A DNA stretch of 64,000 nt, taken from contig CAYYTA010000104.1 of the NCBI GenBank assembly GCA_964474575.1, positions 1,869-65,868 of the forward strand, written 5' to 3'. A program made the translations under genes and the position numbers. The DNA is from an uncultured Caulobacteraceae bacterium. GTDB taxonomy: Bacteria > Pseudomonadota > Alphaproteobacteria > Caulobacterales > Caulobacteraceae. Position 1 is the first letter of the stretch. Every line of letters begins with the position of its first letter. The notes below the pieces were generated by a model that saw nothing but the letters and a program-made list of their open reading frames with translations, was not told the origin of the DNA and made no database searches. Positions 1 through 64,000 of this stretch are shown here, one piece after another.

Positions 1-3000
1 TATACCGACATGGCGCTGACCACCTATAAGGGCAGCAACGGCCTCGACGTGGTGGTACGCTCGCTGAAGTCGGCCAAGCCGGTCGGCGGGGTCAAGGTCG
101 ACCTGGTCGCCAGTAACGGCGATAACCTGGGTGAAGTGACGACCGGCGTCGACGGCCATGTCAACTTCAACGGCGCCCTGCTCAAGGGCACCGACGCGCT
201 CGAAGCCAAGATGGTCATGGCCTACGGGCCCAACAACGACTATACGGCGGTCGACCTGACGCGCTCGCCGATGGACCTGACCCAGCACGGCGTCGGCGGC
301 CGCGACGACGGCGCCTCGGTGACCGACGGACGCACGGTCAGCAACGGCGTCGACGGCTACGTCTATACCGACCGCGGCATCTATCGTCCCGGCGAGCAGG
401 TCCACCTGGTGGCTCTGGTGCGCGACACCGACGGCAAGGCGATCAAGGACCGCAAGGGCTTCCTGATCGTGTCGCGGCCGTCGGGGATCGAGGCCTTCCG
501 CTTCGGCTTCGACAAGACGCCGATGGGCTATGCCGGCGCCAATATCACCCTGCCCAAGACCGCTCCGCGCGGCCAGTGGACGGCCAAGGTGGTGCTCGAC
601 GGCATCGACGGCGACGCCGGCCATGCCTCGTTCGCGGTCGAGGACTTCGCGCCGCAGCGCCTGGGGGTCGACGTCAAGGCCGACGCCGACAGGCCGCTGC
701 TATCCTTGACCGAACAGCGCCCGGTTCACGTCAATGCGCGCTATCTCTACGGCGCGATTGGCTCCGGTTTGCAGGTCACCGGCGAGGCGCGCATCCGCCA
801 GGACACCAATCCGTTCCCGGCGTTCAAGGACTACCAGTTCGGCGATGAGTCGACGCCCTATGAAGAAAAGTATGTCGATCTGCCGGCGGCGACGACCGAC
901 GGCCAGGGCAATGCCCTGTTCCCGTTCGATGCGTCGCAGGTGGGCGACACGACCCAGCCGCTCAGCGTTCTGGTCACCGCCTCGGTGTTCGAGCCCGGCG
1001 GCCGGCCGGTGCGCGAGAGCCAGACCCTGCACATCCGCTCGGCGCCGGTCTATCTCGGCGTCAAGACCGAGCAGAAGGATGCCAGCAACTGGCGCGACAC
1101 GCCGCAAATTCATTTCAGCCTCATCGGACTGACGCCGCAGGGCCAGAAGACAGCCGTCAAGGGCGTTAAGGTCACGATCATCTCGGAAATCTACGACTAC
1201 GACTGGTACGTCGCCGACGGCAAGTGGAGCTGGCACTCGTCGCACCATGACGTCATCAAGGAAAGCAAGTCCTACGACCTCAACGGCAATACCGGCCTCA
1301 ACTTCGACCGTGGCCTCGACTGGGGCGACTATCGCATCGAGGTCGAGGTGCCGGGCCAGGCCAAGACGGTGGTGCGCTTCTCGTCGGGCTGGGGCTCGCC
1401 GCAGGAAGGCGGCGACGCGCCGGACTTCGTGCGCCTGACCACGGCCAGCCAGACCTACAGCCAGGGCGACACCATCGACCTGACGTTGAAGGGTCCCTAC
1501 AAGGGCGAGGCGCAGATCGCGGTCGCCACCGACCACCTGGTCGACCTGAAGACGGTCAGCGTCGGCGACGGCGGCACGACGGTGCGGCTGAAGTCGACGG
1601 CGGCATGGGGTGGCGGGGCCTATATCCTGGTCAGCGTCATCCAGCCGCGCGATCCGGTCACCGCGTCGAAGCCGCGCCGCGCCGTCGGCCTGATCTACGT
1701 GCCGCTCGATCCCAAGTCGCGCAAGCTTACGGTCAATATGCCGGTCTCCGACGCGCCGCAAAGGCCGAAGGTCGACAGCAACGGCCACGGCTATATCGAC
1801 GTGCCGATCGAGGTGAAGGGGCTGAAACTCGGCGACAAGGCCAAGGTCAGCATCGCCGTGGTCGACCAGGGCATCCTCAACCTGACCAAGTTCCAGAGTC
1901 CCGACCCGGTCGGCTGGTACTTCGGCAAGCGCGCGCTCGGCATCGACTATAACGACGACTACGGCCGCCTGCTCGATCCCAACCTCGGCGCGCCGTCGCC
2001 GATCGAGGTCGGTGGCGACCAGATCGGCGGCGAGGGCCTGACGACGACGCCGATCCGGACCACGGCTTTGTGGTCGGGCGTGGTGACGACCGGCCTCGAC
2101 GGCAAGGCTGTGCTGCACATGCCGCTTGAAAAGTTCAACGGCGAGCTGCGCGTCATGGCGGTGGCGTGGACCGACGATGCGGTCGGCTCCAATGCCCAGC
2201 GCCTGGTGGTGCGCGAGCCGGTAGTGACCGACCTCGCCCTGCCGCGCTTCCTGGCGCCGGGCGACCATGCCCTGGCGACGCTGGAACTCGATAATGTCGA
2301 CGGCGTGTCGGGCGTCTACAAGGCGATCGTCAAGGGCCTGCAAGGCCTGGTCCTGGCCTTCGAGAAGGCGTTCAACCTGAACAAGGGCGACCGCGTCATC
2401 GAGGCGGTGCCGATGAATGCGCCCAACGCCACCGGCATTTCGACGGTCCATGTCGGCCTGTCGGGCCAGGGCTATACCTATAATGACGACTTCCAGATCC
2501 AGACGCGCAACGGCTGGGGTCCCGTCACCCGCGTCGATGTCCAGCCCCAGGGCGTCAACCAGACCTATACGCCCGATCCGGCGCTGCTGGCCGGCTTCCA
2601 GCCGGGCTCGGTGACGGTCGAGGTGTCGTATTCGCCCTATCGCGGCATCGATCCGGGTCCGCTGGCGGCGGCGCTCAGCAAGTACCCCTACGGCTGCACC
2701 GAGCAGGTGACGTCGGCGGCGACGCCGTGGCTCTATGTCTCCGATTCCATGGTCGGCCACGACAACGCCAGGGCGGCGACGTGGGTGCTCAAGCAGGCGG
2801 TCGACAAGATTCTCGACCGCCAGTCGGACGACGGCTCGATCGGGCTGTGGCGCGCCGGCGACGGCGAGGCCGACGGCTTCATCGGCGCCTACGCCACCGA
2901 CTTCCTGCTGGAAGCGCGCGCCCACGGCGCCTACGTGCCGCAGGACGCCATCGACAAGGCGCTGAACGCCATGCGCGAGGTCGCCAAGCCGGGCGACTAC

Positions 3001-4098
3001 ACCTCGATCGGCTATCAGCTCGAGGCGCCGTCGTGGTGGGGGTGGAAGGGCATCACCGCCGATACCCTGACCTCGCAGATCCGTTCGCGCAGCCAGGCTT
3101 ACGCGCTCTATGTGCTGGCCAAGGCTCACTCGGGCGACCTGGCGCGGCTGCGCTGGTACCACGACGTCCAGTTCAAGAGTGAACAGTCGCCGCTGGCCCG
3201 GGCGCAGGTCGCCGCCGCGCTCGACATGATGGGTGACCGCGCCCGCGCCCGCCAGGCGTTCCGGGAGGCGATCCAGACGCTCGGCTACCAGGATAACTGG
3301 GACTGGTACCAGTCGCCGCTGCGCGACCTGGCCGGGGTCATCGCCCTGGCCTACGAGGCCGGCGAGACCGATATCGCCCAGTCCCTGACCGGACGGCTGG
3401 AAAACGCCATGAAGAGCCCTGCCCAGCTCAACACCATCGAGGAGGCGTACATCCTGCGCGCCGCTTCGTACATGCTGAAGGCGGCCGGTCCGACCAGGAT
3501 CGACGCTCAGGGCGTGGGCACGCTGCCCGGCGGCATGAACGTCAGCCGCTACAGCGTGACGCAGCTGGCCGCCGCCCACCTGACCAACCGCGGCTCGGGC
3601 GCGATCTGGCGGACGGTGACGGTGATCGGCACGCCGATGGCCGCGCCCGGCGGCATGAGCCAGGGCCTGGCGCTCAGCAAGACCTTCTACAATCTCGACG
3701 GTTCGATCCTCGACCCGAGCCACATCACCCAGGGCCAGAAGGTGCTGGTGGTGATTTCGGGCACGTCGGCGCGGGCGGAGGTGCGGCCGATCGTGGTCGA
3801 CGATCCGTTGCCGGCCGGCTTCGAGATCGAGTCGACCCTGACCAGCGAGGACGCCCAGAACGGGCCGTTCAAGTTCGTCGGCGAGCTTACCGACACCAAG
3901 GTGCAGGAGGCGCGCGACGACCGCTATGTGGCGGCGCTCGACGTGTCGTCGCAAAAGGCCTTCAAGATGGCGTATATCGCGCGGGCGGTGACCCAGGGCG
4001 ACTTCTACCTGCCGGGGGCCGAGGTCAAGGACTTCTACCGCGCCGACATGTACGGCCGCACCCAGGGCGGACGGACGACGATCGTGGCCAGGCAGTAG
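1..4098 (+). CDS. alpha-2-macroglobulin family protein (bacterial A2M, YfhM-like); N-terminus lies upstream of the window
   Basis: The frame is open from nt 1 with no stop before the ATG at 10. 1362 aa are visible. Thioester motif C-T-E-Q occurs in YPYGCTEQ (nt 2695-2706). pbpC follows, as in the known A2M/PBP1C pairing. Confidence 0.9.
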   Translation, partial: YTDMALTTYKGSNGLDVVVRSLKSAKPVGGVKVDLVASNGDNLGEVTTGVDGHVNFNGALLKGTDALEAKMVMAYGPNNDYTAVDLTRSPMDLTQHGVGGRDDGASVTDGRTVSNGVDGYVYTDRGIYRPGEQVHLVALVRDTDGKAIKDRKGFLIVSRPSGIEAFRFGFDKTPMGYAGANITLPKTAPRGQWTAKVVLDGIDGDAGHASFAVEDFAPQRLGVDVKADADRPLLSLTEQRPVHVNARYLYGAIGSGLQVTGEARIRQDTNPFPAFKDYQFGDESTPYEEKYVDLPAATTDGQGNALFPFDASQVGDTTQPLSVLVTASVFEPGGRPVRESQTLHIRSAPVYLGVKTEQKDASNWRDTPQIHFSLIGLTPQGQKTAVKGVKVTIISEIYDYDWYVADGKWSWHSSHHDVIKESKSYDLNGNTGLNFDRGLDWGDYRIEVEVPGQAKTVVRFSSGWGSPQEGGDAPDFVRLTTASQTYSQGDTIDLTLKGPYKGEAQIAVATDHLVDLKTVSVGDGGTTVRLKSTAAWGGGAYILVSVIQPRDPVTASKPRRAVGLIYVPLDPKSRKLTVNMPVSDAPQRPKVDSNGHGYIDVPIEVKGLKLGDKAKVSIAVVDQGILNLTKFQSPDPVGWYFGKRALGIDYNDDYGRLLDPNLGAPSPIEVGGDQIGGEGLTTTPIRTTALWSGVVTTGLDGKAVLHMPLEKFNGELRVMAVAWTDDAVGSNAQRLVVREPVVTDLALPRFLAPGDHALATLELDNVDGVSGVYKAIVKGLQGLVLAFEKAFNLNKGDRVIEAVPMNAPNATGISTVHVGLSGQGYTYNDDFQIQTRNGWGPVTRVDVQPQGVNQTYTPDPALLAGFQPGSVTVEVSYSPYRGIDPGPLAAALSKYPYGCTEQVTSAATPWLYVSDSMVGHDNARAATWVLKQAVDKILDRQSDDGSIGLWRAGDGEADGFIGAYATDFLLEARAHGAYVPQDAIDKALNAMREVAKPGDYTSIGYQLEAPSWWGWKGITADTLTSQIRSRSQAYALYVLAKAHSGDLARLRWYHDVQFKSEQSPLARAQVAAALDMMGDRARARQAFREAIQTLGYQDNWDWYQSPLRDLAGVIALAYEAGETDIAQSLTGRLENAMKSPAQLNTIEEAYILRAASYMLKAAGPTRIDAQGVGTLPGGMNVSRYSVTQLAAAHLTNRGSGAIWRTVTVIGTPMAAPGGMSQGLALSKTFYNLDGSILDPSHITQGQKVLVVISGTSARAEVRPIVVDDPLPAGFEIESTLTSEDAQNGPFKFVGELTDTKVQEARDDRYVAALDVSSQKAFKMAYIARAVTQGDFYLPGAEVKDFYRADMYGRTQGGRTTIVARQ

Positions 4099-4172
4099 TC
4101 ATGGGCCGAAGCCCGGAGAACTATGAACGTCGTGGGCCAAGGTTTCAAAGACTTTGGCCCACCGGTTCGTAC

Positions 4173-4358
4173 ATGCCGGCAAACATCTCAACGTGGCTGA
4201 TAACGCTGGGTCTCATCGCCATATGTGCCGGTTTTGTCATTGCCGCACAGAGGTTCGGTCAGACCGGCCATCACATTATTTCGTGGCTGTGCCGGGGTGG
4301 TGCAGCGTCCGTTGCCGTGGGGTTGTTTGTCGTTGCGGAGCGAAACTCCGTCCGTTGA
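4173..4358 (+). CDS. possible small two-TM membrane protein (61 aa) between A2M and pbpC
   Basis: Internal ATG of ORF 4101..4358 gives MPANISTWLITLGLIAICAGFVIAAQ...VAVGLFVVAE, with two hydrophobic helices. The Shine-Dalgarno is weak and no family was recognised. Confidence 0.3.
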   Translation: MPANISTWLITLGLIAICAGFVIAAQRFGQTGHHIISWLCRGGAASVAVGLFVVAERNSVR

Positions 4359-4369
4359 GTCCTCAATTT

Positions 4370-4504
4370 CACTTCTCCCCTTTCAAGGGGAGAAGGTGGC
4401 GCGAAGCGCCGGATGAGGGGATGATACGGCGCTGAAGACCCCCTCAGCCCTTACGCCTTCGTTTCACTCGGCTCTCGTCCTCTCCCCTTGAAAGGGGAGA
4501 GGTG
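4370..4504. repeat. mosaic hairpin repeat, family A (CTCCCC-N-GGGGAG hairpins flanking a conserved core)
   Basis: CACTTCTCCCCTTTCAAGGGGAGAAGGTG ... GATGAGGGG..CCCCTCA ... TTTCACT ... CTCTCCCCTTGAAAGGGGAGAGGTG. The same architecture recurs at 11455-11680, 17529-17672, 27953-28154, about 37905-37940 and 40541-40679. Confidence 0.85.
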
Positions 4505-4519
4505 AAGTAAAATCAAGTT

Positions 4520-6619
4520 ATGCCCAAGTTTCCTTCTCCCGACCGCCTGATCCGCCCGCTGGTCAAGAGCCTGATCGGCCTGCTGGCGTTCCAGGCCGTG
4601 CTGGCGGCGGTCAATGTCGCCCTGCCACCCGACATGACCAAGGCCGAGCGATCGTCAGCGGTGGCGCTTGACCATAACGGGGTATGGCTGCGCGCCCTGC
4701 CGGTCGAGGACGGGCTGTGGCGCATCCGCGCCGACCTTTCCCGCACCGACCCGACCTTCGTCCGGCACCTGCTGAAGGTCGAGGACGAGCGCTACTATCT
4801 CCACCCTGGGGTCGACGCGACCGCCGTGGTGCGGGCGCTGCTGTCGAACATCCACATGGGCCACATTGTATCGGGCGGTTCGACCATCACCATGCAGACA
4901 GCAAGGCTCCTGACCCCGCACCCGCGTGACTACGGCAACAAGGCGATCGAGGCCCTGCGCGCCCTGCAACTGGAGCTGCGCTATTCCAAGCGCGATATCC
5001 TGTCGATCTACCTGACCCTCGCCCCCTATGGCGGCAATCTCGAAGGCGTGCGCGCGGCGTCGCTCTCCTATTTCGGCCATGAGCCGTCGTCGCTGACGCT
5101 TGGCGAACAGGCGATGCTGATCTCCCTGCCCCAGGCGCCGGAAGCGCGCCGTCCCGACCGGCACCCGAAAGCGGCCCGGGCGGCGCGCGACCTGATCCTG
5201 GAACGCATGGCTGGCGACGGGACCATCGGCCATGTCCAGGCGCAGGAGGCGATGACCGAGCCCTTGCCGGCGGCGCGCCAGCCTTTCCCGGCCCTGGCGT
5301 GGCAGACCGCGGGGCGTCTTGCCGGCGAGGCGAAGGGATTACAGGCGACGGTGATGACCACGCTTGACGCCAACCTGCAGACGCGGCTGGAAGCCATGGC
5401 GGCGGCGACGGCCAAGGACCAGGGGCCTAACACCTCGGTCGCCATCATGGTCATCGACCTCAGGACGCGCGATGTCCGCGCCAGCGTCGGCTCCGCCGGG
5501 CTCGACCGGGCGGGCGGCTGGGTCGACATGACGCTGCGCCTGCGCTCGCCGGGCTCATCGCTCAAGCCGTTCATCTACGGTTTCGCCTTCGAGGACGGGC
5601 TGGTGGCACCCGATACGCGGCTGATGGACGCGCCGACGCGGTTCGGCGACTACCAGCCCGAGGATTTCGACCGCGTCTTCCACGGCGAGGTCTCGGTCCG
5701 GGAGGCGCTGATCAACTCGCTCAACGTGCCGGCGGTGGCGGTGCTCGACAAGGTCGGGCCGGCGACCTTCCAGGGGCGGCTGGCGGCGGTGGGGGTTAAC
5801 CTGGTGGTGCCGAAGTCGGGCCTCAACGAGTCAGGGCTAGCCCTGGCCCTGGGCGGCGAGGGCATCCGCTTGAACGACCTGGCCCTGCTCTATGCGGCCT
5901 TGGGCGACCACGGCCTGGCCAAGCCGCTGGCCTATACGCTCGACGACGAGGCGGCCAACGGGCGTTCGCCCGGCCATCGCCTGATGCGCGCCGAGGCGGC
6001 CGACAAGATCATCCAGATCCTGCGCGAGACGCCGCCGCCGGAAGGCCGCCTGCCGGGACCCTTGATGCGCAACGCCAACCGGCCGGCGTTCAAGACCGGC
6101 ACCTCCTACGGCTACCGCGACGCCATTGCCGTGGGTGTGGCCGGCGGTTATGCGGTGATGGTGTGGACCGGGCGGCCGGACGGCGGGGCGCGGGCCGACC
6201 AGACCGGGCGCGAGGCGGCCGCGCCGCTGCTGTTCGATGTGTTCGACACCTTGCAGGCCCCTTCGCAGATTCCGCAAGCCATCGCGCCGAAGAACGCGCC
6301 GAGGGCCTTGCAGACCCTGAACACACCGGAGACGAAGGCGTCGATCCTGTTCCCGCCGTCAGGCGCCACGGTCTATGTCGAAAGCTCAGGGACCGACAAG
6401 GCGGGCGAACTGAAGCTGGTCCGGCCGCTGAAGCTGTCGGCGCGGGCGCTCAGGCCGGTCAGCTGGTACGTCGACGGCGAGCCGCTGCACTATGACGAGA
6501 CGGGCGATTTTTCCTGGTATCCCAAGACCGAGGGCTTCTATGACCTGACCCTGATCGACGCGAAAGGAAACCAGGCCAGGAGCCGTGTCCGCGTGGTGGC
6601 GATCGACGGCCGGCCTTAA
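4520..6619 (+). CDS. pbpC: penicillin-binding protein 1C (bifunctional glycosyltransferase/transpeptidase)
   Basis: GT51 motifs EDERYYLHPGVD and GGSTITMQ. Transpeptidase motifs SLKP (SxxK), SLN and KTGTS. 699 aa, located directly downstream of A2M. Confidence 0.9.
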   Translation: MPKFPSPDRLIRPLVKSLIGLLAFQAVLAAVNVALPPDMTKAERSSAVALDHNGVWLRALPVEDGLWRIRADLSRTDPTFVRHLLKVEDERYYLHPGVDATAVVRALLSNIHMGHIVSGGSTITMQTARLLTPHPRDYGNKAIEALRALQLELRYSKRDILSIYLTLAPYGGNLEGVRAASLSYFGHEPSSLTLGEQAMLISLPQAPEARRPDRHPKAARAARDLILERMAGDGTIGHVQAQEAMTEPLPAARQPFPALAWQTAGRLAGEAKGLQATVMTTLDANLQTRLEAMAAATAKDQGPNTSVAIMVIDLRTRDVRASVGSAGLDRAGGWVDMTLRLRSPGSSLKPFIYGFAFEDGLVAPDTRLMDAPTRFGDYQPEDFDRVFHGEVSVREALINSLNVPAVAVLDKVGPATFQGRLAAVGVNLVVPKSGLNESGLALALGGEGIRLNDLALLYAALGDHGLAKPLAYTLDDEAANGRSPGHRLMRAEAADKIIQILRETPPPEGRLPGPLMRNANRPAFKTGTSYGYRDAIAVGVAGGYAVMVWTGRPDGGARADQTGREAAAPLLFDVFDTLQAPSQIPQAIAPKNAPRALQTLNTPETKASILFPPSGATVYVESSGTDKAGELKLVRPLKLSARALRPVSWYVDGEPLHYDETGDFSWYPKTEGFYDLTLIDAKGNQARSRVRVVAIDGRP

Positions 6620-6734
6620 GGCCACACCAACCATGCTTGTCGCGCCAAAGGATTTGAGCCCACGGATGAACACAGATTAGCACAGATTATTCCAAGCAAA
6701 TTCCACGCACTGTGCATAACCGGTATTAAAAAAT

Positions 6735-6749
6735 GACCGCTTCGCGGTC
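6735..6749 (-). terminator. short intrinsic-terminator-like hairpin downstream of the MFS gene
   Basis: GACCGC-TTC-GCGGTC is followed on the minus strand by ATTTTTTAAT. The stem is only 6 bp. Confidence 0.4.
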
Positions 6750-6807
6750 GAAGCTTGCTTTCGTCAGCACCAGCGAGGTCACAGGTTTGGACGTAATCTG
6801 TGCTAGA

Positions 6808-6908
6808 GCGCATCCCGAAAAGTGTGACGCACTTTTCGGATTAAGATGCGCGTAAAAACAAATAATTAGAGCAATTTCCCGAGTCAACTTGACCGGGAAA
6901 TGCTCTAA
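6808..6908. repeat. two-hairpin intergenic repeat, family B
   Basis: GCGCATCCCGAAAAGTG-TGACG-CACTTTTCGGATTAAGATGCGC, then GTAAAAACAAATAA, then TTAGAGCAATTTCCCGAG..CCGGGAAATGCTCTAA. A second copy lies at 26047-26267. Confidence 0.85.
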
Positions 6909-6932
6909 TCTGTGTCATCTGTGGGGAAACCT

Positions 6933-8585
6933 TTAATATTCGATCGCGTGCAGGTCGCGGCCCCTGGTTTCCTTCATGAAGACCAGGGCGACAAGCACGG
7001 CAAGGATGCCGGTGATCACCGGGTACCACAGGCCGAAATAGATGTCGCCGGTCGCCGCCACCATGGCGAAGGACAAGGCCGGCTGGATGCCGCCGAACCA
7101 GCCGGTGCCGATGTTGTAGGGGATGGAAAGCGCCGTATAGCGCACGCGGGTCGGGAACATTTCGACCAGGGCCGAGGCCATGGGGCCATAAAGCGCGGTG
7201 CAGGCTATGGCCAGCACGCATAGAACAGCGAACATCGGCCACAGTTGCGCCTTCGCCGGATCGGCCTTGTCGGGATAGCCGGCGGCCTTCAACGCTGCCT
7301 TGACGTCGCCGGTCGTCTTGGCGGTCAGCGCTTTCAGTCCGGCCTTGTCGAGGCCTTGGGCCGAGCCGACGGCGATCTGCTGGCCGCCGACGGCGATGGT
7401 GGCCGGCGAGCCGGCGGGGGCGGGCTTTTCGACATAGGGCACGCCGATATTGGTGACCACGCTGCGCGCCAGGTCGCAGGCCGAGCTATAGGTGGCGGTG
7501 CCGAACAGGTTGAACTGAAAGGTGCACTGCGCCGGATCGGCGACGACGGCGACGGGTGAGGCCCTGGACGCCGCTTCGAGGTCCGGATTGCCGTATTTGA
7601 CGAGCATGTGATAGCCGGGGAACAGGGTGGCGCAGGCCAGCACGATGCCGGCCAGCATGACCGGCTTGCGGCCGATCATGTCCGACAGGCGGGCAAAGGT
7701 GATGTAGAAGAAGGCCGAGACGATGGTCATGCCGATGACCAGCAGGTGGGTCTGGTCGTCGCTGAGCCTGACCAGCTTGGTCAGGAACACCTGGGTGTAG
7801 AAGAAGCAGGTATACCAGATCACGCCCTGGGCGGTCATGAAGCTGAACAGGGCGATCAGCATGGTCTTCAGGTTGTTCCAGTTGCTGAACACCTCGCCGA
7901 GCGGCGATTTCGACACCTTGCCGGCGGCTTCCAGCGCCTTGAAGGCCGGGCTTTCGGCGGTGCGGGCGCGGACATAGACGGTGACGATGAGCAGGCCCGC
8001 CGACACCCAGAACGGGATGCGCCAGCCCCAGGCGGCAAACGCCGCCTCCCCCAGCTTCTGTTCGGTGACGATGACGACGAGCAAGGCGGCGATCAGGCCG
8101 AAGGCGGCCGAGGTCTGGATCCAGCCGGTATAGCCGCCGCGCTTGTCGGCGGGGGCGTGTTCGGCGACATAGATCGCCGCGCCGCCATATTCACCGCCGA
8201 GCGCAAAGCCCTGGATGACGCGCAAGGCGACCAGCAGCAAGGGCGCGGCATTGCCAATCTGGGCATAGGTCGGCAGGCAGCCGATGGCGATGGTGGCGAC
8301 GCCCATGACCAGGATGGTCCAGAGGAACGTGCCCTTGCGCCCGGCCTTGTCGCCGATATGGCCGAAGACCAGCGCGCCGATCGGACGCGCGATCAGGCCG
8401 ACAGCGAAAGTCGACAAGGTCAGTATGGTGCCGAGCGTGCCGGAGACGCCGGCGAAGAAGGTCTTGGTGATGATGGCGGTCAGGGTGCCGAAGATGAAGA
8501 AGTCGTACCATTCGAAGGTAGTGCCGGCGGCCGAGGCCGCCACGATGGTCTTCAGGCCCTTCGCCGGCTTGCTGTCTTCGGCCAT
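6933..8585 (-). CDS. MFS transporter, metabolite:H+ symporter (MHS/ProP-KgtP-like) with a large inserted soluble loop
   Basis: N-terminal signature GTTFEWYDFFIFG and multiple TM helices. An insert of about 120 aa with no hydrophobic helix (GNPDLEAASR...DKADPAKAQ) lies between late TM helices. Confidence 0.85.
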   Translation of the reverse strand: MAEDSKPAKGLKTIVAASAAGTTFEWYDFFIFGTLTAIITKTFFAGVSGTLGTILTLSTFAVGLIARPIGALVFGHIGDKAGRKGTFLWTILVMGVATIAIGCLPTYAQIGNAAPLLLVALRVIQGFALGGEYGGAAIYVAEHAPADKRGGYTGWIQTSAAFGLIAALLVVIVTEQKLGEAAFAAWGWRIPFWVSAGLLIVTVYVRARTAESPAFKALEAAGKVSKSPLGEVFSNWNNLKTMLIALFSFMTAQGVIWYTCFFYTQVFLTKLVRLSDDQTHLLVIGMTIVSAFFYITFARLSDMIGRKPVMLAGIVLACATLFPGYHMLVKYGNPDLEAASRASPVAVVADPAQCTFQFNLFGTATYSSACDLARSVVTNIGVPYVEKPAPAGSPATIAVGGQQIAVGSAQGLDKAGLKALTAKTTGDVKAALKAAGYPDKADPAKAQLWPMFAVLCVLAIACTALYGPMASALVEMFPTRVRYTALSIPYNIGTGWFGGIQPALSFAMVAATGDIYFGLWYPVITGILAVLVALVFMKETRGRDLHAIEY

Positions 8586-8729
8586 GTCTTGATCCCCTGT
8601 TCGCCCGCCGTTTCCCGGCGTTTAAGCCTGATGGTGTGACGCAAAGCGCCGTCAATGACAAGGCCCCCGCTGGTCAGCACCTTATTTTGCGGTTAAGGTG
8701 GCGTTAACACATAAGTCCAGGGGGTCGCG

Positions 8730-8948
8730 ATGAGCAGCAATGAGGGTCTGAGTTCCTATGCGCGGGTCAGCCGCGTCCGTCCGCTGCACCTGCTGATCAC
8801 GGTGGTCGAGGGGCTTCTGGGGCTGCTGGGTGTTGTCGTGCTGATCCTGGTCCTGCGTTACGGCTCGTTCGAGAAGGCCGGCCTGTGTCTTGACCAGTCG
8901 ATCGCCGGCGCCGTTTCCTACATCACCAAGCTGATTCATCACGCTTAG
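8730..8948 (+). CDS. small hypothetical membrane protein (72 aa)
   Basis: ATG is preceded by AGGGGG at a suitable spacing. One hydrophobic helix (LLITVVEGLLGLLGVVVLILVL), and the third codon position is GC-rich. Confidence 0.4.
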   Translation: MSSNEGLSSYARVSRVRPLHLLITVVEGLLGLLGVVVLILVLRYGSFEKAGLCLDQSIAGAVSYITKLIHHA

Positions 8949-9859
8949 GCCGCGTTCGACTGGGCGATATAGGCGTCGAGCAGGGTCGTCACCCAGTCCA
9001 TGAAGGCGCGCACCCGGCGCGCCGGATTGCGCCTTTGCGGATAGACCAGCGCCACCGGCATCGGCTCGGCGGTCAGGTGCGGCAGGACCTCGACCAGGGC
9101 CCCGGCGCGGACGTGGTCGAGCAGGCCGATGCGCGGCGACTGGATGATGCCCAGGCCCGCCACCACCGCGCTGTGATAGGACAGGGTGTTGTCGACACAG
9201 ACCTGGCCCGGCATGCGGTAGCAACGGTAAGCCTGGCCGTCGAAATATTCGAAGCCGTCGGGCTTGTTGCCCAACTGGCTGACATAGTGGACCAGGCGGT
9301 GGTGGTCGAGATCCTGGAGGGTTTCGGGCGTGCCGAAGCGCTGGATATAGGCCGGGCTGGCGATATTGGCCATGTGCAGAACGCCGAGCGGCCGGGCGAT
9401 CAGGCCGGAATCGGCCCTGTGGCCTACACGAATGACGCAGTCGAAGCCTTCCGCCACCACGTCCACCCGCCGGTCGGTGCATGACAATTCGATATCGAGG
9501 CCCGGATGCCGGGCCAGGAACTGCGGCAGGCGCGGGATGATCAGGTTGCGCGCCATGTGCACCGGCATGTCGATGCGCAGGCGGCCGTCCAGGCCCGCCG
9601 GCGCGGTCTGGAACATGGTGTCGATGTCCTCGACATCGGCCAGGATATCCTTGGCGCGCTCGTAAAACGCCTGGCCGTCGTGGGTCAGCTGCACCCGCCG
9701 GGTGGTGCGGTAAAGCAGCTGGGTTTTCAGATGGTTTTCGAGCTGCTGCACGGCGGTCGACACGGTCGATTTCGGCAGGCCCAGGCTTTCGGCGGCGGCG
9801 GTGAAGCTTTGCAGCTCGGCCACCCGGATGAAGGCCTGCATGGCGTCGAAGCGGTTCAT
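8945..9859 (-). CDS. LysR-family transcriptional regulator
   Basis: N-terminal wHTH MNRFDAMQAFIRVAELQSFTAAAESLGLPKSTVSTAVQQLE. 304 aa, divergent from the SDR gene. Confidence 0.9.
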   Translation of the reverse strand: MNRFDAMQAFIRVAELQSFTAAAESLGLPKSTVSTAVQQLENHLKTQLLYRTTRRVQLTHDGQAFYERAKDILADVEDIDTMFQTAPAGLDGRLRIDMPVHMARNLIIPRLPQFLARHPGLDIELSCTDRRVDVVAEGFDCVIRVGHRADSGLIARPLGVLHMANIASPAYIQRFGTPETLQDLDHHRLVHYVSQLGNKPDGFEYFDGQAYRCYRMPGQVCVDNTLSYHSAVVAGLGIIQSPRIGLLDHVRAGALVEVLPHLTAEPMPVALVYPQRRNPARRVRAFMDWVTTLLDAYIAQSNAA

Positions 9860-9977
9860 GTGCGCCTCATTGTTCCAATTTGACGAATAGTCTTATCGCA
9901 TATCGCATATTTATCGCCATGGACAGATAAACTATCTCCGGGTTCGCGAACAATCTTTCACGAAAGGTCCTTCCCCA

Positions 9978-10733
9978 ATGACCCGGATCGCTCTCATCAC
10001 CGGCGGCAGCCGCGGCCTTGGCCGCAGCATGGCGCAACACCTGGCGGCGCGCGGCGTCTATGTGCTGTTCACCTACCATTCGCGCAAGGACGAGGCGGAC
10101 AGCCTCGCCGCCGAGCTTGAGGCCATGGGCCGCAAGGCAGTGGCCCTGCAACTGGACGCCGGCGATTCCAAAAGCTTCGATGCCTTCGCGGCCCAGGTCC
10201 GGGCTGCGCTGCGCGCGGCGTGGGGGCGCGGCGACTTCGACTTCCTGGTCAACAATGCCGGTACGGCGCTCTATGCGCCCTTCGCCGAGACGACCGAGGA
10301 CCAGCTGGACACTGTCTTCAACATCCATTTCAAGGGCGTGTACCTGCTGACCCAGAAGCTTTTGCCGCTGATCCGGGATGGCGGCGCCATCGTCAACGTG
10401 TCGTCGGGCCTGGCACGGTTCAGCTATCCGGGCTCGTCGGCCTACGGCGCGATGAAGGGTGCGATCGAGGTGCTGACGCGCTATCTGGCGGTCGAACTGG
10501 GCCCGCGCCGTATCCGCGTCAATACGCTGGCGCCGGGGGCGATCGCGACGGACTTCGGCGGCGGGCGGGTGCGCGACAATGCCGAGCTCAACGCCACCAT
10601 CGCCGGGCGCACGCCGCTGGGCCGGGTCGGCCTGCCGGACGATATCGGCGGGGCGGTGTCGCTGCTGCTGTCGAACGAGGCGGGCTGGATCAACGGCCAG
10701 AGAATCGAGGCGTCGGGCGGGATTCATCTGTGA
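9978..10733 (+). CDS. short-chain dehydrogenase/reductase (SDR)
   Basis: Motifs TGGSRGLG (TGxxxGxG), NNAG and YGAMK (YxxxK). 251 aa. Confidence 0.9.
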   Translation: MTRIALITGGSRGLGRSMAQHLAARGVYVLFTYHSRKDEADSLAAELEAMGRKAVALQLDAGDSKSFDAFAAQVRAALRAAWGRGDFDFLVNNAGTALYAPFAETTEDQLDTVFNIHFKGVYLLTQKLLPLIRDGGAIVNVSSGLARFSYPGSSAYGAMKGAIEVLTRYLAVELGPRRIRVNTLAPGAIATDFGGGRVRDNAELNATIAGRTPLGRVGLPDDIGGAVSLLLSNEAGWINGQRIEASGGIHL

Positions 10734-10775
10734 CTTACGGGGTGTGGGGTCCGTGACCCCATAAAACCTTAATAT

Positions 10776-10813
10776 CTTTTCTGTTCCGGCCCGAAGGGCC
10801 GAAAACAGAAAAG
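10776..10813. terminator. long hairpin between convergent SDR and rimM genes (putative bidirectional terminator)
   Basis: CTTTTCTGTTCCGGCCC-GAA-GGGCCGAAAACAGAAAAG. It is itself bracketed by the imperfect inverted repeat ACGGGGTGTGGGG / CCCCAGACCCCGT. Confidence 0.5.
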
Positions 10814-10858
10814 ATGGGAAGATTCTGGGGCCATAGGCCCCAGACCCCGTAGTCGCGG

Positions 10859-11365
10859 CTATATCCCCGCCATATCGACCACGATCATCCGCTCGGCCAT
10901 GCGCACCTCCGGCACATTGGCGAGCGTGAAGGCGACATAGAAGCTGGCCCCCTCGGCCGGCTTGATATCCAGCAGGTCGCCGGCGCCGAAATTGTCGACA
11001 TTGGCTACCCGGCCGACGGGCTGGCCGGATGTATCGACCACCGCCATGCCGATCAGGTCGGTGATGTAGTATTCGTCCTCGTCCGTCTCCGGCAGGTCGG
11101 CGCGCGGGACATAGAGCCGGAGGTTCTTGAGCTTTTCCGCCGCCGTCCGGTCGGGCGCTTCCTTCGCCCGCACCAGCAGCGCGCCCTTGTGCTCGCGCGC
11201 CGCCATCAGCGACAGTGCCGGCCGGCCTTCCGCGTCGAGCAGCGGATCGTGTTCCAGCACGCTGACCGGATCATCCATGAAGCTCAACAGCTTGAATTCG
11301 CCCTGCACGCCGTGGGCGGCGCCGACCTGGGCGACAAGAACGAGTTCGGGTTTGGCGTCGGGCAA
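10859..11365 (-). CDS. rimM: 16S rRNA processing protein RimM
   Basis: LVLVAQVGAAHGVQGEFKL ... YYITDLIGMAVVD...GRV..V.NFGAGDLL (RimM plus PRC barrel). The ORF-track start at 11578 translates repeat sequence. I place the start at the in-frame TTG at 11365, which is uncertain. Confidence 0.8.
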   Translation of the reverse strand: MPDAKPELVLVAQVGAAHGVQGEFKLLSFMDDPVSVLEHDPLLDAEGRPALSLMAAREHKGALLVRAKEAPDRTAAEKLKNLRLYVPRADLPETDEDEYYITDLIGMAVVDTSGQPVGRVANVDNFGAGDLLDIKPAEGASFYVAFTLANVPEVRMAERMIVVDMAGI

Positions 11366-11454
11366 GGTCGAATCCGTGGCGATAAGGCCCCCACCACCGC
11401 ATCTCGCCGTCCTGACCGGCGGTGCGGATTGAAGCCGCGGACAACGGCTTCGTG

Positions 11455-11680
11455 CGGTCCCCCTCCCCGCGTGGCGGGGAGGTATAAGAACAGAAAGCCG
11501 CCCCACCTTATTCCTCCCCGATCGGAGAGAGGACCGCGCCCATTCTTCATGGGCGCGGTGGTGGGGGCCTTTCCACACAAAGAAAAAGGATCAGGAGGCA
11601 TATCCCGGCCCTCGTTCCTTGGCAAGAACTGCCCCCTCCGGCGCTGCGCGCCACCTCCCCGCTACGCAGGGGAGGAGAGG
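11455..11680. repeat. cluster of family A hairpin repeats between rpsP and rimM
   Basis: Contains CCTCCCCGCGTGGCGGGGAGG, TTCCTCCCCGATCGGAGAGAGGA, CCGCGCCCATTCTTCATGGGCGCGG and CACCTCCCCGCTACGCAGGGGAGGAG. Confidence 0.8.
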
Positions 11681-11687
11681 CCACGGA

Positions 11688-12242
11688 TTATTCCGAAGCC
11701 GGCGTTTCTTCGGCGACGGTTTCCTCGGCCGGAGCTTCGGCAGCGGCAGCCTCCTCGGCAGCCGGCTCAGCCGCCGGGGCTTCTTCGGCGGCGGGCGCTT
11801 CCTCGGCGACGGGTTCCGGAGCCGGCTCGGCAGCGGCGGCTTCCGCCGCGGCCTTGGCCGCTTCGGCTTCAGCCTTGGCGGCTTCCCTGGCGGCTTCGGC
11901 TTCCAGGCGGTCCTTCTCGCGCTGTTCGCGCTCGGCGATGCGCTCCTGCGCCTTCTTGCCCGGCTGGCCCTTCTGCGGGTTGTTGCCGTGTTCCCACTTG
12001 ACCAGGCCTTCCTGCGACAGGAAACGCGCGACGCGGTCGGTCGGCTGGGCGCCCTTCTTCAGCCAGTCGGCGATGCGCTCCGACTTGAGCGAAACGCGCT
12101 GGGCGTCCTTCGGCAGCATCGGGTTGTAGGTGCCGACCTTTTCGATGAACTTGCCGTCGCGCGGAGCGGCCGAGTCAGCGACGACGATGGTGTAGTAGGG
12201 GCGCTTCTTGGAGCCACCGCGGGAGAGACGAATCTTGAGCAT
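11688..12242 (-). CDS. rpsP: 30S ribosomal protein S16 with a long Ala/Glu/Pro-rich C-terminal extension
   Basis: [41 protein letters not shown] matches S16. The C-terminal ~90 aa is a low-complexity AEAP repeat. Confidence 0.95.
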
Positions 12243-12256
12243 GTTCTTGGTTCCTT

Positions 12257-13831
12257 TTACTTTTTACGGGTTGGGTCGAACGGTTTTGACCCAGGAAGTC
12301 CAGGCAGGCCACCGAACAGGCCCGAAGAAGGTGCGCTTCCTGGAAGACCGGGCAGGCCTCCAGGCAGCTTGACGTTGCCTAAGTCGGGCATCTGGCCCGA
12401 ATTCAGCGCGTTGGGATCGATGCCCATCTGCTTGGCCATCTCGGCCATCTTATCCGCATCGGGCGGAGCCGCGCCGCCACCCATGCCGAACATCTTGGCC
12501 ATCTGGGCCATCGGCCCGCGTCCGCCCGACGAGCGCGACATCGCCTTGAAGGTGTCGGCCATCTGGCGGTGCTGTTTCAAAAGGCGGTTGATTTCCATGA
12601 CCTCGACGCCGGCGCCCGCCGCGATGCGGCGCTTGCGCGAGGCGTTGAGCAGGTCGGGCTTCTTGCGCTCGACCTTGGTCATCGACGAGATGATGGCGAT
12701 CTGGCGGTCGAAGGTCTTGTCGGAGATATTGAGCTCTTCGATCTGCTTCTTGACCTTCTGCACGCCGGGGAGAAGCCCCATGATGCCGGACATGCCGCCC
12801 ATGCGCTTCATCTGCTGCAGCTGGTCGGAAAGGTCGTTGAGGTCGAACTGACCCTTGGCCATCTTCCTGGCCATCTGGGCGGCCTTGGCGGCGTCCAGCT
12901 CCTGCGCCGCCTTCTCGACCAGCGCCACCACGTCGCCCTGGCCGAGGATGCGGCCGGCGATGCGGCGGGCGTCGAAGACGTCGAGCGCCTCGATCTTTTC
13001 GCCGGCGCCGAGGAACTTGATCGGCAGGCCGGTGACGGCGCGCATGGAAAGCATCGCCCCGCCGCGTCCATCACCATCCGCCCTTGTCAGGATCAGGCCG
13101 GTCAGCGGCAGGCGCTCATGGAAGGCGGTCGCCGTGCGCACCGCGTCCTGGCCCGTGAGCGAGTCGGCGACAAGGAAGGTCTCGACCGGATTGGAGATCC
13201 TGGCGATCTCGGCGGCTTCCGACATCAGCGCTTCGTCGAGCGTGGTGCGGCCGGCGGTATCGAGGATCAGGACGTCGAAGCCCTGGAGGCGCGCGGCTTG
13301 CAGCGCGCGGCGGGTGATGTCGGTGGCCGACTGCCCCGCCACGATCGGCAGGACGTCGACCTCGACCTGTTTGGCAAGCGTCTGGAGCTGCTCCATCGCC
13401 GCCGGGCGGCGGGTGTCGAGCGAGGCCAGCATCACCTTCTTGCGGTCGAAGGTGCGCAGACGAAGCGCCAGCTTGGCCGAGGTCGTGGTCTTGCCCGAGC
13501 CCTGCAGGCCGGCCATCAGGATGACGGCAGGCGGGACGGCGTTGAGGTTGAGCGGCTCCGGCGTCTCGCCGCCCAGCATGTCGATCAGGCCGTCATAGAC
13601 AATCTTGACCACCTGGTCGGCGGGGCGGACGGCCTTGATGATCTCCTCGCCGGTCGCCATATCGCGCGCTTTGGCCATGAACTGGCGCACGACCGGCAGG
13701 GCGACGTCGGCCTCGAGCAGCGCCACGCGCACCTCGCGCAGCGCCTCGTCCACGTCCTTTTCGGACAGGACGCCGCGCCCGCTCAGGCGGTCGAAAAGCC
13801 CCGACAGGCGCTCGTTCAATGAGTCGAACAT
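12257..13831 (-). CDS. ffh: signal recognition particle protein Ffh
   Basis: [11 protein letters not shown]-loop, DTAGR and TRADGD (TKxD-type), a Met-rich M domain, and a C-terminal GGLPGLPG tail. Confidence 0.95.
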
Positions 13832-13884
13832 CGTTTAATCCTCAAATTCCAGGCCCGATTTCGTCGCCGCTGCGCAAACAGAAA

Positions 13885-13915
13885 ATCCCCGAGGGCGCAA
13901 CGCGCTGTCGGGGAT
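13885..13915 (-). terminator. intrinsic terminator downstream of the MarR gene, upstream of ffh
   Basis: ATCCCCGA...TCGGGGAT stem is followed on the minus strand by TTTCTGTTTG. Confidence 0.55.
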
Positions 13916-14014
13916 CCTTCCCATCCCTGTCCGCGCATGGCGGTGTCATGATGGCGAAGGGTTTTCGCAAGGGCGCCCGAACCCGGACGCGGATGTGGCC
14001 GGTGCTATGACGGG

Positions 14015-14539
14015 TCAGGGCCGTGGAGTCAAGTCTTTGTCGCCCTGGAGATGGATCAGCAGCCGCGACAGAAGGCTTTTCATCTGCGCCTGTTCGTCCG
14101 GCGAGAACGGCGACAGTGCCGCCTGTTCGCACTGGTAGAGCCTGTAGCCGACCCTCTCGAAACGTTCGCGGCCGCTGTCGGTCAGGTGCACGAGGTGCGC
14201 CCGGCGGTCGGTGGGATGGCGGCGGCGTTCGACCCAGCCGTCCTTTTCCAGCGCGTCGAGGAACAGGACCAGCGACGATTTCTCGACGCCCGACACCTGG
14301 ACCAGCCGCGTCTGGGTCAGGTCAGGGTCCTCGCCCCGCCGCTGGTGCTGCCACAGCGAGGCCAGCACGACAACGTGACCCATGTGCAGGCCGGTGCCTT
14401 CGATCGCCTGCAAAAGTCCGCGCTGATAGACGGCGTGGCAGTGTGACAGCAGGTAGCCGAAGCTCTGCATGTGGGCGCGGATGATGTCGTCGTCGAAGTC
14501 CATGACCCCGGTATAAATCACCGCTTGACTCATGTCCAT
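14015..14539 (-). CDS. MarR-family transcriptional regulator
   Basis: Motif ...LTQTRLVQVSGVEKSSLVLFLDALEKDGWVERRRHPTDRRAHLVHLTDSGRE (winged HTH). Start taken at MDMSQ. The remainder of ORF 14015..15487 is antisense shadow. Confidence 0.85.
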   Translation of the reverse strand: MDMSQAVIYTGVMDFDDDIIRAHMQSFGYLLSHCHAVYQRGLLQAIEGTGLHMGHVVVLASLWQHQRRGEDPDLTQTRLVQVSGVEKSSLVLFLDALEKDGWVERRRHPTDRRAHLVHLTDSGRERFERVGYRLYQCEQAALSPFSPDEQAQMKSLLSRLLIHLQGDKDLTPRP

Positions 14540-14541
14540 AC

Positions 14542-14554
14542 TTAGATTATCTAA
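14542..14554. promoter_or_regulatory. AT-rich palindrome in the marR/membrane-gene divergent promoter region (candidate MarR operator)
   Basis: TTAGAT-T-ATCTAA has perfect 6-bp arms and is followed by the related TATTAGACAATATAA. It is the only very AT-rich stretch between the two start codons. Confidence 0.45.
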
Positions 14555-14578
14555 TATTAGACAATATAATTTCATCCA

Positions 14579-15562
14579 ATGTGGAGCCTTGCCATGTGGG
14601 GTCGTCTTGCCGCCGTCATCAGCCTGATGGTGCTGTCGCCGTTGATCGCCGAGTACCTGCTGGGCTCGCTGCCGATGAGCATGATCGCCATCCTGCCGGT
14701 GATGATGCTGATGTACGGCGCCGGTGCGGTCGTCATCCGCGAACTGGCGCGGCAGACGGGACGCGGCTGGCCGACCATCATCCTGCTCGCCACCGCCTAT
14801 GGCTTCATCGAAGAAGGCCTGGTCGACCAGTCGCTGTTCAATCCCAACTATCTGCACCTGCGCCTGCTCGACTACGGCTTCATTCCGGCCATCGGCACGT
14901 CGCTGGTGTGGGCGATCTATGTCATCGGGCTGCACATGTTCTGGAGCATCAGCGTGCCCGCCGGCCTGACCGAAACTCTGTTCCGTGACAAGCGCGACGC
15001 GCCGTGGCTGGGCAGGATCGGCCTCGGCATTTTCATGGTTCTGTTCCTGGCCGGCGCGGCCATGGTCGCCTTTTTTACCTGGAAGCAGATGCCTTTCATG
15101 GCATCGCCGGCGCAGCTTGGCGGCACGGCGGCGATTGCGCTGGCCCTGATCGTCGCCGCCTTCGTGTGGCCGAAGCGGACCGAAACGACGACCGGTAAGG
15201 CGCCGCATCCGCTCGTCCTGTTCGCCGTGCCGATGGTTCTGGGTTCGGCCTTCATCCTCAGCGAATATGCCGCACAGGGCATCAAGGACCTGCCGGCCGG
15301 CGTTGCCGCGGGCGCATTGTTCGGCCTCGAAGCCCTGATGCTGCTGTTCATGGCCGTGTTCACGCGCGGCCGGGCGTGGACCGACGTCCAGCGCTTCGCC
15401 CTGATGGCCGGAGGCCTGAGCGTCTACATCTGGTGCGGCTTCAAGACCGACATGACCCTGCACGGCACGGCGGACCTGCCGGCCCACGCTGCGCTTGCCG
15501 CCGTCTTTGTCGCGCTGACCTTGTTCGCCGGTTGGCGGGCGCGGAGCAGGGCGGCGTCATAA
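14579..15562 (+). CDS. polytopic membrane protein of unknown function (about 8 TM), divergent from marR
   Basis: 327 aa, hydrophobic throughout. No family was recognised. Confidence 0.7.
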   Translation: MWSLAMWGRLAAVISLMVLSPLIAEYLLGSLPMSMIAILPVMMLMYGAGAVVIRELARQTGRGWPTIILLATAYGFIEEGLVDQSLFNPNYLHLRLLDYGFIPAIGTSLVWAIYVIGLHMFWSISVPAGLTETLFRDKRDAPWLGRIGLGIFMVLFLAGAAMVAFFTWKQMPFMASPAQLGGTAAIALALIVAAFVWPKRTETTTGKAPHPLVLFAVPMVLGSAFILSEYAAQGIKDLPAGVAAGALFGLEALMLLFMAVFTRGRAWTDVQRFALMAGGLSVYIWCGFKTDMTLHGTADLPAHAALAAVFVALTLFAGWRARSRAAS

Positions 15563-15627
15563 ATCGTATATTAAGCATAACTGCGCCCTAATCGCCTTTC
15601 ATCACGATTCGCGGGTTTGTAGGGGGT

Positions 15628-17493
15628 GTGCCGATGTTCCAGGTTCTCGACGCCATAAATGCGCGCGCCAGCATCGCCGGCCGCATGCGTTTCCTGAGCG
15701 TGCTGATGGTCGTGCCGGTCGCCATCACCGGCTGGCTGCTTTATCAATCGCACATGGCCGTGGTCGATTTCGCCATGAGTGAATATCGTGGCTCGGCCTA
15801 TCTCGGCGCCTTATGGCCGGACCTGATGGCCGGCGCTTCCGGCCAGCCGGCGCCCGACGGCGCGGCGCTCCAAAAACTTGCCGCCGCCAATGCCAGGATG
15901 GTCGCGCCGGACGAGGCCCAGGCGCTAAACGGCAGGTCGGGCGGCGATCTTCTGACCGCATCCAACACGCTGTTCGCCGAGGTCACCGACAAGTCGAAGC
16001 TGATCCTCGATCCCGATCTCGACAGCTATTACATGATGGACGCGGTCACCACCAAGCTGCCCGCCGTCCTGGTCGCGGCCAATGCCCTGCATGGCGACGC
16101 CTCTTCGGACATCAACAAGGTCACCTTCGACAACGCCGTCGCGGCGATGAAGGACAGCTTCGACAAGTCGGGCCAATACGGCAAGAGCGGCAAGCTCAAG
16201 GAGGACACGCAAGGCGCTCTTGATGCGGTCATGGCGGCCGCCACGGCTTTCCGCGCCGATACCGGCACCTATGACGATTTCACCACACGTCTTGACGCGT
16301 TGTTCACACCCGGCGATCGCGACCTGGCGGCGATGCAGAAGCTGCGCGCCGACAAGGAAAGCGCCCATATGTATGGTGAGTTCGCGCTGGTCGGCGCGGT
16401 GCTGGCTCTGGCCCTGTGTCTGAGCTCGGTCATCGGTTCGGGCCTGTCACGGCGGTTGTCGACCCTGTCAGGCCTGATGCGGAAGCTGGCGCGCGGCGAG
16501 GATACCGGTGCGATTCCGTTTGCTTCGGATGGCCACGAGACCGGCGTCATCGTCTCGACCCTGGCCGCCTTCCGGGATTCGGTGCGTGAAACCGAAGCCA
16601 TGCGCGCGGAAAAGGCGCGGCTGGAGGCCGAAAGCCTCGACGGCCGCCGCAAGGCGATGTTCGCCATGGCCGACCGCTTTGAATCCTCCGTGCTCGGCAT
16701 CGTCGACAACCTGACCGGCGCCGCCGACAGCCTGGGCCATGCGGCGGACCGGCTCAGCGGCCATGCGGAACAGACCCGTTCACGCAGCCGCACCGTCGCC
16801 ACCGCCATGGACTCGGCCAGCGCCAATGTCCAGTCGGTCGCCGGGGCCACCGAGGAAATGGCGGCTTCGTCGCGCAGCATCGCCGAACAGGCCGGCCGCG
16901 CTTCTGAAGCCGCCGAGACAGCTGCCCGCCATGCCGGAGAGACCACGGTCAAGGTGGCGGCGATGAACGATGCCGCCAGCCGCATCGGCTCGTCGATCGA
17001 CATGATCACGCGCATCACCTCACAGACCAATCTCTTGGCGCTCAACGCCACCATCGAGGCGGCGCGGGCGGGCGAAGCCGGGCGCGGCTTCAATGTCGTC
17101 GCCACCGAGGTCAAGGCGCTGGCCAGCCAGACGGCGCGCGCCACCGAGGAGATCAGCCAGCAGGTGCGCGGCGTCCAGACCGCCACGGCAGAGGCTGCCG
17201 CCGCCATGACCGGCGTCGCCGACATGGTCATGAGCCTGCGTGAAATCTCCGCCGCCATTCTGGAATCGGTAGCGCAGCAGACCGCTGCCGTCGACGAGAT
17301 CTCGCGCTCGACCTCGGAGGTGGCGGAATCGACAGCAGGGATCAGCGCCGCCGTTGGCGATGTCAGCACCACCGCCCACAACACCGGCGAGGAGGCGCGC
17401 GCCGCCCTGCATGCCGTCCGCGACCTGTCCGGCCAGACGCGGGCGCTCAAGGATACGGCGGTCGATTTCCTGAAGACCGTCCGCGCCGGCTAG
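15628..17493 (+). CDS. methyl-accepting chemotaxis protein
   Basis: N-terminal TM, periplasmic domain, second TM, HAMP, and a highly conserved signalling hairpin ([33 protein letters not shown]). The start is GTG 15628 or ATG 15634, after AGGGGG. Confidence 0.9.
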
Positions 17494-17528
17494 AGAAAAA
17501 TGTACGTAAAGTGGAATCGAAATGGCGT

Positions 17529-17672
17529 TTTCCTTCCCCGTTTACGGCAACGTCGTTGCGAGGAAGGTGGCGCCGAGAGAAACGAGGCGACGGAAGGGGT
17601 AGCCCAACCGTCCGTTTCCCCCTTCCGTCGTCGCAAGGGCGCCGACACCTTCCCCGTAAACGGGGAAGGAAG
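17529..17672. repeat. family A mosaic repeat downstream of the MCP gene
   Basis: TTTCCTTCCCCGTTTACGG ... CCGTAAACGGGGAAGGAAG ends are inverted relative to each other. The internal part carries GACGGAAGGGG / CCCCTTCCGTC. Confidence 0.8.
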
Positions 17673-17704
17673 ATCTGCACCGGCTCGGTCTAAATTATGA
17701 CATT

Positions 17705-18946
17705 CTAGAGATACGCGTTGAACGGCAGGGCTGCCAGGGCCTCGCGCCGCCACGGTTCACTCAGCGGGCGGACGGCATCGGGACCGGCCTTGGCCAGCGC
17801 GTCGCGCGCCGCTTTCGACGCCGCCAGCTCGCGCAAAGCCTCGGCCGCCGCCGCGATGTCGGGCTCGCCCCAGGTCTGTTCCGGGTCGCCTTCCAGCCAG
17901 CCATAGGGGCCGTCGGCGTCACGCACCCGCACCTCGGCCGCTGGAATCAGGCGCGCATCGTCCGCCGTCATGAAGTCGTCATTGCCGCTGCCGGCCGTGG
18001 CGATGACCGCGACTCCGGCCGCCATGGCCTCGGCCAGGGTCAGGCCGAATCCTTCCGAGCGGTGCAGCGAAATCAGGATGTCGAAGGCGGCGATGAAGTC
18101 ATCCATGTCGCGGTCGTCGAAGCGCTCGTCGATCAGGCGGACGTCATGCCGCTCGGCCAGCAGGGCATTGAGTTTCTGTTCGGTGACGCGGTCACTCATC
18201 AGGTCGACCACCTTGAGCGTCAGCCGCGCCGCGCCCGATTCGGGAAAGGCCAGCCGCCAGGCGTCGATGACACCCCATGGATTCTTGCGCGCCGCCGACG
18301 ACTTGGTGTCGAACAGGCAAAGCACCTCGCACCGGTTAGGATCGAGCCCGAATTTGGCCTTCGCCTTGTCTTTCGGGGGCAAGACCGGCACCGGATGCGG
18401 CATCAGGCGCACACGGACGGCCATGTCGCGGCGCCGCTTCATCTTCATGGTGCGGATGAGGGCGTCGCGGACATAGCGGCTCGGCACCCAGATTTCGTGC
18501 AGGTACTCGGCGGCGAACAGCCATTCGGCCGGCACCTTGCCCGTCTCCCAGGCCCAGTAGGCTATGCGGTAGCGTTCGTTCCACGACGCCGGCCGGTTGG
18601 CCAGCATGGCGATCACGTCCTCCGGCGCATTGGCGTGAATCAGCCACACACCGCCTTCGCCGGGCAGGGTCAGGTCGCTTTTGGCGAGATGGCGGAAGCC
18701 GGGGCGCAGGTCATGGGTGACGATGTCGTAACCCGCCGCGCGCAGGGCGTCGGCGGTCATGCGCCCCGCCCGGCCGATGCCGAGCGCTTCATTGAGGAAA
18801 CCGCTGACCACCAGCGTGCCCCTGCCCGCCGGCGGCAGGATATCCGCCTTTTTCCAGCCGAAGGCGCGGACGCGCGCCAGGACTTCGAGCACGCCATTGA
18901 TCAACGGCAGGCGGTATCTTAGCGGCAGGTGCCTCAGGATCGGCAT
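17705..18946 (-). CDS. glycosyltransferase, GT4/group 1 family
   Basis: Motif HRSEGFGLTLAEAMAAGVAVIAT (E-x7-E region). 413 aa. Confidence 0.8.
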   Translation of the reverse strand: MPILRHLPLRYRLPLINGVLEVLARVRAFGWKKADILPPAGRGTLVVSGFLNEALGIGRAGRMTADALRAAGYDIVTHDLRPGFRHLAKSDLTLPGEGGVWLIHANAPEDVIAMLANRPASWNERYRIAYWAWETGKVPAEWLFAAEYLHEIWVPSRYVRDALIRTMKMKRRRDMAVRVRLMPHPVPVLPPKDKAKAKFGLDPNRCEVLCLFDTKSSAARKNPWGVIDAWRLAFPESGAARLTLKVVDLMSDRVTEQKLNALLAERHDVRLIDERFDDRDMDDFIAAFDILISLHRSEGFGLTLAEAMAAGVAVIATAGSGNDDFMTADDARLIPAAEVRVRDADGPYGWLEGDPEQTWGEPDIAAAAEALRELAASKAARDALAKAGPDAVRPLSEPWRREALAALPFNAYL

Positions 18947-18973
18947 GAACGGCTCAGGAAACGGATATATCCG

Positions 18974-19201
18974 TTACAGACCTAGCCATTTTCTCCGTTG
19001 CGTCCAGTAGGATTTGAACTGGTCGGCCTGGTCGTCGTCGGCGAAGGTGACGACCTTGACCATGTGGTCGCCGCTGGAATCGGAGCGCACGGAAATCGAG
19101 TCGGTGTCCTGGATCGAGGCGGCCTCGACAAATTTGAAGAACGCGCCGAAAAAGGCGTCGGCTTCAGAGTCCGTATTCAGATCAAATGCCAGACTGACCA
19201 C
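18974..19201 (-). CDS. small acidic hypothetical protein (75 aa)
   Basis: GTG start is preceded by GAGGTG. The third codon position is GC-rich, and the gene ends 27 nt upstream of the glycosyltransferase start, so co-transcription is likely. Confidence 0.5.
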   Translation of the reverse strand: MVSLAFDLNTDSEADAFFGAFFKFVEAASIQDTDSISVRSDSSGDHMVKVVTFADDDQADQFKSYWTQRRKWLGL

Positions 19202-19419
19202 GCGTCACCTCGTTTTTCTTTTGTCTTTGCAGACTAAGCCCGAAAGCCCCGCGCAACCCCATCCGTAAGGGGTAGCGGAAATATCAAAATCCTGCAAAAA
19301 TATGTGCGCCGCACAATGATGTCAGTGAACCGCATAACTGGCGATGAGTCAAAGGTATTAACGCCGCATCCGTGATCACGATGGCGTGGGTGTGGCGCGG
19401 CGAACTCAGGACAGCGTTG

Positions 19420-20109
19420 TCAATGGCCGGCGTCGTAGATGACATAGCTGGCGGGCGTGCGGGGTGCGGCATCGTCGTCGAACGTCGGGTCGACTTCGAA
19501 GCGCATGAGGTCGAACTCGCCGTCGACAAAGCGCCAATGGCCGGCATCCCAGGCATCGCCAATGCCGCGCCACAAGGCATGGGTGGAAATCGTCAAGGTT
19601 TTCGGATCAAACTTGGCATTGACCAGCGTAACGTCGCTGCCGAAACCGTCAACCTTGGGAGCACTACCGCCCTCATTGGAGACATCGCGCAAGTTGGGCC
19701 GAGCAAAGCTCAACAACTGGAAATCTCCACCGCTGTCGGGATCGCGCAGCAGGAAGACATATTTGATGTTGTAGGCGCCCATTGCGCAGAACATCTGGTA
19801 CAACTCGACCTTGTGCGGCGGCGTGTCCGCCGCGTCATAGCTTGGACGGTAGGAAAACGTGTAGACGAAATGGCTGACGCCTTCCTGGCCGGTGTCATTG
19901 ACCGGAATGTCAGTGCGGCCGTTCATGTCGCAGTCGGGCAGCGCTGCCTTGACGAAGGCCTCCGCCGCCTTCACGGCGTCCCCGGGTTTGGCGGACGCAG
20001 CGGTAGCCGATGAAGAGCCAGCCGGCGCCTGTGGCGCCTTGGGGGGCGTGCAGCCAGCCAAAACGGTTGCCGTCAGCACCAGAGCCGCTGCCGCTACTAT
20101 ACCCCGCAT
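19420..20109 (-). CDS. putative lipoprotein of unknown function
   Basis: Signal peptide with lipobox LAGC (MRGIVAAAALVLTATVLAGCTPP) and a GGGAGGA Shine-Dalgarno. The gene lies 30 nt downstream of the aminotransferase. Confidence 0.75.
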   Translation of the reverse strand: MRGIVAAAALVLTATVLAGCTPPKAPQAPAGSSSATAASAKPGDAVKAAEAFVKAALPDCDMNGRTDIPVNDTGQEGVSHFVYTFSYRPSYDAADTPPHKVELYQMFCAMGAYNIKYVFLLRDPDSGGDFQLLSFARPNLRDVSNEGGSAPKVDGFGSDVTLVNAKFDPKTLTISTHALWRGIGDAWDAGHWRFVDGEFDLMRFEVDPTFDDDAAPRTPASYVIYDAGH

Positions 20110-20139
20110 ACCGTCCTCCCTTGGATTCAGGCGCGCAGT

Positions 20140-21366
20140 CTACGCCACCTCGGCGGCGTCCTCCAGCCCTGGATCAGGGGGGGTGTTGCGCCCGGCCGGC
20201 ATGAGGAGCTTCTTGATATTGCGCGCCGCCTGACGGATGCGGTGTTCGTTCTCGACCAGGCCGATGCGGACATAGCCTTCGCCGTATTCGCCGAAACCGA
20301 GGCCCGGCGCGACGGCGACGTGCGCTTCCTCGATCAGCAGCTTGGCGAACTCGATCGAACCCATGTCGCGGAACTTCTCCGGGATCTGCGCCCAGGCGAA
20401 CATCGAAGCCGGCGGCGCCGGAATGTCCCATCCGGCGCGCTTCATCGCGGAAACCAGCACGTCGCGGCGTGATTTATAGGTGGCGCGGATCTCGTCGACA
20501 TTGTCCTGCGGCCCGTTCAGCGCCGCGGCGGCGGCGACCTGGATCGGCGCGAAGCCGCCGTAATCGAGGTAGGATTTCACCCGCGCCAGCGCCGCGCAGA
20601 TGTCCGCATTGCCGACCACCATGCCGATGCGCCAGCCGGCCATGGCGTAGGTCTTGGACAAGGAATTGATTTCGACGCTGCGTTCGCGCGCGCCATCGAC
20701 CTGAAGGATCGACGGCGGCGGATTGTCGTCGAAATAGATTTCCGAATAGGCGATGTCGCTGAGCACGATCAGGTCGTGTTTCTGCGCGATCTTGATGACC
20801 TCCTTGTAGAAGTCGAGATCGACCCATTGCGCCGTCGGATTCGACGGATAGGAGACAATCATCACCGACGGCGCCGGCACCGAGTGTTTGACCGCCTTGT
20901 CGATGCCCGAAAGGTACTGCTCCGGCGACAGGGCAGGCACGTGGCGGATGACGCCGCCAGCCATCAGGAAACCGAAAGCGTGGATCGGATAGGCCGGGTT
21001 GGGGCAGATGACCGTGTCGCCCGGCGCGGTGATCGCCATGGCGAGGTTGGCGAACCCCTCCTTGGAGCCGAGCGTCGCCACGACTTCGGTATCGGGGTTG
21101 AGTTTCACGCCGTAGCGGCGGTCGTAATAGCCGGCCATGGCCTTGCGCAGGCCCTGGACGCCCTTCGAAACGCTGTAACCATGCGTCTTCGGCTTGCGCA
21201 CCGTCTCGACCAGCTTGTCGACGATATGCGAAGCCGTCGCCATGTCCGGATTGCCCATGCCGAAGTCGATGACATCAATACCTTCAGCGCGCAGCTTTGC
21301 CTTGACCTTGTTGACCTCTTCGAAGACGTAGGGCGGCAGGCGGCGGATACGGTAAAAGTCGCGCAT
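20140..21366 (-). CDS. PLP-dependent aminotransferase, class I/II (AlaC/DapC-like)
   Basis: Motifs RRLPPYVFEEVNK...IDFGMGNPD and SLSKTYAMAGWRIG (PLP lysine). 408 aa. Confidence 0.9.
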   Translation of the reverse strand: MRDFYRIRRLPPYVFEEVNKVKAKLRAEGIDVIDFGMGNPDMATASHIVDKLVETVRKPKTHGYSVSKGVQGLRKAMAGYYDRRYGVKLNPDTEVVATLGSKEGFANLAMAITAPGDTVICPNPAYPIHAFGFLMAGGVIRHVPALSPEQYLSGIDKAVKHSVPAPSVMIVSYPSNPTAQWVDLDFYKEVIKIAQKHDLIVLSDIAYSEIYFDDNPPPSILQVDGARERSVEINSLSKTYAMAGWRIGMVVGNADICAALARVKSYLDYGGFAPIQVAAAAALNGPQDNVDEIRATYKSRRDVLVSAMKRAGWDIPAPPASMFAWAQIPEKFRDMGSIEFAKLLIEEAHVAVAPGLGFGEYGEGYVRIGLVENEHRIRQAARNIKKLLMPAGRNTPPDPGLEDAAEVA

Positions 21367-21518
21367 GGCGGTGGAAAACCCGGAACGGAAGCTACTGGAG
21401 CCTTCCTATGGCCGATCCGTTTTGGTTTGTCATCCCGTCAGCGCCAAATTCTTCGAATAATTTTGCGCAAAGTTCGGAAAATTTCTTATGAAGGTGCGAT
21501 GCCGATCGCAGGAATGTG

Positions 21519-21785
21519 TCAATCTATCGGCCGCTTCGGCAACTGCCTCTGCAAGGCGGCTATATCCTGCAGCCGGGCTTGCAGCATGGCTTGAGCCTGT
21601 GGACGCAGCTCCGGCTCCAGATCGGGCAGCAGCGCCGCCGAATCGGGCCGTTCGAGAAAAGTCGTCAATTCGCGCAAGGCTGAAGCCGGGTCCAGATTCT
21701 GGAAATGACGTGCCGCGTATTGAAACATCACCAGGACCTCGAGAACCCAAAGGCGGGCTTGCGTGTTTTGTTCTCCTACGTCCAT
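21519..21785 (-). CDS. small predicted helical protein (88 aa), 8 nt downstream of the M48-like gene
   Basis: MDVGEQNTQARLWVLEVLVMFQYAARHF... . The Shine-Dalgarno is weak, so translational coupling is possible. No family was recognised. Confidence 0.4.
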   Translation of the reverse strand: MDVGEQNTQARLWVLEVLVMFQYAARHFQNLDPASALRELTTFLERPDSAALLPDLEPELRPQAQAMLQARLQDIAALQRQLPKRPID

Positions 21786-21793
21786 CTGACAGC

Positions 21794-22789
21794 TCAATAG
21801 GAAAAGGCCTGACTTATGGAGTAAATCATCCCGACAACGATGCCGATTGCAACGAGATAGACAATAAAACCAAGCAGGCATGTGCCGAAAACGACGCCAA
21901 CAGCCGCAAAAACGGAACCTGTGCGATACCGCTCGCTGTTCAGGTCATCCAGGTCGGAGGGCAGTCCGGGGTTGGCTGCCGCGAATTGCCGGAACTTTTC
22001 CGGATAGGCGCGCCGGGCAAAGGAAATCAGGTCGACATAGCGCGCCGTGGCATGCGGAAAGCTCAGCCCCAACCGCGCGAAAAAGGCAAAGACCGAGCCC
22101 TTTATGCGCCGGTGCTGCTCGGCGATGCCGACAGGATTGACCGAGTAGCCGAGTTGACGTCCGACGACGAGTTTTTGCATGGCGGAAACAGCCGTTGTCA
22201 CGTCGCCTTCGATCGCGGCCAGGCCCAGCCGGTCGCCGGTAAATACGGATGCTCTTTCAAAAGGCAAAAGGAAAAAGTTGAGAATGCCGGTTTTCTGCGC
22301 CTGACGGATCAGGAAACCCCACAGGCTATATTCCTGTTGCACCCGCCAATAACCGATAAACCGCCCGACGATCCACGCGACCTCCTCATCCGTAACGCCA
22401 TTCTCGAGCATTTCCGAGGTCAGAAAAATCGCGCGACGAAGAAAGAACCGCGACAGAAAGGCATTGAAGGAATCCATTTCAAAGACGAAGACCGTGATCG
22501 GTTTAGTCACATTCATGGCGGCCTTTACGTCGAGCACGATCTTGTTGATCCGCGGATAATTGATGTCCGAAACCATAACCGTATTCGCCATTAGATAGAC
22601 GTAGGATGTTTCGCACGCCATCCAGAAAAGCAGTATCAGAAACGGGAAGATCAGCATGAACGAACCGCCGATCGCGATAATGAGCATGAACGGCAAAAGC
22701 ATGAAGGCGCAAATCAACGCCAGTGCGAATCGTAAATGCTGCCGCGGGTGGATACACCTCTGAAACTCGGCGTGTGACAATGTTTGCAT
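21794..22789 (-). CDS. M48-like integral membrane protein lacking the HExxH zinc site (pseudo-peptidase)
   Basis: Two N-terminal TM helices and a C-terminal TM. The M48-type core FNAF...(L)TSEML...DEEVAWIVGRFIGYW has G-R-F-I-G where HExxH is expected, followed by ...FERASVFTGDRLGLAA. GC is visibly lower than in the flanks. Confidence 0.65.
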   Translation of the reverse strand: MQTLSHAEFQRCIHPRQHLRFALALICAFMLLPFMLIIAIGGSFMLIFPFLILLFWMACETSYVYLMANTVMVSDINYPRINKIVLDVKAAMNVTKPITVFVFEMDSFNAFLSRFFLRRAIFLTSEMLENGVTDEEVAWIVGRFIGYWRVQQEYSLWGFLIRQAQKTGILNFFLLPFERASVFTGDRLGLAAIEGDVTTAVSAMQKLVVGRQLGYSVNPVGIAEQHRRIKGSVFAFFARLGLSFPHATARYVDLISFARRAYPEKFRQFAAANPGLPSDLDDLNSERYRTGSVFAAVGVVFGTCLLGFIVYLVAIGIVVGMIYSISQAFSY

Positions 22790-22820
22790 GCCTTCCCCCC
22801 GGCGTTTGCAATGGAAAACA

Positions 22821-24167
22821 ATGTTATGTTGTGTTAATGCGAAAAAATTGATCGCGCAAGACGCGAATTTATGGTGGGCTCAGGTGACGGACGTATTTGT
22901 CAGTTACAAGCGCGAGGATCGACCACGCGCGGAACATGTGGTCCGCGCCTTGACCGACCAGGGCTTTTCGGTCTGGTGGGACGAGAATATTACGCCCCGC
23001 GAAGCATGGGACGCCACAATCGAGAGGCAGATCAGTGGCGCGACCAGCGTCCTGGTATTGTGGTCACAGCTATCGGTGGCTTCCGACTGGGTCCGCACGG
23101 AGGCCCATTTTGCTCATGACCGGAACAAGCTGATACCTGTGAAGGTCGAAACCTGCGCTTTGCCGCTGGCTTTTGCCCTCGTCCAGACCGTCGACCTGAC
23201 GGACTGGGGCGGTCAGCAAGATCACCGTCAATGGCGAAAGCTCCTCAGCTGGATCAGCGACCTGACAGCATCCAGGACGAACACGGACGCCATCATAGCC
23301 TCGGGCGCTACGAACAAATACCGAGAGATTGTCGGTCATCTGCCATCAGGAGAGGCGATCAGCGACGGCGCCCTGATCAATGCGGCGACACCGGCGGGAA
23401 CCCTCTTCAAGGATGGGGCCGATGGCTGTGTCATGCGCTGTCTGCCAAGAGGTGAGTTCATGCTTGGCGCGCCCCCGACAGATATTGATCGTACGCCGGC
23501 GGAAAGTCCCCAGAAACGCATACAGATCACACAGCCGCTTGCCATGGGCATCTATCCCGTGCTGACGCGGGAGTTCGGCATATTCATCCAATCGCCTCCG
23601 CAAGCGCCGTCGCCGAACAAGGTCCTCTCCTGGTTGGACAAGCCTGTGACGCCCGAAGCGCCACGGGCGCCGGCAACGCCGCGGACTCCCGTCACTCACG
23701 TTTCCTTCAACGATGCCGTAAATTTTGCACTGGCCCTGTCGGAGGCGACGGGTTATGCCTATCGCCTTCCTTCCGAGACAGAATGGGAATTTGCCTGCCG
23801 GTCAATGGCCAGCACCCGCTATAGTCATGGCAATGTCATCGACGCCAGCCATGCCGTCTTCCATTGTGAGTCCACGCCTCTTCGCTCTGGTCCGGCTGAA
23901 GCGGGCCAATACGCGCATAATCGCTTCGGCTTATTCGACATGCACGGCAATGTTCGCGAATGGACGATGGACGGATGGCACGATTCGCATGAGTTTACGC
24001 CTGCGGACGGCAGTCCCGCCCCCCAAGGGCAGTCCTCGATGCGAGTCGTGAGAGGAGGCGCGTGGTGTGATCCGGCGCCGATGTTGAGATCATCGTGGCG
24101 CGGCCGAGCCACCTATTCCACGCGCGATGCCGCCATCGGCTTTCGTATCGTTAGAGAGCTGTCCTGA
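22821..24167 (+). CDS. TIR domain - FGE-sulfatase (SUMF1) domain fusion protein
   Basis: TIR_2-like DVFVSYKREDR..GFSVWWDE..SVLVLWS..SDWVRTEAHFA, with the conserved Glu present. C-terminal FGE/SUMF1 signature HVSFNDAVNFA..YRLPSETEWEFACR..NRFGLFDMHGNVREW..RVVRGGAW..GFRIVREL. Start is uncertain: ATG 22788, ATG 22821 or GTG 22884 after GGTGGG. Confidence 0.85.
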   Translation: MLCCVNAKKLIAQDANLWWAQVTDVFVSYKREDRPRAEHVVRALTDQGFSVWWDENITPREAWDATIERQISGATSVLVLWSQLSVASDWVRTEAHFAHDRNKLIPVKVETCALPLAFALVQTVDLTDWGGQQDHRQWRKLLSWISDLTASRTNTDAIIASGATNKYREIVGHLPSGEAISDGALINAATPAGTLFKDGADGCVMRCLPRGEFMLGAPPTDIDRTPAESPQKRIQITQPLAMGIYPVLTREFGIFIQSPPQAPSPNKVLSWLDKPVTPEAPRAPATPRTPVTHVSFNDAVNFALALSEATGYAYRLPSETEWEFACRSMASTRYSHGNVIDASHAVFHCESTPLRSGPAEAGQYAHNRFGLFDMHGNVREWTMDGWHDSHEFTPADGSPAPQGQSSMRVVRGGAWCDPAPMLRSSWRGRATYSTRDAAIGFRIVRELS

Positions 24168-24176
24168 CGGCCGGTG

Positions 24177-24518
24177 CTACAATTCTTCCTCGACAAACGC
24201 CCTGAGCCGCTCCAGCGCTCCGTCCCACTGCCGCGAGATGGCGTCGAGCGCCGCGCGCGCCGTCTCCAGCCTTTGCCGCTTCAGGGCCCACAGGCTCAAC
24301 CGGCCGCGCCGGGCGCAGGTGACCAGGCCGGCCTTTTCCAGCACATAGAGGTGCTTGGTCACGGCCTGGCGCGACATGTCGGCGACATCCGCCAGATCGA
24401 CGATCGCGGCCGGCCCCTCTGCCCCCAGGCGGTTGACGATGGCCAGCCGCGTCGGATCGCCCAATGCTGAGAAAACATGGGCGGCGAACACGACCGCTTC
24501 CTCACCAACCCCTGGCAA
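24177..24518 (-). CDS. ArsR/SmtB-family transcriptional regulator
   Basis: Motif ALGDPTRLAIVNRL....VDLADVADMSRQAVTKHLYVLEKAGLV. Overlaps the upstream SRPBCC gene by a few codons. Confidence 0.85.
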   Translation of the reverse strand: MPGVGEEAVVFAAHVFSALGDPTRLAIVNRLGAEGPAAIVDLADVADMSRQAVTKHLYVLEKAGLVTCARRGRLSLWALKRQRLETARAALDAISRQWDGALERLRAFVEEEL

Positions 24519-24996
24519 GATAGGCCTCGATCAGCTTGCACTGCCACGTCCAGCCGCCGTCATTGGCGGCGAAGGCCGCGGCGCGGCGTTCCAGCGGCAG
24601 GTGGCGGAAACCGGATTCGATGATGGTCAGTTGCGTGCCGCCGGTGACGGCCTCGAGCTCGAAGCGGACCAGGGTCATAAACTCGCCGGAATAGTCCCTG
24701 TCCTTGTCGATGCCGTAAGGGTGCCAGCGGAACGAAAAGACGTGCGGCGGGTCGATTTCCTCGATCTTGAGCAGGACCGGCGTGCCGCGATGCGGTTCCT
24801 GCATGGCGGCGACTTCGGCATTGACCTCGGTCGGCACGATGGCGCCGGTGATGGCCTGGCCGGCGATGAAAGGCCCCTTGAGGAACATGCCGAACCATTT
24901 GCCGAACTGGTCCGAATTGGCGATGGCCTGCCACACTCGCGACAGGTCGGCGGCGAGGAAGATCGTCTTGACGAGGCTGTCGGGGATTTCGTCCAT
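24502..24996 (-). CDS. SRPBCC/AHSA1 (activator of Hsp90 ATPase homologue 1-like) domain protein
   Basis: Starts MDEIPDSLVKTIFLAADLSRVWQAIANSDQFGKWFG after an AGGAG Shine-Dalgarno. Commonly paired with ArsR regulators. Confidence 0.8.
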   Translation of the reverse strand: MDEIPDSLVKTIFLAADLSRVWQAIANSDQFGKWFGMFLKGPFIAGQAITGAIVPTEVNAEVAAMQEPHRGTPVLLKIEEIDPPHVFSFRWHPYGIDKDRDYSGEFMTLVRFELEAVTGGTQLTIIESGFRHLPLERRAAAFAANDGGWTWQCKLIEAYLARGW

Positions 24997-25095
24997 AGGC
25001 AACTCCTGGGTTGCGCTTTCCTTAGCCCAATGCCGGATAATATGCAACCGTGAAGTTGCCTTTTCCACCGCAAGGCTTCGTGATAGGTCTTGCCT

Positions 25096-26016
25096 ATGCG
25101 CAAATGGGGGCGGATCGTCTGGGGGATTGTCGCGGCGGTGGTGATTGCCTGCGCCGTCGATGGCTTCTGGTTCGAGCCGCGCAGCCTTACCCTGACGCAG
25201 CTCGACATCGCCACGCCGTCATGGCCCGCCACCACCGCGCCCCTGCGGGTGGTGCTCATTTCCGACACCCACGCCGACGGCTGGTTCATGACGCCGGCGC
25301 GCATCCGTTCGATCGCCGCCGAGGTCAATGCCATGCAGCCCGACGCGGTGATCCTGGCCGGCGACTATATCGGCGGCAATGTGCTCAGGGGACGCAAGGA
25401 ATTCGGCGCGCGGCCGATGCGGTCGCCGGCGGAGATCGCGCTCGACGAGGACGGCCTGCGCGCGCTCGGCGATTTTCATGCGAAATACGGCGTCTTCGCC
25501 ATCATGGGTAATCACGACTGCTGGTGGGATTGCGATACGGTGCGGCGAATCCTGAACGAGGACGGCATCCATTTCCTCGAAAACCAGGCGGCGGCGATTT
25601 CACGCCCCGACGGCGATGTGTGGATATTGGGCGTCGAGGACGGCCAGACGCAACACCCCGACTTTCCAGCGACTTTTGCCCAGGCGCCGGTCGGCGCCGC
25701 GACGATCACGGTGACGCACAATCCAGGCCTGTTCGACTGGCCCAGCAACCATGTGCCGGTGATGCTGGCCGGCCATACCCACGGCGGCCAGGTGCGCATC
25801 CCGTTCCTCGGCGCGCCGGTGACCGTGTCGCGCCATACCAACGATACTTACAAGGGCTGGACGATCATCGGCGGCCGGGTGCTGATCGTGACGCGGGGCG
25901 TGGGGGAAAGCGGCATACCGGTGCGCTTCGACTGCCCGCCGCAGATCATGCTGCTGACCTTCCACAATGGCCCGGCGGCGAAGGTGGTGGCGACGCCGGA
26001 TAAAAGCCTGCCTTAA
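25096..26016 (+). CDS. membrane-anchored metallophosphoesterase (calcineurin-like)
   Basis: Motifs VLISDTHAD, LAGDY, GNHD and AGHTHGGQ, with an N-terminal TM. A TTG at 25090 is an alternative start. Confidence 0.9.
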   Translation: MRKWGRIVWGIVAAVVIACAVDGFWFEPRSLTLTQLDIATPSWPATTAPLRVVLISDTHADGWFMTPARIRSIAAEVNAMQPDAVILAGDYIGGNVLRGRKEFGARPMRSPAEIALDEDGLRALGDFHAKYGVFAIMGNHDCWWDCDTVRRILNEDGIHFLENQAAAISRPDGDVWILGVEDGQTQHPDFPATFAQAPVGAATITVTHNPGLFDWPSNHVPVMLAGHTHGGQVRIPFLGAPVTVSRHTNDTYKGWTIIGGRVLIVTRGVGESGIPVRFDCPPQIMLLTFHNGPAAKVVATPDKSLP

Positions 26017-26046
26017 TTGGCGGGAAAGGATCAATTTCGCATATAG

Positions 26047-26267
26047 GGCGCACCCCGAAAGGTGCGTCGCACTCTTTATTTCGCCGAACGTCGTTTCGGA
26101 TTAATACCAGCGTGCGACCGCACGCCGCCGCCGTTGCGGCGAACCATGCGGCGCTTGAGCTGAATCTTATACCGACGGTCAGTCTTATGACCGTCGGTAT
26201 AAGACACGCGTAAAAACAAATAATTAGAGCATTTCCCCGAGTCATCTTGACCGGGAAACGCTCTAAG
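26047..26267. repeat. family B repeat, second copy, interrupted by a nested perfect hairpin insert
   Basis: The right half ACGCGTAAAAACAAATAATTAGAGCATTTCCCCGAGTCATCTTGACCGGGAAACGCTCTAA matches 6848-6908. The left half is related to 6808-6845. An extra ~95 bp includes CTTATACCGACGGTCA-GTCTTA-TGACCGTCGGTATAAG (26166-26203). Confidence 0.8.
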
Positions 26268-26304
26268 TGAGTCTGGACCTGAGGCCGTTGGCGAGCAGGA
26301 CGCA

Positions 26305-26598
26305 TCAATCGGTGGAATAATTTGCCTGGACCGTACAGCGCCAGCCCGCCGAAGCCGAGCCCTGCGAAGACGGATCGGGCGGGGTGCACTGACATGGAGA
26401 AAACGACACAACGTGTGCGTTTGATTTTCCGAAGCGCATGCCCGCGAGCGCAGCTTCAGCCCTGGCGTCGTCCTGCGCCCTGAGACAGGCGGCGCCCTGG
26501 TCTTCTCCGATACCCGTGCCGCTCACCACCCCGGTCTCGGCCACCGCCGGAAAGGCGATCATCAGCAAGGCGCAGACGGCAAAATGGGCTTTTCGCAT
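26305..26598 (-). CDS. small secreted hypothetical protein (97 aa)
   Basis: Signal peptide MRKAHFAVCALLMIAFPAVA. No family was recognised. Confidence 0.5.
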   Translation of the reverse strand: MRKAHFAVCALLMIAFPAVAETGVVSGTGIGEDQGAACLRAQDDARAEAALAGMRFGKSNAHVVSFSPCQCTPPDPSSQGSASAGWRCTVQANYSTD

Positions 26599-26693
26599 GA
26601 GTTGTTCCTCGTGAATCGGCGGGGTTGACAATCAAATATTACGTAGGCACCTATATATATCAGCGTTTTTCGAGATGACAACGGGAGGGAAGA

Positions 26694-27056
26694 GTGTCGC
26701 GTATGGTACGGTTCAAAACCTGGGTATGGGCGCCTTTGGCCGCGCTCGCCGGAGGTCTGGTCATGGCCGCCGCAGCCATTACGCCGCAAAGCGCGGCATT
26801 CGCCCAGTCCTCCCCGGCCACCTGTGTGTCGTCATACCAGTCGGACGGCACCATCTATATCCATAACGGCTGCGAACAGGACGTCTACTGGATGGCCTGC
26901 GTGCGTACCCAGGGCTGGACGGTCACCCATTCATATGACGGGCCCGGCATCCTGGCGGGGACGGATTACGACTTCTCGCCGGCGAACGACCAGACGCCGT
27001 TTTCCTACTCGCTCCTCACCGCATATCAGCCGACCAATTTCCAGTGCGGACAGTGA
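26694..27056 (+). CDS. small secreted Cys-containing hypothetical protein (120 aa)
   Basis: Signal peptide ...LVMAAAAITPQSAAFA, with several Cys in the mature part. No family was recognised. Confidence 0.55.
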   Translation: MSRMVRFKTWVWAPLAALAGGLVMAAAAITPQSAAFAQSSPATCVSSYQSDGTIYIHNGCEQDVYWMACVRTQGWTVTHSYDGPGILAGTDYDFSPANDQTPFSYSLLTAYQPTNFQCGQ

Positions 27057-27057
27057 T

Positions 27058-27552
27058 ATGAACCGAACCTCCGCTTTATGTCTGCCGGCTCTGGTTTTGG
27101 CGGCATGTCTCGCCGTGCCCGCCGCCGCGCAGGACCAGACAGGACAGCAGACCATCCCCAATGCCCAGGCCTTTCTCTGGACCGTGTTGAATTCAAATGC
27201 CGGCGTCACAATGGAATACACTTACACGGCGCCAAACGGTCGAGTTGACGATTGGAGGGATGCAGACATCGACTCCGTAAGCGGCAGCGACTGCCATACC
27301 ACCTTTACCGCGCGCGTTCCCCCCGATATACGCTCGAAAAACCTCTACGTAACCCGCGACGTCGACTGGCGCGGCGTCAACACCGTGAGCAGGGACTGGC
27401 GATCAATAACCGTGACCGGAGGCGTTACCGACACCATTGGGGCGTCGACCGATCTCATCCTCTATATCCCGGATGGGCTAAGGGACCGCGTTTACAATGC
27501 ATTCGACTTCCTGCGTAAGTCCTGCAACACCTCGCAACAGTACGGCTTCTGA
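27058..27552 (+). CDS. secreted hypothetical protein (164 aa)
   Basis: The ATG at 27058 lies 1 nt after the preceding stop. Signal peptide MNRTSALCLPALVLAACLAVPAAA. No family was recognised. Confidence 0.55.
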   Translation: MNRTSALCLPALVLAACLAVPAAAQDQTGQQTIPNAQAFLWTVLNSNAGVTMEYTYTAPNGRVDDWRDADIDSVSGSDCHTTFTARVPPDIRSKNLYVTRDVDWRGVNTVSRDWRSITVTGGVTDTIGASTDLILYIPDGLRDRVYNAFDFLRKSCNTSQQYGF

Positions 27553-27555
27553 CCG

Positions 27556-27909
27556 AATACGCCCGCTTTCCGCCGGGCGCCGGCGGGGGCCGCGACGATC
27601 ACGGTGACGCACAATCCAGGCCTGTTCGACTGGACGTCCAACCATGTGCCGGTCATGCTGGCCGGGCACACCCACGGCGGCCAGGTGCGCATCCCGTTCC
27701 TGGGCGCGCCGGTGACCGTGTCGCGTCATACCAACGACACCTACAAGGGCTGGACGATTATCGACGGGCGAGTGTTGATTGTCTCACGTGGTGTCGGCTC
27801 CAGCGGCATCCCGGTCCGCTTCGACTGCCCGCCGCAAGTGATGTTGCTGACCTTCCACAATGGCCCGGCGGCCAAGGTGGTGGCGACGCCGGATAAAAGC
27901 TTGCCCTAA
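27556..27909 (+). pseudogene. relic 3' fragment of a metallophosphoesterase gene (diverged copy of 25662-26016)
   Basis: Aligns codon for codon with the C-terminal ~115 aa of the intact gene, including AGHTHGGQVRIPFLG. The N-terminal catalytic half is missing. Homology continues ~25 nt past the stop codon. Confidence 0.85.
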
Positions 27910-27952
27910 TTGATGGGAAAGCATCAATCTCGCATGCTGGGGCCGAATGATG

Positions 27953-28154
27953 CCCTCCTCCCTATCCGAAGGATGGGGAGGTGGCTGCGAGCCCTCCCTC
28001 CCATGCAATGGGAGGGGGGACCATCGAGCGAAGCGAAGATGGTGGGAGGGTCCGAAGCAGACGGAGGGGTCTTCGCGGAAGGAGCCAAACCCCTCCGGCT
28101 TTGCCGAGCAAGCTCGTCAAATCCACCTCCCCATCCTTCGGATAGGGAGGAGGG
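27953..28154. mobile_element. MITE-like family A element with perfect 32-bp terminal inverted repeats
   Basis: 27953-27984 CCCTCCTCCCTATCCGAAGGATGGGGAGGTGG is the exact reverse complement of 28123-28154. The element ends 4 nt from the glmS stop codon. Confidence 0.8.
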
Positions 28155-28158
28155 AGAC

Positions 28159-29985
28159 CTACTCCACCGTCACCGACTTGGCGAGGTTGCGCGGCTGGTC
28201 GACATCGGTGCCTTTATGCACCGCCGTGTGGTAGGCCAGAAGCTGGATCGGCACCGAATAGACCAGGGGCGCGATGAAGCTGTCGCAATGCGGCGCGGCG
28301 AGGGTGGTCAGCGCCCCGGCCGGCAGGTTGGGCGCCTTGGCCGGGTCGTCGGTGATCATGATCACCTTGCCGCCGCGCGCGGCGACCTCCTGAACGTTCG
28401 ACGCCGTCTTTTCGAACAGGGCGTCGTCCGGCGCGATGACCACCACCGGGGTGCTCTCGTCGATCAGGGCGATCGGCCCGTGCTTCAGCTCGCCGGCGGC
28501 ATAACCCTCGGCATGGATGTAGCTGATTTCCTTGAGCTTCAGCGCCCCTTCCAGCGCCAGCGGATACATGTCGCCGCGGCCGAGATAGATGACGTCGCGC
28601 GCCTTGCTGAGGCCGTAGCTGACTTTCGTGATCTCGGCATCCATGGCCAGCGCCTCATTGATCAGGCCCGGCGCGGCCAGCAGGGCCTGGACCAGTTGCG
28701 CCTCGCGCGCCGCGTCGATGCGGCCGCGCTGGACGCCTGCGCAGACGGTCAGCGACAGCAGCGCCGCCAGTTGCGCTGTGAACGCCTTGGTCGAGGCGAC
28801 GCCGATTTCCGGACCGGCGTGGGTCGGCCACAGAATGTCGGCCTCGCGCGCCATGGTCGAAGAATGGACATTGACCAGGGCGGCGGTCTTCAGGCCCTGC
28901 TCCTTGCACCAGCGCAGGGCGGCCAGGGTATCGGCGGTCTCGCCCGACTGCGACACCGCCACGGCCAGGGTGCCCGGCGTCATGGCCGGGGCGCGGTAGC
29001 GGAACTCCGACGCCACCTCGACATCAACCGGCAATCCGGCGATCTTCTCGAAGGCGTAGCGGGCGATGGAGCCGGCATAGTAGGCGGTGCCGCAGGCGAT
29101 GATCTGGATACGGGCAACGCTTCGGAAATCGATGCCGGCCTTGATGTCGGCGCGGACGCCGCCGCCGACCGGATCGAGGAAGGCCGACAGGGTGCGCTGG
29201 CAGCTTTCCGGCTGCTCGTGCACTTCCTTCTCCATGAAATGGTGGTACGAGCCCTTTTCGACCAGGGCGGCGGACGCCGGGACGTGGGTGATGGCGCGGT
29301 TGACGCGGTGGCCGGTGGAATCGTAGATCTCGGCGTCGTGGCGGTGCAGGACGACCCAGTCGCCTTCTTCCAGATAGGTGACGCGCTGGGTGAACGGCCC
29401 GACGGCGAGGGCGTCCGAGCCCAAATACATTTCATTGTCGCCCCAGCCGACGACCAGGGGCGAGCCGCGCCGCGCGCCGAGGATGGTCTCGTCCTCGCCG
29501 CCGACCAGTATGGCCAGGGCGTAGGCGCCGTGCAGGCGGTCGAGCACGCTCTTGAAGGCGTCCTTCAATGGCTGGACCTTGAGCGCCTCGTCAAGCAGGT
29601 GGGCGATGACCTCGGTATCGGTATCGGACTGGAACACGTGGCCCTTGGCCTTGAGGGCGGCCTTGAGCTCGGCATAGTTCTCGATGATGCCGTTGTGGAC
29701 CAGGGTGACCTTGCCCTGGGCGTGGGGGTGGGCGTTGGCGACGGTCGGCGCGCCGTGCGTGGCCCAGCGGGTGTGGCCGATGCCGACGATGCCTTCTACG
29801 GGTTCGGCGGCGATGGCCGCTTCGAGGTTCCTGATCTTGCCGGCGGCGCGGCGGCGGTTGGGCGCGCCGTTCACCTGGACGGCAATGCCGGCGGAGTCAT
29901 AGCCGCGATATTCCAGCCTGCGCAGGGATTCGAGCAGGCGGGGCGCCACGGGTTCACTGCCGATGATACCGATAATGCCGCACAT
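28159..29985 (-). CDS. glmS: glutamine--fructose-6-phosphate aminotransferase
   Basis: Starts MCGIIGIIG (N-terminal nucleophile Cys), has two SIS domains and ends ...KSVTVE. 608 aa from the ATG at 29985. Confidence 0.95.
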   Translation of the reverse strand: MCGIIGIIGSEPVAPRLLESLRRLEYRGYDSAGIAVQVNGAPNRRRAAGKIRNLEAAIAAEPVEGIVGIGHTRWATHGAPTVANAHPHAQGKVTLVHNGIIENYAELKAALKAKGHVFQSDTDTEVIAHLLDEALKVQPLKDAFKSVLDRLHGAYALAILVGGEDETILGARRGSPLVVGWGDNEMYLGSDALAVGPFTQRVTYLEEGDWVVLHRHDAEIYDSTGHRVNRAITHVPASAALVEKGSYHHFMEKEVHEQPESCQRTLSAFLDPVGGGVRADIKAGIDFRSVARIQIIACGTAYYAGSIARYAFEKIAGLPVDVEVASEFRYRAPAMTPGTLAVAVSQSGETADTLAALRWCKEQGLKTAALVNVHSSTMAREADILWPTHAGPEIGVASTKAFTAQLAALLSLTVCAGVQRGRIDAAREAQLVQALLAAPGLINEALAMDAEITKVSYGLSKARDVIYLGRGDMYPLALEGALKLKEISYIHAEGYAAGELKHGPIALIDESTPVVVIAPDDALFEKTASNVQEVAARGGKVIMITDDPAKAPNLPAGALTTLAAPHCDSFIAPLVYSVPIQLLAYHTAVHKGTDVDQPRNLAKSVTVE

Positions 29986-30228
29986 GCGTGAATTTCCTTG
30001 CGTATGTAATTTTGGCTTGCGACGGCGATCTAGCATATTCCATGCCGCCTGGCTATAAACAAGCATGACAAAAGTTTACACGGCATGGAAAATAGGCTGT
30101 TAACACCCCATGCGCTTAAAGCATGGAGTTTTGGCTTTACACAACAGGCCGTCACAACAATTTGCAATTAATTTGTTGCATATTTTCCTGCCTCGGCCTA
30201 TGGGAGGGCTCTACCGAGGTCCATACCC

Positions 30229-30507
30229 ATGCACGACACGAAATGGGACAAGCTCCAGGCGGCGCTGTCCGCTTCCGGCCTGTCGATCCGCGACGTGGCC
30301 GACGCCGCCCAGATCGCCCAGAGCAGCATCTTCCGCGCTCTCAACGGCTCGACCAAGGCCTTGCGCCCGGAAACGGTCGACAAGCTTGAGGCCGCCTTCA
30401 TCGCCCTGGTTACCCAGCGCGCCGCCGGCTACCGCGAAGCGCTCGCCATGTATGCCTACAATCCCCTCCGCAGCAAAAACGAAGAAATGGCCACTCACAT
30501 GCCCGCC
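30229..30507 (+). other. in-frame, coding-like 93-codon extension upstream of glmM with an XRE-type HTH-like sequence
   Basis: [40 protein letters not shown] resembles a Cro/CI HTH. The third codon position is strongly GC-biased like real genes here, there is no stop before the canonical GlmM start, and GAGG lies upstream of ATG 30229. Confidence 0.45.
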
Positions 30508-31850
<1,343 letters not shown>

Positions 31851-31854
<4 letters not shown>

Positions 31855-32759
31855 GCGACCTGCACCAGGCGGCGGCGCGAGCGGTCGCCCAGGTCGGCGA
31901 ACCACAGGCGCGGGTCGAGCGCCACATCGTCGGTCAGGGCCATGCCGTCATAGGGAATGCGCGGCGCCTTGCGCTCGGAAGCGGCGACGATGGCGCGCAG
32001 TTCCGCCGCTGAGGTCACGCCGACGAAGACTTCCGACACGCCCGGAATGTTGAGTGCGTAGCTCAGGGCCGCGTGGAGCGGGTCGGCGCCGCCTTCGGCC
32101 ATGATCCGGCGCACCCGAGACAGATGGGGACCGATAGGGATCAGATTGGCCGGCAGGCTTTCGCGCGGCAGGAACAGCAGGCCTTGCAGAAAGACCGAGC
32201 GCACCTGAACCTCGATGCCGAGGTCGGCCAGGGCCTTGATCGTGCCGCTCCTGACCAGGCGCTGGTCGAGGATCGAAGCCGGCACCTGCACGATATCGGG
32301 CTTGAAGCGTTTGGCGAGCAACAGGGGCTGGTCGTCGTGGCTGGCGGAAATGCCGATCTTGCCGATCAGGCCGTCGGCCTTGAGCTTTTCCAGCCGCGCC
32401 CACAGCTCGTCGCCCTGCGGACCGGTCAGGTCCTCGGCGCAGTCGACCAGGGCGGCGTGGACGCGGGCCAGGCCCATGTGGTCGACGCTGCGGCGCAGGC
32501 GCGATTCAAGCCAGTCGAGACCCTTGTCGAGGCGCTGGGTGCGCACCTGCGGCTTGAACGGCGAGGGGAACGGCCAGTTGCGGCCCAGGATGCGCTCGAC
32601 ATCGCCGTCGTGGTGCGAGGCGTCGATGTTCAGGATCTTGTTGTCGGCGGCAAGTTGCAGGATCTGGCGCACCTCGTCCTCACCCACCTTGCCGCGGGTG
32701 TTGGAGATGCCGTAGTCGCCGCCGAATTGCGCCGAGCCGAGACCGAGTTGCGCCGTCAT
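31851..32759 (-). CDS. aldo/keto reductase
   Basis: [13 protein letters not shown]... with an AKR-type fold. 302 aa. Its stop codon overlaps the glmM stop in a CTAG tetranucleotide. Confidence 0.8.
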
Positions 32760-32914
32760 GTGCCGAGGTTTTGTTCGCTGTAACCATGCCGCTTAACCAC
32801 GCGGCCTTGCGTCCAATGTGGCGCGCAAATCTTAAACAACCTCTCAACAGGTCATAAAAAATCGGTATGGCGCGGGGCTTTTTCGCATACGGATTATGGT
32901 TAATGCGGGCTTAA

Positions 32915-33544
32915 TTAAACCCCGAAAACCTGCATCCGCTCCTCGACCCCCGCGACGCTGATGCCCAGGTCGTTGACGAGGCCGGTCGACAGTTCATAGA
33001 CCCAGCCGTGGACGGTCAGGGGCTGGCCGTCACGCCAGGCGGCAAGCGTGATCGGGTTGAGCGTGACGTTGCGCACCTGGGCGCGGACGTTCAGTTCGCA
33101 CAGGTGGTCGACCTTTTCCGATTGCGAGGCGCAGGCGTCGAGCTCATGGCGGTGCTCGTGGGCGATCTCGCGGATGGGCGACAGCCAGTGGTCGATCAGG
33201 CCGTGGTCGTCGGATTCCAGCGCCGTGCGCACGCCGCCGCAGCCATAATGTCCGACGACGAGGACATGCTTCACCTTGAGCACGTGGACGGCATATTGCA
33301 GGGTCGAGAGGTAATTGGCGTCCTGGGGCGGAGTCAGGTTGGCGACGTTGCGGTGGACGAACATCTCGCCGGGATCGAGATTGACGATTTCATTGGCCGG
33401 GACGCGAGAGTCGGCGCAGCCGATCCAGAAGTATTCCGGATACTGCTGGGCCACCAGGCGCTTGAAGAAACCGGGGTCGACCTGCGTCTTGGCGGCGGCC
33501 CATTTGCGATTGTTGTCGATCAGTTCGTCCAGCATGGGCGTCAT
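32915..33544 (-). CDS. beta-class carbonic anhydrase
   Basis: Motifs GCADSRV and VVGHYGCGG (zinc ligands). Start taken at MTPMLDELIDNNRKWAA. Confidence 0.9.
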   Translation of the reverse strand: MTPMLDELIDNNRKWAAAKTQVDPGFFKRLVAQQYPEYFWIGCADSRVPANEIVNLDPGEMFVHRNVANLTPPQDANYLSTLQYAVHVLKVKHVLVVGHYGCGGVRTALESDDHGLIDHWLSPIREIAHEHRHELDACASQSEKVDHLCELNVRAQVRNVTLNPITLAAWRDGQPLTVHGWVYELSTGLVNDLGISVAGVEERMQVFGV

Positions 33545-33578
33545 GTAGGCCCGCGCGCCGCCGGGATCAAGCCTTTTA

Positions 33579-33588
33579 CGCAATTGCG
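33579..33588. promoter_or_regulatory. perfect 10-bp palindrome in the carbonic anhydrase / lacI divergent intergenic region
   Basis: CGCAATTGCG. Function unknown, and it may be a chance palindrome. Confidence 0.25.
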
Positions 33589-33656
33589 AGAGGATGGCGG
33601 CCTTGACAACCAAGCCCGGCATGGCCACCGTCCCCGCAAAGGATAAACGTCACCGG

Positions 33657-34676
33657 ATGAAGCGCCCTACCTCCTTCGATATCGCCGCCCTGGCCGGGGT
33701 GTCGCAGGCGACCGTGTCGCGCGCCCTGTCGCGGTCGTCGTCGGTCAGCGAAGCCGTGCGCCAGCGGGTGTTCGAGGCGGCGGCCAAGCTGAACTACACG
33801 GTCGACATCAATGCGCGGAAGCTGCGTTCGAAGAAGATCAACACCATCGCCGTGCTGGTGTCCGAGGATCTCGACCATTCCGACAACCGCATCAATCCCT
33901 TCTTCCTGCCGCTGATCGGGTCGATCCTCGACTATGCCACCGAAAAGGGCGTCGACATTCTGATGTCGCTGCAGAAGCCGGGCGCCGACTGGGGCGCGGA
34001 CTATGCCTTTTCGCGCCGCGCCGACGGCATCATCTTTTTGGGCTATCGCGATTTCGAGACCTACATGCAGCGCGTCGCGGTATTGCGGGAGGTCGGCGAG
34101 CCGTGGGTGGTGTTCGGGCCGGTCATCCCGGAGGAGCCCAATCTCTTCATCGGCAGCGACAACGAAGGTGGGGCGCATCTGGCCGTCGAACACCTGATCC
34201 GGCTCGGCCGGCGGCGGATCGTGTTCCTCGGCGAAGCGTCGGAACGCCATTCGGAGTTTTTCGAGCGCTACAAAGGCTACCTGCGCGCCCATGCAGAGGC
34301 GGGCGTGGCGGCCGATCCGGCCCTGGCGGTCGATTGCTTCATCTCGCGCGAGGAGGGAGCGGCGGCGGTCGAACGGCTGCTGGACCAGGGCGTGGCGTTC
34401 GATGCCGTGTTCGCGGTGACCGACCTGCTGGCCATCGGGGCGATCCAGTCATTGCAGAAGCGGGAACTGAACGTGCCGAAGGATGTGTCGGTGATGGGGT
34501 TCGACGACCTGTGGGCGTGCACCTGCATCAATCCGTCGCTATCGACGGTGCACCAGGATACGGCGGCGGCGGCGCGGGCCCTGGTCGATACGCTGGCCCT
34601 GCTGATCGACGGCGCGCCGGTGGAACGGACCAGGATACCGACGAGGTTGGTGATCCGGGAATCGTGTGGTGGGTAG
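33657..34676 (+). CDS. LacI-family transcriptional regulator (copy 1)
   Basis: MKRPTSFDIAALAGVSQATVSRALS HTH followed by a periplasmic-binding-protein-like sugar-binding core, ending ...LVIRESCGG. Confidence 0.9.
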   Translation: MKRPTSFDIAALAGVSQATVSRALSRSSSVSEAVRQRVFEAAAKLNYTVDINARKLRSKKINTIAVLVSEDLDHSDNRINPFFLPLIGSILDYATEKGVDILMSLQKPGADWGADYAFSRRADGIIFLGYRDFETYMQRVAVLREVGEPWVVFGPVIPEEPNLFIGSDNEGGAHLAVEHLIRLGRRRIVFLGEASERHSEFFERYKGYLRAHAEAGVAADPALAVDCFISREEGAAAVERLLDQGVAFDAVFAVTDLLAIGAIQSLQKRELNVPKDVSVMGFDDLWACTCINPSLSTVHQDTAAAARALVDTLALLIDGAPVERTRIPTRLVIRESCGG

Positions 34677-34753
34677 ACCTTGCCCTTGGCGCCGATTTGC
34701 CGTGCACGGACGTCAGGACGTGCAGGGCGCTTAAACTTTGTTTGGAAGAAGCC

Positions 34754-35092
34754 ATGGCGACTTATACCAAGGAATGTCCTTTTGATGGGGATCAATCACC
34801 GGTAAAAATTTCGCGTGGCGTGCTCGAATATTCCGTACCCCATAAGTGCGTCGGGTGTGAAAACTTACACGAGGCTCGATGCAAGGTCGTTACTAACCGG
34901 TTGGTTAGATTGGATTATGGATTTTGTGGAATCGGCGGGTCAAAAGAGCTTGTTGATCATTCGATGGCGCGAAGGCCTATCCCAGTGAAATGCTCGACCT
35001 GCCAATATCTCCAGGGCAAGCCTCTCTACGGACTTGTTTGTGTCAAGGATGCTGACACGTGGGGCGGTGTGCCCAGAGGCCTGGACTACTAA
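34754..35092 (+). CDS. Cys-rich orphan protein (112 aa) with two CxxC pairs; atypical codon usage
   Basis: MATYTKECPF...CVGCENLHEARC...CSTCQYL...VC. The many A/T-ending codons contrast with neighbouring genes. A strong hairpin follows 6 nt after the stop. Confidence 0.5.
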   Translation: MATYTKECPFDGDQSPVKISRGVLEYSVPHKCVGCENLHEARCKVVTNRLVRLDYGFCGIGGSKELVDHSMARRPIPVKCSTCQYLQGKPLYGLVCVKDADTWGGVPRGLDY

Positions 35093-35098
35093 AAATGA

Positions 35099-35124
35099 CC
35101 CCCGGTCGCTCGGGCGACCGGGGG
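35099..35124 (-). terminator. GC-rich hairpin between convergent Cys-rich ORF and GH15 gene
   Basis: CCCCCGGTCGC-TCGG-GCGACCGGGGG. The minus-strand reading is followed by TCATTTTT. Confidence 0.65.
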
Positions 35125-35175
35125 CCTAGTTATGGTCAGGGGGTTGAGACAAGTCCTTGACCTAGCTCGTAAAAT

Positions 35176-37659
35176 CTACTCCTTGCCGGCGAAGCGCGCA
35201 TAGGTGTCGGGGTTCAGGTCCCACACCTGCTTGTCGCGCAACGACCTGAGCAGCTTGATATATTCGGCGTGGCTCCAGGCCAGCGGCGTGGCCGAATCCG
35301 TGCCCTGGCCCATGGTGTAGCCGTGCGGATCGGGGGTTCCGACGCCATCGAACACCTGCTCCGGGATCATCAGGCCCTCGTTGGCGAAGCCTTCCATGCC
35401 CTTGACGTAGACGCCGCGGATGGCGTCGATGTCGGCCTGCGTCACGCCGCCGGGCTTGGCGGCATCGAGGGCCAGTTCGTAATGGCCGCGCTCGCCAGTG
35501 AAGATCGGCCACACGCGGCCGCGCTGGTTCGGGTCCATCTGGCCGCCTATGGCGTAGTCGCCGCCGGTGGTGCGGTCGCCGTAACCGTCATTGCCGTAGC
35601 GGCGGAAGCCGGGGACGGTCGCGCCGCCGATGTTGAAATCGTAGCGGACGCGCAGGTTGTCCGGCAGGGCCTGGTCGTCGATCACTTTCAGCGACGAGAC
35701 GATATCGGCGTCGTCGGCCTTGCGCACGCCATAGCGGACCAGCTCGATGAAGCCCTGGTCGACCATCTGGTCGGCGGCGAGGCCGGGATGGCCATTGCGT
35801 TCGTCGAGTTGGCCCGGGTTGTTGGCGTCTTCCGAGCGTGAGATGCGCAGGTAATAGGTCGAGGGCTGACCGGTCAGGGTGCCGGTCCTGGTGACGAGAC
35901 GTTGCTCCAGCTTGGCCGAATAGTCGTCGGCGTGGGCGAGGAAGTCCTGGGCGCCCGCCGGGTCGCCGGCCTGGGTGGCGATATCGGCGGCCTCCGTCAG
36001 GCCGGCGATGACGGCGGCGGTGGTCGAGGGCGAATAGCCTTCCTGCTCCTCCCAGCGTTCCTGCTGCGACCAGGGCGGGGTAATGGTGGCGTGGTTCCAG
36101 TCGAGGCCGACCGTGCCGCCGTGGCTGAGGAAAAGGGCGGCGGGCTTGAGCATCGAGTTGTAGGAGGCGACCAGTTCGTCCTTGGAGATCAGGCCCATCT
36201 GTTCAAGGCGCGCGCCGAGCAGGATCGGCATGGCGGTCTGGTCGAGCTGGATGCCGACCCATTCGGCGGTGCCGTCGACGTGCGACTTCTGCTGGAACCA
36301 GCCGGTGGCGCCGTTGTTGCCGGGCGTCTTGTCGGTCACCTGGACGGTCGGCAGGTAGCGGAAGGCGGCGACCGGCGTTTCCTTGTCGCCGAGGGCAGCC
36401 AGGGCCATGGCGACCTGATAGAAGTCGCGCGGCCACACGCCCTTGTAGCCCGTCGAGGACACCTTGGTATAGACGGCGTCGCCCCACGGATTGGAAAGCG
36501 AGGCGATCAGGGCGCCGGCGGCGGTGCGGTCTTCCTGCACCTTGAGCGCCAGGGCGGAGGCGTAGAGCAGCTTGCCGTTGTCCTCTGACATGGGAACGAG
36601 GCTTGGCAGGTCACTGAGCGAGTCGAGGTAGTCTTCCCAGCCGATGCGCCTGCCCTTGCCGTCGTAACGCGCCAGCACCTCGGCATAGCCGGTCTTCAGC
36701 GTGGCCGCGGCTTCTGCCTCGGCCGAGGCGGTGTCGTGGCCAAAACCAATGACGAAGTCGGTGGTCGAAGTCGTCTTCACGGTTGCCATCTGACCGACGA
36801 GGACGATGTTGCCGGCGACGCCGTTGGTCGAGTCGCGCTGGGCGATCAGCTGCTGGTGCGCCCCGATCGTGGCGACGCCGTCGGTGGTGCCGGCGAAACC
36901 GACATTGTGGCCCTTGAACGGCGCGCTGGCCTCGAGGCTGAGCGCGACATCGCCTTCATAGGCGTCGAGCGCGGTATTGGACGCCGTGCCCTGGTCGCTG
37001 CCCGAAGTGTTGGCCATCGACGGGTCGAGGATCAGATAGGGCGTGACCGGGCCTTTCAGCGCCTTGACCGTGACGCGCATCATCACGCTCTGATGGTCAG
37101 GGTCGGTGAACACGTCCTTGATGATGACGAAGCGGCCCTGCTTGTCGGTATTGGTCAGGCGGTAGGCGGGCGACAGTGGCCGGCCGGCGGCATCCTTGTC
37201 GATATAGTCGACATGGCTCGTCGTGTCGGTATCCTCGAATGCCGTCCAGCCGTCCCCGGCGATGGCCAGCTGCGCCTCGCGGATCTGGGCCTCGTGGATG
37301 CGGCCGTACATGGTTTCGGTCAGCACGCCCTGAGCCAGGGAGAACCATACCTTCGACACGGTGCCGGTCCTTGCCTGGTCGCTGTACTGATAGTCCTTGT
37401 AGGCCTCGTAGGACGCGCCGATGCCCTGCTTGCCGGAATAGGCCCACGCAGAGGCGTTGCCCGGGCCGTCGACGGCTTCGCCGCCGGCATTGAGGGTCGG
37501 GTTATGGTTTTCGGGGGTGACGGCCGTTTGAGCCGTCCTTTCAGGGGCCGTGGAATCCTGGGCGTTTGCAACGAACGGCAAGGCCACGGCCGTCATCAGG
37601 GCCAGAACGCTGACAAGCCCGGCGCGCGCCGCCGGGCGGGTGGAAAACCCCTGGACCAT
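35176..37659 (-). CDS. secreted glycoside hydrolase family 15 (glucoamylase/glucodextranase-like)
   Basis: 827 aa with a signal peptide ending ..FVANAQD and an N-terminal beta-sandwich. The (alpha/alpha)6 catalytic region contains YKGVWPRDFY and ...QQERWEEQEGYSPSTTA. Confidence 0.85.
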   Translation of the reverse strand: MVQGFSTRPAARAGLVSVLALMTAVALPFVANAQDSTAPERTAQTAVTPENHNPTLNAGGEAVDGPGNASAWAYSGKQGIGASYEAYKDYQYSDQARTGTVSKVWFSLAQGVLTETMYGRIHEAQIREAQLAIAGDGWTAFEDTDTTSHVDYIDKDAAGRPLSPAYRLTNTDKQGRFVIIKDVFTDPDHQSVMMRVTVKALKGPVTPYLILDPSMANTSGSDQGTASNTALDAYEGDVALSLEASAPFKGHNVGFAGTTDGVATIGAHQQLIAQRDSTNGVAGNIVLVGQMATVKTTSTTDFVIGFGHDTASAEAEAAATLKTGYAEVLARYDGKGRRIGWEDYLDSLSDLPSLVPMSEDNGKLLYASALALKVQEDRTAAGALIASLSNPWGDAVYTKVSSTGYKGVWPRDFYQVAMALAALGDKETPVAAFRYLPTVQVTDKTPGNNGATGWFQQKSHVDGTAEWVGIQLDQTAMPILLGARLEQMGLISKDELVASYNSMLKPAALFLSHGGTVGLDWNHATITPPWSQQERWEEQEGYSPSTTAAVIAGLTEAADIATQAGDPAGAQDFLAHADDYSAKLEQRLVTRTGTLTGQPSTYYLRISRSEDANNPGQLDERNGHPGLAADQMVDQGFIELVRYGVRKADDADIVSSLKVIDDQALPDNLRVRYDFNIGGATVPGFRRYGNDGYGDRTTGGDYAIGGQMDPNQRGRVWPIFTGERGHYELALDAAKPGGVTQADIDAIRGVYVKGMEGFANEGLMIPEQVFDGVGTPDPHGYTMGQGTDSATPLAWSHAEYIKLLRSLRDKQVWDLNPDTYARFAGKE

Positions 37660-37782
37660 CTACCTCTCCTGCATCCGGGCAGCTGCTGGCCTGACCCGGA
37701 TTATGTACCTTTTGAAGACCGCGCCTCAGCGGCGATCCGTATTATTTTGCGACCTTATGCAAAAAATACGGCGGAGTCGCGC

Positions 37783-37796
37783 TGCATACGTATTCA
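37783..37796. promoter_or_regulatory. LacI-type operator, box type 1, upstream of GH15
   Basis: TGCATACGTATTCA lies 124 nt upstream of the GH15 start and is nearly identical to the boxes at 38291 and 38323. Confidence 0.55.
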
Positions 37797-37965
37797 CGGA
37801 TGGGAATTTCGAAGAAGGGATACGGCGCGTCTCGAAGGATCAATTGGCGCGTGGTTGGAAAGGCCACCACCACATCTCACCGCCTAGACCCGCGGCCTTT
37901 CGCGGCTCATGCGCCCACTCCCACAGGTGGGGAGGTGTAAGGCATACTGCCGGAAAACAAAAAAA

Positions 37966-37995
37966 TTCCCCTGACCCGAGGGCAGGTCAGGGGAA
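37966..37995 (-). terminator. orphan intrinsic terminator inside the divergent GH15/GH97 intergenic region
   Basis: TTCCCCTGACC...GGTCAGGGGAA. The minus-strand reading is followed by TTTTTTTGTTTTCC. No annotated gene ends here. Confidence 0.6.
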
Positions 37996-38139
37996 GTTTG
38001 TGTTGAGAAGATACCACTTACAAAGTCTGCACCCTGTAATTGGTGTATTCCGGCGGCGTCACAAACTGCCGGAATTCCGGGCGGACCGGCGCTGCGGGGC
38101 GTCATGAAAACGCTTGCAGCGCGATCCGGAACTCATTTC

Positions 38140-38153
38140 TGTAAACGTTTTCA
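38140..38153. promoter_or_regulatory. LacI/cre-like operator, box type 2
   Basis: TGTAAACGTTTTCA. Related sites are TGAAAACGCTTGCA at 38105-38118, TTAAACGTTTTCA at 38392-38404 (overlapping the GH97 ribosome-binding region) and TGAAAGCGCTTGCT at 42500-42513. Confidence 0.45.
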
Positions 38154-38289
38154 CGACGTACCAAAGCAAATAAAGTCAGGAAATGGTCCCATTTGACCGT
38201 CCTGACTCTTACCGCAAGGGTCCGCCCGGCGAACGCCGGTCCACAGACTTCATGCGAACCTTATCACGCGATCGTGTGAAAAAGCAATC

Positions 38290-38336
38290 TTGAATACGTA
38301 TTCAAATAAATGTGAGCGGAATTGAATACGTATCCA
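38290..38336. promoter_or_regulatory. two tandem LacI-type operators, box type 1, upstream of GH97
   Basis: The perfect 16-bp palindrome TTGAATACGTATTCAA (38290-38305) and TGAATACGTATCCA (38323-38336) lie 85-117 nt upstream of the GH97 ORF. Confidence 0.6.
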
Positions 38337-38407
38337 CCGAAACCGCCTCTTTCGCCGCAAAGCCTTTTGCCCTAAGGCAATGGACAAAAGATTAAACGTT
38401 TTCAGGG

Positions 38408-40537
38408 ATGGGGAGACATAGTCTCATGCGATACCGGATGAGCGCGGGTGCGCTCTTTTTGCCGCTGTTTTTGCTGGCTTTTGCCGGTTTTGCCGCTCCG
38501 GCCGTGGCCGATGACGCCATCGCTCAGAAGGTGGCCGGCGGCACGATCATCGCCAGCGACGACAGCCCGGGCCATGTCATCAGCGTCGATGTCCTGCTGA
38601 CCAGCGACGGCAACCTCGCCTATGAGGTCAAGCGCAACGGAGCGATGGTGATCAATCCGTCGCGGCTTGGCTTCATTCTGGCCAATGCGCCCAAGCTCGA
38701 CCGCAATTTCACCCTCGATAGCCAGTCGGCGTCGACGCACGACGACACCTGGGAGCAGCCTTGGGGCGAATGGCGCTACATCCGCAACCACTATAATGAA
38801 CTTCGGGTGACGGTGGCGCAGAAGACGATCGATGACCGCAAGATGACGGTCGTCTTCCGTATCTATGACGACGGCCTTGGCTTCCGCTACGAGTTCCCCG
38901 ACCAGCCGCAGCTGAAGCAGCTGCAGATCACCGACGAGCTGACAGAGTTCGACGTCGCCGACGATGCGACGGCATGGTGGGACGTGGCCGGAGAATGGAA
39001 CCGCGAGGAATATCTCTACCAGAAGACGCCGCTCAACCAGGTCGGCGAGTCCCAGACGCCGATGACGATCAAGACCGACAAGGGACTGTACATCGCCTTC
39101 CACGAGGCGGCCCTGGTCAATTACCCGGCCTTCTGGATGCGCCGGGTCGAGAACCAGCGCCTGAAGACGCGGCTGGCGCCGTCGTCGGTCGGCGCCAATG
39201 CCGTGGTCGATGCGCCGTTTTCGACGCCGTGGCGGACGATGATCATGGCCGACAGCGCTCCCGGCCTTTACATGTCGAACATCGAACTGAACCTCAACGA
39301 ACCCAACAAGCTGGGCGACGTATCGTGGGTCAAGCCTTACAAATATGTCGGCATATGGTGGGCCATGCACCTGGGGCAGAATACGTGGGAATATGGCCCC
39401 AAACACGGCGCCACCACCGCCATGACCTTGCGCTATATCGACTTCGCCGCCAAATACGGCCTGCGCGGCGTACTGGTCGAGGGCTGGAACAAGGGCTGGG
39501 AGGACTGGTTCGCCAAGGGCGACAAGTTCTCGTTCACCGAAAGCTATCCCGATTTCGACCTGGCTGCCGTGTCGGCCTACGGGCTGAAAAAAGGTGTGCA
39601 CCTGGTCGGCCACAACGAGACCGCCGGCAATGCCGCCAACTATGAATCCCAGATGGACGCCGGCTTCGCCCAGTATGAAAAGTACGGCGTCGATTCGGTG
39701 AAGACCGGCTATGTCGCTGACGCCGGCGGTGCGCAGGTTGCGGGCGCCGACGGCACCATTCACTACACCTGGAATGACAGCCAGGAGATGGTCAACCACT
39801 ATCAGAACGTCGTCATCGACGCCGCCAGGCACCATATCGCCATCGACACCCACGAGCCGATCAAGGACACGGGGCTTCGGCGGACATACCCCAACTGGGT
39901 GTCGCGCGAGGGCGAGCGCGGCCAGGAATATAATGCCTGGGGCCATCCGCCCAATCCGCCGGAACACGTCGTCAACATGGTGTTCACGCGCATGCTCAGC
40001 GGGCCGATGGACTATACGCCGGGCGTGTTCTCGCTCGAGGGCCAGGGCCAGCCGATCCAATCGACCGAAGCCAACCAGCTGGCGCTCTACATCGTGCTCT
40101 ATTCGCCGATCCAGATGGCGGCGGACACCATCGAGAACCTGGCCAAGTATCCGAGGGAGATGGAATTCGTGCGCGATGTGCCGACCGACTGGGCCGATAC
40201 GCGGGTGCTGAATGGCGAGATCGGCGACTATGTCACCATTGCGCGCAAGGACCGCAATTCGGACGACTGGTACATCGGGGCGACGACGGACGAGAACGCG
40301 CGCGATTTGAGCGTGCCGCTGACCTTCCTCGATCCGGGCCGATCTTACGTGGCGCAGATCTATCGCGACGGCGACCATGCCGATTATCGCGGCGATGCGC
40401 GCTTCGACATTGCCTTCGAGACGATGACGGTGACCTCGGCCGATACGCTCGACCTGAAGCTGGCGGCGGGCGGCGGCCAGGCGATCCGCTTCGTGCCGCA
40501 GGCCATCAAGGGCGGCCACAAGAAGAAGCGGCACTAA
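38408..40537 (+). CDS. secreted glycoside hydrolase family 97 (alpha-glucosidase, SusB-like)
   Basis: 709 aa with a signal peptide ..FAAPAVADD and GH97-type blocks (WWAMHLG, GVLVEGWN, KTGYV, REGERGQEYNAW, PGVF). Alternative starts lie at 38426 and 38438. Confidence 0.85.
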   Translation: MGRHSLMRYRMSAGALFLPLFLLAFAGFAAPAVADDAIAQKVAGGTIIASDDSPGHVISVDVLLTSDGNLAYEVKRNGAMVINPSRLGFILANAPKLDRNFTLDSQSASTHDDTWEQPWGEWRYIRNHYNELRVTVAQKTIDDRKMTVVFRIYDDGLGFRYEFPDQPQLKQLQITDELTEFDVADDATAWWDVAGEWNREEYLYQKTPLNQVGESQTPMTIKTDKGLYIAFHEAALVNYPAFWMRRVENQRLKTRLAPSSVGANAVVDAPFSTPWRTMIMADSAPGLYMSNIELNLNEPNKLGDVSWVKPYKYVGIWWAMHLGQNTWEYGPKHGATTAMTLRYIDFAAKYGLRGVLVEGWNKGWEDWFAKGDKFSFTESYPDFDLAAVSAYGLKKGVHLVGHNETAGNAANYESQMDAGFAQYEKYGVDSVKTGYVADAGGAQVAGADGTIHYTWNDSQEMVNHYQNVVIDAARHHIAIDTHEPIKDTGLRRTYPNWVSREGERGQEYNAWGHPPNPPEHVVNMVFTRMLSGPMDYTPGVFSLEGQGQPIQSTEANQLALYIVLYSPIQMAADTIENLAKYPREMEFVRDVPTDWADTRVLNGEIGDYVTIARKDRNSDDWYIGATTDENARDLSVPLTFLDPGRSYVAQIYRDGDHADYRGDARFDIAFETMTVTSADTLDLKLAAGGGQAIRFVPQAIKGGHKKKRH

Positions 40538-40540
40538 TAT

Positions 40541-40679
40541 CCCTTCTCCCCGTTTACGGGAGACGACGAGAGGCGAAGCCGATCGGGTGAGGGGCTGATG
40601 CCGCAGAAAGAAAGCCCCTCACCCGGTCGCTTTCACTACGTTCAGCTCCCGTCCTCTCCCCTCGCGAGGAGAGAGGGGG
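40541..40679. repeat. family A mosaic repeat between GH97 and the esterase gene
   Basis: TCTCCCCGTTTACGGGAGA ... GGTGAGGGGCTGATGCCGC..AGCCCCTCACC ... TTTCACT ... CCTCTCCCCTCGCGAGGAGAGAGG, colinear with 4370-4504. Confidence 0.85.
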
Positions 40680-40699
40680 CAAAAAAAGGGAAGACAAGC

Positions 40700-42472
40700 A
40701 TGTTGAAATCGGTGATGCGCTGGCTGTGGCTTTGCTTGTTCTTGCTGGTGGCGGGGCCCGCCCTGGCGCAGGGGAAGTTCGACCAGTATCCGGATTTCGC
40801 GTCGCAGTTCGTCCCGCCGCGCAAGGTCACGGTATGGACTCCGGACGGCTATGACGGCAAGACGCCGCTGCCGGTCGTCTACATGCAGGACAACCAGCAG
40901 CTCTGGGACCCGTCGACGACGTGGAACGGCCAGTCGTGGGATGTCGCCAACACCATGACCCGGCTGATCAAGTCAGGCCAGGTGCCGCCGGCCATAATCG
41001 TCGGCATCGACAACGGGATAGGTTTACGCGGGCGCGAATACCTGCCGCAGAAGGTCTATGACCGCCTGCCGGCCGATGTCCGTGCGCGGACGGCGAAAAG
41101 CTGGGGCGGCGAGCCGCTGTCGGATCAGTATCTGAAGTTCCTGGTCACCGAACTGAAGCCGTTCATCGACAGCCACTATGCGACCAAGACAGATGCGCAG
41201 GACACCTTTATCCTCGGTTCGTCGATGGGCGGGCTGATTTCGTTCTATGCGCAAGCAGAATATCCCGATGTCTTCGGAGCATCGGCGTCGATGTCCATGC
41301 ACTGGCTCCTCGAATATCCTGCCGATCCCTATCCGGATCCGGCAATCCACGCGCCGGAAGTGATCCAGGCGTTTGACGACTATCTGTCAACGTCGCGCCT
41401 GACCTCTCAGGGGCGCGTCTATGTCGATCAGGGTTCGCAGACGCTTGACGCCCATTACCGGCCCTATTCCCTGCGCTTCGAGGCCATGATGAAGCGTCGC
41501 GGCTGGGTCGAGGGCGAGCATTTCAGTTCGCAGATTTTTCCCGGCCAGGACCACAGCGAAAAATCGTGGGCCGGCCGGCTGGACGTGGCGTTGGAGTTCC
41601 TGCTCAGCAAGCATGTGGTTGCCAGTGGTTCGCTCATCACCCTGCGCGACGTGCCGTCCAAATTCGTCCGGCCGCGCGACATCCATGTCTGGCTGCCCGA
41701 CGGTTATGATCCGGCGGCCGCGCAGACCTATAAGGTTATCTACATGATGGACGGCCAGAACCTGTTCGAGCCGTCGCCATGGTCGCATGCCGATTGGGGG
41801 GTGGCCGAGACCCTGCCAGGCCTGATCGCCTCGGGCAAGGTGCCGCCGGCCATCGTCGTTGGCGTCGACAATATCGAGCAGCGCACCGCCGAATACGACC
41901 CGCAGAAGATTTACGACATCCTGCCGCCGGATTATCAGGCGCGGGCGCGCGACTTCGCCGGCGGCGCGACGCCCAATTCCGACAACTTCCTCAGGTTCCT
42001 GGTCACCGAACTGAAGCCGATGATCGACGCGGCCTACAGGACCCAGACCGGGCCGGAGGCAACCTCGATCATCGGTTCGTCGTCGGGCGGCCATATCGCG
42101 CTCTACGCCCAGGGCGAGTATCCAAGGGTGTTCGGCGCCTCGGCGTCGCTCAGCATGCCGTGGCTGATGGCCGGGCCCGCCGAGGACGATGTCGCCATCC
42201 ATGCCGATGTCGCCGTCCTGACCACTGCCTATCGCATGTGGCTGAGGGGTACGGGCATGACGCCAGGCAAGAACCGTATATATACCGACCAAGGAACGGT
42301 TGGGCTCGACGCCCTGTTCACGCCCTATGAGGAGAGCGCGGTCGCCATGTTCCGCAAGGAAGGCTGGACGGACAAGGATTTCGCCGCGCCGGTTTATGAC
42401 GGCGCCGAACACAGCGAGACCTACTGGCGGCAACGCATCGCCGTGCCGCTGGAATTCGTCCTCGACCACTGA
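40700..42472 (+). CDS. secreted protein with two tandem alpha/beta-hydrolase esterase domains (PF00756-like)
   Basis: Signal peptide MLKSVMRWLWLCLFLLVAGPALA. Internal duplication: FLVTELKPFIDSHY...GSSMGG...YPDVFGASASMSMHWL versus FLVTELKPMIDAAY...GSSSGG...YPRVFGASASLSMPWL. Confidence 0.85.
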   Translation: MLKSVMRWLWLCLFLLVAGPALAQGKFDQYPDFASQFVPPRKVTVWTPDGYDGKTPLPVVYMQDNQQLWDPSTTWNGQSWDVANTMTRLIKSGQVPPAIIVGIDNGIGLRGREYLPQKVYDRLPADVRARTAKSWGGEPLSDQYLKFLVTELKPFIDSHYATKTDAQDTFILGSSMGGLISFYAQAEYPDVFGASASMSMHWLLEYPADPYPDPAIHAPEVIQAFDDYLSTSRLTSQGRVYVDQGSQTLDAHYRPYSLRFEAMMKRRGWVEGEHFSSQIFPGQDHSEKSWAGRLDVALEFLLSKHVVASGSLITLRDVPSKFVRPRDIHVWLPDGYDPAAAQTYKVIYMMDGQNLFEPSPWSHADWGVAETLPGLIASGKVPPAIVVGVDNIEQRTAEYDPQKIYDILPPDYQARARDFAGGATPNSDNFLRFLVTELKPMIDAAYRTQTGPEATSIIGSSSGGHIALYAQGEYPRVFGASASLSMPWLMAGPAEDDVAIHADVAVLTTAYRMWLRGTGMTPGKNRIYTDQGTVGLDALFTPYEESAVAMFRKEGWTDKDFAAPVYDGAEHSETYWRQRIAVPLEFVLDH

Positions 42473-42480
42473 AAAAACAC

Positions 42481-42513
42481 TGAAAATTTTTCACGACCCT
42501 GAAAGCGCTTGCT
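42481..42513. promoter_or_regulatory. two palindromic boxes upstream of LacI copy 2
   Basis: TGAAAA-T-TTTTCA (42481-42493) and TGAAAGCGCTTGCT (42500-42513) lie 50-80 nt upstream of the GTG start. Confidence 0.45.
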
Positions 42514-42562
42514 TCCGTTCGGAAAATCATGCTGATTTCGCTCGTCATTAAAAAGGGCGGGC

Positions 42563-43585
42563 GTGGTGGACGCGGGCAAGAACAAGATCCGACTGGAAGA
42601 CCTGGCGCGCATCGCCGGCGTGTCGGTGGCGACGGTGTCGCGTGCGCTCAACGACAGCCCGGCCGTCAACCGCGTCACCAAGCGCCGCGTATGGAAGATC
42701 GCCCGCGACCACAATTATGTCCTTAACCAGGACATGCCGATGTCGATGTCGGGGAGCCAGGCCACCATCGCCATCGTCATCCCGCCGCCGCACGGCCGCG
42801 AGGGCCGTTTTTCCGACCCGTTCTACCAGGAAATGATCTCCGGCGTCGGCGAGGCGGCGCGTGACATGGGCTGCGATCTGTTGCTGTCGCATCTGACGCC
42901 GCGCTCGCAGAACGATCTGGCCGCGCTGATGCAGAGCATCAAGGCCGACGGCGTCATCTTCCTTGGCCAGTCGTACCTGCACGATCGTTTCAATCATCTG
43001 GCCCATTCGACCAACAAGTTCATCGTCTGGGGCCAGGAAATTCCGGGCCAGCGTTACTGCACCGTCGGCTCGAACAACCTTCAGGGCGGCACGCGGGCAA
43101 CGGCGCACCTCGCTCGTCTCGGCCGCAAGCGTATCGCCTATTTCGGCGAGACCGAAGGCACCGAGATGAAGCAGCGCTTCCAGGGCTATCTCAATGTCCT
43201 GGCCGAATCCGGTCTTGCTTACGATCCGCGGCTCGTCGTGCCGACCCACTTCGAACTCGCTTCGGCCGAAGCCGCCGTGCTTAACCTGGTTAACAAGGGT
43301 ATTGCCTTTGACGGCCTGTTCGCCGCGTCGGACATCATCGCGCTGGGCGCCATCCGCGGCATGATGAAAGTGGGGATGAGCGTACCGGGCGACGTGTCGG
43401 TGGTGGGCTATGACAATATCGCGCTCGCCTCGCTGACCCATCCCAGCCTGACGACGATCTCGCAGGACCTGGCGCGCGCCGGCAAGCTGATGGTGTCGAA
43501 GCTGATCGGCTCAATCTCCAACGACGAGAGCCATTCCGAGATCGTCGCAACGGAACTGGTGGTCCGGGAATCATGCGGCGGGTGA
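42563..43585 (+). CDS. LacI-family transcriptional regulator (copy 2)
   Basis: IRLEDLARIAGVSVATVSRALN HTH plus a sugar-binding core, ending ...LVVRESCGG like copy 1. Confidence 0.9.
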   Translation: MVDAGKNKIRLEDLARIAGVSVATVSRALNDSPAVNRVTKRRVWKIARDHNYVLNQDMPMSMSGSQATIAIVIPPPHGREGRFSDPFYQEMISGVGEAARDMGCDLLLSHLTPRSQNDLAALMQSIKADGVIFLGQSYLHDRFNHLAHSTNKFIVWGQEIPGQRYCTVGSNNLQGGTRATAHLARLGRKRIAYFGETEGTEMKQRFQGYLNVLAESGLAYDPRLVVPTHFELASAEAAVLNLVNKGIAFDGLFAASDIIALGAIRGMMKVGMSVPGDVSVVGYDNIALASLTHPSLTTISQDLARAGKLMVSKLIGSISNDESHSEIVATELVVRESCGG

Positions 43586-43683
43586 TACCGGCCAGTGCCC
43601 CGTCAATTGTTCTCCAGACGCTCTTGCCTGGATTTTCCAAAGGATTAAAACACGGTTACCGGGGCGCGCATAGGAGGAAGATC

Positions 43684-44613
43684 ATGGCCGACAGCAAGCT
43701 TAACCTCACCCGTCCCGAAGGTAACGAGCCAGACGACTTCCATGTCAGCCGGCGCGGTATCGCCGGCCTGTTCTTCTTCGGCTACGCCGCCGCCGTCAGC
43801 CCGGTCAATGCCGAGGCGATCACCACGCCCGAGGACGGCCTGTTCACCAAAAACCTGACCATTCCGCCGCTTAACCACGAGACGATCTCTGGGGCGAGCT
43901 ACCAGATTCCGGCCTATGTCGCCATGCCGGCGGCGCCCGGCAAAAACAAGGTCATCATCGTCGTCAACGAGATCTTCGGCCTGCACGACTGGATCCGCGA
44001 TATTTGCCGCCGCTACGCCCACGAAGGCTATTGTGCCGTGGCCATCGACTTCTTCGCGCGCCACGGCAACGCGCCGGCCACCGCCGACATGCAGGCCCTG
44101 ATGGGGATCGTGTCGCAGGCGACCTATCCCCAGGTGATGGACGACATCCGCGCCCAGATCGCCTGGCTGAAGTCGGAGCCCGACATTGGACAAGCGGACG
44201 GAGGAGCATTCGCCGATACTGACCACATCGGCATCACCGGCTTCTGCTGGGGCGGCACGCCGGTATGGATGGCGGCAGCCACGATTCCCGATATCAAGGC
44301 CGGTGTCGCCTTCTATGGCCGGCTGCAGAGGCCCGACAATTCCACGGAAGACCGGCCGTGGCCGCTCGACATCGCCGCCAGCCTGCAAAAGCCGGTGCTC
44401 GGCTTCTATGCCGACGGCGACAAGGGCATTTCACTCGATTCGGTGCAGAAAATGAACGATGCGCTCAAGGCGTCGGGCGCGACGCCGTCGCACCTGATCG
44501 TCGAGCCCGAGAGCCAGCACGGCTTCATGGCCGACTATCGCCAATCCTACAGCGAGACGGCGGCCAGGGACGCCTGGGGCAAGACGCTGGAATGGTTCAG
44601 GATGTATGTCTAA
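43684..44613 (+). CDS. dienelactone hydrolase family protein with a Tat-like signal
   Basis: GGAGGAAG Shine-Dalgarno. SRRGIAGLFFFGYAAAVSPVNA is a twin-arginine-type leader. DLH blocks IIVVNEIFGLHDWIRD and GITGFCWGG (nucleophile Cys). Confidence 0.85.
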   Translation: MADSKLNLTRPEGNEPDDFHVSRRGIAGLFFFGYAAAVSPVNAEAITTPEDGLFTKNLTIPPLNHETISGASYQIPAYVAMPAAPGKNKVIIVVNEIFGLHDWIRDICRRYAHEGYCAVAIDFFARHGNAPATADMQALMGIVSQATYPQVMDDIRAQIAWLKSEPDIGQADGGAFADTDHIGITGFCWGGTPVWMAAATIPDIKAGVAFYGRLQRPDNSTEDRPWPLDIAASLQKPVLGFYADGDKGISLDSVQKMNDALKASGATPSHLIVEPESQHGFMADYRQSYSETAARDAWGKTLEWFRMYV

Positions 44614-44619
44614 AAACAA

Positions 44620-44645
44620 GGGCGCAGTCCTTTCGGACCGCGCCC
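44620..44645 (-). terminator. hairpin between the dienelactone hydrolase and the PemK-like gene
   Basis: GGGCGCAGTCC-TTTC-GGACCGCGCCC has one mismatch. The minus-strand reading is followed by TTGTTTTTA. Confidence 0.5.
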
Positions 44646-44759
44646 CGAATTCGACAGCTCCAGCGCTTGTAATCGCCTCCGGAGCCCGCCACTTCCTCAA
44701 GGAAAGTGGTCTCAAAGCCCGATGCCGAAGCAGCGCGGGATCGTCTCCAATATGTGCAT

Positions 44760-45185
44760 TCAGAGATGATTAGTCAACTCACGAAGCATTAATGCGCAGA
44801 GCACGCCTTTGCGGATGGCTTTTAGCTCGTCGGCGGTGACGTGGGGATAAATATACTTTCTCTTCCCATTCTGGTCGCGTCCGACGCCTATGGGAGACAG
44901 GCGATCATAACTTACGGTCGCCAGCATGTCGCACTTCACCCACTTGCTTGTCCCCTCCCAAGGGCGCGGCAGTGACTTAGGAAAATGAACCTCGCAATGG
45001 TAGTCTTCCGGAGGAACCGGCGCGGTCGTACTCAACGGAACAACCGTGCATAATCCCGTTCTGCGGCGAAGACGCGGCGTGATGACAACACACAAACGTG
45101 TCTTCACCATTTCCGGCGCGACAAAGCCTGTTTGGTAGTTGCAAACCAGAATGGCCCCGGGCGACGGGTGGAAGGTAATGGCCAT
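44760..45185 (-). CDS. PemK/MazF-superfamily (YifN-like) protein, solitary
   Basis: PSPGAILVCNY.TGFVAPEMVKTRLCVVITP resembles the N-terminal PemK/MazF barrel signature. Codon usage is visibly lower in GC, and there is no adjacent small antitoxin ORF. Confidence 0.6.
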   Translation of the reverse strand: MAITFHPSPGAILVCNYQTGFVAPEMVKTRLCVVITPRLRRRTGLCTVVPLSTTAPVPPEDYHCEVHFPKSLPRPWEGTSKWVKCDMLATVSYDRLSPIGVGRDQNGKRKYIYPHVTADELKAIRKGVLCALMLRELTNHL

Positions 45186-45232
45186 GAATGCACGTTATGC
45201 GATTCTTCGGCCGGCCCCAATATCCTCTTTCC

Positions 45233-46603
45233 TTAAGGCGTAGGTTTCCCGCCCGGCTTCCATGACGGCTTGAAGTCGCTGTTGGCCAGGTATTCGACCG
45301 GCACGATCAGCGATTGGATGGCGCTGGTCATGAACGGGATGTCGAGATTGGCGATGGTGTCGGACGGATCGTGATAGGTCGGCGTCACCGCCCAGCCGGA
45401 AATGGTGTGGGCGACGATGCCCTTCAGCGCCAGCGAATAGTTGTCCGAGCGCTCGAAGAAGTGCTGGTCCGGGTAGATGTCGGGCGCGACCAGCGCGCCG
45501 TGCGCCTTCAGCGTCTCGCCGAGGTCGGAGCGGTCGAAGCCGGTCATCATCATCACGCCCGGCTCCATCTTCGGATCGTGGGCGCCGATCATCTCGAACT
45601 CGAGGTTGGCGACGATCTGGTCGAGCGGGATCGGCGGATGGGCGCCGAAATAGGTCGAACCAAGGCCGCCGATTTCCTCCGAGCCGTAGCCGACGAAGAG
45701 GATGCCGCGCTTCGGCTGCGGTCCCGCCGCCATGGCTTCGGCGATTTCGAGCACCGCCGTCGTGCCCGAGGCGTCGTCATTGGCCCCGTGCATGATGGTG
45801 CCGTCGTCACGCACGCCGAGGTGATCCATGTGGGCGGTGATCAGGATGATGCCGGCATGGGGATCGCTGCCCGGCAGGTAAGCGATGGCGTTGGTCGTGG
45901 TCGATTTTTCGATGGTCGCGCCGCCGAGGTCGAGGGTGACCTGGCCGCCATTCTGTTTGATCGCAGCCGCAAAGGCGTCGGGCGACAGGGTAGCGAGGTC
46001 GGGCCGCGCCCCGCCCATGCCGGCGCCGCCGTCTTCCAGGCTGATCGACACGCCGGTCTTGCCGTCGAAGCGCTGGACATAAGCCCTGGTCTCGTCGCTT
46101 TCCGGCAGGATAAGCAGCTTGACGCCCTTGGCGCGGGCGGCGCGCCACCACCCGCTGGCGGATGTCTTGCCAAGGCTCGGCACCAGGATGACGTCGCCGG
46201 CCGGAAGCTGCGCCGGGTCGTCGAAACCGGCCACGGTCAGCGAACCCGATATGGCCTTGACGTTGGAGTAGATGAGCGTGAGGCCGGCGCCTTCCTGGCG
46301 GGCGGACCCGGCGATGGTGAGCGTGGCATGGCCGGAGGGTTTCGGCGTCACCACCGTCGCCGTTTGCAGGTAGCCGTCCGTGCCGGGCGCGGTCTTCAGG
46401 CCGTAGCTTTCGAACTGCGAGGCGACATAGGCCGCCGCCACGCCTTCGTCCGGCGTGGCGCTGCCCCGGCCGCGCAGGGCGTCGCTGGCCAGGAAATCCT
46501 CGTGCGCCCGCACCGACTCCGGGTGCACCTGCCATCCGCCGCTCTGGGCGAGAACCGGCGAGGCCGCCAAGGCGAGCGCCAGAAATGAAACCGCAAAGCG
46601 CAT
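45233..46603 (-). CDS. secreted M28-family aminopeptidase
   Basis: Signal peptide MRFAVSFLALALAASPVLA. Motifs ITAHMDHLG, GANDDASGTTAVLE and GSEEIGGLGS. Confidence 0.9.
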   Translation of the reverse strand: MRFAVSFLALALAASPVLAQSGGWQVHPESVRAHEDFLASDALRGRGSATPDEGVAAAYVASQFESYGLKTAPGTDGYLQTATVVTPKPSGHATLTIAGSARQEGAGLTLIYSNVKAISGSLTVAGFDDPAQLPAGDVILVPSLGKTSASGWWRAARAKGVKLLILPESDETRAYVQRFDGKTGVSISLEDGGAGMGGARPDLATLSPDAFAAAIKQNGGQVTLDLGGATIEKSTTTNAIAYLPGSDPHAGIILITAHMDHLGVRDDGTIMHGANDDASGTTAVLEIAEAMAAGPQPKRGILFVGYGSEEIGGLGSTYFGAHPPIPLDQIVANLEFEMIGAHDPKMEPGVMMMTGFDRSDLGETLKAHGALVAPDIYPDQHFFERSDNYSLALKGIVAHTISGWAVTPTYHDPSDTIANLDIPFMTSAIQSLIVPVEYLANSDFKPSWKPGGKPTP

Positions 46604-46720
46604 GATGTCCGCCCCTGTTTTATGAATTTACCGCTACAGTGTAACGGGTGGGCGGCAAAGGTCAATTGACAGGGCCGCGAGGGCATGAAAATTACATTCG
46701 AAACTTTGCGGAGGGCCGCC

Positions 46721-48703
46721 ATGAGAATCCTCGGTCTTGTCACCGTCCTGGCGGCGCTGGCCGGCGCGGCCGCCGCCCAGACTCAAGGTCCGGTCTCGAC
46801 CTACAGTCCGCGCGAAACCTTCGCCGAACGCACGCCGGACTACCCGCCCAACAGCTTCCGTTCGTCGAGCGGGCTGCCGGGACCGGACTACTGGCAGAAC
46901 AAGGCCGACTACGTCATCCATGCCAGACTCGACGAAAACGGCCCGACGCTGACCGGCTCGGAAGTCATCACCTATACTAACAACAGCCCTGACCAGCTCG
47001 ACATGCTATGGCTGCAACTGGACCAGAACCGTTACCTGCCCGAAAGCCGTGGCGACCATGCCGGCAGCGGCGCGCCGCCGGGCGGCATGACGACCGGCGA
47101 CAACCTCGATTCCGTCGAGGTGCTGGTCGGCAAGGCGTGGCAGAAGGCCGACACCCTCATTAACGACACCCGCCTGCGCATCACCCTGCCGCATCTGCTT
47201 GCGGCCAAAGGCGGCAAGGTCGAGGTGCGCATCGCCTGGCATTTCACCATTCCCGGCGAGTGGGGCGGGCGCATGTCGTGGGGTCAGGCCAAGGACGGCC
47301 CGATCTACGACCTGGCGCAATGGTATCCGCGCATGCAGGTCTATGACGACGTGCGCGGCTGGGACACCCTGCCCTATCTGGCGCAGGAGTTTTATCTCGA
47401 ATACGGCGATTTCGACTACTATGTCGACGTGCCGGGCGACATGCTGGTCGCCGGCTCGGGCGAGCTGGTCAACGGCAAGGACGTGCTGACGGCGACGCAA
47501 CAGGCCAGGCTGGCCAGGGCGAAGACGAGCGACGCCACCGTCATGATCCGCTCGCCGGCCGAGATCGCCGATCCGGCGTCGCGCCCGAAGGCGACTCGCC
47601 TCACCTGGCACTACCACATGACCGACACCCGCGACGTGGCATTCTCGGCGTCGAAGGCCTTCGCCTGGGACGCCGCCCGCATCAATCTTCCCGGCGGGAA
47701 AACCTCGCTGGCCGAAAGCTTCTACCCGGCCGAAAGCCAGGCGCCGGACGCCTGGGGCCGTTCGACCCAGTACATGAAGGACGCCGTCGAGAACTTCTCG
47801 AAGCGCTGGTACGCCTATCCGTGGCCGGCCGCCATCAATGTCGCCGGCCCGACCGAGGGCATGGAATATCCCGGCATCGTCTTCGATGGCCCCGAAGAAC
47901 GCGGCGCGGTCACCTTCTGGATCGCCGCGCACGAGATCGGCCACAGCTGGTTCCCGATGATTGTCGGCTTCGACGAACGCCGCGACGCGTGGATGGACGA
48001 AGGCTTCAACACCTTCATCGACACCTACGAATCCGACGACTTCAACCACGGCGAATACGGGCCCAAGCGCGATTCCGAATATGCGCCGGGCGGCGGCAAT
48101 CCGGTCGACGAGATCCTGCCGGTCATCGAGGACCCTGACGCGCCGCCGATCCTTTCCCGTGCCGACACCGTGCCCGACAAGTACCGTCACCCCGTGACCT
48201 ATTTCAAATCGGCGCTCGGCCTGCACATCTTGCGCGAGGACATCCTGGGCCCCGACCGCTTCGACCCCGCTTTCCGCCGCTTCATCGCCGCCTGGGCGTT
48301 CAAGCACCCCAAACCCGACGACTTTTTCCGGGCGATGGCGTCGGGCGGCGGCGAGGATTTGGATTATTACTGGCGCGGCTGGTACGATCATAACTGGACG
48401 CTCGACTACGCCGTCGACTCGATCGGTCCGATCCCGGCCAACAAGCGCACCGGCGCGGTCACGCCCGGCACGGCCATCGTCATCGGCAGCCATGACAAGC
48501 TGATCCTGCCGGCTTTGGTGCGCATCGCTTTCGCCGACGGCACGCACCAGGATATCCGCCTCGAAGCCGACAGCTGGATCAAGAGCCCGACCGCCACCGT
48601 TTATGTCGGTCCCGACAAGACGGTTACGGGCGCGGAGGTCGATCCCGACCACCGCCTGCCCGACAAGGACCGTTCCAACAACGCACTTAAGGTTAATCCA
48701 TGA
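46721..48703 (+). CDS. secreted M1-family (gluzincin) metallopeptidase
   Basis: GGAGGG Shine-Dalgarno before ATG 46721 and signal peptide MRILGLVTVLAALAGAAAA. HEIGHSWF...WMDEGFNTF gives HExxH plus E. An upstream ATG at 46685 is also possible. Confidence 0.9.
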   Translation: MRILGLVTVLAALAGAAAAQTQGPVSTYSPRETFAERTPDYPPNSFRSSSGLPGPDYWQNKADYVIHARLDENGPTLTGSEVITYTNNSPDQLDMLWLQLDQNRYLPESRGDHAGSGAPPGGMTTGDNLDSVEVLVGKAWQKADTLINDTRLRITLPHLLAAKGGKVEVRIAWHFTIPGEWGGRMSWGQAKDGPIYDLAQWYPRMQVYDDVRGWDTLPYLAQEFYLEYGDFDYYVDVPGDMLVAGSGELVNGKDVLTATQQARLARAKTSDATVMIRSPAEIADPASRPKATRLTWHYHMTDTRDVAFSASKAFAWDAARINLPGGKTSLAESFYPAESQAPDAWGRSTQYMKDAVENFSKRWYAYPWPAAINVAGPTEGMEYPGIVFDGPEERGAVTFWIAAHEIGHSWFPMIVGFDERRDAWMDEGFNTFIDTYESDDFNHGEYGPKRDSEYAPGGGNPVDEILPVIEDPDAPPILSRADTVPDKYRHPVTYFKSALGLHILREDILGPDRFDPAFRRFIAAWAFKHPKPDDFFRAMASGGGEDLDYYWRGWYDHNWTLDYAVDSIGPIPANKRTGAVTPGTAIVIGSHDKLILPALVRIAFADGTHQDIRLEADSWIKSPTATVYVGPDKTVTGAEVDPDHRLPDKDRSNNALKVNP

Positions 48704-49041
48704 CGCGCCTGGTCCTGACTGCCGCCGTTTTGGCGCTATCAACAACCGCTGCCCATGCCGCCAGCTTCAACTGCGCCAAGGCCAGGACCTCCGACGAAAA
48801 GGCGATCTGCGCCTCGCGCACCCTTGGCGAGGCGGACGTCAAGATGGCGACCCTATTCGATGTCGATACACATCTGGTGGCCATGGGGCAGCGCGGCGAT
48901 ATCCAGGATGCCCAGAGCGCATGGCTGAAGAGCCGTCACGCCTGCGGCAGGTCCTTTCCCTGCCTCAAGGCATCCTACAACAAGCGCATCAGCGAATTGC
49001 AGGCGATCTTCAACGACATCGCCTCGCGCGGGCCATATTAA
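48700..49041 (+). CDS. DUF1311/LprI-like secreted protein
   Basis: Signal peptide, then FNCAKARTSDEKAICASRTLGEADVKM... and ...QSAWLKSRHACG, typical of the lysozyme-inhibitor LprI-like family. Confidence 0.7.
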   Translation: MTRLVLTAAVLALSTTAAHAASFNCAKARTSDEKAICASRTLGEADVKMATLFDVDTHLVAMGQRGDIQDAQSAWLKSRHACGRSFPCLKASYNKRISELQAIFNDIASRGPY

Positions 49042-50297
49042 TGGCTAAGCACCGGCGCGGTGCGGCCCGGACCGACGCCGTCGGGCACCGGCACGCCTGA
49101 GCCGACATAGCCGGAATTGATGACCAGAACCGGGTTATGGTCGAGCTTCAGCGATGACGCCACGATGATGCTCCACGCCGAGTCCTGCGCCACATTGCCC
49201 GCGGTGTCGACATCCAGTTGGGCGCTGGGAATGTAGATGGTGCCAAGCAGCTTGGACACGTTGTCGGAGGCAATGGTGAACGTCTGGGTGTTCTTGCGCG
49301 AGGTGGCGATCAGGAAGCCGGCGAACGGCCCGGACTTGCGCGCGCCCAGCCGGACCGTCGCCTTGTCGGCGAAGTTGATCTTCTTGGTCGAACCGAAGAT
49401 CAGCACGACATCGTCGCCCTGGATCACGGCATTGTCGTGGGCGTCGAGATCATCCATGAAGTAATGGTCGCCGGGCAGGAGGTTGAGTGTCGCATTGGTG
49501 TCGATGTCGTAGTGCTCGCAGTGCACGCCGGGCGGCAGCGAGATGGTCGTGCCTTTCTCCAGCTTGTAGACCTCGGCCTTGCCGGCGCAGTCGGACGGCG
49601 GATTGAGATCCATGCCGGCGAAAGGGTCGTCGAGGGACATGGCGCCGGCATTGCCCGCCGGACTGACCGGCCCCTTGATGGCGCCGACAGCCTGGGTGAG
49701 GGTGGCCTGTATCATGGCGCCGGCGTCGACCGTGATGTCGCTGTTGGCGTGGACGGCGCAGCCGGTGGCGCGGATGCGCGCCTGGGCTTTCAGTTGAATG
49801 TCACCGCTGCCGGTCTGCAACACGCACAGCGGCACCGAGGCCAGGGTTTCGGCCGTGGCGCGGGCGGTGAGCATGTTGTCGCTCATCAGCCCGAGCAGGG
49901 CATGGTGGTCCGAGGTGGCGGCGAGTGTCAGACTGCTCGCGTCGCTGGAGACGCTGAAGGTCACGCTCGAACTGACGTGAGCGGCGCTCAAAACGCGCTG
50001 GGCGGTTTCGGTGGCGACATCGGCGGCGTTGTTCGCCGTGCCTGAACCGCCCGCCACGGTCATCCGCGCCGCTCCGGCCAGTGCGCCGGCGTCGACCGCA
50101 TCCTGAAGCGCCGAGCGTTCGCTGACCTGACAACCGTATTCGACGGCGCCACCAATCGCCAGCAACAGGGGAAACGCACACAGGGCCGTCGTCATCACGA
50201 CGTTACCACCGGTATCCTTTATGAACCGGTTCAGGTGGTAACATACGCCCTCAAGCACTTGAAATATCTCCCTTTTTGTCGAAAGAATGCGCGCCAA
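49038..50297 (-). CDS. TadE/TadG-like (Flp pilus assembly-type N-terminus) secreted protein
   Basis: N-terminus RFIKDTGGNVVMTTALCAFPLLLAIGGAVEYG is typical of the TadE/TadG family. The C-terminal part is Gly/Ala/Asp-rich. No other tad/cpa genes lie nearby. Confidence 0.65.
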   Translation of the reverse strand: MARILSTKREIFQVLEGVCYHLNRFIKDTGGNVVMTTALCAFPLLLAIGGAVEYGCQVSERSALQDAVDAGALAGAARMTVAGGSGTANNAADVATETAQRVLSAAHVSSSVTFSVSSDASSLTLAATSDHHALLGLMSDNMLTARATAETLASVPLCVLQTGSGDIQLKAQARIRATGCAVHANSDITVDAGAMIQATLTQAVGAIKGPVSPAGNAGAMSLDDPFAGMDLNPPSDCAGKAEVYKLEKGTTISLPPGVHCEHYDIDTNATLNLLPGDHYFMDDLDAHDNAVIQGDDVVLIFGSTKKINFADKATVRLGARKSGPFAGFLIATSRKNTQTFTIASDNVSKLLGTIYIPSAQLDVDTAGNVAQDSAWSIIVASSLKLDHNPVLVINSGYVGSGVPVPDGVGPGRTAPVLSH

Positions 50298-50407
50298 ACC
50301 CTAATATAAGCTTGATAGAGCAGCTGTCTTTATTTTTGCCGGCACGCTTCCACATGAGTTTTTTATTTTTTGCCGACAGGGTCTTTGAACGAGTAGGCGG
50401 CGTCGCC

Positions 50408-50881
50408 TTAACGAAATGAAATGGCGCCCAGCCAATAGCGGTTGTCGCTGTCGCCGTTGGCGAGCGGGAGGGCCATGGTTCGCTGCGAAGCCGGATCAGC
50501 CACCTGAAGGTAAAGATCATAGTTGCCGCCGCCCATACCGACGGGCAGGCTGTAACAGTTGTCGTCGGTGATGGACGCGCCGGCCGAAACCGACGGCAGG
50601 TTCTTCTCGGAACGCGCCGGCAGGGACGTCATCGCATCGGCGGACCTTATCCACAAATGCGTGCGCCACATGCCGTCCACCGGCGCGGAACCAGGATTGC
50701 GCCAGTCGATGGACACAGCCAAGGGACATTCATCGAAGCTTCGCACGCGCACGGCGGAAGGCTGAACAAAGTCACCCGCCGGCGAGGCGGTAGCGGACAG
50801 AGCCAGAGTCGTCCAGCCATCCTGCGCCCGCGCCGGCGCGGCCGTCAGCATCAGGATTGCGATGGCAGGTCCAAACCGCAT
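50408..50881 (-). CDS. secreted hypothetical protein (157 aa)
   Basis: Signal peptide MRFGPAIAILMLTAAPARA. No family was recognised. Confidence 0.55.
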   Translation of the reverse strand: MRFGPAIAILMLTAAPARAQDGWTTLALSATASPAGDFVQPSAVRVRSFDECPLAVSIDWRNPGSAPVDGMWRTHLWIRSADAMTSLPARSEKNLPSVSAGASITDDNCYSLPVGMGGGNYDLYLQVADPASQRTMALPLANGDSDNRYWLGAISFR

Positions 50882-50983
50882 GACGGCCCCTTGATCCGGG
50901 CAAGTGTACCTCGACCACGCTTCAGGCCCAAACAAAAAAGCCGCCGGGTCGTTCCGGCGGCTTTTCAGGATGTTGTTGGAAAA

Positions 50984-51586
50984 TCACGCCTGGGTGTCGA
51001 CGCGGTCGCCGGTGTCGGCGCTGTCGTCGTGGTCGTAGCCGTTCTTGGCCTGGGGCGCGCCGGCCGTCTTGGCCGCCACCGCCACCATGGCCGGGCGGAT
51101 GACGCGGCCGAACAGCTCATAGCCCGCCTGCATCACCATGATCACGCCGCCGCCCTCGACCTCGGTCGACGGTTGCTCCATCACCGCCTGGTGCAGGTGC
51201 GGATCGAATTTATCACCCTTGAGCGGCGCGATCTTCTTGACGCCGTTCTTCTCGAAGGCGCCGGCCAGTTCCTTTTCGGTCATGTCGATGCCGGCGACGA
51301 AGTTCCTGAATGCCGGGTCGGCGATGTCGGCCGGGGTCGACGACAGGGCGCGCGTCAGCACGTCGGCGACGCCGAGCAGGTCGCGGGCGAAGCGCTGGAT
51401 GGCGAAGGCGCGGGCGTCGTTGCCCTCGCGCTCGGCGCGGCGCTTGATGTTCTCGGCCTCGGCGGCGTAACGCATCGCCTGGTCCTTGAGCGCCGTGTTT
51501 TCCTCCTTCAGGCGCTCAAGCTCGGCGTTGAGAAGCGCCGTGGCGTCGCCTTCGAGGTCGTCCGGCAGGTCGTTGTCGTCACTCAT
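50984..51586 (-). CDS. grpE: nucleotide exchange factor GrpE
   Basis: Coiled-coil N-terminus (LERLKEENTALKDQAMRYAAEAENIKRRAERE) plus C-terminal ...FDPHLHQAV....GYELFGRVIRPAMV. Confidence 0.95.
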   Translation of the reverse strand: MSDDNDLPDDLEGDATALLNAELERLKEENTALKDQAMRYAAEAENIKRRAEREGNDARAFAIQRFARDLLGVADVLTRALSSTPADIADPAFRNFVAGIDMTEKELAGAFEKNGVKKIAPLKGDKFDPHLHQAVMEQPSTEVEGGGVIMVMQAGYELFGRVIRPAMVAVAAKTAGAPQAKNGYDHDDSADTGDRVDTQA

Positions 51587-51615
51587 CTCAAAAAAGTCCT
51601 TGTTATTACGGCCGC

Positions 51616-52710
51616 CTATTCAAGCAAGCGGCCGAGAATCCTGGCGGTGTAGTCCACAAGTGGGATGATGCGGGCGTAATTCAACCTCGCCGGACCGATC
51701 ACACCGATGGCGCCCACCACCTTAGGCCCGCCGCCCTTGGGCTGCGGCGCCATGTAGGGCGCTGCAATAACAGCCGAGCCCGACAAAGAAAACAGTTTCG
51801 ATTCCGCGCCGATGAAAATTCTTACACCCTGGGCGTCGCCGACGTCTTCGAGCAGGTCGATCAGCTCTTCCTTCTGCTCCAGATCCTCGAACAGGGCGCG
51901 CACGCGTTCCAGGTCGTCCAGGGCCGAGGCTTCGAGCAGCTTGGCCTGGCCGCGCACGATCAGGGCGCGCCGTCCCGCGTCGCCGCCCGACCACGCCGCC
52001 AGTCCGCAGGCGATCAGCGTGGCGGCGGCTTCGTCGAGCTTCTGCCGCTCCTGCGCCAATTCGTCCGCCAGTTCGCTCCGCGCTTCACTGAGGGTACGGC
52101 CCTTGAGGCGCGCATTGAGGTAGCTCGTCGCCTGAGTCAGGGTCGCCGGCGTCATGCCGGGCGTCAGGGCCATCAGCCGGTTTTCCACCCGCCCGTCGCC
52201 GAACACCAGCACGGCAAGGGCCTGATCCTGGGACAGGGCGATGAACTCGACGTGCTTGACCCCCGCCTCGAACGACGGCGTCATGACCACGCCGGCGCCG
52301 CCGGCCAGGCCCGACAGCAGGTTGGAGGCTTCGCGCAGGGCGGCGTCGAAGCTCATGTCACGGGCAGTCAGGCGCGCCTCGATATCGCGCTTGTCCTCCG
52401 CCGGCAGGTCGCCGATTTCGAGCAGGCCGTCGACGAACAGTCTGAGACCCTGGTGGGTCGGCATGCGCCCGGCCGAGCTGTGCGGCGCGGCCAGCAGGCC
52501 CAGCTCCGACAGATCCTGCATGGTGTTGCGGATCGAGGCCGGCGACAGGTGGTCGCCGCCCTTCGACAATGTGCGCGAGCCGACCGGCTCGCCGGTTTCG
52601 AGGTAGGTCTCGACGACGTGGCGGAAGATGTCGCGCGCCCTTTGATCGAGGTCGGCCAGGGGCGCGGCCGAAGTCATCAGGCCGGACAGGCTGTGCGGGG
52701 GTTTATGCAT
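51616..52710 (-). CDS. hrcA: heat-inducible transcription repressor HrcA
   Basis: Motif [26 protein letters not shown]..., located upstream of grpE. Start is ATG 52710 or 52677. Confidence 0.9.
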
Positions 52711-52804
52711 CAGGGTAAGTTTAGCAAAGGCCGCCCGCCCGCGCCAAGAGGGACTTTTCACACTGTGGAAATGGGCGTATCCTGTGGCAATTGGAGGAGG
52801 TGTG

Positions 52805-53179
52805 ATGATCCGGGTCCTGCTTGTATTGGCCCTGGCGGCGGCTCCCGCCGTGGCAGGAGATTTTACCTACAAGGCGCCGTCATCACCGGCCCTGACCACG
52901 GCCCTGCAGGCGCCGAAGCCGGCCGCGCCTGCGAACTATGCCGATATCCCGGCCCAGGCCGACAACGGCAATGTGCCGCCGACGCTTATTCCTGGCGCAG
53001 CGCGTCCGGCCGGACCCAACCGCTATGTCACAGAGACCTACGGCACGCGCAACGGCCAGAACTGCGGCCAGCCCGACTGCGGCAATGTGCTCGAAGAGCG
53101 TAACGACGACGGCCTGACGGCCTACGGCCAGCAAACCTACCGCAAATATCACGGTGGCAACGGTTATCACCATCATTAA
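52805..53179 (+). CDS. small secreted Pro/Gly-rich protein ending in HHH (124 aa)
   Basis: GGAGGAGG Shine-Dalgarno and signal peptide [18 protein letters not shown]. No family was recognised. Confidence 0.55.
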
Positions 53180-53249
53180 GCGCGGATCAGGGCTTGCCCC
53201 GCGACGGACATCGGCTTAGGCAGAGGCGCAAATTCGCCGAGGCCAACCC

Positions 53250-54002
53250 ATGTCGCAATTCGAAGCCCTGTCCGCTCTGAAAACCATCCGTCCGTCGGGC
53301 CGCCGCCCGGACCAACTGCGCGAGGTGGCGCTGGAGACCGGCGTGACGCGGTATGCCGAGGGTTCGTGTCTGGTCACCTTCGGCCATACCAGGGTTTTGG
53401 TCACTGCCTCGGTCGAACAGGGCGTGCCGGGCTTCCTCAAAGGCAAGGGCCAGGGCTGGGTAACGGCGGAATATGGCATGCTGCCGCGCGCCACCCATAC
53501 CCGCGGCCGCCGCGAGGCCGCCGCCGGCAAGCAGTCCGGCCGGACGCAGGAAATCCAGCGCCTGATCGGCCGTTCGATGCGCGCCATCATCGACCTGAAA
53601 GCCCTGGGCGAACGCCAGATCACGCTCGACTGCGACGTTCTGCAGGCCGATGGCGGCACACGCACCGCCTCGATCACCGGCGCCTGGGTCGCCCTGGCCC
53701 AGGCCTGCGACAAGCTGGTCGCGGACAGGCTGATCGAGGAATCGCCGATCCTCGACCAGGTGGCGGCGATCTCATGCGGCGTGTTCGCCGACACGCCGGT
53801 GCTCGACCTCGACTATGACGAGGACTCAAACGCCGAAACCGATGCCAATTTCGTCATCACGGGTTCAGGCCATTCGGTCGAGATTCAGGCGACCGGCGAG
53901 AAGCGCGGCTTTTCGCGCGACGAATTCAACGCCTTGTTCGACCTGGCCCACGCCGGCTGCAAGACGTTGTTTGACCTGCAGAAAAAGGCGCTCGGCCGCT
54001 AG
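53250..54002 (+). CDS. rph: ribonuclease PH
   Basis: [13 protein letters not shown]....GSCLV.FG.T.VL..A and ...[14 protein letters not shown]... [19 protein letters not shown]. Confidence 0.95.
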
Positions 54003-54205
54003 TCTTCGGCGGTCTCAAGCAGGTCGCCCGGTTCGCAGTTGAGCGCCCTGCACAGGGCCTCCAGCGTCTTGAAACGCATGGCCATGGCCTTCTGGTCGCG
54101 CAAGGTTTCCAGGTCGCGCACGGCGATGCCGGTGCGGTCGGAAAGCTCGACGATCGACAACCGCCGCCGCGCCAGGGCTTCGGCCAGCTTCACGCGGATC
54201 GTCAT
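53999..54205 (-). CDS. small XRE/YozG-type HTH transcriptional regulator (68 aa)
   Basis: [50 protein letters not shown]. Overlaps the upstream DUF2975-like gene by 4 nt. Confidence 0.85.
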
Positions 54206-54723
54206 ATGGTCAGGTCCGCTTCATGGCGCAGGCGCGCGCCTTCCTTGAACACCTCGGCCAGGACGAAGACCACCATGACCGAGAACCATGTCGTCACGGC
54301 GCGCAGGCCGTAGGCGGGTTCGAAGCGGAGGTGGAACACGCCTTCCGCGAAGGCGCGCGCCAGGTAGCCGAAGATTTCCAGGGCCGCCAGGCCGAAGCCG
54401 ATCCAGCGCAGCCGGCGCGTATTGTCCGGGTGGAAAACGTCGCCTTCGGCCAGGGTATGGAACACCTGGCGCGTCCAGTGCATGATCAGCAGATAGCCGG
54501 ACAGCGATACGCCGAAGGCCAGGAAGATCAGGGCCTGCGACCCGGCGCCGAGATTGGTGCTGATGTTCATCCGCTGCACCACCTGGGCGGCCAGGTTGGG
54601 CACCGACAGCAGGGCCACCGCCGCCAGCACGGCGCAGAAGACGAGGCTGAACAGCCCGTAATAGACCACGTCGAGCGCGGTCTTCAGTAGGCTCGAAATC
54701 GAGCGCGGCCCCAGGAAGCGCAT
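54202..54723 (-). CDS. four-TM membrane protein, DUF2975-like
   Basis: 173 aa with four hydrophobic helices. Being paired with and translationally coupled to a YozG-type HTH is the typical DUF2975 arrangement. Confidence 0.65.
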   Translation of the reverse strand: MRFLGPRSISSLLKTALDVVYYGLFSLVFCAVLAAVALLSVPNLAAQVVQRMNISTNLGAGSQALIFLAFGVSLSGYLLIMHWTRQVFHTLAEGDVFHPDNTRRLRWIGFGLAALEIFGYLARAFAEGVFHLRFEPAYGLRAVTTWFSVMVVFVLAEVFKEGARLRHEADLTI

Positions 54724-54793
54724 GAGAGTTCCTCTGAATCAACACGTGTTTTTCTCACACTGGCGACTGTATTGCCAGTGAGGACTTTGTAAT

Positions 54794-55064
54794 CTAGGGT
54801 CCGAACTCCATTAGGGTTTTGCCGTGATGTGAGAGCAAATTGTCCAGGGCCAGGAGCCAATCCGCTGGAAGAGTGACCTCTTTCAAGGATTTGCGACGCC
54901 GCCATGGACGATTTATGCCACACCCCGAAGGGCGCCGCGAATTTGCCGGCTGAGGGCGTCAAAAGCGTCCTTAGAATGGTCGGCACTCCGGCGGACCCTT
55001 CTCCTGCTCAGACGGCAAATTCCTTGGCGTCACGGCGGAAACCTAATGAAGTTCGGACCCTAAG
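54794..55064. mobile_element. MITE-like element (about 270 bp) with 21-bp (extendable to ~40-bp imperfect) terminal inverted repeats
   Basis: 54795-54815 TAGGGTCCGAACTCCATTAGG versus the reverse complement of 55042-55062, TAGGGTCCGAACTTCATTAGG (20/21). GGGTCC...GGACCC is flanked by TA on both sides. The right end lies 8 nt from the rdgB ATG. Confidence 0.6.
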
Positions 55065-55072
55065 CCCGCGCC

Positions 55073-55687
55073 ATGCCCCTTTCTCTGATCCCCGGCCAGA
55101 AACTGATCGCCGCCACGCATAATCCTGGCAAGGCGGTCGAAATCTCTGCCCTGATGGACGGGCGATTCGACATCGTCACCGCCGGATCGCTCGGCCTGCC
55201 CGAGCCCGACGAGACCGAGGTCAGCTTCATCGGCAACGCCATACTGAAGGCGCGCCATGCCGCCAACCGTGCCGGCATGCTTGCCCTGGCCGACGATTCG
55301 GGCCTGAGCATCGATGCGCTCGGCGGCGATCCCGGCGTGATGAGCGCGCGCTGGGCCGGGCCGCACAAGGATTTTGACCGGGCCATGGAGGTCATCGAGC
55401 ACAAGCTGCGCATCGCCCGCGAGCAACTGGGCGATGCCTTCACGCTCAAGGCGCATTTCACCTGCGCCCTGGCCGTGGCGTGGCCACAAGGCGGGTCGGC
55501 GGTGTTCGAAGGCCGCATCGACGGTGAGATCGTTTTCCCCCGGCGCGGAGACAAAGGCTTCGGTTACGACCCGATTTTCCGACCTGGCGGATACGATATC
55601 ACCTTTGCCGAGATGGATCCCTCTGCTAAGGACGCCATCAGCCACCGCCATCTCGCCTTCGAACAGCTGAAGGCGGCGCTGTTTTGA
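55073..55687 (+). CDS. rdgB: non-canonical purine NTP pyrophosphatase (RdgB/HAM1)
   Basis: Motifs LIAATHNPGK..E, ..F..NA..KA, DDSGL and GFGYDPIF...SHR. Confidence 0.95.
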   Translation: MPLSLIPGQKLIAATHNPGKAVEISALMDGRFDIVTAGSLGLPEPDETEVSFIGNAILKARHAANRAGMLALADDSGLSIDALGGDPGVMSARWAGPHKDFDRAMEVIEHKLRIAREQLGDAFTLKAHFTCALAVAWPQGGSAVFEGRIDGEIVFPRRGDKGFGYDPIFRPGGYDITFAEMDPSAKDAISHRHLAFEQLKAALF

Positions 55688-56853
55688 CCGCGCTTAAGCA
55701 GCCAAGCGGTAAAGCAAAGCAAAATTCGCCTGTAAGCCTCTACGTCCATTGGCCGTACTGCGCGCGTATCTGCCCTTATTGCGATTTCAATGTGGTCCGG
55801 GATCGCGGTCAGGCCGGCCAGCGCCACCTGTTCGAGGCCATTGTCCGTGACCTGAACAACCAGGCGGCAATGATCGGTCCGCGCCATTTGGTCAGCATCT
55901 TCTTCGGTGGCGGAACGCCCTCCCTGTTACCGCCGGAATGGCTGGCGGAACTTGTCGCGGTGGCGAAGCGACTGTTTGCTCCGGATACGGAAACCTTTGA
56001 AATTACGCTTGAAGCCAATCCGACTGATGCCGAAATTGCCCGTTTCGAGAGCTTCCGTTCCGCCGGCGTTAACCGCCTGTCACTCGGTGTGCAGGCGTTG
56101 GATGATACCGCCTTGAAATTCCTTGGCCGCAACCACTCGGCGGAAGAAGCCATTCGCGGCATCGAAACGGCACGACGCGCGTTCGATCGCGTCTCGCTCG
56201 ACCTGATCTATGCCCGGCCTGGCCAGACACCCGATCAGTGGCGCGACGAACTCACCCGCGCCGTCGCCTTGGGCGCCGAACATATCTCGCCCTACCAGCT
56301 GACGATCGAGGCCGCGACCGCTTTCGGCCGCGCGGTCAGGCGTGGGGCATGGTCGCCGCCGGACGAAGACACGGCCGCGGTGCTTTATGCCGCCACCCAG
56401 GAAGTGCTCGATGATTTCGGCTTCGAAGCCTACGAAGTCTCCAATCATGCACAAGGTGAGAAGGCATTTTCCACACACAACATATCCGTTTGGCGGGGAA
56501 ACGAATACATTGGCATCGGTCCGGGCGCCCATGGACGATTGATAATCGATGGCGCCCGCCATGCCTCAACCGCCATCGGCGACCTCAAGGCCTATACGGC
56601 CCGCGTGGCCGGAACGGGCATCGGACATGAAATCAAGACATTGTCTCCGCTGGAAGCCGAGGAAGAAGCCGTCATGCTGGCCTTGCGCATGGCCGAAGGC
56701 GTGGCGTTTGGCCGCTTCGACATCCTTGATCTCCGCGACAAGTCCGCGCCCCTGATCGAGGGCGGTTTCATGGAGGCCTCGGCCACACATCTGCGCGCCA
56801 CGCCGAAAGGCCGTATCGTGCTGGACCGGTTGCTCATGGAACTGCTAACCTAA
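55684..56853 (+). CDS. hemW: radical SAM heme chaperone HemW (HemN-like)
   Basis: LYVHWPYCARICPYCDFN gives CxxxCxxC. 389 aa. The start (TTG 55684) overlaps the rdgB stop and is uncertain. Confidence 0.9.
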   Translation: MTALKQPSGKAKQNSPVSLYVHWPYCARICPYCDFNVVRDRGQAGQRHLFEAIVRDLNNQAAMIGPRHLVSIFFGGGTPSLLPPEWLAELVAVAKRLFAPDTETFEITLEANPTDAEIARFESFRSAGVNRLSLGVQALDDTALKFLGRNHSAEEAIRGIETARRAFDRVSLDLIYARPGQTPDQWRDELTRAVALGAEHISPYQLTIEAATAFGRAVRRGAWSPPDEDTAAVLYAATQEVLDDFGFEAYEVSNHAQGEKAFSTHNISVWRGNEYIGIGPGAHGRLIIDGARHASTAIGDLKAYTARVAGTGIGHEIKTLSPLEAEEEAVMLALRMAEGVAFGRFDILDLRDKSAPLIEGGFMEASATHLRATPKGRIVLDRLLMELLT

Positions 56854-56856
56854 GTC

Positions 56857-57729
56857 ATGGAATCGCTGCTCTTCCCGCCGCCGAAACCGGTCACGCCAGG
56901 CCTCTATGTCGTCGCCACACCGATCGGCAACCTCCGCGACATCACCTTGCGCGCGCTTGATGTCCTGCGCGCCGCCGATGTCGTCCTGGCCGAGGATACA
57001 CGCGTCGCGGCCAAGCTGCTGTCGGCCTACGATATCAGGAAGCCGCTGCTGCGGTACGATGACCACGCCGGCCCGAAGGTCCTGCCCGAGATCGTCGAGC
57101 GCTTGCATGCCGGCCATGTCATCGTCCAGATTTCCGACGCCGGCACGCCGCTGATCTCCGATCCCGGCTTCCGCCTGGTCGAGATCGCCAGGGAAACCGG
57201 CGCCAATGTCCATCCGATCCCGGGCGCGTCCTCGGTCCTTGCCGCCCTGTGCCTGGCAGGACTGCCGACCGACCGCTTCACCTTCGCCGGCTTCCTGCCA
57301 CCCAAATCGGCGGCGCGGCGCGAGGCTGTGGGCGAATTTGTCAGCATAAGGACGACCTTGGTTTTCTTTGAAACCGGCCCGCGCCTGCACGAATCCCTGG
57401 CCGACATGCACGACATTCTCGGCGACCGCGAGGCCTGCGTCTGCCGCGAACTGACCAAGCTTTACGAAAGCAGTTATCGTGGCAGCCTGGGCGCGCTCGC
57501 CGCTGATCCACACCTCCTCGAACCCAAGGGCGAAATCGTCGTCGTCATCGCCCCGCCGCAGAGTGAAACTCCGTCCACGGACAATCTCGACGAGGCGTTG
57601 AAACTGGCGCTCCGGCACTATTCGCCGTCGGACGCGGCCAGGCAGCTTTCCAATATGTTCGGCGTGCCGCGCAAGGTCATCTACCAGCGGGCGCTGGAGC
57701 TGAAAGGCCACGGCCGTGGGCAGGGCTGA
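56857..57729 (+). CDS. rsmI: 16S rRNA (cytidine1402-2'-O)-methyltransferase RsmI
   Basis: LYVVATPIGNLRDITLRALDVLRAADVVLAEDTR and ...ISDAGTPLISDPG. Confidence 0.95.
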   Translation: MESLLFPPPKPVTPGLYVVATPIGNLRDITLRALDVLRAADVVLAEDTRVAAKLLSAYDIRKPLLRYDDHAGPKVLPEIVERLHAGHVIVQISDAGTPLISDPGFRLVEIARETGANVHPIPGASSVLAALCLAGLPTDRFTFAGFLPPKSAARREAVGEFVSIRTTLVFFETGPRLHESLADMHDILGDREACVCRELTKLYESSYRGSLGALAADPHLLEPKGEIVVVIAPPQSETPSTDNLDEALKLALRHYSPSDAARQLSNMFGVPRKVIYQRALELKGHGRGQG

Positions 57730-58093
57730 GACGGGCCGCCGGGCCCGCAAATCTGGCCGCGCGGCCGAATATGTCGCGCTCGTCCACCTGCTGCTCAAAG
57801 GCTACCGCATCCTCGGCTTCCGTCTCGACCTGCCTCAGGGCGAGATCGACATCCTGGCGCAGAAGGGCCGCCGCCTGGCCCTGGTCGAGGTCAAGTCGCG
57901 CCTGACGCTGGAGGAAGCGCGCGAGTCGGTCTCCGCCATCCAGCAGCACCGGCTGTGGCAGGCCGGGCTGGCGCTTCAGGCGCGGCGCAAAAGCTTGCAG
58001 GCGCTCGACCTCAATATCGACCTCTATACCCTCGCGCCGGGACGCTGGCCGGTACACGAAGTCAATGCCTTCGAGAAGAACGAACGGTTCTGA
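57716..58093 (+). CDS. yraN: YraN-family endonuclease-like protein (UPF0102)
   Basis: GRAAEYVALVHLLLKGYRILGFR....GEIDILA.....LALVEVK. The GTG start overlaps the rsmI end. Confidence 0.85.
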   Translation: MGRAETGRRARKSGRAAEYVALVHLLLKGYRILGFRLDLPQGEIDILAQKGRRLALVEVKSRLTLEEARESVSAIQQHRLWQAGLALQARRKSLQALDLNIDLYTLAPGRWPVHEVNAFEKNERF

Positions 58094-58237
58094 CCTTGCC
58101 ATCGCGCCGCCGCCGCCGCATATGGAGTTTGTTTTCGCGTTCAGACGCCACGTAGGCTTGCCTCGCAACGGCTCGGGCGCGCAGTCGCGCTTGCCAAATC
58201 TCCAGGCGGAGATTTGGAGATCGCCGGAGGAAGTCCC

Positions 58238-59188
58238 ATGCCCTTGCGCGTCGCCGTCCAGATGGACCCGATTGAGAAGATCAACATCGCCTCGGACACC
58301 ACCTTCCTGCTGATGCTGGCGGCCCAGGGGCGCGGCCATGACTTGTGGGTCTATGAACCGCGCCACCTCAGCCAGGAGGACGGCCGCATTTCCGCCCGCA
58401 GCCGCAAGGTAACGATCCGGCAAGTCAAGGGCGATCATGTCACCGCCGGCGATTATCAAAAGCTCGACCTTCACGACGACATCGACGTGGTGCTGATGCG
58501 TCAGGATCCACCCTTCGACATCGCCTACATCACCGCCACCTACATGCTGGAAATGATCCAGCCGAAGACTCTGGTGATCAACGATCCGAGGAGCGTGCGC
58601 GATTCGCCGGAAAAGCTGCTGGCGACGCATTTTCCGGGCCTGCAACCGCCGACCCTGATCAGCTCGGATTTCGCGGCGCTCGACGATTTCTTCGCGCGTC
58701 ATGGCGACTGTATTCTCAAGCCCCTTCACGGCGCGGCCGGCAACGGCATCATCAAGCTCAAGGCCGGCGATCGCAACCTCGATTCGCTGGTCGAGCTGTT
58801 CGGCAGCATCTCGCGCGAGCCGGTGATCCTGCAGAAGTTCATTCCGGCGGTCGCAAGGGGCGACAAGCGCATCATCCTGATTGACGGCGAGATCGCAGGC
58901 GGCGTCAACCGCGTGCCCGAGGAGGGCGCCGTGCGGTCGAACCTGCGCGTCGGCGGCCGGGCGGAGCGGCTGGAGCTTACAAATCGTGATCGCGAGATCT
59001 GCGCCACGATCGGGCCGGTGTTGAAAGAAAAAGGCCTGATGTTTGTAGGCATTGACGTCATCGGCGACTACCTCACCGAAATCAATGTCACGTCGCCGAC
59101 CGGCGCCGTGCAGCTGAAGGCCTTCGAAGGGATAGACGCCGGCGATATTTTGTGGGATCGCATAGAACGACGGACCAAGGCGGCTTGA
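58238..59188 (+). CDS. gshB: glutathione synthetase
   Basis: GGAGGA Shine-Dalgarno, start [30 protein letters not shown] and an ATP-grasp C-terminus ([31 protein letters not shown]). Confidence 0.95.
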
Positions 59189-59373
59189 CGACGAAGCCAC
59201 TGGAACTCCAAAAATGATAGGTTTCAGGGCCTTGCAACAGTTTACGTAAGGTTAGATTGATAAATTGCGCCTTTGTTCGATTTTTGTTCTTGATTTGTGT
59301 TTTTGTTTGCTATAGCTTGTGGATAATTTTCAGGGTCTGCCACCAGACTTGGATTCCTGTTCAGGAGCTGCGC

Positions 59374-60972
59374 ATGCCCGCCAGGATTACCACCATAGCG
59401 TTTGAGGGCGCCGAGGCGCGTCGTGTCGAGGCCGAGGTCGTGCTGACCAAAGGCCAGGTTGCTTTTTCGGTTGTCGGGCTGGGCGACAAGGCGGTGGCCG
59501 AAAGCCGCGAACGTGTCAGGGGCGCCTTTGCCGGCATCGGCCTTTCACTGCCCAGCAAGCGCATCGTCGCCAACCTGTCGCCGGCCGACCTGCCCAAGGA
59601 AGGCAGCCACTTCGACCTGCCGATCGCGCTGGCGCTGATGGTGGTGATGGGCCTGATTCCTCAGGACGCGCTCGACGGTTATGTCTGCGTCGGCGAGCTG
59701 AGACTGGATGGCTCGATCGCCGCCATTTCGGGCGCCCTGCCGGCGGCAATCGCCGCCAACGGCTGGGGCATGGGCCTGATTTGTCCGCACGACAATGGCG
59801 CCGAGGCCGCCTGGGCTGGCGAGGTCGATGTCTTGAACCCACGTTCGCTGATCGCCCTGATCAACCACTTCAAGGGCGTCTGCGTACTGGAACGGCCGGT
59901 TGCCGGAGCCCTGGCGGCGACCGGTCATGTTTACGACCTCAATGAGGTCAAGGGCCAGGAAACGCCCAAGCGCGCTTTGGAAATCGCCGCCGCCGGCGGG
60001 CACAATCTGCTGTTCGTCGGGCCGCCAGGGTCGGGCAAGTCGATGCTGGCCCAGCGCCTGCCGGGCATATTGCCGCCCCTGACCTCGAAGGAGCTGCTCG
60101 AGACCTCGCAGGTGTGGTCGATGGCCGGGCTGATCGCCAAGGGCGAATTGACGCGTGAGCGGCCGTTCCGCGCGCCCCATCATTCGGCCAGCATGGCGGC
60201 CCTGACCGGCGGCGGCCTGCGCGCAAGGCCCGGCGAAGTGTCCCTGGCGCACAACGGCGTGCTGTTCCTCGACGAACTGCCGGAATTTTCACCGCAGGCG
60301 CTCGATTCGCTGCGCCAGCCTCTGGAAACCTCCGAAGTCATCGTGGCGCGCGCCAATCATCACATCCGCTATCCGGCGCGCGTGCAACTGGTCGCAGCGA
60401 TGAATCCGTGCCGCTGCGGCCACGGCGTATCGCAGGGCGGACCCGGCAAGGGGGCCTGTGGCAAGGCACCGCGCTGCCTGCGCGACTACCAGGGCCGGGT
60501 GTCGGGACCGCTGATGGACCGTATCGATCTGCAGATCGACGTACCGCCGGTGACCGCCGTCGATCTCGCCCTGCCTGCGCCCGCCGAAGGTTCGGCCGAG
60601 GTGGCCGCACGTGTCGCCGCCGCGCGCGACCTCCAAATTGAACGGGCGCAGGCGCTCGGTCTGCCGCCGGACAATGCGCTCAATGCCACGGCATATGGCA
60701 AGGGACTGGAAAAAATCTGCGCGCTCGATCCGGCGGCGACCGCGCTGCTCACCAAGGCGGCGCAACAGTCAGGCCTGAGCGCACGTGGCTGGACGCGGAC
60801 GCTTCGCCTGGCGCGGACCATCGCCGACCTGGAACAGTCGTTTCCTGTCCTGCGCCGCCATGTCGCCGAAGCGCTTGTCTATCGCCGAGCCGGACCGTCC
60901 GAAGACCCGCAGCCCGGCATGGCGCATTTCCATCAGACTCCGAAATTTCAGCAGGTCTTTGAGCAGCCTTAA
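59374..60972 (+). CDS. comM: YifB/ComM family Mg-chelatase-like AAA+ ATPase
   Basis: CAGGAG Shine-Dalgarno. Lon-protease-like N-terminal domain, Walker A GPPGSGKS, GVLFLDELPEF and C-terminal ...HVAEALVYR. Confidence 0.9.
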   Translation: MPARITTIAFEGAEARRVEAEVVLTKGQVAFSVVGLGDKAVAESRERVRGAFAGIGLSLPSKRIVANLSPADLPKEGSHFDLPIALALMVVMGLIPQDALDGYVCVGELRLDGSIAAISGALPAAIAANGWGMGLICPHDNGAEAAWAGEVDVLNPRSLIALINHFKGVCVLERPVAGALAATGHVYDLNEVKGQETPKRALEIAAAGGHNLLFVGPPGSGKSMLAQRLPGILPPLTSKELLETSQVWSMAGLIAKGELTRERPFRAPHHSASMAALTGGGLRARPGEVSLAHNGVLFLDELPEFSPQALDSLRQPLETSEVIVARANHHIRYPARVQLVAAMNPCRCGHGVSQGGPGKGACGKAPRCLRDYQGRVSGPLMDRIDLQIDVPPVTAVDLALPAPAEGSAEVAARVAAARDLQIERAQALGLPPDNALNATAYGKGLEKICALDPAATALLTKAAQQSGLSARGWTRTLRLARTIADLEQSFPVLRRHVAEALVYRRAGPSEDPQPGMAHFHQTPKFQQVFEQP

Positions 60973-60995
60973 CTTTTTTGGCCTAGACTGGCGGC

Positions 60996-62540
60996 ATGAA
61001 CACGACCGCGACCGGACAGAACCCGTCCAGCATCAGCGAACACACCCAGGCCACACCGCAAAGCCGGGAAGCCCGCCTCAAGGCGCGCGAGGACTTCTTC
61101 CGGCTGATGAGCCACGAAATCCGCACCCCGCTCAACGGTGTTGTCGGCATGCTTGACCTGCTGGCCAGGACCAGCCTGACGCCCGACCAGCAATCCTATC
61201 TCAATACGGCGCGCCAATCGGGCGAACATCTGCTGACGTTGGTCAACGACCTGCTCGACTATGCTCGCATCGACGCCGGCCGCATCGAGCTCGAGACCGG
61301 CGAGGTCCAGCTGGAACCCCTGTTGCAAAGTGTCGCCGAACTTCTGTCGCCGCGCGCCCATGCCGGCGGCATTGAGGTCGCGTGGAGCCTTGACCCCCGC
61401 CTCGATCACGTCGAGGCCGACGAAGGCCGTCTGCGTCAGATCCTGTTCAATCTCGCCGGCAACGCCATCAAGTTCACCACGACGGGCGGCGTGCTGATCC
61501 ATGTCGGCCTGACCGACACAGGTCTTGTCCGCTTTTCGGTGCGCGACACCGGCCCGGGCATTCCGCCCGAGGCGCGCGAGCGCATCTTCGAGGAATATGG
61601 CCAGGTCCATCCAACCCACGCCACGCGCTATGGCGGCGCCGGCTTGGGTCTTGTCGTCGTGAAGAAGCTGGTCCAGGCGATGAATGGCGACCTGGCGCTG
61701 GAAAGCGAACCCGGCAAGGGCTCGACCTTTGCCGTTGAATTCCGCGCCCCCCACGGCCTGCGCCATGCCCGGCCGCCGGCAGCCAATACCCCGGCCGTTA
61801 CCCTGGTCAGCCATAACCTCGTCCTTGCCGAGGCGGCCCACGGCCATCTGTCCGCCCGCAACCTGTCCCTGCGCACCGTCGATACGCTTGATGACCTGGG
61901 CGGCCGCGCCGGAGTCATCCTGGCCGATCGCGCCGCCACGGGCAAGCCGCGCAAGGCGCCATCATCCAGGAGCTTTATCCTGCTGGCGCCCGAGCAACGC
62001 GACGAGATCGAAGCCTGGCGCGAACAGGGCTGGGCCGGCTATTTCATCAAGCCCCTGCGCCGCGCCTCCCTGTTCGAGCGGCTTGACAGTCTGCGCGGCC
62101 GTGAGCCCGTCCAAACCACGCACGAGGACGAGCGCATCGTCGACGAATCCGCGCCCGACAAGGCCGTGCTGCTGGTCGAGGACAATCCGGTCAACGCCCT
62201 GCTGGCCCAGATCCTGCTCCAGCGCGAGGGTTGCCGCGTCGAGCGCGCCTCGTCGGGCGAGGAAGCCATCGACATCCTCAAGAAGCATCAGTTCGACCTG
62301 ATCTTCATGGACCTCGGCCTGCCGGGGTTGGACGGCCTCGGCACGACACGCGAGGTGCGGGCGCTTGGCGTCGCCACCCCGGTCATCGCCCTCACCGCCA
62401 ATGCCTATGAGGAAGACCGCCGCGCCTGCCTGAATGCCGGCATGAACGACTTCCTGACCAAGCCGATCGAGCTGGTGGCGCTGAAAGCCAGGTTGCAGAC
62501 CTGGACAGGCCCCGACCGGCCGGAGGCCAAATCGGCCTAG
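60996..62540 (+). CDS. cytoplasmic hybrid histidine kinase with no sensor or TM domain: DHp-CA, degenerate receiver, canonical receiver (ShkA-like architecture)
   Basis: H-box FFRLMSHEIRTPLNGV lies within the first ~45 aa. N/G boxes NLAGNAIKFT, DTGPGI and GGAGLGL. A middle REC-like segment has no obvious phospho-acceptor context. The C-terminal REC reads VLLVEDNPVN...DLIFMDLGLPGLDG...TKP. Confidence 0.85.
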   Translation: MNTTATGQNPSSISEHTQATPQSREARLKAREDFFRLMSHEIRTPLNGVVGMLDLLARTSLTPDQQSYLNTARQSGEHLLTLVNDLLDYARIDAGRIELETGEVQLEPLLQSVAELLSPRAHAGGIEVAWSLDPRLDHVEADEGRLRQILFNLAGNAIKFTTTGGVLIHVGLTDTGLVRFSVRDTGPGIPPEARERIFEEYGQVHPTHATRYGGAGLGLVVVKKLVQAMNGDLALESEPGKGSTFAVEFRAPHGLRHARPPAANTPAVTLVSHNLVLAEAAHGHLSARNLSLRTVDTLDDLGGRAGVILADRAATGKPRKAPSSRSFILLAPEQRDEIEAWREQGWAGYFIKPLRRASLFERLDSLRGREPVQTTHEDERIVDESAPDKAVLLVEDNPVNALLAQILLQREGCRVERASSGEEAIDILKKHQFDLIFMDLGLPGLDGLGTTREVRALGVATPVIALTANAYEEDRRACLNAGMNDFLTKPIELVALKARLQTWTGPDRPEAKSA

Positions 62541-62587
62541 ACGAAAGCGCCAAAGCCGCTTAGCGTTTCCGGAAAAGGGAGACGCTC

Positions 62588-64000
62588 ATGGCCGAAACCG
62601 GCGCGAAAACGGACAAGCCCAGGCTGACCACGCTTCAGGCCATAGCCGCCTATGCCAGGCCCAAGCCGCTGTTGCTGCTGGCGCTGGGCTTTACCACCGG
62701 CGTTCCCTTCCTGCTCATCGGCGAGACCCTGACAGCCTGGCTGCGTGTCGATGGCTTGTCGTTGTCCGTCATCGGTTTCTTCATCCTGGTCAGCTTTTCC
62801 TACACGCTGAAATTCATGTGGGCGCCACTGATCGACCGTCTGGATGTTCCGTTCCTGACGGCGAAGCTGGGCCATCGCCGCAGTTGGATGGCCGCGTTGC
62901 AGGTCTTAATTGTCATCTGCCTGCTGGCTGTGGCGATGACCGATCCAATCTCGGTTTTTTCGCTGATTTTTGGCAAAGGACCCCAAGCCGGCCTCTATCA
63001 ACTTGCGCTGTTCGCCACCCTGGCGGGATTCTTCGGCGCGTCACACGACATCATCCTTGATGCCTACCGTATCGAAATCGCCGACGACCAGAAGGAGCTG
63101 GTGGTGATGACCGCCGCCTACCAGTGGGGCTATCGCGTCGCCTTTATCGTGACAGGCATCGTACCGCTTATGCTGTCGACGCGTATAGGCTGGCCGCTGG
63201 CCTACGGCCTGACGGCGGCGACGATGGTGATCGGTTGGGTTGCGCTCGTCTTCGCCCCCAGGGGGCCTGCCCATGCGCCGCGTCCCATCCACTATGACGG
63301 CTTGGTGGTCCGGCCCTTCAGCGAATGCATCGAATGGCTTTGCCGCGCTTTGCTCATTGTCATCGCGGCCGTTATCATGGGATCGGGCCTTACGGGCAAC
63401 GCCGATCTGCTTAGCGGGATCGGAGGTCACATCGGAGTCGGCGCCGAGTCTCAGGCGGCCTTCAAGACCGCCTGGACGTCGAAGACCACCGGCCCATTTT
63501 TCCAGGTGCCGGCGGTATTGTTCGGTCTTGGCCTGATGCTGGCGTCCTGTCTGCCCCTGCCGTGGGCGACACGGCCGGGAGCCTATTTCAAAGGCGCATT
63601 CATCGCGCCGCTGGCCAATTTCTTCCAGCGTTATGCGCGTTGGGCCGCCTTCCTTTTTGTCCTGATCTGCGTTTACCGGGTCAGTGAATTCACGCTCTAC
63701 ATCGCCAATGCCTATTATATCGACCTCGGCTTCTCACTCGATGCCGTGGCGGAGATGCGCAAGGTCTTTGGCGCGGTCATGACCATGATTGGTTTTGTCA
63801 TCGCTGGCGGGCTGATGGTGAGACTTGGCGTGCGCCAGGCGCTGATCGTCGGTGTGGTGGTCGGTCCCTTGAGCCATGTCGGCTTCATGATTCTGGCCTG
63901 CACCGGCCATGACCTGCATGCCCTGGCCCTGGCGCTCGCGCTCGACAATATCGCCGCCGCCATCCAGGGGACGGTGCTGATCGCCTACATGTCGACCTTG
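62588..64000 (+). CDS. ampG: AmpG-family MFS permease (muropeptide transporter-like), 3' end beyond the window
   Basis: MAETGAKTDK...LLLALGFTTGVPFLLIGETLTAWLRVDGLSLSVIGFFILVSFSYTLKFMWAPLIDR is the AmpG signature. The frame is open to nt 64000, so the ORF is absent from the ORF track because it has no stop. Confidence 0.8.
   Translation, partial: MAETGAKTDKPRLTTLQAIAAYARPKPLLLLALGFTTGVPFLLIGETLTAWLRVDGLSLSVIGFFILVSFSYTLKFMWAPLIDRLDVPFLTAKLGHRRSWMAALQVLIVICLLAVAMTDPISVFSLIFGKGPQAGLYQLALFATLAGFFGASHDIILDAYRIEIADDQKELVVMTAAYQWGYRVAFIVTGIVPLMLSTRIGWPLAYGLTAATMVIGWVALVFAPRGPAHAPRPIHYDGLVVRPFSECIEWLCRALLIVIAAVIMGSGLTGNADLLSGIGGHIGVGAESQAAFKTAWTSKTTGPFFQVPAVLFGLGLMLASCLPLPWATRPGAYFKGAFIAPLANFFQRYARWAAFLFVLICVYRVSEFTLYIANAYYIDLGFSLDAVAEMRKVFGAVMTMIGFVIAGGLMVRLGVRQALIVGVVVGPLSHVGFMILACTGHDLHALALALALDNIAAAIQGTVLIAYMSTL

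Follow-up and report, generated by a model that had tools for sequence, protein, structure and literature searches.

The window, a 64,000-nt stretch of DNA from an uncultured Caulobacteraceae bacterium, holds a small foreign islet in which a gene for a TIR–FGE fusion protein lies back-to-back with a gene for an M48-like membrane pseudo-peptidase. The two genes form an obligate divergent pair and their products co-diverge. Since TIR-FGE is always found back-to-back with the pseudo-protease, the pair is a likely candidate for a new stress or anti-phage module. The explanation we favour, and hold tentatively, is a membrane-coupled TIR sensor–effector conflict module with BlaR1-like topology; the islet would be a horizontally acquired copy of a widespread, uncharacterised two-gene module, joined in this lineage by a rare third gene. 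The features of the islet, in window coordinates, are as follows.

21481–24176 (approximate), no strand: foreign-composition islet, delimited by the end of blastn homology and by GC3
21519–21785, minus strand: all-helical accessory protein, 88 aa (independent gene call on a Logan contig, and homologues)
21794–22789, minus strand: inner-membrane M48/M56-like pseudo-peptidase, 331 aa (Pfam M48, AF2, Foldseek)
22790–22883, no strand: putative divergent control region, 94 bp, AT-rich (47% GC; from the sequence)
22884–23288, plus strand: TIR domain of TIR-FGE, residues 1–135 in 427-aa numbering (TIR_2, E 2.9e-25)
23289–24167, plus strand: linker helix, family-specific β-hairpin region and PvdO-like FGE-sulfatase domain (residues ~171–427), with the stop codon (FGE-sulfatase, E 1.6e-44)

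An accessory islet with an obligate divergent gene pair

The islet is accessory and foreign. The initial annotation had described a low-GC stretch with three ORFs, and both its composition and the ORF positions held up, the start of the TIR-FGE gene alone being revised. GC3 is 0.65, 0.67 and 0.68 in the three islet genes against 0.82–0.86 in the flanks (aminotransferase 0.84, ArsR 0.83, SRPBCC 0.82, Metallophos 0.84). The TIR-FGE and M48-like genes stand near the bottom of the 53 listed window genes by this measure; the list omits the 88-aa ORF, for which GC3 was computed separately. The left edge falls between ~21480, where blastn homology to the aminotransferase promoter region of sister genome L088 stops, and the stop of the small ORF at 21519, and the right edge is the 9-bp gap preceding the ArsR stop codon. 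Direct repeats, a tRNA and an integrase were looked for in the flanks and none was found. The comparison with sister genomes that had been proposed showed the islet to be missing at this site from two Asticcacaulis genomes; in Asticcacaulis sp. YBE204 the aminotransferase-to-Metallophos distance is ~200 bp. The ArsR/SRPBCC pair is likewise missing from the YBE204 interval, yet is native in composition. The window ArsR has native composition and is not found beside the divergent pair elsewhere.

The TIR-FGE and M48-like genes are linked in every locus that could be assessed. In a metagenome scan anchored on the M48-like gene, TIR-FGE is divergent in 74 of 74 loci with upstream DNA, the six exceptions being loci cut by contig ends, and all six TIR-FGE-anchored loci (from Caulobacteraceae, Sphingomonas, Janthinobacterium, Acidobacteriaceae and one ENA contig) carry the M48-like gene. 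The suggestion of a single-gene sensor–effector system consequently gives way to an obligate two-gene system in this clade. The adjacent membrane gene, proposed as a further component together with the 88-aa ORF, belongs to the module, whereas the small ORF does not belong to its core. Pairwise identities of the two proteins correlate strongly (r = 0.90, Mantel 0/2000), co-divergence of adjacent genes being expected from shared ancestry alone as well. For immune sensors, the two proteins show unusual conservation, with 60–67% mean identity across phyla. No other flanking ORF family recurs with the pair, and the literature searched contained no paper describing it.

The 88-aa ORF begins 8 nt past the M48-like stop. 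It is coupled to that gene, as the initial annotation had supposed, was called independently and is conserved in other loci, and is a rare, lineage-restricted accessory. Its homologues, at 35–60% identity, occur only within the module, at 7 distinct loci, and the protein has ~7 small representatives among 1.84 billion proteins. They share a core R[LI]xxLExLVxFxFAxQHxQxxDP and a C-terminal LP[KR]RLVD; searches of Pfam, NCBIfam and PADLOC with this ORF gave no match. Elsewhere the gene follows TIR-FGE, and here it follows the M48-like gene.

Obligate pairing and co-divergence on a mobile, foreign islet would also suit a toxin–immunity or addiction pair, in which TIR-FGE would act as a toxin through NAD+ depletion and the pseudo-protease, alone or together with the 88-aa protein, would be the antidote, the purpose being islet stabilisation or inter-bacterial competition. 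An FGE-like fold occurs in a T6SS effector–immunity pair, in Tsi3, and the small accessory protein resembles a modulator. We nevertheless regard such a pair as improbable: the genes are divergent rather than co-transcribed, a polytopic membrane protein of 330–550 aa with periplasmic domains would make a strange antitoxin, neither a secretion signal nor a T6SS, T7SS or CDI marker is present in TIR-FGE, genes of these kinds are lacking nearby, and the module was not found on plasmids.

The start of TIR-FGE had been placed at 22821. Homologues begin M[AT]DVFVSYK, and at over 60 loci the tblastn alignment starts at the GTG at 22884, so the likely start is this codon, rather than 22821 or 22788, and the likely gene is 22884–24167 on the plus strand, encoding 427 aa. 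With this revision the divergent spacer is 94 bp. It contains a palindrome, TCGCGCAAGACGCGA, at 22852–22866, and the window copy gave no match to a sigma-70 consensus. Among 64 distinct loci, 60 have a spacer of 72–113 bp, and the remaining spacers measure 131, 144, 145 and 280 bp.

The module spans Alphaproteobacteria, Betaproteobacteria and Acidobacteria and occurs in soil bacteria of several phyla, and its flanks differ in every genome. The genomic context lends the proposal of a defence module little weight. PADLOC, suggested as a check, recognised no defence system at the locus, with partial matches from the TIR part only; in the window and at the majority of homologous loci the neighbours are housekeeping genes rather than defence islands; and searches of 50,697 phage records, 72,556 plasmids and 2.9 million viral contigs turned up no member of the family. 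Some related metagenomic loci do carry extra TIR-TM proteins beside the pair, and single mad3/mad8, PD-Lambda-2_B and AriA-like matches occur. We consider a conflict or defence function of the pair a reasonable inference.

The same context raises a physiological role unrelated to phages, in which a pseudo-BlaR1 receptor would couple a cue from the envelope or the environment (for example envelope stress, nutrient status or cell–cell interaction in soil) to local NAD+ turnover or a nucleotide signal. Housekeeping flanks, high conservation across the three groups, the absence from phages, plasmids and viral contigs, the lack of a PADLOC system, and periplasmic TonB_C, Sel1 and TPR domains typical of envelope proteins all fit such a device. 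Its patchy occurrence (absent in sister Asticcacaulis), foreign composition and different locus in each genome are unlike a housekeeping pathway, however, and, to our knowledge, those bacterial TIRs with a catalytic Glu that have been characterised work in conflict or virulence. We judge this role unlikely.

The TIR–FGE protein and its membrane partner

The N-terminal domain of TIR-FGE is a TIR domain, as annotated, with the motifs DVFVSYKREDR, GFSVWWDE and SDWVRTEAHFA all present. Pfam TIR_2 (PF13676) matches residues 36–153 of the 459-aa ORF over profile positions 1–122 of 122 (E 2.9e-25, 89.5 bits against a cut-off of 28). The retention of a catalytic-position Glu is borne out: the predicted catalytic residue is E73 (codon 23100–23102), the Glu of WVRTEAH, which aligns with the conserved or catalytic-position Glu of AbTir (7uxr, WTEYE), PdTIR (3h16, WPQKE), RPP1 (5teb, WCLDE) and TLR TIRs (WCQYE), and is invariant across 108 family sequences. 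We take this position to be equivalent to SARM1 E642 and AbTir E208. Within the protein, conservation is highest in the TIR domain (67% mean pairwise identity), and no signal peptide is seen, the protein opening directly with TIR strand A. The AF2 model of the whole protein has a pLDDT of 92.3 and a pTM of 0.90. The sequence predicts NAD+ cleavage by the domain, whether the outcome is depletion or a signal. In agreement with the initial annotation, the literature searched held no experimentally characterised TIR-FGE protein.

The C-terminal assignment was equally sound. Pfam FGE-sulfatase matches residues 219–456 of the 459-aa ORF (E 1.6e-44), and the fold is that of FGE-sulfatase, a C-type-lectin fold (Foldseek against FGE structures, E ~1e-15). 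PvdO is the best match by both sequence and structure (profile search against PDB, 5hha, E 2.5e-55; Foldseek E 3.4e-25, TM 0.85 normalised to target). The domain is well conserved, with 60% mean pairwise identity. In its NxFGLYDMHGNVxEW motif Asn N346 and Glu E359 are invariant; these presumably correspond to one calcium site of human FGE. C305 is the sole invariant Cys of the domain, so the family has no conserved FGE Cys pair. With the register against human FGE taken from the motif, the copper-binding pair near the C-terminus (human C336/C341) is absent from the family consensus, which after RGGGW reads x-D-x-x-x-M-L-R-S-A-A-R; the Cys in W-C-D of the window copy is not conserved. Sulfatase genes are absent from the gene tables of the five full-flank loci, and of the 142 Pfam families matched by 115 flanking proteins, the 25 most frequent include no sulfatase. 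A role as a formylglycine-generating enzyme was rejected on these two grounds, the missing Cys pair and the lack of a sulfatase neighbour.

The likeness to PvdO bears on another reading, that catalysis resides in the FGE domain, which would work on a small molecule or a peptide as an oxidoreductase of the PvdO kind or another metallo-enzyme; the TIR domain would then only scaffold oligomerisation or regulation, and the two genes would be a metabolic pair. The invariant N346 and E359, the NCBI family name (‘SUMF1/EgtB/PvdO family nonheme iron enzyme’) and a score of 147 bits with the PvdO model of NCBIfam (dihydropyoverdine dehydrogenase) point that way. That score is far under the equivalog cut-off of 500, however, and TIR-FGE is cytosolic whereas PvdO is periplasmic. 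No pvd gene lies near TIR-FGE in the window or the locus gene tables, nor is there a sulfatase or EgtD-type neighbour; the conserved Cys pair is missing, as is a DinB domain for an EgtB-type site, and it is the TIR domain, with its catalytic Glu, that is most conserved. We find a catalytic role highly improbable. Most likely the domain serves as a binding or adaptor module. Tsi3 provides an example of a PvdO-like FGE fold as a non-enzymatic protein-binding module (bioRxiv 10.1101/2021.05.21.445229), and FGE/FGS domains fused to effectors, TIR among them, have been proposed or observed as sensors (PMC7159879, PMC8195603, PMC13581612).

The initial annotation had likened the domain to the FGS sensors of comparative-genomic work, which are hypervariable and linked to DGRs or NTPases. 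This likeness did not hold: the domain is PvdO-like, and its C-terminus is conserved rather than hypervariable in the TIR-FGE clade. Within 21300–24300 the FGE 3′ end has no long repeat that would be a sign of a DGR, and RT and NTPase families appear neither in the gene tables of the five full-flank loci nor in the top 25 Pfam families, by frequency, for the window genes and for the 115 flanking proteins. Distant TIR-FGE proteins (30–39% identity) do adjoin an RT or an nSTAND1-FGE protein, and have no M48-like partner.

The membrane partner had been called a degenerate M48-like protein. HExxH is replaced family-wide by an invariant G142-R143-F144-x-G146, so the label ‘degenerate’ is correct. 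Pfam Peptidase_M48 matches the 331-aa protein at E 8.4e-6 and 26.2 bits (cut-off 20.3), with no single stretch passing, and 25 of 27 family members match the profile at E ≤ 0.01. The AF2 model has a pLDDT of 85 and a pTM of 0.82, and ZMPSTE24, BlaR1, BepA and Ste24 lead Foldseek ranks 1–9, with weak E values of 0.1–2. The scores behind the M48 fold assignment are weak (26 bits; Foldseek E of at least 0.1). Hydropathy and AF2 place helices at 17–68 (two TM) and 290–330 (one TM), and the protein is predicted to be N-in, with two TM helices, a cytosolic gluzincin-like domain that has lost its zinc site, and a third TM helix. Its core has eight invariant Arg (R20, R118, R143, R162, R179, R187, R211 and R250), plus D, N, Q and K. 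The partner has lost its catalytic residues and its C-terminus is modular: after TM3, relatives carry TonB_C, Sel1, MORN, TPR, DUF3617 or nothing, and ~9% of partners, the window copy included, have no periplasmic domain.

Possible modes of action

For the membrane-coupled conflict module, we infer NADase activity, a physical interaction between the two proteins, a direction of signalling and an anti-phage or conflict role. TIR-FGE would be cytosolic, a predicted N-terminal TIR NADase followed by the PvdO-like binding or adaptor domain. Its partner, an N-in, three-TM inner-membrane protein with an M48/M56-type cytosolic fold and an erased zinc site, would act as receptor and regulator, holding or positioning TIR-FGE via the FGE domain or linker, with the periplasmic C-terminus, absent in the window copy, as a swappable binding domain. 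An envelope or infection cue would alter the interaction between the two proteins, upon which the TIR domains would self-associate and consume NAD+, leading to growth arrest or abortive infection. With ~9% of partners devoid of a periplasmic domain, outside-in sensing is not the whole story.

A bolder, and doubtful, version would make the pair a bacterial ‘Toll-like receptor in two pieces’. Here a modular extracytoplasmic ligand-binding domain would signal through the membrane-spanning protein, whose cytosolic dead-protease domain would be the docking and regulatory platform, directly controlling TIR assembly and NADase activity via the FGE-fold adaptor. If true, this would be a previously unknown outside-in activation route for bacterial TIR immunity, and a new use of the pseudo-M48/M56 fold.

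The polarity could also be reversed. Type II Thoeris has established the logic of a TIR sensor with a membrane effector, and with this precedent TIR-FGE would be sensor and signal generator in one: its lectin-fold FGE domain would recognise a ligand of invader or stress origin, and its TIR domain would make an ADPR-derived second messenger, which would bind the arginine-rich former active-site domain of the pseudo-protease, the effector, so that the membrane is damaged or depolarised. An anionic nucleotide would be a fitting ligand for the eight invariant Arg with D, N, Q and K, FGE/FGS domains have been proposed as invader sensors, the TIR domain has weak ThsB-type matches, and partners with no periplasmic domain, such as the window copy, are easier to explain as effectors. 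Those matches fall below threshold, however (ThsB_TIR profile, 19.1 bits against a cut-off of 21.2; PADLOC ThsB, E 2e-3 to 2e-2; ThcB4, 26 bits against 220). The variable C-termini (TPR, Sel1, MORN, TonB_C) suggest binding or anchoring rather than toxicity, the FGE ‘sensor’ is strongly conserved and not diversified, no known messenger-binding domain (SLOG, Macro, SAVED or CARF) is found, and Thoeris operons are not known to have such a divergent gene order. Such a polarity seems unlikely to us.

Relation to known systems

The membrane-coupled conflict module that we favour shares parts with several known systems. With the TIR NADases (SARM1, AbTir and plant TIRs) TIR-FGE has in common the S-x-W-V-x-x-E motif, with Glu at the catalytic position, but its activating scaffold differs, having no ARM/SAM, coiled-coil or NLR domains. 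The FGS/FGE-sensor systems (PMC7159879, PMC8195603, PMC10907252, PMC13581612) likewise place FGE-sulfatase C-terminal to an effector such as TIR. They are STAND- or MoxR-vWA-linked and often DGR-diversified, whereas the TIR-FGE clade has no NTPase, RT or TR/VR and possesses a dedicated membrane partner that those systems lack. PvdO and Tsi3 have the FGE fold without being FGEs and, like TIR-FGE, are missing the copper-binding Cys pair. Both consist of a single domain, are periplasmic and belong to pvd or T6SS clusters, unlike the FGE domain here, which is cytosolic, fused to TIR and outside such clusters.

In topology the partner resembles BlaR1, MecR1 (M56) and related M48/M56 transmembrane sensor-proteases, in which TM helices are followed by a cytosolic gluzincin-type domain, one more TM helix and, at the C-terminus, a sensor domain outside the cytoplasm. 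Versions bearing TonB_C exist, and BlaR1 (8exs) is among the top structural neighbours of the partner, though the similarity is weak (E 0.1–2). All zinc ligands are lost, so proteolytic signalling is not possible. BlaR1 and MecR1 work with a BlaI/MecI repressor, whereas the partner here is a TIR protein; no BlaI/MecI repressor is found beside the pair, and no third gene is conserved across loci.

Thoeris (ThsB + ThsA, types I–IV) also sets a TIR with a catalytic Glu beside a non-TIR protein. The ThsA types (SIR2, SLOG, Macro and caspase-type) are missing here, the partner matching only M48, and, unlike in Thoeris, the TIR domain is fused to a PvdO-like FGE domain and the genes are divergent. 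The effectors of type II Thoeris are membrane proteins, as is the partner of TIR-FGE.

A low-GC islet and its strictly paired genes

Three ORFs fill the interval between a core aminotransferase gene and an ArsR/SRPBCC pair in the window.

Features of the islet and its immediate flanks
20140..21366, minus strand: LL-diaminopimelate/alanine aminotransferase, core gene forming the left flank
21519..21785, minus strand: 88-aa ORF, starting 8 nt past the stop of the M48-like gene
21794..22789, minus strand: M48-like membrane protein, 331 aa (weak Pfam Peptidase_M48 match, E 8.4e-6, 26 bits)
22884..24167, plus strand: TIR-FGE protein (Pfam TIR_2, E 2.9e-25; FGE-sulfatase, E 1.6e-44)
24177..25068, minus strand: ArsR/SRPBCC pair, right flank

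GC3 is 0.65, 0.67 and 0.68 in the three islet genes against 0.82-0.86 in four flanking genes, in agreement with the lower GC reported in the initial annotation. Both halves of the plus-strand ORF, described there as TIR-like and FGE-sulfatase, gave significant Pfam matches. The divergent orientation of the M48-like gene was confirmed, as was its M48 similarity, albeit with a weak profile match. The tight coupling of the 88-aa ORF to it was also borne out; an independent gene caller predicted this ORF too, on a Logan contig from that strain. Homologues of TIR-FGE open with M[AT]DVFVSYK, and a GTG at 22884 is the exact start of tblastn alignments at more than 60 loci. We therefore set the start of TIR-FGE at 22884 (427 aa), which leaves a divergent spacer of 94 bp with 47% GC.

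The key result is that TIR-FGE and the M48-like gene form an obligate divergent pair. With the M48-like family as anchor, a scan of metagenomes yielded 80 loci, considered assessable where at least ~340 bp of upstream DNA was present. TIR-FGE lies divergent from the M48-like gene in 74/74 loci with enough upstream DNA; in the other six, a contig end cuts the upstream side. Conversely, the M48-like gene is divergent from TIR-FGE in 6/6 independent loci anchored on TIR-FGE (the window, a Caulobacteraceae MAG, Sphingomonas sp. AR_OL41, an ENA contig, a Janthinobacterium lividum MAG and an Acidobacteriaceae MAG). The membrane neighbour, which had been put forward as a possible part of the module, is thus supported by co-occurrence from both sides. 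The divergent spacer measures 72-145 bp in all but one of 64 distinct cases, the exception being 280 bp. Pairwise identities of the two proteins correlate across 40 distinct loci (r = 0.90; Mantel 0/2000), and the pair is inherited as a unit, its partners unshuffled.

No universal regulatory motif was found in the divergent spacer, where conservation is specific to sub-clades. By eye, a promoter-like TTGTCA-N17-GATAAT is present in the spacers of three high-scoring loci (L097, L100 and L105); the window spacer gave no sigma-70 match. The flanks of the pair vary from genome to genome, with no further flanking family recurring in more than 9 of 49 loci.

The 88-aa protein is a real but rare accessory. 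Its inclusion in the module holds in that it always occurs within it, usually after TIR-FGE and less often after the M48-like gene, but only seven distinct loci carry it. A word-indexed homologue search returned the query only, while an exhaustive phmmer search of 1.84 billion representatives found only about seven small relatives.

An accessory insertion and its surroundings

The islet is accessory. The window aminotransferase belongs to a 90%-identity Asticcacaulis protein cluster. The interval was compared in two sister genomes, a check proposed in the initial annotation. In Asticcacaulis sp. YBE204 the aminotransferase lies ~200 bp from the Metallophos gene (window 25090..26016), and in a second sister genome, GCA_964253955, it has yet another upstream neighbour; the islet was not found at this site in either. 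On the left, homology to the sister promoter region ends near 21480, and on the right the stops of TIR-FGE and ArsR are 9 bp apart. Searches at the islet borders revealed no att-like direct repeat, no tRNA, no integrase and no Rfam element. The ArsR/SRPBCC (AHSA1) pair was taken as resident because its composition is native, and its membership of the module was ruled out on this ground and because it is unlinked to the pair in other loci. Despite this native composition, YBE204 lacks it between its aminotransferase and Metallophos genes, so this site has been remodelled more than once.

The remaining window genes are housekeeping (alpha-2-macroglobulin, Ffh, HrcA, GrpE and GshB among others). 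Across the other 50 window genes, PADLOC gave one weak SduA (Shedu DUF4263) match (E 2.4e-6) and weak Csa3-type matches (E 7e-15); the gene behind the SduA match was not among ten low-GC3 window genes that were re-scanned. The islet is thus a solitary insertion, with no defence island around it.

Two further irregularities lie nearby. A 363-bp direct repeat of 88% identity (25680-26042 and 27573-27935) comprises the 3' third of Metallophos and a further 26 bp, its second copy lying ~1.9 kb downstream. Small, lower-GC ORFs lie between the copies (26305..26631, 26694..27056 and ~27060..27552), of which the first and third encode products with hydrophobic, signal-peptide-like N-termini, as judged by eye. 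This region resembles a second small insertion whose target was duplicated. In addition, a DUF1176 gene (19420-20109, minus strand; Pfam E 7e-12, GC3 0.74) lies 1.4 kb from the islet, between the aminotransferase and a conserved 75-aa ORF with a GT4 gene. It is missing at this position in both sister Asticcacaulis genomes and hence is another small strain-specific insertion.

Elsewhere, one group of related loci from soil and peat metagenomes has further membrane proteins with an N-terminal TIR domain on both sides of the pair (L153:1447-2748 and 8014-10026; L154:1230-2723; L158:407-1633 and 7647-9260; L135:27-2748; L151:1966-3936). These take TIR-TM-periplasmic domain and TIR-coiled-coil-TM forms or, by eye, have repeat-rich or polytopic transporter-like C-terminal regions, making this a TIR-rich neighbourhood with Toll-like topology. 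In Sphingomonas sp. AR_OL41, a phage-like block (L084:12275-17287) lies downstream of the pair, at a distance of three to eight kb; it encodes Peptidase_M78, aGPT-Pplase3/ADDT (a thymidine-hypermodification enzyme), thymidylate synthase, DUF433 and DUF5681.

Architecture of the two proteins

A family search with TIR-FGE returned 1,442 matches at E <= 1e-5. The best 120 of these all contain TIR and FGE, are 404-458 aa long and share 49-56% identity with the window protein; sources include Caulobacteraceae, Methylovirgula, Rhizomicrobium, Azospirillaceae, Sphingomonas, Acidobacteriaceae and Janthinobacterium. They are named ‘SUMF1/EgtB/PvdO family nonheme iron enzyme’ or ‘formylglycine-generating enzyme’ in databases. 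In the TIR domain, E73 (the Glu of WVRTEAH) aligns with the conserved Glu of the AbTir, PdTIR, RPP1 and TLR TIR domains and is invariant in 108 sequences, so the Glu at the catalytic position is retained, as had been read from the sequence. The chain begins directly with the first TIR strand, and TIR-FGE was therefore assigned to the cytosol.

A copper-binding Cys pair is a hallmark of true FGEs. Since C305 is the only invariant Cys in the FGE domain, no such pair is conserved here, and Pfam found no DinB domain for an EgtB-type site in TIR-FGE. The nearest relative of the FGE domain is PvdO (profile against 5hha, E 2.5e-55; Foldseek E 3.4e-25, TM 0.85), and a catalytic PvdO-like function is one of the remaining alternatives. 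Nevertheless, the domain scores 147 bits, far below the PvdO equivalog cut-off of 500. A PvdO-like FGE fold working purely by protein binding is known from the T6SS immunity protein Tsi3 (bioRxiv 10.1101/2021.05.21.445229). The AF2 model of the whole chain (pLDDT 92, pTM 0.90) suggests that TIR and FGE are held in a fixed mutual arrangement. FGE-fold matches dominate its Foldseek list, so that this search speaks for the FGE fold and not independently for the TIR domain.

The M48-like family has a conserved core of ~285 aa with 65% mean pairwise identity. The M48 profile matches 25/27 members, while G-R-F-x-G stands in place of the M48 HExxH throughout; invariant positions further include a ‘GDR’ motif and many residues of Arg, Asp, Asn, Gln and Lys. 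The AF2 model (pLDDT 85) has weak Foldseek neighbours, ranks 1-9 being all ZMPSTE24, BlaR1, BepA or Ste24. From hydropathy, the helices of the AF2 model and three Arg/Lys residues ahead of the first helix, the protein is predicted to have its N-terminus inside and its C-terminus outside, with two TM helices before the cytosolic pseudo-protease domain and a third after it. This layout is that of BlaR1/MecR1-type sensor-proteases, except that the protease of the M48-like partner is dead. The region past TM3 is modular, consisting of TonB_C, MORN, Sel1, TPR, DUF3617, uncharacterised beta-rich domains, low-complexity Pro-rich tails, or nothing; tailless members make up ~9% of the family and include the window copy. 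Tails are exchanged between relatives (family alignment A2; L173:6251-7891), and by eye an unannotated beta-rich tail domain of ~150 aa ending ‘FLxSFxI’ recurs in A2 rows, including the Terracidiphilus MAG protein P0243.

Possible function and relation to known systems

Immune signalling in bacteria, plants and animals has TIR domains as its common catalytic core; how these are switched on differs between systems, and the catalogue of such switches is still growing. A conflict or abortive-infection role is the single most likely function of the pair, although we place it at somewhat under an even chance. Consistent with this role are the putatively catalytic Glu of the TIR domain, the foreign composition, patchy presence and variable genomic position of the islet, the extra TIR-TM proteins flanking the pair in one group of related loci, and single mad3/mad8, PD-Lambda-2_B and AriA-like matches in other loci; by analogy, the FGE fold may act as a sensor or adaptor, as it does in other conflict systems. 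Against it, the flanks are housekeeping in most loci, both proteins are far more conserved than typical immune sensors, and no carriage by mobile elements was seen, searches of phage, plasmid and viral-contig collections giving no member of the family. PADLOC, which lacks the family, recognised no system in the pair, matching the TIR part alone (SAVED_TIR, PDC-S66 and ThsB fragments). Non-defence signalling and a toxin-immunity pair are the other remaining alternatives.

In our preferred model, the membrane pseudo-protease would be both receptor and regulator. Its periplasmic module, or the TM region in short forms, would perceive an envelope or infection cue, and its cytosolic dead-protease domain would bind TIR-FGE via the FGE domain or the conserved linker. 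A change in this interaction upon the cue would lead to TIR self-association and NAD+ cleavage. The main rival is a Thoeris-like scheme of opposite polarity, where FGE senses, TIR makes a nucleotide signal, the arginine-rich pseudo-protease domain binds it and the membrane protein is the effector. Short partners with no periplasmic domain favour this polarity, whereas variable C-terminal domains of binding type favour the receptor model.

Should the pair prove to be a module of defence or stress response, it would represent a new partner class, a membrane pseudo-protease, with a possible envelope-to-cytosol activation route and an FGE lectin fold used without diversification. It would also correct the annotation of hundreds of database clusters (>1,000 if all family-search matches belong), now ‘nonheme iron enzyme’ and ‘hypothetical / TonB family / M48 metalloprotease’. 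With at least several hundred distinct sequences, the family is abundant among Alphaproteobacteria, Betaproteobacteria and Acidobacteria of soil. Spanning only ~2.4 kb, and with Sphingomonas sp. AR_OL41 as a cultured carrier (the Janthinobacterium lividum copy is from a MAG), the pair is directly testable.

The TIR-FGE architecture as such can be seen in databases, and general mentions of it exist. Full-text literature searches found no paper characterising a TIR-FGE protein, as the initial annotation had supposed, or mentioning an M48-like partner. A contig profile scan with the TIR-FGE alignment was uninformative on co-occurrence, as the generic FGE motif PSEAEWEY drew mostly FGE-only or distant relatives among the matches listed. 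Among these, distant TIR-FGE proteins of 30-39% identity (from Accumulibacter, Methylococcaceae, Hyphococcus, a cyanobacterium and an archaeon) have no M48-like neighbour. One from a Methylococcaceae MAG (~32% identity; L004:4568-10261) adjoins a reverse transcriptase, a DNA methylase and a second FGE protein, and one from an Accumulibacter MAG (~32% identity; L002:6344-11781) adjoins a 1353-aa ParA-TIR-nSTAND1-FGE protein. These neighbourhoods match the known DGR- and NTPase/STAND-linked FGS systems described by Kaur et al. (PMC7159879, PMC8195603), by Dore et al. (PMC10907252) and in a 2026 STAND survey (PMC13581612). The window clade was ruled out as a DGR target, its FGE C-terminus being conserved and a repeat search of 21300-24300 giving no long copy of the FGE 3' end. 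In contrast to those systems, neither reverse transcriptase nor NTPase turned up for it among the flanking genes and families listed. We classify the pair as a TIR-based conflict or signalling module that is new in its strictly linked pseudo-protease membrane partner and its conserved, non-diversified FGE domain.
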